A stretch of 53,644 nt of DNA, filler included, from Sphacelaria rigidula (taxonomy: Eukaryota): NCBI GenBank assembly GCA_964200075.2. It is 5 parts of 5 records of this genome, joined end to end, with 100 filler letters (N's around TTAATTAATTAA, not from the genome) between each part and the next. Parts side by side here need not be neighbours in the genome. Positions count along the whole stretch, not along the records: positions 21,501 to 32,149 come from CAXNAA020006147.1; 4 more parts are not named here. One strand, 5' to 3'. Positions within the stretch are counted from its first letter, which is position 1; every line of letters begins with the position of its first letter. The notes beneath the pieces are model-generated. The model was not told where the DNA came from and searched no databases. It was given only the letters and a program-made list of their open reading frames with translations. Position numbers and translations under genes: made by a program. This document shows, in pieces, positions 1 to 53,644 of this stretch.

Positions 1-79
1 GGGCTTTCTTTTTTTTTGCTTGCGTGGGGCTTTGCGCCCTGGCCCCCCCTCCCTTTGCGGGGGGGGCTGGGGTGGGGGG

Positions 80-150
80 GGGGGGGCACTTGTTTGTTGC
101 TTGCCTTAATTATTCGATCATTGACCAAGTATTCCTTTCGAGACGGAGCA
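80..150 (-). repeat. 3' end of a non-LTR (LINE-like) repeat family
   Basis: Reverse complement gctccgtctcgaaaggaatacttggtcaatgatcgaataattaaggcaagcaacaaa matches 32090-32149 (gctccgtctcgaaagggatgcgtggtcaatggtcaaatgactaaggcaagcaacaaatga) and is followed by a poly-C tract. Confidence 0.65.
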
Positions 151-279
151 CGGCGGCGGGGGGGGGCGGGTCATATTGCGACACATCAGGGTTGGGAATG
201 AGACGAGAGAGTCTTCAAGGACACCAACACCAGCAATGTTATCATGGCTTACTGTTGATAATCCCAAGCAAGAGGCGTT

Positions 280-3200
280 CATCCACCGATTCTACTGTTT
301 CCTAAAGAGTTGAAACCGCTCCTCTCGTGGATACTACAAATATTTGTCCCCCATAAATGCCTTTTGTGGTGGTTCAATCGGGGCCAATATTGACCCGACG
401 GACGGGCTTGGCGGATGGAGCTCCTTCGAAAAGACTTGCTGTGCTCTCTTGCTTGGCAGTGTTCCAGCGCTCTTGTCTCATTTTTCGCACCCCCAGCTAC
501 AACCGTCGTCGGACTAGAAGGGGTGGCACCAGATCTAAAGTAAACCCATTTCTCTCTACAAGGACGGAATCGCCTGCTACCCACCCCCATGGCGCTAGAC
601 CTCATCGTGGAACAGTATCATCAGCGGGCGTTCAACACCGCCTGCCGCTACGCTGTAGGTCAACAGTTCCTCTTTGCAAGCGCCATTCCCAAATGACAAC
701 GTACCGTGAGTCCCGTAGGTCCCGATTCCTGCATAATGTATATTTGTTCAACCAGAGCAGTGGCTCGCGTGCTCTCATGGGTTCATCTGAGGGGGTTACG
801 CACTCGAGAAGCTGATACAGCATATTGCGAAAGGGCTTAGTATATTCACGAAGGTTTCGGACTACGCAGGAACGCATCATGTTCCAATTCATCCCGCGCA
901 GTCTTCAGTGGAGCCCCATGTTTTGAGCCAAATTTAATTGTTGAAAAATCGGGGCCTACTCTAGTTTCTTGTCCACATCTTCCAACTAGAGTATACCAAC
1001 GTTTTCGGAGAGGTTGCATGTAGGTTCTGGGCAGAATATAGTCAATATGGATACGATGGCAGCAACAGCAACGCCCAGACAAACGACAGCAGCCCAACAT
1101 AGAGTACATGGTTGTTGTCTCAACGGTTCTTGAAATTTCCGCGGTTGGTCTCGTGTGTCGAAGTGTATGTTGCGCTGCAAAACAAGCTTGCGGAGATGGA
1201 TCAGGGGATCGTGGGAACCGTACTGATTCTTGTAAATACGGAGAAAAAAGGTTGGATTCTGTGTTTGAAAGAATCGAGCTTTTGTGCAGAAGCGGGTACA
1301 ATTTCCCAGATCTGGATTGCGGTTGAAGTAAAGTCATATCGGAATAAATGTGTTGTGACCGTGTGGGGGAGCCAGTTGGGGGTCTCTCTGGGTAGGAAGC
1401 AGTCAGGATACAAGGGCAAGTGCAAGCACGACTGAGCGACAGTAGCGGGGTGTGGAGTAAGCTCGAGGTGTGTAAGTTACGGGATACGGGCGTCGCGACT
1501 GTCAGCGAGTAACAACATCTCGAATCGCTGCCGTAGCCCGTGCGTCCCAAGTGTTTTCTGGCGGTTTTCATTAAAAAAATATCTGTAAAATGCCTATATT
1601 TTACGATTCGGCACCGACTTTGTACTTGACAATGAGCTTGGCGGGTTGTGCCACCTGAGAAAAATATGCTTCATTTTTTCAAGGATCCAGCGCAGTTTGC
1701 CGATCTGCAGTTTAGCACCGGCAGTTTGACTCTTGGCAGGACTAGCAATTCCCTGTACAAAAAAAAAAAAAACATTGAGTCATCGAAAAAGCATATACAA
1801 AAATCATGGAAATATGCTGATATTTTCGGGGGTGTACAAGGAATCGCCAGACCGGTCATGATTTAAACGAGTCGTGCGAACATGCCAAGGTCTCGGAGGG
1901 TACGATAGGCCTCGACAAGGTGGCACAATCCTCCCAGCTCCTTTTTAGCCATTCAACCCCACAAGCAGGGCCGAATCGCCAGCATGCGCATCTTTTTCAA
2001 GAGACAATTGTCACAAACGTAAGGGGGCTGCATTAGACCGCCGGCAGAGGGACATTCGAGGCAAACTTCTATGCGCAGCCATCTGGGCCGAACAAGTATT
2101 ATTCTGGATGACCGGATTACCTGCGGTTACATTGCCTCACCGAATGTTAGGGGGGGGGTTGTTCATATCACTGAGATTGACGTCATCTGCGAGTTCTACT
2201 TTAAAAACTTTCGGCAATCTGGGCTCGAGATCACCTGGCACATTCGGGTGAGGTGTTCGGTGCTTCTTTTACGGTTACAGACTGGACTTCTGTGCTAGTA
2301 TCGCGGGTCATTCGACTTGACACATCTTTGTACAGCAAAAAAAAGCCCTTTCATGCAAGCCATGTTTTGCCCAGATCGGGGACATTCAGACAAATCTGGT
2401 CTCGCCCAAAACAGCATGGCGATTGTCTAAGGAGAAGAGCCGTCAAATGTGACCGCCACGTTTATATCCGCCATTTTAGCACCATACGGTGCTGCTTACT
2501 TGCACTTGTATCATCTCTGAGCATGAGTCATGCTATACTTTTTCTGGGAATCGAACAGAGCTTGTAGTATCGACGTGAAACAAGCCGCTCCAGCTTTCCT
2601 GGCCTGGCTTCGCCCAGAGGGTTATCGTGTATGCCGTTCTTTAGAACAGAGCTTGGTCACACACATCATACACGGTCGTCGGCACTTTCCAACATGGTAT
2701 CTTGAAATTTCGAATGTATGCAATGGTGACGCGGCCAAACATTCAACGTCGGCAACGACGAAAAGCCCACATGAAGGTGGTCAAAGTGATAACAGTATCG
2801 GAAATATCAACTTCATCGAGATATAACCCGAACTCCCATCACTGAAATTTGTTTTTCGATAGAAGTTGTTGCGCGGAAAAGTCGGTCTGACGAACACAAG
2901 ATTTGATGAGAACACTAAGGTGATCAAACATGGAGTGACACGTTGTGCGGTGAAGCAGAGGACCTTTTGAACGCAAAGCAGATCCATCGACATCCCCCGA
3001 ATGTCAATGGACCGACTTTCGTCCAGGAGTGGTGTCTCGGGCAAAACCGAATCTCGCAAGCAAGAGGGCCTACTTTTTGGACAGGAAAGCAGGCCACTTG
3101 GAGTCAACGTATGGCTGAACTACCCGTGACAAGTGATATCCGTGTACGGTTGTTCTCACGATAAAGAGCAACCTCACAATGTTCCGAGGATGAACTCTTT

Positions 3201-6200
3201 GACGGCCAGGAAGGGTTGCCTAGGTCTTTTTTGTTATTACATGCATACTCCGAGGGGATTAATTCTCATCAACGAGCTGACCCACCCAGGTCGTGAAATT
3301 TTCAACCCTTCGACCGCGATGGCCGTCCATCTGGACCATGCATACTTTTTTCAAGTGAAATTGATGTTGATGTAACGGATCACCTACTCTCGCTGTCCAA
3401 GGGTTGACGTAACCCCTTGACTACTTCGACAGCCAGGGTGGTGATTTGTTGTTTGAGAACCATCTTCACTAAAATATACTCACGATACCCTGTTGCCCCA
3501 ACGTAGCGGTCAAACGGTGGACGGTTACGGACGCGAAGCAGTATATTCAAGTCGATCTCTTTTGAATGCACCTAGTTGGTACTACGGCTTTAGATCGGCA
3601 ACGAGCTTAAACTGTTTCAACATGAAGGTTTTGAGATGACTACCGCGGGAGCAGTCGTTGACTCAACCCATTGACCGCGAGGATAGGTCATGTGGTTATG
3701 CAGTAGCTCTTCCAAAGGATATTGATACTCATTCAACTCATGAACTATGCTCGCCACCCGAATGGTTCTCGATACCTGTACATGAAGTGGGTGCATACGG
3801 CATCCGGGAACTCGAATAACGGACTTCGTGTATTCACGATGATCATCAGAGGGTAGGTCTTCTACCGAGTCAACATCAGTTTGACTCGAAAAATGTGATG
3901 CAAGGCTAAAACATCAGCCCTGGCTGCCAAACATTGAATGTGAGGCAGTCTGTTCGAGTCAAGACCGTCTACTAGTGTCCGCATTTTTTTTACTGCGTGT
4001 TCAATGAAGACCGCAACCTCTACGCGATGAAAAAATGGTAGAATTTTGCATTTGGGTTTCGGTGGGATGACGAAACTTCTTCTCAGCTAAAGCTTAGCAA
4101 GCACTGAGTAGTATAAGTCCTCTAAGCGGCTTCAGCCATCCCGAGGACTTCAGAGTAAGGGAAGAAGTGAAAATACCCACCGAGAGAGGTGATATCACTG
4201 TTTGACCCCACCCACGCTGCTTACAAGGAGAAGAAATGACTCGAAAATACTGGCGGAGGGGGACCTTCGAAATATCTGAAACCTTGTCTCGCCAGCGTGA
4301 TCATACTGGCATCGTACTCTTGGTGAAAATGCTATTTGAACGGAGAGCCCCACCCTGGGAGTGTGGTTAGTCATCCGGGCGTCAAGACATCTTTCAAGTC
4401 AAGGTTGTACGGATTCAAATATATGACCAACCTACAGGTAAAAGGGTAGCCGAACAGCGCTCCCCACAGCGCAAGCTTGAGCTACGCGTAGAGCTGGGTA
4501 TTACCTGTATTAGGTTTACCCCTTAGCTTTGTCCCTTGACGGCCAGGTTGGAGCGACCATGTAGGTCTTGCAAACGTTCAAGTAAAACAATTCAACAAAC
4601 GACCCACGCTGGCGGTCGAGCCCAACCCTTAATGTATGCCACATGGGAACAGACAAGCGTAGAAAGTATAACCCGAATGTATCTCATGTCCCTGTCGAGC
4701 ATAACATATTAAAATACACATATCCGGTACAGGACCCCTTTTATTTTGATGTTGCGATTGCACGCTTGGAGTTGATCAGAAAGCGACACGGTGCCCAAGA
4801 GAACGGCGACAGCTGGTGTGACATTCTTTCGAAGCCATCATCCGCGTAGGCACTCTCAAGAATTCAGTCCGTGTGCAAACTCGAAGAGACCGCGCGCGTA
4901 GGGGAGAAACGGGGAGACGGGATGGGACGCATGGGGTGCTACAGGCATGGTTCTTTGTGTGGGTCATGAGGGACGTGTGACACCCACATCCGAAAGGGTC
5001 AGAACGGAGGTTTTCCAGTGAACGGCCAGTCGTTGGCCAAGTGTCTTCTTGTTACACTACTGTACTGTGTGCACATGTCCTGTGATGTTTTGCATACGAG
5101 TTTCATCTAATTCAAGCGGGGTGCAAGGAAAGCATTAGTTTATCATACATCGGGTCCAGCAGCCGCAGCAGCTGAGGGCCTTTCCTTGCCCCCTGAGTTG
5201 CTTTGTTTCTTGCTCCTTTCCAATACGTCATCATATTGTGGCATATGTCCCTTCCGAGGTTTCATTTTCCTTGTGGGGGCACTGTGGGTTTCAACCAGAA
5301 TTGTCCATACACGAATTCATACAACATTTGCCTCACCCCCGAGTACATTTTTACAGACTGTGAAAAGAGAACCTCAAATTATATGAATGGAGAAAAGACC
5401 GTGTCATTCCAATCAAACACGTACACGTCGCCACTTCGCCGTCAAGTATGAAGCCAAACCAAGTGCACAGTAGAAGCACAGCTACTCGACCCCAACAATC
5501 ACTCGCCAAACTCCAGGGCATCCCTCCACTCACTTGGAAAACACGCGTTTGCGAGGCTGTCCATCTTCTCCGTCCGAATCGATACCGTCTTCGCTCCCTT
5601 TTTCCGACGAGTTGCGTTTCTTTGAAAGCCCACCCCCATGTACCAGGTGCCATCCTGGCGGTTGCTGCTGATTGTCGGTGTCCCTTTGAGCGGGTGGTCC
5701 CATGTTGTTGGGGTCCAGCGAGGCCATGAGGTTATCGTGAAGCTGAGTCTCCAGGACGTTAAGCTGCTCCAGTTTAAGCGTCTGCTCCTCAATGAGCCTG
5801 ACCGCCTTTGGGGTTTCTGCTCAATTGTTCCGTCCATATTTCATGCGCACCACACCATCGTTGTGGCGAATATTTTGTGGGAAGCAAGGTCGGGCATGCA
5901 AGCAAGGGCGGCGAGGCAAGCACGCACAGTCAAATAATATGAGCGGATGCGAAGCATAGAGCGTTGGAAGTCTGGCTTTGTTTCTGCTCCAGTTGTACAA
6001 CAAGGAAGCACGTCAAGTTAACGATGAAAGGAAGTCCATTCGGTTCGGAGAGCACTTGAGTGCCTCACAGCGCGCCCGTCGCCGGTAGCCCATGGCAACG
6101 TAATCACCGGCAAAGCCGAAGGTCAGCAGGGCACGCTTCCGTTAGCATCATGTCCAGTAACATGGGAGAATTTTCTCTTGTATGGAGTCCAGTCACTAAA

Positions 6201-6300
6201 GCTAGTGTAAACTTCGGACACTCTAGCGGTCATCTTTCGCTTTTGTCCAGAAGATTGTGCCGGGGGGGAAGGGGGGGGAGGGGACGGGGGGGGCTCTAAC
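280..6300 (-). pseudogene. Long decayed intronless coding remnant of an unidentified mobile or viral element
   Basis: Successive protein-like minus-strand segments broken by stops and frameshifts, e.g. RLIEEQTLKLEQLNVLETQLHDNL (~5800), HREYTKSVIRVPGCRMHPLHVQVSRTIRVASIVHELNEYQYPLEELLHNHMTYPRGQW (~3840-3670), RYININFT*KKYAWSRWTAIAVEGLKISRPGW (~3380), and Cys-rich segments at ~2060-1700. No family recognised. Confidence 0.35.
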
Positions 6301-8099
6301 GGGCTGTCCGACTTAGCGGTGGTAACAAAAACGGAGACTGTGTGGGGGGATGGATGCAGAAGAAATAGCGCACATAAAATCTCGACCGCAGTGGATGAGT
6401 AGGTCAGGTATGGTATGCTCAACGAGATGTTTAACGGCTCTTGATTCTTGGTTGGTGAACGAGAACAGGACGCTCGTTCCTCACAAGGGGTGCCCGGCCA
6501 AGGGGATGGAGAGAGGGGAAGCAAGGGACGGCAGGAGAATAATTATCGAGCAAAGGGCAGAACGTGTCACCCGACTTGCGGAAATGTGCATGTCATGTTC
6601 TCTTGACGCCAGTCCAAAACGCAGCAACCCACATAACTTCTTCCACGTTTCCACGCCGTGGAAGACAGCTTCCGACACGTGACCAACGGAACATAAACCT
6701 TTGACATGATGAGATGGGACACGGCGTCAAAAAAAGAAAAGAAAATACAGGAGACCAAAAATCGAACTATACCTTCCCACATGTGAATGCCTTGAAATTA
6801 CCAAGGAGTAAGCCTGACTTGGTAACACGAACCAGGAAGTGCAGAGACTACGGGGACACGGTGGTGTACAAAATTTCGTACACCGATGCCAAACGCTCGC
6901 GCTCGTGCCCCGCGTATAGTCATAAATAGTGCTTATTTTATGACACATACAGCCATTGTTGTGGAGCTACCGGCTAGGGGCAAATGGACACAGCTTTACA
7001 GGGAAAGCCGATCAACAGGAGCACTGTAGAACTTGGTTGTGAACGAAATATGTTCGACATTTATCCAAGAGCGCGTTTCACGCCCGACAAAACATGGTAT
7101 CACACCTGTATCCGTTCGTGTAACACTAGAATCCTGCCGTGCTGGCGAGCCACCTCCGCTTGGCACTTCGTTAGCGCCCTTCCTAGCGCTTTTCTCACCC
7201 TCCTCGCCCTGGATTCGAACGTGGGTGACATGCCATTCCTCGTTCAAAAAAATACTCGCGTATACATGGGTTCCAGTCAGTGGCATATCGAGGGCGGAAG
7301 AGAGCAAGTACGGTTGTACAGATAATGTTTTGCTTTGAGGCTCTGGGGAGCACCAGCTTCACCCGAAGAAGGCAGGGACGCACGCACGACAGGGCATTCT
7401 TGGTAGCTTGCTACTGAGGGACAGATGGGCAAGAACGAAGCGTGGAGAGTGAGGATTGTACGATGTCTCATCATCAACAGTGAAGCGTTTCTTTTGCTCT
7501 TTCACGAAGCGTTGGTTACTACTGCTTCTGTGCACACAGCGGTCGAGTCGTCGCCGAATTCTCGAAACAAGGAAACAAATCACAATAATCGTTAATGTGT
7601 CGCCAGCAGCTGACCCGCCCAAGACCGGATGCTCTCAGTTGATGACCGCACGCGGCGTGGAACCTTCACCGGCAGGTACACTGGCTTGGCAGCTACTTGT
7701 TTACATCGATCGACGGAGGAGGGGGGGAGGGGGAGCGCGAGGGAACAGCGTGAGCGCTAAGCGCCGAGTGCACAAGTACCAAGGCCGAAATAAAATTTTG
7801 TTGTCCTAGTGTGTGCTATTCCGAGCTCGCTAACCCGAGCGCTGACAACGAGAAAAATAAATACGGTCGCACCACGCCCCCCTCCCGCCCGCCGCAAGGG
7901 CACTACATCAGCCCCGGGCATGAACTACCAACGATCGCCTTCTGGATGGGATACTGCAACGAGACATACGCTGTAGTACGGCAAGCACGCAGCGTGAAGA
8001 GCAAAAATTGCAAAACTGCCTGTGGCGGCATCCAGGCTGACTAAACCGCAGCCTCCTGACAGCTTGTCCCCCTGCGGAAAAAGGTGCCGTCACCAGTAA

Positions 8100-9080
8100 A
8101 CACATTTTTGTCGGTTACTTCACCTTGGGCGTTGAGGAGGTCGCTGGGGCTGCCCTCCGGGTGCCAGCCGACGCGCCGCGGCTCTCAACAGCGGCTAGAT
8201 CTATTAGTACCCCAGCAGCTGATACGGACGCCTGCCGAAATTTAGCCAAGGCCTGTCCGCGAACACAACAACAACGCATGGCGGGTCTCAACACAGGCGG
8301 CAGACGCAGGTCAGTTGTCTCGTGCGTTTTTGTGCTGGCCCTGCCAACGAGCCAGGAAATCAAAATGCTGTCGGCGTAAAAACACAGCACGCGTTCTGTA
8401 GAGTTTGTAATAATATCCCCTTTCCCGTTGCCCCGCCCCGCCGCGCCGCGCCCGGCTGGTATATCCTCACTACGGATCCACCCCCAGATGCGTTCAATCT
8501 GCTCAACATGGCGCGGTTTCCACTAGTATCTCTGCTCAGAAGCCGAAACATTGCTGTGCAGCCTGCCAAGTGCCGAGCGATCAGCGGGGCATATGCGTTG
8601 ACCCCTCACCGCATCAATCGGAGACCCCGTCGTTCGAAATGAGTTATCTTTTAAGCGCGACGGCGCCGCCGCGCCATCGCTCGACGCCACCGAGGCGGCG
8701 GCGGGCGAAGTTGGTGTGTTCATGCTGCTCGAAAGCGGCTTGTTCTCGTCTGCAAATTGTGGGGGTTTTGGTTTCATAGAAAGGTGCGGACAGAGGGAGA
8801 CGTTGGGGTGCCGGGTTGTGGGTGGTGTGGCAAACGCACAGAAGTTGAGAAGGTATGTCAAATGAATTTGGTTGGAGACAACACGCCACCAGGGCCCTTT
8901 AGATGGAGTGTGTCACCTTCCACTTTTCAGCACTGCAGCGGGCCAGGAAGTGGACACGATCCATCAAAAACGGGCAGCGATCGATCCTACAAATCTTCGT
9001 AGATGTATCGTAGATCTTGGATTTGCTTCACTCCGATACCTGCATTGAAGATCCGAACTTTGGATCCAAGACTTTGATCA
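8100..9080 (-). mobile_element. Possible decayed hAT-like DNA transposon 5' portion with GATC-rich subterminal region
   Basis: GATC-dense block at 8955-9080 upstream of minus-strand fragments ARHLAGC (BED-finger-like end) and CFYADSI...LRP (resembles the hAT N-terminal FFYxxxIP...LRP region). Motif match is weak. Confidence 0.3.
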
Positions 9081-10650
9081 AGTGAAACTGTCAAACTGTC
9101 GGTGGTTCAACCGTTTAAAGTTTTCGCCACTGTTGGGGCTGCTTACTGCTGTCAAGTTGTGAAGTTGTGTCCGAAGGCAGAGCGGAATTTTGAAAATTGA
9201 CAGATGCCTGCCATATGGCCAGCTTCGGCTTGGGACACGCTTAAGTCTACTTGAATCGGTGGAGGCCGAGAGAGATACATGTAGGCGATGGATATTACTG
9301 CCTTCAAACATCACACCTCACGAAGTCCTCATAGTAAAGTTCTGTTATAGTCAACACTTTGCGCCTATTGATTTGCGGATGAACTTCTCAGTTTCTCGGC
9401 CTCGTCGGTAATTCGTGTTGCAAACACGAAACAGCGGTGTCTCTCAAGTCTGCCATGGTCCACCATACAGCACTGACTGTAATACAGATGTGTTGCTAAC
9501 AGCGTAAAGAGCCAACCCGGAATGTACGTGAAATTGAGAGGGGAGATTCGCAGGCACAAACTTTGCTCGGGCCTTTTTTCGAGATGTGGTCGAAGAAGGG
9601 CGTGTGAGATGATGATGGTGCAGTGATACCGCCCCACTCAAACGCCAACGACCCGTAGCTATTGGACTCAGAAACTTTCGTGTAGCGAGGGTGCAGGAGA
9701 GAAGCCTAACGCAGCCGTCCATTTAATGCGCTGTTTGTCAGCTGTTTACGTAGATTCTAGGGCACAATATATGACCAATCAAAAATCGTGGTAGCGATAT
9801 TGTACGCAATACCAAAAATGACCCTTAGAAACAATGTGCACCTGAACAGCAGGCGTTTTGGTTCCAGGGACAGTCACTTCATTTACTGGTTCCCTCACCA
9901 TTTGTTTTGGTTCTCGATCTATGGATCACCGCTGCTGTGTTTACCGTACACGCAAACAGATGTATTTGTACATGCACACAATGCTCTGCGTCCACTGTAC
10001 AGTGCAGAGATGTAAGCAGCTACTTCTCGTGTGAAGTCACGACGAATACCGCTTCATTATGTTGTTTACAGAGATCGAACACGATGAGCATACAAAGTCC
10101 ACGTGACCTCCACATTCATTATCATGTTGACAACTCGAAGATCTTTGCATTTACGTCGCGTCCTCGCACGGTTCCAGTCGCGTATACCATGCAGCTGCTC
10201 CAGCCTTGCTTGGATGGTTTGTTATTACCATGTGAAGTAACCAATGCATATTCCATTCTGTTTGTTTTGAGTGTGAAACGTAGTACTTCTGCCGCTTTCT
10301 CCCATTTCGACTGCTTGTGACTCGCGGTGTGCGGAAGCAGAGCTGGGTCGATGCACTGTAGGGTGGTAGGGTAAACCCAGTACTACAACAGCCATGGATA
10401 CCTGGGCCGCCGGCCAGGCAAGTGCTTGCTACATGTTGAGCATTTTATACGCATCACCCCAGGCTAGGGGTTGGATACAGTTCATGAAATATTCCACACT
10501 TGTTAGACCGACTCTAATGAGAGCCGTTCAAAATTTCTGTTCAAAACTGCCTTTTTGGCCCTTCTTCGTCGTTTTTACGCCTAACAATGTTTTCGTGAGA
10601 CTGAGAGTAGAGGATACGATTGAGAGTGAAAAGCGGTCAATTAGTGAATG

Positions 10651-10750
10651 NNNNNNNNNNNNNNNNNNNNNNNNNNNNNNNNNNNNNNNNNNNNTTAATT
10701 AATTAANNNNNNNNNNNNNNNNNNNNNNNNNNNNNNNNNNNNNNNNNNNN
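10651..10750. other. Artificial contig linker N44-TTAATTAATTAA-N44
   Basis: Identical 100-bp spacer carrying a six-frame stop 12-mer; recurs four times in the window. Confidence 0.97.
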
Positions 10751-12665
10751 TATCTCCTCCACACTTTCTCGACTTCTCTATCTCACCTTACTCCAGCCTG
10801 CCCTATCGGCACAGCACCCACACATGGGGATAATTTTGTAGTAAATTAGATTATTTGCGCGAAGCGCGGTCATGTCCGAGCGTTTAAGATCGGCACCCTG
10901 CACAGACTGAGGGCCCGTTTATAATCAGCCGAAGAACAAAAACATGAAACATGTCTTGTTGAGATTGCTTGATGTGCTGTATTGTTGTGTTCGTATGTCT
11001 GTAATCTTTAGTATCAGTCGGGACGCAGTGCTGTCTACACCTTCGACTGTTGAAAACTTCATGTTACCGGGACCCATCACTCGCGCGACACCGAACATGG
11101 CTGGGTAAAGGCACACAACCAGCACCAGCATACACAGCTCAACCGGCTGGGCCAGACCCCATGCTGCAATGAAAGGAGCAACGCACAGCACAGTGGTGCG
11201 GATATAGTGCACCGCCAGGGTACTGGTTGCACCCGTCAGCATGAGGGCTGCTGCCGGTGGCATCGGCCCCAGCGCTCGACGCCACGAGAAGACACAACCA
11301 GCCATACGAGTAGCAAGATGGTGATATACTGATACACAAGCGTCGCAATGACCCACTGCGGCGGCAATATTCCACTTGCTGTATGCTTGTCTGCGTGCAG
11401 TTCTGTTCCTCTGCTGCTGTTCTTTCCATCTCGGCGTACACTACACATGTGACTTGGGCCTGCGAGCCAATCACAAGCATTTTTCACTACATAATTCACT
11501 ACGAAGATCGCATTTTATTGGCGCTAGATTCCGCCGATTCCTCACTGGAGGGCCCGTGATTGGTTGAATTTCACATTTCACTACAAAAATTGTATCCCCA
11601 TGTATGGGCGTTGTGCCGCTTTCCTTCCATACAGCCCCATCAACTATAGCTGGCAACCTCCCTCTCTGTATGTTCTTTACGCTGTACTGCCATCACAATT
11701 TTCTCATGCCTCTGGGCTCAAGCAACGTACTCTTCGCCTTGCCTTAGCAGTGTCAGTATCTTCAAGGCATGTTAGCGCACCTCCTGCATGTTCTTCATGT
11801 TACACCGCCGCACGTCCCATCATTTCAACTACCGTACTCTCAGAGAGGTACCCCGCTGCTCCTGTACAGGGTGCCGCACAGACGGGCTTTTTCCGCCAGC
11901 GGCTAGACGCAACAGGCACTTCAGAGGTACAGTGGCCTTGTCTCCGCTTTGCACAGTGCGCAGCACACACTAATGGGTGAGTCTTTTACCCAGCGTTACA
12001 CGACGACAGAACGCAGCTCTCGTGACATAAGACGGGATGCTCAGGTGGTCGACGTTGTGCAGAGAGCAGAAAACACCCAGATTTTTTGCGGGTGTCCATG
12101 GTTGATGGTCGAATGGTGAAATCCGGCCCCACTGTGACGTGATTTACTCATTTATTTCGGGAGATTCGTTTGTTTCAATGATTCCACCGCCCCGTCCCTC
12201 TTCCGGCCTCTTGTCTGACCAAGAAGTATATTGGAAAGACGTGTGATTGACCTGGGAAGCATTCGCTGACGATTGGGGAACCCGCCTGCTTCACCCCCTG
12301 ATGAAGATGAAAACCCTTGGATTATTTGCCGGTGAAACTATTCAGAACTGATACTGGACTTCAAAGGGTTAGTTGTTACGTATCATATAGTGTCGCACGG
12401 TTATGTGTGTGTGTGTGTGTACTCGACAGCACGAGAAAAAAAGTTATGAGGGCACGGGTGGAAGGAGGAGGTACTCGCTACAGGCTTTCGTTCGTTGGTG
12501 AAAGTATATTTGCCAATAAGTCTTTTCGCGTGTTTGCGGCTGATACTAACTGCATCCAACATGAATTCGGCTGCTTGTTTCGACGCTCAAGCATCAGCTC
12601 CGTCATAGTTACAAGTCCCCCCCCCCCTCCCCCCCGACTGTGAGGATGGCACGTGAAATCCGCAC

Positions 12666-14217
12666 CTTACAAGATTTCCCGAGTTCCTTGGTCGGAAAAT
12701 TGACGTACTTGAGTGCTTCTATGGAGCACACCATGGCGCCGATGTAGGCGAATCCTGCGGTTCCGAACAACCCCTGTGGCATCTGCAGCACGAATCACAC
12801 GCCGTGCACCAAAGGGGCAGAGGACGAGGGGGGTTACGGTCACACGAATTTCGGCTTCGGGCGCGGCAGAAGAAAAACCCGGTTGATTGAGCTGGGGTTG
12901 CGATTACACGTCTATACCGTTGGGATCCACTCGGGCCTCATAAGGCCACTGCGCTACGCCCAGAAGTCGAGCACTGCAGGGGGAGAGAGTGATGACACCA
13001 AGAGTGGCTAGGGTTTGGGTGAGGAACACGATTCCAGATGACGGAGCACATGACACACTCTCGCATCCAGTATGTATGCAAAACCTCACAACATGAGGTC
13101 AGGGCGAGAAACCAACCGCTCGGAAAACACCCGAAATACCCTACCGTTCGTTAGCGCACCGCTTGTATGCTGCATCCACACGTATACTGTGTCGTCACTC
13201 TTCGCGGATAGAACAAAGAACAAAAACAGGAAAACTCGCCGGTTTGTCTTTTCACAGGGTTCTGAGAGCAATGCACTCACCACATCTCCGGATCTGCCGT
13301 ACAAAGCCATGGCCATGTAGGCAAAGGCGACGTTAACAACACACTGGACCCACAGCAGGAATAACGTCGACGAAAACCTGACGAAACAACGTGACGGAAG
13401 GGAGACATCGAAGAATAGAAATTGAACACTTGTAGAGAGACCCGGGGAAAGCGAAACATGAAACGGACAACTTCACCGGTAGCCCGATATTTTTTCTCGA
13501 GAAGGTGTGCATGTTTCCCCGCCTCATACCGCCATGCACATCAAAGCGCCCGTCGACCGAAGCCCGCCTCACCCTAGTTAGGCTAGTTTTCCACGGGTAC
13601 ATCGTGTTTCGCCTTTTCACCTTTTTAATACCTTTGGTGACCTGTTTTACTTATCTTTTCTAGGCGGGTGCGGACAGCATACAGTACTCCATGTGCATTC
13701 CGTGCGTGCGCAACGCAAACCTCCAGCAACATCAACCATGGTACACGCAAAAACCGATTCGTTGCCGGCTTACGTACCACTTCCCAAACACAGCAAGCAA
13801 ACCCTGTGTGCCCTTTCGGGAGTAAGGTTATGGGGCGATCTTTTCACGGCGCCAACCAACTAGTCGGCATTTGCAGGGGGAACATCCGGCGATTTTGTGT
13901 TTTCTCGGGTCCTGTCGGACCCGCTGAAAACGGGAAGGAAAAAATAATTATAAAATTTCGTTTATCCAAAGTTGCGGAGTGACCCGTAGCACATTTGAGC
14001 ACAATTTCAGGATCTTACGCCTGAAAATGGGGTCAACATTTGCACACTCAGCCAGAACGCGTGTGATACAACTGTACATCTGACCAAGGCGTCGAGTTAT
14101 ATGATTAGAATATCGACGAACGTCGGAAGTTGCCCGTGGAAAAAAAACACACGAATATTTCTAGTAAGCCGCGGTAGCTGATTCTTGGAAATATCATCAC
14201 CTTCAATACGGTCTAGA

Positions 14218-14249
<32 letters not shown>

Positions 14250-27716: not shown

Positions 27717-28129
27717 TATATATATATATATATGAATACAGTGCATGTAGTGCGCTTTTTTTGCTGGCTGCTGATGATGGTGAGTGTACGCTTTGAGGGA
27801 AACTACGGAGAAGGGGTGCACTGCCGGCTGTATCTGTAGCTGTCTGCACTGACGCTTATTGCACTTGCGTGCATGTACAAGCAGAGAGATCAACCATGCG
27901 TGCCATTCCCGGATCTCTCAAGGGCGCGTAGGACTAGCAATCCCCCATATGGGCGGGAGTATAGTACAGAATACGGAAAAACGTAAAGCATACCTGCATG
28001 AAAAAAAAACTTCAGCTCGAAATCGGCAGCGTACGTATGGGTATCCAGTACCAGAAAGGTTGATTCGTGAGTGGTGAACCAGGCAGGATGGATGTTTTCT
28101 GCAACCAACCCTTCGTTATTTTTTCATTT

Positions 28130-28442
28130 TTTGTTTTTGTCGCACTTTGAACCCCTCCCGTTCGGGACGAGTCCGTGGTCTCAAGGGATCAACCCATCTC
28201 GGCCCGGCACACGCCTTGCATTTTGGTCTCGCGGATTGGATCATGACCAACACTCCCGCACCGCGTCAACTCACGTCAAACAAACTCTGTGGACTACTTC
28301 GTTTGCTCACTTTCTCACGCTTTTTACGGTGAAAACACGCACACACTACGAAGAAAAAAACACACACACACACCAGGAATCGAACACTTGCTCTCTCCAC
28401 CGTAATGGCGACAGTCGGACCATTATACCACCGGGGCGCGGC
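28130..28442 (-). mobile_element. tRNA-derived SINE (family A)
   Basis: Reverse complement begins ccgcgccccggtggtataatggtccgactgtcgccattacggtggagagagcaagtgttcgattcc, closely matching the head at 42772-42840. Confidence 0.8.
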
Positions 28443-28891
28443 GGCAGGTGCAACGAGTGTAAGTAACAGAGGATCGAGCAACGCAGCAGGGAGCATCGCA
28501 CAACAACCAGGGTTCGAATATACCACAAAGTATGCGCTTCAAAACACGAGAGAAACGCACGTTCATCTTTTTTTGTTTTTTCTTACCAGTCCGTGCCCAT
28601 CGGCAAACTGTTGTACATTTCATTTTCACAGGTATCACGCCCGCAGCGAACCCAATCCACACACAAAAGGCACCCTTCTCACAATACGTGTGTTCAATGT
28701 CTTCTGGCAACCCATGTTTTTTGTCGGCTTTTTTTTTCTTCTTTCTTGTATATGCTCTTCAATACCACCGTCCATGATCTCCGTATATTTATCTTGCCTT
28801 CCTGATCGCGTCACCTCTATCTCCATCTACTAATATTCTTCATTTCGACGTATGTGTTTTATGTGGGCGCACGCAAATAAAATGTGTACAG

Positions 28892-29047
28892 AACCCGTCG
28901 GCAGCGATGACCCGGGGAGCACTGGACATGGCAAAGGGAGAAATTATCTCTTTGATGGAATTTGACGGTTACCTGCGGTATGTAGACATGATCGTTATCC
29001 AGCGGCAGCTCCGAATATCCAAGGACGTGGCACTGTGGTGGAAACAG
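28892..29047 (+). CDS. Internal exon encoding an RGS-domain-like C-terminus
   Basis: tacag|AAC...CAG|gtgcgt, 156 bp, phase 0-0. NPSAAMTRGALDMAKGEIISLMEFDGYLRYVDMIVIQRQLRISKDVALWWKQ resembles the RGS consensus FDxAQxEIxxLMExDSYxRF. Confidence 0.65.
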
Positions 29048-29369
29048 GTGCGTGCGTATGTGTGTGTGTGTGTGTGTGTGTTGGTGGATTCTCCCGTTTG
29101 GACAGCGAAGTTTGCGGCGTCTCTACTGTAAGGCTGTATATGCGTACATCGAGCCCAAGCCACGAGAATACCCACTAGCATCGGTGGACTTTACGTGGAG
29201 TCTGAACGCTCTGCAGTCGAAGGGCCAGAACCTCGAGAGCAGGAATGATTCGGTACTCATCCCTTGGGTTTGTGCTGCAGGTGACGGGGGTGGAGCGGGG
29301 AGAGGATGCATTAGAGCTCATCAAATGGGTGTGGGGTGTGGAGCTCCTTGTGTGTGTGTGCGCGCGGGG

Positions 29370-29500
29370 GGGGATGGAGGAGGATGTAGATGCACAGAAT
29401 ATCCCCTGTGGCAGAGGAACAGAAAGTACGACACAAAGAGCGGAAGAAGGTGAACTATGGAAAGAGGAACGGGATGTGCTGGAGGAGAAAATGTAGGAAA
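29370..29500 (+). mobile_element. LINE ORF2 C-terminal fragment (degenerate)
   Basis: EEDVDAQNIPCGRGTESTTQRAEEGELWKEERDVLEEKM looks like a decayed CxC...ESxxH..xEC zinc-knuckle region; it appears to continue at 30270-30425. Confidence 0.55.
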
Positions 29501-30269
29501 GAAAAAGGTGGCGTGAAATGGTTTGATACATGAGACAGGAGCGAATAATGATGCCATAATTCAGTAGTTTGTCATTTTTTCGTAGTCGGCGGCTTCCAAA
29601 AGTGTTTTTGCGTGCCACCACTTCTTCTAGTGAACGTTTCATCCCAAAGCTTGGGGATCGGGAAACACTAGGCATCCGCTCCACATTCCGAGACAACATT
29701 ACCTCTGCACTCAATATTGAACAACTTACGGGGGTCCTGCGACTGCCCAGCCTCAGGCCCTGACCCTTCGCAATTTTCGCTCGATTGAAACAATTCTGAT
29801 CGTTCTCGCGAACAAATGAAGAGGAACGTTTTTTTAACCCCCACTTCTATGCGGCGCTAGACCCAAAAAACTGTGACTTTCGGACCATCGAAGGTCGATA
29901 ACATTCCCTGATAGTCGAAGTACTCATTTCGTGTTCACCTGACAACACCAATGGGGGATTGTGTCCTGAGTACGACCTGCTTCTTTGCTCAAGATCTATC
30001 GCCGCTAGAACTTTCGAGTGTAAAGGAAAAATACTATGCGAGAAAACTCAGAAACGTATCCACAAAGGAAAATTGCCCAACCGAACTCTGCATAGTACAG
30101 GGGAGGGGTCACACATCCCAATCGCTCTCATCAATAATTTCACAGACCCTTACATTTTATATATCTCTGTTTATTGCGCTAGAGTCGAAAAGAAATGTGT
30201 TATGGACCAAGAACGGACAATAACACCCCCTGTCAATTCAGCCCGTTAGTCGTTCAATATTGATCGCAG

Positions 30270-30425
30270 ATATATAGGAGATAGATGGTGACCACCAACG
30301 GTGAAACAGGAATGCGATAAAGTATGCAAAAGGTTCTCATGTAATGTATGGGAGAACTTAATGAGCGACCGAATGTTGGAGGTGCCTCTATCAGGAGTAG
30401 AAACGGTGCTCCGTCTCGAAAACTA
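30270..30425 (+). mobile_element. LINE ORF2 3' fragment (degenerate)
   Basis: IGDRW*PPTVKQECDKVCKRFSCNVW / NERPNVGGASIRSRNGAPSRK. The terminal gctccgtctcgaaa is identical to the start of the repeat at 32090 and to 135-150 (minus). Confidence 0.6.
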
Positions 30426-30776
30426 AGGCACGCAACAAATGCGCACGCCCCCCCTCCCCTAAACCTGTCCATTTTCGTTTCGGTGATGCTACTTTTGACG
30501 TCGTGGTACGCTGCGATATTTCGTTCCCTGAATTGAGCCATGGAGGCTAATTGCTTCATACCAGATGATTGTTATGGTGGCTGTGCCCGTCATTTGGTAG
30601 CCACGAAGCGCATGTGATGATGCCTATTCAAGGCCGAAAGAGGCACGCACAAAAGGCGTTACACAGATATGTTCGATCGTTTTTGTGTAAAGCTTGACCC
30701 TTCCCATCCCCTCCTTATACTCGCCCTGAAAAACCCGACGTGAACGCAACGAAAACATGCTGCGGGGATCAAGCAG

Positions 30777-30977
30777 GAGGGATTGACGTTACGGCAGTTC
30801 TTCACCTTCCCTTCCCCGATAAACGCCGTGGATAGCAAAATGCATAGCTTATGCTCGGCCATCCTGATCGTGGGCGCTGCGGCGCTGTCGTACCTTCACC
30901 ACTTCCACTGGTTATGGGTGCTCGTCGTGTGCGGCTTTGCGGCACGGACCTTGTGTGGCCCACGGCTGGACCCTCAG
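30777..30977 (+). CDS. Internal exon encoding a DUF4395-like membrane domain N-terminus
   Basis: aagcag|GAG...CAG|gtgcgt, 201 bp, phase 0-0. EGLTLRQFFTFPSPINAVDSKMHSLCSAILIVGAAALSYLHHFHWLWVLVVCGFAARTLCGPRLDPQ resembles the DUF4395 pattern FxFPNPVN...W....GFxARxLxGPxLxP, with two hydrophobic helices. Confidence 0.7.
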
Positions 30978-32089
30978 GTGCGTATGCAATTGAAGAAAGT
31001 AGGTATGATGGCTGGATGGATTAGCTGGTGGAGTGTCGGACATTGAGTCATTCGTTACGATCTTAGGTGTGGTCATGAGGTGAACGTACTCGAGATAGGT
31101 ACACGAAAACATTCGCTGAAGGGGGACGCTAGAAAAAGAGAAGTATTGAAAAAAAAGGAACAGAGAGGATCAAATCGAAAAAAATAACTGCGATTGAAAA
31201 GCCAACAAAAAATGAAGACAGGATAAAACAAGGGAGGGAGAGAGGGAGAGAAGGAAGGGTAAACGACAACAATCTTGCAGTACTCTCGTCAACAAGGAAA
31301 CGTGACAGCGAGAATGAGTAGAAGATCTGACGGGAAAGCAGGGGGATCTGAGGTCAAGGTCAAGATACCAAACACTCACAATGAAACTAGGTTGTGGAAG
31401 ATGGGCGTTGGCACCGGTTCAACGTGTCTCGGTGTTGACCGCTGCACATCCTGTTGTGGCCTGGTCGCGCGGACCCCATGCGCGCTTTCGGTGGATCCCG
31501 AGATCCAGTGTTGAAATGCTGTTGTCGAGAATAGCCACCAGCTGGATAGTTGGCCGTCAGGCTGCGAGCACATTGGCCTGTGATTTATCATGATGATACC
31601 GGTAGTCAAGCACAGTGGAGATTTCACCGTCGCAGATGCTGTGGGTCGCCAATCGGGCGTGATGGTACTGGTGTAGTCCAATTACTTCAAAATAGTACGC
31701 GGGTGAATCGCGCTCGTAGCGAGTGATTTCGACGGTGGTATACTTGGGCATCACCGAACTTGAGGGGATCGCACCCCTGTAGGAATTCCACTGTGTTGCG
31801 GTTGAAACGGCTGACTTGCGGGGAGCATTGCAAGTTGGGATTCAGTGAATGGAAACCTCAGAGGTGCGGAGAAGAGAAAAATTTACCAAAGTAAGCCGGC
31901 GTAGGTTTTCAGTATCGCACGTCGAAAGAAATCAGTCCGGTATACTATGCTGCGCGGATTGCCTTGAAAGGGTCGGTCAGTCACGAAAACAGCATGTCCA
32001 CGTTTCTTTCCTCACTAATACTTTTGCGCTGAACACTGGGAAGTTCCAAGAGGGTAATGCAGTGATAGTCCCCCCCCCCCTCCAAAATT

Positions 32090-32149
32090 GCTCCGTCTCG
32101 AAAGGGATGCGTGGTCAATGGTCAAATGACTAAGGCAAGCAACAAATGA
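32090..32149 (+). mobile_element. LINE 3' end fragment (APSRKGCVVNGQMTKASNK*)
   Basis: Matches 80-150 (minus) and 32341-32375 (minus); the contig ends inside the repeat. Confidence 0.65.
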
Positions 32150-32249
32150 NNNNNNNNNNNNNNNNNNNNNNNNNNNNNNNNNNNNNNNNNNNNTTAATTA
32201 ATTAANNNNNNNNNNNNNNNNNNNNNNNNNNNNNNNNNNNNNNNNNNNN
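32150..32249. other. Artificial contig linker
   Basis: N44-TTAATTAATTAA-N44. Confidence 0.97.
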
Positions 32250-32805
32250 GTCATCGCCAAGCGACGCCAACCCCATCGGGGGTCCGCCTCTACAAAGCCG
32301 GGACGGAGAACGCCGGAAGGGGTGGGGAGGGGGGGGGGCGTACTCATTTATTGCTTGCCTTAGTCGTTTGACCATTTCCGGCGGGGGGGGATGTACTCCT
32401 GATCATGCATCCCACAGCCATATGACCATTGACCTTGCATCCCTACAAGGCTGGGACGGAGCACGCTAGGTTTTCGCCGGATCATGCTCTCTGTAGAGGA
32501 TGTGTGTGTAATCATGATCATGCATGCCATGGTCATGATACCCTGTAGAGGGGGGGGGGGTGTATTCATCATCATGAATACCATAGTCATAATACCATGT
32601 AGAGGGGGGGTGTACTCATCATAATGCATGCCATAGACATCAGACCATTGACCTCCCATCCCTACCAAGCCGGGACGGAGCGCGCCAGGTTTCGCCGGAC
32701 TAGGCTCGCACTCAATCATCAAGTACGAAGCGCCGTGATGTGTTCGGCAAATCGCATGAAGGGCGAGCTGCATCCTGACAAGATTGTCCGGTCGGAGGCC
32801 TACTG
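32250..32805 (-). repeat. Stacked LINE-tail-related repeats with internal ~50-bp poly-G/ATC-rich units
   Basis: Repeated gggggggtgtactcatcat...gccat...accctgtagag units, and two copies of gaccattgacct..catcccta..aag..gggacggagc.cgc.aggtttcgccgga; homologous to 15195-15407. Confidence 0.75.
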
Positions 32806-33784
32806 ATTATCTTGCATTTGGATGACAGCCTCAAATGAGCTGTGCTTTATTCTCTGGTATCGCCACTTCCTGGGGAGGATGAGCTTATTGGAGGCTTATG
32901 GGTGCCTCACCATGTAGGGGGGGTGGGGGGGAAGCCAGACAAGGTATCAGGCACAAAAATGAAGAAAGGCAGGAATAATCAAGGTGTGCTCATTAGCTTG
33001 GAAGCCGTCGTCAGAAGGCCGTTGACCTCCCATTCCTGCAGTACACACCAGTCAACAGGGAATACACCACGAGATGACACCTCGGAACATGAGCACAATT
33101 ACAGATGGCGCGAAGATATGAACACCTTGGAACCAGGTACAAGCTGTGAAATATCCTGAGGCCGGTGCAATCTCGTGTACCAAGATACTTTCGATAAGAC
33201 TGAAAAAAACTTCAATTTGAACAAAGCTAATTATTCTTCCAATGATACTCCCACACTTTTCACGTCATGTTCGTGTACGTTTACCCCGCTGTAAAACCCC
33301 TCAAAACCTTCGCGATGGAAGGCTATATCTAGAGGGGGACGGAGAGATTCGTCAGCAAAAAAGTAAAAAAAAAGTCATTTTGGGTGTATATACTCATGAG
33401 TGTTCTTCATATGAATAGCAAACTCCCTCTGGTTGTTCACAGCAATAATGCCTACGCCGCCGCGTTCATATGGTCCCAGTGGTGCACCAACGCTGGTGTG
33501 ACCAGAGTTTTGGATCCGCGTGCAGAGAGTATGACTTCCATTCGCTGGTTTCGTTATAATCCAAGAATGTGAGAACGAGCTTTCAACGGAGAAAAACAAC
33601 GCTCACCAATTATTTCATGAGATCATGGCTGTTGACCGAAGCGCACGAGAAGTGAGCGCCACGGGATGAACGGCGTGATCCCTTGTCGAGAACTACACAC
33701 TCGCCCGTGGGGAGGGGGAGGCAGGGCTATGAAATTAAAAATAGGAAACACCTGCAATGCGCGAAATATTTGTTCTCATTCCTA

Positions 33785-39122
<5,338 letters not shown>

Positions 39123-41604
39123 CTGGGCATCACGCACGAAGATGATGACAGATTGTCATCATCATACAGTCAGGCGGGGTCAAAAAGTTGTTAATCGCGG
39201 CGGTGCAGTGGATCATCGACAACCACGCCAAGAGAAGGAGGAAAAAACGTCTGGGGTAGAAAATATATTGCACAGAACCACGTCGTGTCGCGAGTATGGA
39301 CGCAGGTAGCATGCCATGGTTCGTGAAGGTTTCACATTTTTGACCGAACCCAGGTCATTCGGGTGGAGTGTGAAGAAATTCGTGTACAAAATTCGAGTGA
39401 CAAAAGTGCAAGTAGTCATGGAACGGTCCTCGTGTTCCGGGTATAATCGATCATGAGGGAGTATTTTGTACGAGTTGTGAAGATAAACAGGTTGTTAGTG
39501 ACGTTCCCAATACACCTTATTTGGAATACATAGGTGTGCCCAATGAGGCTACGTAGAGATAAATAGTACACAGATCGCCTATGGCAGACTGATACGAATA
39601 ACCCGGGTCATACAGATCATTCACCACTTCATGTGTGCAGAGCAACCGGGTTCTTCAGGTCACCAAACGGATACAGATCAATCGCAGATTGCAAAAGTCA
39701 TACGGCTGATTGTCGAGTAGGCGTGCGGGAGGTACCCGTGCTTCATCAACGCCAGCAGTGTACACGTTGACGGCTTTTTTCGAAAAAAAATCGTCAGAAG
39801 CTGGCCGAACCACGTCATGATGAGTCAATAGGGCATGTAGCTGTATCTTGTTTCTTCCTTTTCCCGCCGCGCATGAGTGTGCACCCTGACCGAGGGAATA
39901 CGAAAAGAGTCGTCCGTATTACCGCTGGCATGTGTGCGCTGTGCTCTTTCGGGACTATCCGAGGTCTGTCAAGGAAGAATTTCGAACACGGAGCCCCCCC
40001 GAGCGCCCACCCCCCGCCCGGAGGGCAGTTTTTTTTTTAAAAGTCATCATTATTTTTTTTGGTGATTTTATTGAATTTGTTAACAAACAACGACAAGACC
40101 GGAAAGTCTGGCAGGCTTTGCGAGGTTCGTATATTTGCTTCTACTCCTTGCCCGCCCTGTCGCGATGACCTCAGATCCCGGCAACGCTCACACACATCCA
40201 TGTACAATACACGAGCGCACGGTGGCCACAGCCTGTAACCAAGATAAAAACATTATCTCACGCCTCGCCAAATTTTGCCCGGACTGCTAGTAGTGGGTGG
40301 TCGAGGCACACGATACGGAAAATAATCCCATATATGTTATCATGGTAATTGATGAGCGTAGGGCGGTGTGACCGTCATCTCAGCGGTCTCCACGCCAAGG
40401 ATTTCTGTACACGGCAGCTGACTGCATCCGCCAACGCCTCGGCAATATACTAGGGAACAGGAGGCTGGCTGCCCCCCCCCTCCCCCCCCCTTCAAAAACT
40501 CGAATTTGATGTTGGGTTCTACATGTCCCGAAATATTTTTTGACAGACCATCATCATACGACACAAAAAACGTTACCCACGGGGTACCCAACCGTAGTAC
40601 TAGCCTAGCTCAACTTTTAGCGTGTAGCGAAATTTGTGACGCGACGATAGGTGCCCTGGAATAAATGTACCAAAGGTGCTCCCCGTATCTCGTACGGCGC
40701 GATTATCCAGTACAGGATCACCCGTACCCTTACGCTGGGCACACCAGTATTCACGTGTACGAGACGGCAAAAATGCCCACTGTAGTATCGCCAGTGCAAG
40801 GCAGCAAAATACCCAGTCTCGTTCAGAAAAAGGCGGCGAATCACCCAGTATCTCCAGTATCAGGTGGCGGAATACTACTAAGTTTACCGTATCAGCCCGA
40901 AATGAGTATATCGGTGTGACCTGGAGACTAACGTGGTGGCGCACGGGACCGCCGCTGAATGAAAAAAAAATGCGCTGCATGACGTATCACATAATTGACA
41001 GGAAAAAAAAAATCGTCTGGGATTCGAACTTGTGACCTCCATAACTTGAGTCAACTGCATTACTCGGACTAAATAAGCGCAGCCGTGCCAAACAAAAAGT
41101 TGGATGCTGCGCCAAAATTCCGTCATGTTTGGCTGAAGTTGTACCAGGATCTCCTCCACACAAGGACGCGCAACTACAATAGGGATGCCCCCGTATTCTT
41201 TATTTTCACGGAGTTTGGTTTTCCTTTCGTTTTCGCAGAAACTTCAAATCGCTTCAACTTCTTTTTTTTTCTTTGGCATCCCCAGGAAGGTTGTGCCTTG
41301 TGCCGATAAAAAAATTGTGTCGAAATTTCAGCGCCCAACACTTTGAATTACCGACCGCCCGGCCCGGATACATTCGCAAATCTCTGTCAGCTGGCCCAGC
41401 TCGTTTAGACAACCGTACCCTACAGAGCACAACGTTGGGATGTTCCACCCCCGAAAAGCCTTATCTCGGAACGATTCTGCGGACTGTCCAGATATATCCA
41501 GGGGTTTCGAGTGGAGGGCGGGGGGAATGATATGTGCTATTACGGGAGAGGGAGATGGACACTACAGCTACGGCATATTTTGTACTATTTATTTAATTTT
41601 TCTA

Positions 41605-41830
41605 TTTGTCACACTTGGAACTTCTCCTCTTCCTCGTGACGACTCCGTGGTCTCAAGGGATCAACCCATCTCTCCCCTGTACACGCCCTGCATTTCGGTC
41701 TCGTGGATTGGATCAGCACTCCCGCATCGCGTCAACTCACGCCCAACAAGCTCAGTCAGCTACTTCCTTTACTCACGTTCTCACGCTTTTCCGCGGTGGA
41801 AATCAGGCACCACGAAGAAAAACTCAACGC
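41605..41830 (-). mobile_element. SINE family A body, head missing
   Basis: gacgactccgtggtctcaagggatcaacccatctc...cactcccgcatcgcgtcaactcacg matches 28166-28275. Confidence 0.75.
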
Positions 41831-42771
41831 ATCGGCAATTAAACCCTCGTTATCTTTAATTTAATGGCGGCATCGATGACTGTGTTCCATTTCCAAGTTG
41901 CTCAGAAGCCTCGCTCTTGCTCCTCTGTAAAACTGCCCGGTATATATATACGATCTATCACGAATTTTATTTGCAGGTCTCAAAATAGAAGCTGCTTACA
42001 ATATCTAGTTCTCACACGGAAACATGCTGCAACAAAAATCAAGACACAAAGCATTATATAATTTTACAGAGACATAATGTACCTTCAGGATCACCATCGT
42101 TTTTACTTCGCCAACCTCTCCCTAAGGAGACTGTGATTCGAACCCTGCCTTGTTTCAGTGCGCTCTCGTACTTGACCATTATCCAGCCCACCCCACCTAG
42201 ATCGGCCAAAACCATCCATGATCATATTTTTGTGCACTTTTGTATTTTTTCCAAGTAGCACAACACACCCATCTTTCTGACCAGGTCGATACTGACTGCT
42301 TGTTTGGAAATGAGTACCCGAGGATCTCTGACGGCTGTGCGCTTTGGTACGCTGAGTAGGCCGTACATGCTGTCATGCGCGCTCAAGTGGTGCATGCTAG
42401 CTGCCACTACTGCTGCGATGTACTCAAGCGACATATTCTCCACCTTGCTTCAGCAGCCTCGGCACTTTGAAGGCGATGCTGGCACACCTCGTGCATATAT
42501 TAATAACGCTGCGTGTCATATCATCTCGACTGCACTCCCATCAGAGCGAAGCGATGCTGCAGGGCGTAGACGGAATTTCTTCTTACCAGCACAACCGAGT
42601 AGTATACGGTGCACTTGTTTTCGTTTGCACACACGAGACCTTTTGGTCGCTGTTGTTGCTCGCTGTTTAGCTGTCAACAAAAAGTGAACTGCTCTGCCCG
42701 CACTGTACTTACTGTCTATAGGGACCTTTAGACAACCGTAATGCACTTAATGATATTGTACATTTGTACAA

Positions 42772-42897
42772 CTCCGCGCCCCGGTGGTGTAATGGCCCGA
42801 CTGTCGCCACTATGGTGTAGAGGACGGGGGTTCAATTCCCGACGCGTTGGGTTTTTTCTTCGTGATGTATGATTTCCACCGTGGAAAGCGTGAGAAC
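42772..42897 (+). mobile_element. tRNA-derived SINE family A head, cut by the contig end
   Basis: ctccgcgccccggtggtgtaatggcccgactgtcgccactatggtgtagaggacgggggttcaattccc, with A-box and B-box-like motifs. Confidence 0.75.
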
Positions 42898-42997
42898 NNN
42901 NNNNNNNNNNNNNNNNNNNNNNNNNNNNNNNNNNNNNNNNNTTAATTAATTAANNNNNNNNNNNNNNNNNNNNNNNNNNNNNNNNNNNNNNNNNNNN
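42898..42997. other. Artificial contig linker
   Basis: N44-TTAATTAATTAA-N44. Confidence 0.97.
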
Positions 42998-43320
42998 GGG
43001 TTCGATTCCCGGAGCGATATGAGATTTTCTCTTACACCATGCCCAACAGAGGAGAGCGACCATGTCGTAGGTACACAAACTTCGACTGAACGGTCGACGA
43101 GGGAAAGGGACTGCTGAACCCCTCTCGCGATAATAAAGAAAAAGGCAAGCACCGCAGAAGAAAGGAGGGGTACTAAAAACAAATAAAATAAAAAGCCCCT
43201 GTATTGGCCTTCCTCCTGTGTGACCCCGGCTGATGCGCCCACAAATCCCAAAAGGGGCAGACTGGCGCCCAGAATAAATGGGACGACAACACACACACAC
43301 ACACACACACACAACACAAG
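42998..43320 (+). mobile_element. SINE-like element (family B) with B-box and (CA)n tail
   Basis: Starts gggttcgattccc (B-box) and ends cagaataaatgggacgacaac(ac)n; 3' part shared with 26830-26945. Confidence 0.75.
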
Positions 43321-43355
43321 TACACAGTTATGGGCGCGCTTGAGGCCGTGTCTTA

Positions 43356-44172
43356 AGGCCTGTCTTGGCACTATTTCTTTCGATCGAAAAAGTGCGGTCG
43401 ATTTTTTTTGTCGATCTGATAGGTCCACCGCATTTATGTTCCTTGAAGGCTTCAACTCAAAATTATGAATAGCGGCGCGCGGAGAAGAATGCAACGAGGT
43501 TACAAACAATTGTTTTCGATCGAAAACATGCGATCGAAAGGCATGAAGCGGCACTTGACTCCTATCTTACAGACCACCACGCCAAATAACACCTGTTCAC
43601 AAGACCATGCAAACTCCATCCAACTCATTCTCAGCTACCACCGCGACCCTGCAGCATAGAGCACGAGTTGAGCACAGGGATAGATATACTGCAGTAGTCG
43701 GGTGCTCTTTGTTATTTTTTGTTAGCGAAAACTTGCACATCTTCTCTCAAAGTAGGCATCAGGGACGGAACTGCGTGGTACGGTGGGCAACCGAGTTGCG
43801 TGCACGCTCATGGACAATGCAGGCAGTACAAAGCTGCACGTTGCTGAAGTCCTTTTCACATCGCATTGTAAGCAGAGAGAAATTATAGTCCTAGGCTGTC
43901 TGCACTGCACGTTGCCTGCTTCTCCTTTATATCTTCCTGCACGAAACACACACACGCACTCAACACACCCTGCTAGGAAGCACTGCAGACAGTACAGCCT
44001 GTCTGTACTGTACTCGAGTGACCATGTGCCGTTTCACGCTTTCACTGTATTTTCTGGATCGAAAGCTTGAAAATCCATCTGCACCCAACTGCATCAAAAC
44101 GAGAATTTTTCGCTCAGATCGATTCCACCGCCCCTTATTTTCGATCGAAAAGAAAAGTGCCAAGACAGGCCC
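43356..44172. mobile_element. PIF/Harbinger (Tourist-like) MITE, 817 bp
   Basis: TIRs aggcctgtcttggcact...tttcgatcgaaaa and ttttcgatcgaaaagaaaagtgccaagacaggccc; TTA on both flanks (43353-43355 and 44173-44175). Confidence 0.85.
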
Positions 44173-44719
44173 TTACCATTTTTTTTTTGACTCGAACGAT
44201 TCCGTGCGGCGGAATTGATTCAGTTCGCTTTGCTGGGTTTGGGTCCCAGCGAATTTGCCCGCTTTGAATCGAAAAGACTAAGCGAAATTCGTGAGATGGT
44301 ACTTCTTTACTTATATTCAAAAGACAGTACAGTACAGGCTGTACAGTACAGACAGTACAGACTGTACAGACTGTACAATAGTTATGCCCGTGAATGAAGG
44401 CCTTACCGACCAAAAATCCGTTGCCCACCAAAAATCAAATGAATGAGGACGGATATTGAAGACGTATTGAAGACGCCATAGACTAGTCGGGCCTGTGCCG
44501 AACCTCTGCTAAACATGACACACGCTCCATCCCAAGTTACCTAGGTTCAGTATGCGACAGCTGTAATTTTTTCATCGCTGTGAAACCGGTCTCTGGAACT
44601 TCACAGCCCCCCGCACACACACTAGACGTGGTGATTTTGACAAGCGCAGTTGCTAAATCGCCGCAGCGGATCCAAGAAGCCTCAGAAATAGTCAGCGTGC
44701 CATCGCTCCTCATTTAACA

Positions 44720-45180
44720 CAATCTACCGCATGCTGCTGATGTATTTGCTTAGTGTTCCACACCAATACTACACAGAGTGTGAAGCTATGCTGGCAACAC
44801 ATTAGGGGTCAGGCAGGTGGCGTACGAAGACCACGAGCAGAGTAAGAAGCACGTTGATTGTGTCCATGTAATCTATGGTGGAGTTGTCCTGACGGTGAAG
44901 CGGTCCACCTGTTGTCCATCTGTAGGGAAACAAACTAACTATCTTCATAGTCGTGATCGGTCAGAACGGTCACTCCGCTCCTCTCGGCCCTCGTTCCCGG
45001 CTTATAATTTTCATGGAGAAACTTCCAAACACACATTGTTGACTGGATGAGCTTTTCGGCTGTTCTGCCGACAGGCTTCCCACCCCCCTGTCAAAAACCA
45101 CCCCCCCCCTTGCCCCCTGGAAGCCCCCGGATGTCCCTGGACTGTCCACCTGTGAAACTGTCCCGAGGCGACGCTCCCCG
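44720..45180. repeat. Diverged direct repeat, copy 1 (copy 2 at 51100-51565)
   Basis: Colinear blocks agtgtgaagct.tgctgg, aagaccacgagcaga, tgagctt.tcggctgttctgc, cccccggatgtcc, gtgaaactg..ccgaggcgacgctc. Confidence 0.85.
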
Positions 45181-45204
45181 TCCAAGGGTTAACGGTCTAC
45201 AATT

Positions 45205-45757
45205 GAGGGTGGGGATCGTTAGATAGTGGTTTACTGCTGAGCCAATTAGATTAGCTCAGCAACCAACCGCTATCTAACAAAAGTCAAGCTCGGTGAGTTC
45301 GTCACATAATCCCCAGTACTTCCACCCCAGGGTTGTCATCCCTGTAACCAACGCTCATAACGTCAACCAGTCTACCGCATTCCGCGACGTCGAAGTTCTG
45401 AAGCTTTTCGACCGCACCCCGGGCGCTCACAAATAATAAAATATTAGTACTTGCACAAGGGTTCAAATCCAGAACCCGTTGTTGCTTTTTGAGCTACTCC
45501 GCCAGTTCTTCGATTTGTGAGTGCTCAGGGCGCAGTCGAAAGGCTTGGGAACTTCGACATCGGAGAATGCGGTGGGCTATTTGACGTTTTGAGCCTTGGT
45601 TACAGGGATGACAACCCTGGGGTGTGCATACTGGGGATTTGGCGACGAACTCACCGAGCTTGACTTTCGGTAGATAGTGGTTGACTGCTGAGCTATTCAG
45701 CCAATGCTGGCTGAATAGCTCAGCAGTCAACCACTATCTAGCAGGGATCGCACCCTC
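45205..45757. mobile_element. Fold-back MITE with ~230-bp inverted arms and nested terminal hairpins
   Basis: Ends gagggtggggatc and gatcgcaccctc flanked by ATT on both sides; arms 45205-45435 and 45510-45757 are reverse complements (e.g. accccagggttgtcatccctgtaaccaa / ttggttacagggatgacaaccctggggt). Confidence 0.85.
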
Positions 45758-47186
45758 ATTCTCACTTTTTTTTCGTTTGTTCGTTTTACTGTAGTGAAAA
45801 CGGAGGAACAACCCGATGAGATAGCGAAAGGGAACGTAGAATGGTTGCCATGCGTGAGCTGTTCACCAGTCTCATTCTCACCATCACAGGGAGGGCGCGT
45901 CTTGAGCTTCTCGACACATTTGTTTTCGATCGAAAGAGTGCGGTGGAAAAGCAAGTTATCGATCTGATAAGTCCACCAGTGTTGTTTCTTTTCCATAACA
46001 TGGAGGCGGTGTTGTGGAAGGTTAGGCATCAAGGTAATCCGCACCTCGCTTGTGATGACGTCGAAACTTGGAGGGTAAATATATTGGTACTGCAACAAGT
46101 AGAGTTGGGTACTGAAGCAGTACGTAGTGCCAGTTCTCAGGAAATGGCCAGTTTCCAAGAACTGGCAAACGGGCAGCCAGTACCGCCAGTACATACATAA
46201 CTTACGTACGTCCCACAATACGCCTCAAAAACCAGTGGAAACCCATCCAAATTACGCCGCCATGCCCCCTAAACGGAGAGAACACACACCACACGCAGCA
46301 CACAGTAGGAGACCATTAGCCAAGTTTTTTCACGTCTGGCAGTCCGCCGGCAGCAGACCCCGGCGGTGGTGGTACCGCGGTGCCTGCTGCGTCAGCAGCT
46401 GCACTTTTGTGTTAAAGGCTGTCCTATGATCAACAATGAAGGGTACTCACGCCTTGTGCCTTCAAGGGCTACTAAAGACCTGCTCTCTCTCTTTTTCATT
46501 TGCAGGTCCGAATTACTCTGTACTTGTTTAGACTAAAGACACACCATACACTCCAATTGCGACAAATCATGTGTAAGCCTCGCTCACCACCACGCTGGAG
46601 TTGATGAGCATCGCAACATTTATGGCACATTTATTATTTTCTGTTTTCATGTTTTCCTTGAGTTGAAAACAATTAAATTGAGCGCTGTACTAGACGTTGT
46701 CTCCCGAAATATTGCCTTTTAGGTTGGTCAAAAACCACTCAGTTTTTAGGCCCTAGTGAAGTCAAATCGCGTAAAAAAGCGCATCCCCGGCGGGGCCCCC
46801 TCACCAGCCGGGGGGGGGCGGTGGTCGCGGCTTCGCCGCCTTCCCAGTATACTGACCGGATCCGGTATACTAGCTGCTGACAGCAGCCAGTATACCGGGT
46901 CCTGGCTGGCCGCGCCAGTACCCAACCCTAGCGACAAGGTGTTACAAATACAACTGTCGCCGCGCAAGGTGCTGAGGACCCGGTCTGCATCGAAACGATG
47001 GATATTGGCACTGCTACTAGCAGTGCCAGTGCTTTTTCCCCCCAACACATGCTGTCTGATGACGATTATACTGGGTACGATATCAGTCGGGCACGCATGC
47101 CGCGACGGATCCTGTCGGCCCCATCATCAATCTTCGCCCCGTTATAGATGAACGCTCGAAGAAACCGAGCAAAGAAGCGTCGTTCA

Positions 47187-47652
47187 GACCAACCCTAAAG
47201 GGGGTCGTACATAAGTCTGCTGAAAAAGTCCTTTCCGTCGTTTTACGCCCGAAAAGAGGGCTATGAATAGGCGGATGTTGATACCTTGGAATAACTTGAT
47301 GTACTCGTTGAGACCGTCCCAGGGCAACTTTGCGTTTCCCGCTGCCCACAGTTTTGTTTTTGGCCAAACTTGCATTTTCAATAACAAACAGCCAGGTGAT
47401 CAAAATACTGGCAGTTCCTCCCCGGCGTTTTCATCACCTGACCGTTTGTTATTGAAAATGCAAGTTTGGCCAAAACAAAACTGTGGCCAGCGGGAAACGC
47501 AAAGTTGCCCTGGAACGGTCTCAGCGAGTATATCAAGTCATTCCAAGGTGTCAACATCCGCCTATTAGTAGCCCTCTTTTCAGGCGTAAAACGACGGAGA
47601 AGGGCCCACAAGGCTTAACGGGATTCTTGAACGGCTCCCATTAGAGTTGGCC
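47187..47652. mobile_element. Fold-back Tourist-like MITE forming a long hairpin
   Basis: TIRs gaccaaccctaaagg and ccattagagttggcc, flanks TCA and TTA. Inner arms ~47228-47410 and ~47423-47606 are near-perfect reverse complements around a ~12-nt loop. Confidence 0.85.
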
Positions 47653-47934
47653 TTAGGCTCCATGACATATCTGAGGGTTGGGAACTGAACGTTCCCGCTC
47701 CATCGCTCGACAGATCAAGGTTCAGCTCCTCTCGCGCGACCAGTGGGTTATGCCACAGACCCTCGCCGGCTTACCTGGCGAGGGGGCAACGTCTCCTTAC
47801 GCACAGTACCACAACTTCCGGACACGGCGTGCTGACAGTCTGGCGGCCAGCAAGTTGGTTATAGTGGTTTTCATCTAACGATATTCAACTTCGAGCACGA
47901 TGAGGGGGAGTATGCACGTGACTATTTTGGCCAT

Positions 47935-48320
47935 TTGATTGATTGATTGATTGATTATCTCACATTAGCTGATTGCAACAATCCAGCCCGTGGTCAGGAG
48001 CCGCAAAAATAGAACATAATAGTAAAAAACACGAAAAAAGGAAGAAAGGAACAGAAAAACGACAGAAGCAACGGCCTCATAAAGGAAAGAAAGAGGGCAG
48101 CGATAACAACAACAAAAAACACCACCACCAACAACAAACAACAGGAACGAACAACAACAGCAGTAACAACAAAATAACGACAAACACAAACAGAAACACA
48201 AGCATGGACAAACACAAAAAAGATGATGATCGCGCATTGCGTAGCTGATTGCAACACTCCAGCTCGTAATCAGAAACAAACAGGAGAAACATGAAAAAAA
48301 ATGAAAGAAAAAGGCCATTA
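47935..48320 (-). repeat. Retroposon-like 3' tail: (CAAT)n microsatellite plus AAC-rich low-complexity tract bounded by a short direct repeat
   Basis: (gatt)n at 47937-47956; tagctgattgcaaca.tccagc at ~47966 and ~48242; a similar gaccacgg.ctgga...aatcaatc tail occurs at 21949-22010 (plus). Confidence 0.6.
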
Positions 48321-51099
48321 TCCCACTTCCACTTCGCCCATATGTTGCGGATTATTTCACAATCTCACCGCGTAACATTGCATGTGGAAATATACCACAC
48401 CCTGGACAAAAAATTATTTACAACACCAAAAATTGTACCGTGCACAGTATGAAAAATATTGTCCAGTGAAGTAGGCGCAACAGTCTGCATTGCACAGTGT
48501 GAAGTATTACAGGCAGCTGTTGCGCCATAGCGGTTGTGTTACCGTACAGCTTCGCCTAAGATGCAAGAAGACATTATAGCAGCGGAGGCGACCTTTTACC
48601 CCTGCGTGCGCCACCTGGGGCAAACGCACGCTCAACTGCAACATGGACAGCTGTACAAAATGTGGCGCAGCGAGGAGTGGCATCCCACGTACACATGGGC
48701 CGCAGCACAAGCGTCAAGCGTCTGTGTTCATGTTGTGGCGAACTGCGTGAGACAGCGGGGAATCAATGCAACACAGGGATAAGCTGGGGATATGACGTGC
48801 TACGGTGTGCTATGTCACCTTACACCCTGCTGCTGTGCAGTGAGCAGGTGGTACCGCCCAAGGCATCACTGCTGCGGTTGTTACGCTGTCTCACACAAGA
48901 CAGCAAGCAGCATATCTTATATACGGAAAATATGATTCAAGACCAGTGCGCACGGTGTTGGGCCGCCATGTAGACAACCCTGCACCAACTTCGCCCTGCA
49001 CTCCTGGGCCCAGACCTCTTTTCAGCAGCAAGCGCTTGCGATGTGTGCTGTGACGGACCTCGTGCGTGATGCGGCTTTCTCGACTACGGGAGGGTCGCCC
49101 GTGAAACCAGCTGCCCGTGCTGACAGTGACCATCCCTCTTCCCACGATGACCTCCTCTCGGAGCACAAGAGAGTTGAAACTGCGGAACATGATTCAATCG
49201 ACCGGTTTCTAAGTCGATAGTTGTCGATACGTATCAATATCAATATCGGATATTGATATCATCGATATATTCATTTATTCATTTCACCGGGGGGGGGTGA
49301 TGGACAGCACATCGTCCCCCCTTTTTCGCATGCGTCCGCCCACCACCTATCTTTCCACTGTTCACCACTCCGCCACCCACCACACTTTACATACCACCCA
49401 AGAAAAAACGCAATAAGTTGGGCACCGAAGCGGTCAACAACTTGGTGTTTTTTCATGGGTGCCACGGAGTCGGGTGGCAAATGGACGATTCGAACCCGAG
49501 GGCCAAAAAAAGGAGCGCTCATTATCAATCGCTGCAGTGGAGCCAACTTGTTTCCATGTCTGGCGTTTCTGCAGTGTTTGCACGTTGCAGTTGGTAGTGT
49601 AGCGCTATATCGTGTGCAGACATCATAAAAGAGGCAAAAGAGTACCGCGGAAGCCTTGTGAATATTTCAAGTCGTCGGGAGTGTTTCACGTGTCAGGGTA
49701 GACGGTTATTTCCTTGTCTTGTCATATTCATTTTTTTTCTACAAGCTTTTGAATTATATTCCTTTGGCGTTTAGGTGTCTGGAGTTCACCCTTGGTTGTG
49801 TAGCCAACAATGAAAGTATCGGACGTATGCTTTCGACTTTTTCCCTTGTTTGGTCCGGAGAACAGAAAAAGCGAGCGCGCATTTTTATCATCATTTATCG
49901 CGCAGTTTCGAGGTTTGGCGCGTTTGTTCTTGAATAATGAGGAGTGCGTTCGCAGTGTGCAGTGCGCAGTGCGCAGTATCGAGGTGAATGGAAATTCGAT
50001 CGAAACATGACGGAATGGTGGCCGCGAAATATACTTTGATATATCACCGACTTGAACAACACACTATGTATCACGTACCACACCTGGCGTTGTGATCAAC
50101 TGCCTCGAGTATCGATACGTATCGGGTCATTTTCCGCGTATCGAAAAAAAATATCGGTACCGACGTCTTTATGTCGATACTTTGAAAATATCGTATTGAA
50201 CCTTTTTTTTCCCCGTTCGATGTTCGACACTGTCGTTCACAGACCCATGCAAACCCAGCGCATATCAGTCTCAGCCACCACTGCAACCCTGCAGCATAGA
50301 GCACGAGTTGAGCACAGGGATACATACACTGCAGTAGTTCGGCATAAATTTATCTAGTTTTTCTTGACGAATACTGGAGCACCTATCTTCTTTCATGATA
50401 GAGGACGGCGACGGACTTGCGTGGTGGGGTGGGCGACCGACTTGCGCACATGCTCATGGATAGTGCAGGCAGTACAAAACTGGACATTGTCCAAGCCCTT
50501 TTCACGTCGCATTGTGTGCAGAGAGTGCAGAGAGTGCCGTGCTGTCTGTGCCGCACATTGTTCGCTTGTTTTGTCGCATCCTACTATACGAACCACGCAC
50601 ACACACTCAGGCACGTTGTATGTAGACAGTACAAACAGTACAGTACTGTCTGCCCTGTGGACAAGCAAACAGCTACCGCTTCACGAATTTCACTCTTTTT
50701 TCGATGGAAAGCTTGCAAATTCGCTTGGACGCAACTCGCGAAAAATGAGCGAACTCGCTCGAATATTTTCCACCGCATTTTGTTTTCGATCGAAAAATGG
50801 TGTGCTAAGACACGCCCTGAGTTCCTATTTTTCCTCTCGTTAACCCGTAGATTGCGAACCCCCCTCAGATGGGCTCGGGTAGACAATCCCACATTTGGAG
50901 TTCAGGGCAGCTGATTTGTCGCTACACAACACCCCTTCTATTTTGAACATGTATTTGTTGGGCATCTATGTAAAAAAGAGTCCCGAGAACCCCTGACCAG
51001 GCTTTACCCTGTAGTCAAGTGCGTGCAGGGTCAGCATGTGTGCTGTATGTCTTCGCTGGATACATCGGCAAACAACAGTCCGGGTGCAATCGCTCTCCT

Positions 51100-51565
51100 A
51101 TTACACGCAGCTGATGTCTTTGCTCAGTGTTCCAAAACAAATGCTACCGACAGTGTGAAGCTCTGCTGGGGACACAAGAAGGGTCAGGCCAACGGCAAAG
51201 ACCACGAGCAGAATGAAAAGTAAGTTGTTTGTGCCCATGTTACCTGCGGGTGAATGGTCATTACCAAAATGAGAAACATGGAAAGCTAGTGAGGTGGTCC
51301 ATCTGTAGCCCCCAAGTGACCATTCTGATCGTTCACAGCTCTCAAAATAGCCACTCCAGTCCTATCGGGCCTCGTTCCTAGCGCAGAAGTTTCCGTGGGA
51401 AACTTTCAACCACACGTGGTTGACTTGGTGAGCTTCTCGGCTGTTCTGCGAACAGACCCCCACCCCCCTGTCACCCCCCCCCGTCCACCCACCTCCCCCT
51501 CTTGCCCCCTGAAAACCCCCGGATGTCCGACTGTCAGCGGGTGAAACTGCTCCGAGGCGACGCTC
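51100..51565. repeat. Diverged direct repeat, copy 2 (copy 1 at 44720-45180)
   Basis: Same colinear blocks as copy 1. Confidence 0.85.
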
Positions 51566-53233
51566 GACTACGAGTGAAGGCGGGACCTAAGCTCGTGCGT
51601 ATAACGCACTAGTCGTTAGAATGGTTGTCGGAACGTTCTAGGGGATTCACGAAATCGAACTAACGCTAATGTTGACCCTATCCCCAACCGAAGGCACACG
51701 ATAACCCTCGGGTAAGGAGGGTGCGAAGGGTGCTCTGGACAACATTTGCGTTGAACCTCAAATCGGCCCCGCGGGACAAGAATGCGTTGTGAGTAAGCAG
51801 CAAATACTCGGGACTGTAGGCCCCTTTAACATTGTCATTCCTTTTCAAAAGTATGGAAGCGGTAATCTGGGAGAGTAGATGCCCCACAGCGCACCAGGCG
51901 TGTGTGTGTAGGTATCGGTGCAGAAGCACCGGCGACCTAGGCGTTTTGTGAGCATGATACAGGAACTCCTTTCGGATGATATCTCACTTTGTAATAACAA
52001 TTGCAGAGGGAAACGATATCAAATTGACGCAAAGGCGATGGCAAATATTGCGAGGTTGGTCGTTTAGGTCGGCCGCTTATCGGTCGACGCTGGTAGTATC
52101 ACAGATATAAACCATCACTCAGGATTCCTTACATCTTTGCGGTTGTTGCCTTTGAGGTCCACACGCCGTCTGACGCAATACGCGGCCCTACAGCCTACCT
52201 GAAAAGAGCAGTGTCTTACCAAGGCCCACTGTGCTGTGCAGCTGTTCGGGGAGGGACAACGTCACCTTTCAGACAGTACCAGACTTCACAAGCCAGACAC
52301 CACGACAGTCTGACGACGACGAGGGTGGTCGCCGTTGTCTTCTGTCAGAATCAACGGTCAATTATTGTGAAAGATGCTCCCACGTGAATATCTTGAGCTT
52401 TCCCCGACAGTCCTGTATTAGGCCTTTTGCAGAGTTTAGTACCATTTCAAATAATTTCAGAATAAGAGAGCAGGTTGAAATTTCCCCCTATGGGTTGTGG
52501 GTATTGCAGCCCTGCCGCAGCGTGATTCGCGTCGTACAGTTTCTACAGTACTTGTTGTGTATTCCTGGGCCGCGGTATATCTGATGTTTTAAACGCTTCC
52601 TCCCTCCGCAGCGATGTCGATCCCTTGCCATCCGGGCATCTCAGCCTGTGAGGTTGTCTGTGCCGCCACTTTCCCGTGCTGATGTAGGCACATCTCTTTC
52701 AAGGGCGTGTACCTCTTTACCACCAGCACATTCAATTTTCACCCCCGTGTCAGGAATGAAAAGTTTTTTAAACGCCTCCATACTAGTGAAAAGGAACAAC
52801 AGTGACGATCCAAAAATCGGTGTTTACTCCACAATCAATCTGAAAGCCATTTTCGGGAAAAATGCGTCAGTTCTTCTGGGGGCTGACCACCTTACACTAG
52901 TAGACATGACGCATTGGTCGTGAAACATGGTTGATTTGGTTGATTGCGTGATCTTAGAGAGAACACCGATATTCGGATCTTATAGAGGGGCTGACAGTCC
53001 CAATAACTAGCTTGCTCATAATGTGTTTTTGTCCAAATCGACGTCTGCGGCGCCGATTCGGGGTATGCCAACGCTCGATTGGCCTAAAGTAACCTTTGCA
53101 CCCCACTCGCCTGAGGGTCCTCGTATACCTTGGTCGGGGTTTGGGTCAGGGTCAGGACCCTTCTTAACGAAGGGTATTTTCCCCTTTTCCAAAATTCTCT
53201 TTTTCAAAAACGACAGCTGATTGGTCGCTGCGA

Positions 53234-53237
53234 CCCC

Positions 53238-53271
<34 letters not shown>

Positions 53272-53420
53272 ACACCCACCACCCCCCCCCAAACACCACC
53301 NNNNNNNNNNTCTAAAGAAAAGATTTTTCCCTTTTTCCCTATTTTCCTTTTTTACAAACCAAACACGGTGGGGGCGGCGCCCCCCCCCCCCCCCCCCCCC
53401 CCCCTCCCCCCCGAAAAAAA
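53234..53420. other. Poly-C low-quality scaffold junction with a 10-N gap
   Basis: Long C homopolymers on both sides of N10 at 53301-53310. Confidence 0.8.
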
Positions 53421-53644
53421 AAATCCTGTCAATGTGCACAGGAATTCCCTTTCTAGAGGGGATTTCAGGAACTGCCAAAACACTTCCTGAAATCTCCTTT
53501 TCAAACGAGGATTTCCGGACACCTCGAAGGGGAACATATATGTCCGGTCGATAGAGGCACATGCGAAAGCTTACCACACAACCCAACACAATTAGAGCTG
53601 AACCTGAGGGACTTGGTGGCCCCGCAAACCAAAAACACACAGCT

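Follow-up and report, generated by a model that had tools for sequence, protein, structure and literature searches.

The plus strand of a 53,644-nt stretch of DNA from Sphacelaria rigidula contains two exons, termed exon A and exon B. This stretch, at its full length, is referred to as the window. The features of the locus are as follows.

28892..29047, plus strand: exon A, which encodes the last RGS helices and a linker helix ending in ALWW; recognised by its open frame, its splice sites and its match to the family profile.
29048..30776, plus strand: intron of 1729 nt, GT..AG, with stop codons in the exon frame.
30777..30977, plus strand: exon B, which encodes the start of DUF4395, i.e. the motif FFxFPxPxN, two hydrophobic helices and the loop GF-AR-LCGPRLDPQ.
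30978..30983, plus strand: splice donor GTGCGT after exon B, read from the sequence; a downstream partner exon was not found in the window.
33782-39155, minus strand: aminotransferase-like gene, a convergent neighbour.

Exon A has 156 nt (52 codons) and exon B 201 nt (67 codons). The frame is free of stop codons in both, and the exon A translation is the peptide quoted in the preliminary description. Script checks show an AG at positions 28890-28891 ahead of exon A, an AG at 30775-30776 ahead of exon B, and the hexamer GTGCGT directly 3′ of each exon. The exon B peptide is contained in an open frame at positions 30744-31046. When joined, the two exons yield an in-frame peptide of 119 residues. 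The intron has a (GT)n run just after its donor and contains a high-copy repeat at about 30376-30730, the high copy number being evident from the repeat depth in both DNA-like and RNA-like runs.

The joined peptide was compared with a profile built from 84 sequences of proteins that carry an RGS domain followed by DUF4395. This gives one match (151.7 bits, E-value = 1.5e-48) at profile positions 112-225, with no insertion and a single gap, and it is gapless across the exon junction. All 2670 stop-to-stop frames of at least 8 residues, from both strands of the window, were scored against the same profile. The exon B frame ranks first (E-value = 2e-30), the exon A frame second (E-value = 4.7e-11, profile positions 100-158), and the third frame has an E-value of 0.22. 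The AG and GTGCGT flanks, the open frames and this single colinear match bear out the earlier claim of two plus-strand exons with canonical splice sites and an in-frame junction. Neither exon alone reaches the Pfam gathering score, a point in favor of chance open frames in non-coding DNA; the profile values for the two frames, set against 0.22 for the next of the 2670, and the value for the joined peptide refute that explanation, and its probability is close to nil.

BLASTP of the joined peptide against the collected proteins gives a single alignment that spans the exon junction in 123 of the 146 hits. The best relative is a Phaeothamnion protein, with 49.6% identity over 117 residues. When the 152 family proteins are aligned with the window by tblastn, 24 match exon A (best: P0018 from Ectocarpus sp. 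13, 1.1e-10, 44% identity), and there are 122 hits on exon B (best: 2e-28, 57% identity). Identity to every named member over the two exons is below 50%, and therefore there is no close relative on record. A homologue search with exon B restricted to near lengths found no close relative, and a scan of metagenome contigs with exon B gave no match.

The Pfam models give a weaker signal. Exon A alone has no match to the RGS model (PF00615) at E ≤ 10; it represents the last part of the domain only. Exon B matches the DUF4395 model (PF14340) with an E-value of 0.024 and 15.4 bits. This falls short of the cut-off (24.5), and the match is limited to positions 9-48 of the 130 in the profile. P0008, a relative that aligns with exon A, passes the Pfam RGS model with 57.6 bits (cut-off 23.9). 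The aligned segment, residues 109-158 of P0008, extends from within the Pfam RGS envelope (22-137) into a long helix (117-152) of the structure model of this protein. Thus the earlier reading of an RGS/DUF4395 fusion holds through homologues, but not by Pfam alone.

The window copy is identical to the family at 18 of the 21 columns conserved at 70% or more, or at 17 of 20 in a fairer count that drops an N placed at P0008 position 85, which is an alignment artefact. At the other three, F is replaced by Y, R by K, and Y by C, the last at a site where 43 of 53 family members have Y. There are no stop codons or frameshifts in this copy. Exon B has the FxFPxPxN motif and the GF-AR-(C)GP-(L)DP loop of DUF4395, and is identical at F166, F167, F169, P170, N174, G211, R215, G219, P220, R221, L222, D223 and P224 (P0008 numbering). 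An Asp at P0008 position 130 (40 of 54 family sequences) is present in exon A; the Gα contacts in the last helices of RGS domains presumably include an Asp/Arg pair. The RGS-end exon lies 5′ of the membrane-domain exon. These comparisons support the view that the two exons would form the middle of a protein with an N-terminal RGS domain followed by DUF4395.

Open reading frames P0128, P0134 and P0139, from other assemblies, continue beyond the DPQ boundary at which exon B ends and into V-R. Their sequences suggest that an intron may follow DPQ at the same place as in the window.

A search of protein sequences with the family profile yields 1602 proteins at E ≤ 1e-3, of which 70 reach E ≤ 1e-30. 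Both domains are present in 47 of 97 cluster representatives, with RGS always first, and 44 of the 47 are above both Pfam cut-offs. Some eukaryotic representatives show just one of the two domains. P0002, a complete open reading frame from a transcriptome, matches the Pfam RGS model at 2.2e-13 and the DUF4395 model at 1.6e-18, and it is uninterrupted over the position of the exon junction in the window. The named carriers are brown algae, Phaeothamnion, Chrysoparadoxa, Tribonema, chytrids, Glomeromycota, chlorarachniophytes and one ichthyosporean, and span four eukaryotic groups. Examples of RGS–DUF4395 proteins are given below.

Tribonema minus, JKP88DRAFT_252508
Phaeothamnion confervicola, CAM9298781.1
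Ectocarpus sp. 13, CAM9588363.1
Cladosiphon okamuranus, g19114.t1
Powellomyces hirtus, TPX53718.1 / A0A507DRX9
Quaeritorhiza haematococci, KAJ3090130.1

The Tribonema and Powellomyces members are labelled “RGS domain-containing protein” in NCBI and UniRef, and the ESM Atlas has a 50-member cluster with an automatic name taken from both domains. The suggestion that the architecture might be undescribed is thus contradicted by these three resources and by the 47 two-domain representatives. The architecture is neither new nor unusual; it is the family that is uncharacterised. Literature searches for DUF4395 or PF14340 yielded only unrelated bacterial papers and none on an RGS fusion, and searches for RGS with brown algae or Ectocarpus yielded nothing on an RGS–DUF4395 fusion. 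Judged by their sequences, the two exons are real and are members of a widespread, unstudied RGS–DUF4395 family of algae, early fungi and other protists.

An alternative is that exon A is the last exon of an RGS gene and exon B the first of a small DUF4395 gene of its own. The bacterial DUF4395 proteins stand alone and single-domain eukaryotic representatives exist, as would fit two genes, and the junction of 29047 to 30777 is not among the 15 joints listed (there are 116 further joints). However, exon A ends in a donor and not in a stop codon, and exon B is preceded by an acceptor, with no in-frame start codon ahead of FFxFPxPxN. In addition, family members have FFxFPxPxN next to the ALWW linker, and the alignment of the joined peptide contains one gap. 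Two separate genes are therefore very improbable.

The transcript signs are weak, as X6, X9 and X10 are runs only guessed to be RNA. Contigs of all three fall in the bin with the start of exon A, and those of X9 and X10 in the bin with exon B. In one X10 contig of 228 letters, from this run guessed to be RNA, 104 letters fit positions 28889-28992 and the other 124 lie elsewhere. The fit stops no more than 3 nt from the acceptor of exon A, which is where a spliced transcript would be expected to stop. The single-copy bins 26116-26825, 29311-29665 and 31086-31795 are without cover in X6, X9 and X10. In Sphacelaria rigidula, exon A would be spliced directly to exon B.

The structure model of P0008 has a pLDDT of 94.3 and a pTM of 0.83. 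Its N-terminal part matches the structures of RGS8, RGS1, RGS4 and RGS16, with 37 matches at E ≤ 1e-3 and TM scores by target of 0.75-0.87 on these four proteins; with 1agr_H the TM score by target is 0.86 and the rmsd 2.1 over 123 columns. The model thus shows a predicted all-helical RGS fold in this relative; most of the domain is absent from the window. An Asn at P0008 position 85, which would correspond to Asn128 at the catalytic interface of RGS4, occurs in 49 of 51 family sequences, and its exon was not found in the window.

At the other end of the protein, a CxxC motif is present in 47 of 53 family sequences. It begins the last helix of DUF4395, and a second CxxC follows about 17 residues on in most members. 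In bacterial DUF4395 proteins, four cysteines are conserved without exception (10 of 10). For the DUF4395 fold, Foldseek against the PDB gave a best E-value of 1.6, and the VIA wide comparison gave generic helical bundles only (best Z 8.3). A PDB sequence search with DUF4395 found no solved relative; the best hit (E-value = 0.22) pairs the cysteine tail with a FYVE zinc finger, and is a lead only. Bacterial gene neighbours were surveyed with crude ORF calls at 24 of 80 fetched actinobacterial-type DUF4395 loci. No neighbour recurs in more than two of the 24: Sulfotransfer_4, UbiA and sigma-70 were each found twice and rhodanese once.

The remainder of the gene was sought over the whole window. 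With tblastn, using P0002 and then the 152 family proteins over the 53.6 kb, only exons A and B were found, and profiles of 4 and of 84 sequences against the 2670 frames of both strands gave no exon besides these two. Pfam searches of 130 plus-strand frames from 18664 to 33912 showed no RGS and no further DUF4395, and those of 106 long frames from 1 to 21167 gave no match of any kind at E ≤ 1e-3. Scans for the motifs PxRFAQ, FVxRP, PGPP and ENLxFW revealed no credible site. Specifically, the front part of the RGS domain was not found at the locus by tblastn, the two profiles, Pfam or motif scans, and PGPPKRFAQ and the C-terminal CxxC are absent from the plus strand between 29000 and the window end, where there is no profile match either. 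Thus, as first described, both gene ends lie outside the recognisable sequence. The downstream PPxRFAQ and CxxC region that had been anticipated is conserved in the family, but profile and motif scans show it to be absent from the window. Divergence is a poor excuse for the missing C-terminal half, since the best-conserved motifs of the family sit there.

Three weak candidates were rejected. A segment at 16306-16389 (plus strand) scores 1.6 bits as a family exon (E-value = 17) and is without a usable in-phase donor. A CxxC-like frame at 52219-52344 (minus strand, E-value = 0.22) was taken as chance. A segment at 31458-31502 that resembles the end of exon B is also due to chance, as its local DNA score of 11 was reached by 112 of 300 shuffles.

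Repeats flank the two exons. An LTR retroelement is directly upstream; the repeat found at about 28071-28463 is seen again at about 41777-41850 and 42774-42896, and an extremely abundant repeat occupies 31796-32149. Positions 32150-32249 are 100 masked nt and are unread. The convergent aminotransferase-like gene limits the downstream room to less than 3 kb, much of it repeats. At this locus, either the assembly or the gene breaks off at a high-copy repeat.

In such surroundings, the two exons and their intron could be all that is left, between repeats, of a truncated RGS–DUF4395 gene, or a piece of such a gene captured by a transposon; any transcript would then be non-functional or chimeric and an intact copy, if there is one, would be elsewhere. 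This is in keeping with the lack of any further family exon in 53.6 kb despite the highly conserved downstream motifs, with the repeats on both sides (about 28071-28463 and 31796-32149) and the upstream retroelement, with the scant room left by the neighbouring gene, and with the change of Y to C at a site where most members have Y. On the other hand, both exons are open, their canonical splice sites are intact and 17 of 20 conserved positions are kept. Both exons carry contigs of the putative RNA runs, one of which ends at the exon A acceptor, and a continuation could be concealed by the 100-nt mask or by a wrong join in the assembly at the high-copy repeat. We regard a relic as possible rather than probable.

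Exons A and B are better explained as consecutive internal exons of an RGS–DUF4395 gene whose other exons are out of view (probability about 0.6, on sequence evidence). What the window holds extends from the last RGS helices through the second membrane helix only. The remaining exons may be beyond the window or under the mask, may have been misplaced by faulty assembly at the high-copy repeat, or may be lost. The host gene would be that of an ochrophyte-type alga with long, repeat-filled introns. Full-length members are predicted to have a cytosolic N-terminal RGS domain, then one long helix ending in ALWW, and then DUF4395 as a C-terminal helical membrane domain.

RGS domains speed GTP hydrolysis on Gα subunits, and the duration of G-protein signals is set by membrane-attached RGS proteins. 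The most likely working model is that of a putative membrane-tethered Gα GTPase activator: the RGS domain would have GAP activity, DUF4395 would keep it at the membrane, the site of Gα, and the cysteines may put it under additional control by metal or redox state. The preliminary description had proposed that a thiol or redox signal might be coupled to G-protein signalling.

In plants, a membrane-receptor RGS stands in place of the animal GPCR logic. A broader and unlikely proposal sees in RGS–DUF4395 a receptor-like RGS, ancient and pan-eukaryotic, in which the four-cysteine bacterial-type module would sense a metal, redox or sulfur signal and gate GAP activity; this would be a GPCR-independent input and the protein a possible ancestor of the Rax1 group. 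Conservation of the cysteines from bacteria to eukaryotes and presence of the fusion in four eukaryotic groups are compatible with a receptor-like RGS. If true, heterotrimeric G-protein signalling would have a GPCR-independent input with a logic like that of plant AtRGS1.

In this family, RGS is followed by DUF4395, a second and small type of membrane module; the carriers are ochrophyte algae, chlorarachniophytes, early-diverging fungi and an ichthyosporean. The family is a reasonable target for studies of G-protein signalling in brown algae or chytrids, and fusion to RGS is the first functional handle on DUF4395. The window itself is of modest value, as it adds one diverged, apparently incomplete copy.

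Compared with known systems, the two exons are closest to the named RGS–DUF4395 proteins. These are colinear over both exons and the junction and share ALWW, FFxFPxPxN and GF-AR-CGPRLDPQ, but they have roughly 320-390 residues, against about 119 seen in the window. Stand-alone bacterial DUF4395 proteins (PF14340) have FxFPxPVN, the GF-ARV-GP loop, PGPPKRFAQ and the cysteine pairs in common with the family; they are without an RGS domain and have about 170 residues. The P0008 model superposes on the R4-type animal RGS proteins (RGS4, RGS8, RGS1, RGS16), with which this relative has 22–29% identity. Unlike the R4 type, RGS–DUF4395 proteins are without an amphipathic N-terminal helix or palmitoylation region, and their membrane attachment would be by the fused membrane domain.

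In plant-type 7TM-RGS (AtRGS1) and other eukaryotic 7TM-RGS proteins, RGS is likewise tied to the membrane through an integral membrane part of its own chain. There the membrane part is seven-helix, receptor-like and N-terminal, whereas RGS–DUF4395 proteins have a small, helical, bacterial-type domain at the C-terminus. The order is reversed relative to plant 7TM-RGS, as the preliminary description states: the membrane domain follows RGS in 47 of 47 two-domain relatives.

Fusion of RGS to at least one TM segment is reported for most eukaryotic lineages (PMC3971589). The RGS-before-membrane order is no novelty; it is known from yeast Rax1 and Magnaporthe MoRgs6, both described as having an N-terminal RGS and three C-terminal transmembrane motifs, and MoRgs3 shares the domain architecture of Rax1 (PMC3248559). 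Fungal Rax1, RgsB, MoRgs3 and MoRgs6 are like the present family in having RGS first and C-terminal transmembrane segments. Rax1-type proteins differ in that their description gives three C-terminal transmembrane motifs and names no membrane domain (PMC3248559). Among fungi, chytrids and Glomeromycota carry the DUF4395 version of a membrane RGS.

Two plus-strand exons with splice sites, read in frame in the preliminary description, prove correct to the base:

28892–29047, plus strand: exon A, preceded by AG and followed by GTGCGT; frame open
30777–30977, plus strand: exon B, preceded by AG and followed by GTGCGT; frame open
between exons A and B, plus strand: intron of 1729 nt, containing stops, a (GT)n run and one repeat

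Exon A begins within the C-terminal part of the RGS domain and exon B ends past the second membrane helix. The surrounding sequence looks like eukaryotic DNA whose introns are long.

Exon A has no match in Pfam, and exon B matches DUF4395 (PF14340) with E = 0.024 and 15.4 bits, below the cut-off of 24.5. Searching for longer proteins with exon B as query yielded P0002, a complete open reading frame from a transcriptome assembly, which displays Pfam RGS (2.2e-13) followed by DUF4395 (1.6e-18) and is uninterrupted across the position where exons A and B meet. An exhaustive profile search gave 1602 relatives at E ≤ 1e-3, of which 70 reach E ≤ 1e-30. Of the window's 2670 frames, all scored with a family profile built from 84 listed representatives, that of exon B has E = 2e-30 and that of exon A 4.7e-11; none of the others falls below 0.22. 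Joined by script, the two exons give a single profile match with one gap (151.7 bits, E = 1.5e-48), and 123 of the 146 BLASTP matches of the joined peptide span the junction. The profile scores, the junction-crossing alignments and P0002 thus make it very unlikely that these are chance open frames, and very unlikely also that they belong to two separate genes. In P0128, P0134 and P0139 (open reading frame calls from other assemblies) the same DPQ is followed by V-R, which is what translation through a GTG-CG intron donor at this position would give.

In a Pfam scan, both domains are present at E ≤ 1e-4 in 47 of 97 representatives, with RGS first in every case (44 of the 47 exceed both gathering scores); 21 further representatives show DUF4395 alone (15), RGS alone (5) or neither (1). 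The fusion proposed in the preliminary description is upheld in part: the RGS-then-DUF4395 arrangement stands in homologues, the supposed rarity of this order does not. Carriers, by source name, are Tribonema minus, Phaeothamnion confervicola and Chrysoparadoxa australica; the brown algae Ectocarpus sp. 13, Cladosiphon okamuranus and Choristocarpus tenellus; the chytrids Quaeritorhiza, Gaertneriomyces and Powellomyces; Geosiphon and Ambispora (Glomeromycota); the chlorarachniophytes Amorphochlora and Lotharella; and the ichthyosporean Abeoforma. In the ESM Atlas, one cluster of 50 members bears an automatic name that cites both RGS and DUF4395. No close relative of the window peptide is on record, the nearest named protein being from Phaeothamnion (49.6% identity over 117 residues).

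P0010 (Geosiphon pyriformis KAG9285122.1, 690 residues) has RGS, DUF4395 and then a DUF1295/steroid-reductase-like part (1e-47); it is a fusion of three parts or else two gene models merged into one. P0003 (Tribonema minus JKP88DRAFT_252508, 664 aa) has several long insertions relative to P0002 (386 aa, 92% identical) that look like introns retained in the deposited gene model. P0046, P0048, P0052, P0081, P0084, P0088 and similar proteins are 540–990 residues long with DUF4395 near the C-terminus; their long N-terminal part has no Pfam match, and thus DUF4395 may be joined to further, unrecognised modules besides RGS.

The Phaeothamnion protein P0008 was modelled confidently with AlphaFold from a 54-sequence alignment (pLDDT 94.3, pTM 0.83). 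Residues 1–150 superpose on solved RGS domains, including G-alpha-bound RGS4 and RGS8 (against 1agr_H, TM 0.86 by target, rmsd 2.1). A single long helix (117–152) connects the RGS domain to the ALWW motif, and a helix bundle follows at 175–320. Asn at position 85, which we take to correspond to Asn128 of RGS4, is conserved in 49 of 51 family sequences; other conserved columns are the block GF-AR-CGPRLDPQ and P-x-R-F-A-Q. The CxxC at 300/303 is kept in 47/53, and the family consensus shows another CxxC about 17 residues further on in most members. In bacterial DUF4395 all four cysteines are invariant (10 proteins). A model of a stand-alone bacterial DUF4395 protein (pLDDT 87.7) finds no specific relative among solved structures: Foldseek reaches E = 1.6 at best, VIA a top Z of 8.3 among generic helical bundles, and the PDB sequence search a best E of 0.22. 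No gene neighbour of DUF4395 occurs in more than two loci among 24 examined of 80 actinobacterial-type loci.

RGS domains are G-alpha GTPase activators. Together with the conserved interface residues and the modelled fold, this makes a predicted G-alpha GTPase activator the natural reading of an RGS–DUF4395 member. The RGS part would act in this way, tethered to the membrane by the fused domain. If the number of membrane passes is even, the cysteine site would lie on the RGS (cytosolic) side, as judged solely by the helices listed for the model. The cysteines may serve a regulatory purpose (metal, redox or sulfur).

The surroundings of the two exons are as follows:

about 21500–27500, plus strand: LTR retroelement, from domain matches, directly upstream of exon A
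22198–22860, plus strand: its gag zinc knuckle (zf-CCHC, 1.4e-7)
23612–25577, plus strand: its integrase, with Integrase_H2C2 in 23612–24364 (1.1e-11) and an rve core in 24312–25577 (1.5e-7, slightly under cut-off)
between exon B and the next gene: extreme-copy repeat 31796–32149, 100-nt mask 32150–32249, low-complexity repeats
33782–39155, minus strand: multi-exon aminotransferase-like gene, downstream and convergent
10651–10750, 21401–21500, 32150–32249, 42898–42997 (also 53301–53310): masks

The downstream gene is an aminotransferase class I/II (Aminotran_1_2, 6.8e-6, on frame 37085–37345), by eye alanine-aminotransferase-like; its final exon was not found. The retroelement gave no match to a reverse transcriptase. 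A joint from 21993 to 27176 (5182 nt skipped) is found in all four runs, including the DNA-like one, and so a form without the internal part exists as DNA somewhere.

Each mask consists of 44 N + TTAATTAATTAA + 44 N, with a spacing of 10750 nt. An inverted repeat pair (32117–32149 and 32344–32376, 94% identity) borders the mask at 32150–32249, which favours a window that is contiguous there apart from 100 nt withheld. Were the pieces not neighbours, little could be read into the lack of further exons. An extremely abundant family of short repeats occupies 31796–32149 and 30376–30730, also 93–165 and 32319–32376, with a summed contig depth of ~1.7 million in run X1 versus ~60–100 in single-copy bins. 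At 32149/32090 many of the contigs turn back along their own sequence, and thus the repeat is often present as an inverted pair. Copies of a second dispersed repeat (77–85% identical) lie just upstream of exon A (28071–28463) and 13 kb downstream (41777–41850, 42774–42896).

Neither the front ~110 residues (RGS) nor the back ~100 or more, which include the family's best-conserved motifs, were found in the window by tblastn, profile, Pfam or motif searches. The neighbouring gene, the repeats, the mask and the retroelement narrow down the places in which the missing exons could lie. The copy looks to be under constraint, since its splice sites are intact, its frames lack stops, and it is identical to the family at 17 of the 20 conserved positions that align reliably. 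The exon bins are covered by contigs from three runs guessed to be, and not on record as, RNA (X6, X9, X10). One 228-letter contig from such a run matches 28889–28992 over 104 letters and departs from the locus at the acceptor; a joint from exon A to exon B is absent among those listed from these runs. Weighing the missing exons, the surroundings, the constraint and the contigs, we consider a real gene with its other exons out of sight the probable reading (roughly 60%). A truncated relic of an RGS–DUF4395 gene is possible, at clearly lower odds.

The pairing of RGS with DUF4395 is present in sequence databases under automatic names. Literature searches on DUF4395/PF14340 returned unrelated bacterial papers alone, with nothing on an RGS pairing, and those on RGS with brown algae or Ectocarpus nothing on a DUF4395 fusion. 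The window's gene is thus a previously unrecorded member, diverged and apparently incomplete, of a known but uncharacterised family. PMC3971589 describes RGS joined to at least one TM segment across most eukaryotic lineages. In PMC3248559, yeast Rax1 and Magnaporthe MoRgs6 are each described as an N-terminal RGS with three C-terminal transmembrane motifs; MoRgs3 is said there to have its domain architecture in common with Rax1. On these descriptions the RGS-then-membrane order, earlier claimed as unusual, is that of Rax1 and MoRgs6, with RGS N-terminal and the membrane part C-terminal as in the RGS–DUF4395 family.
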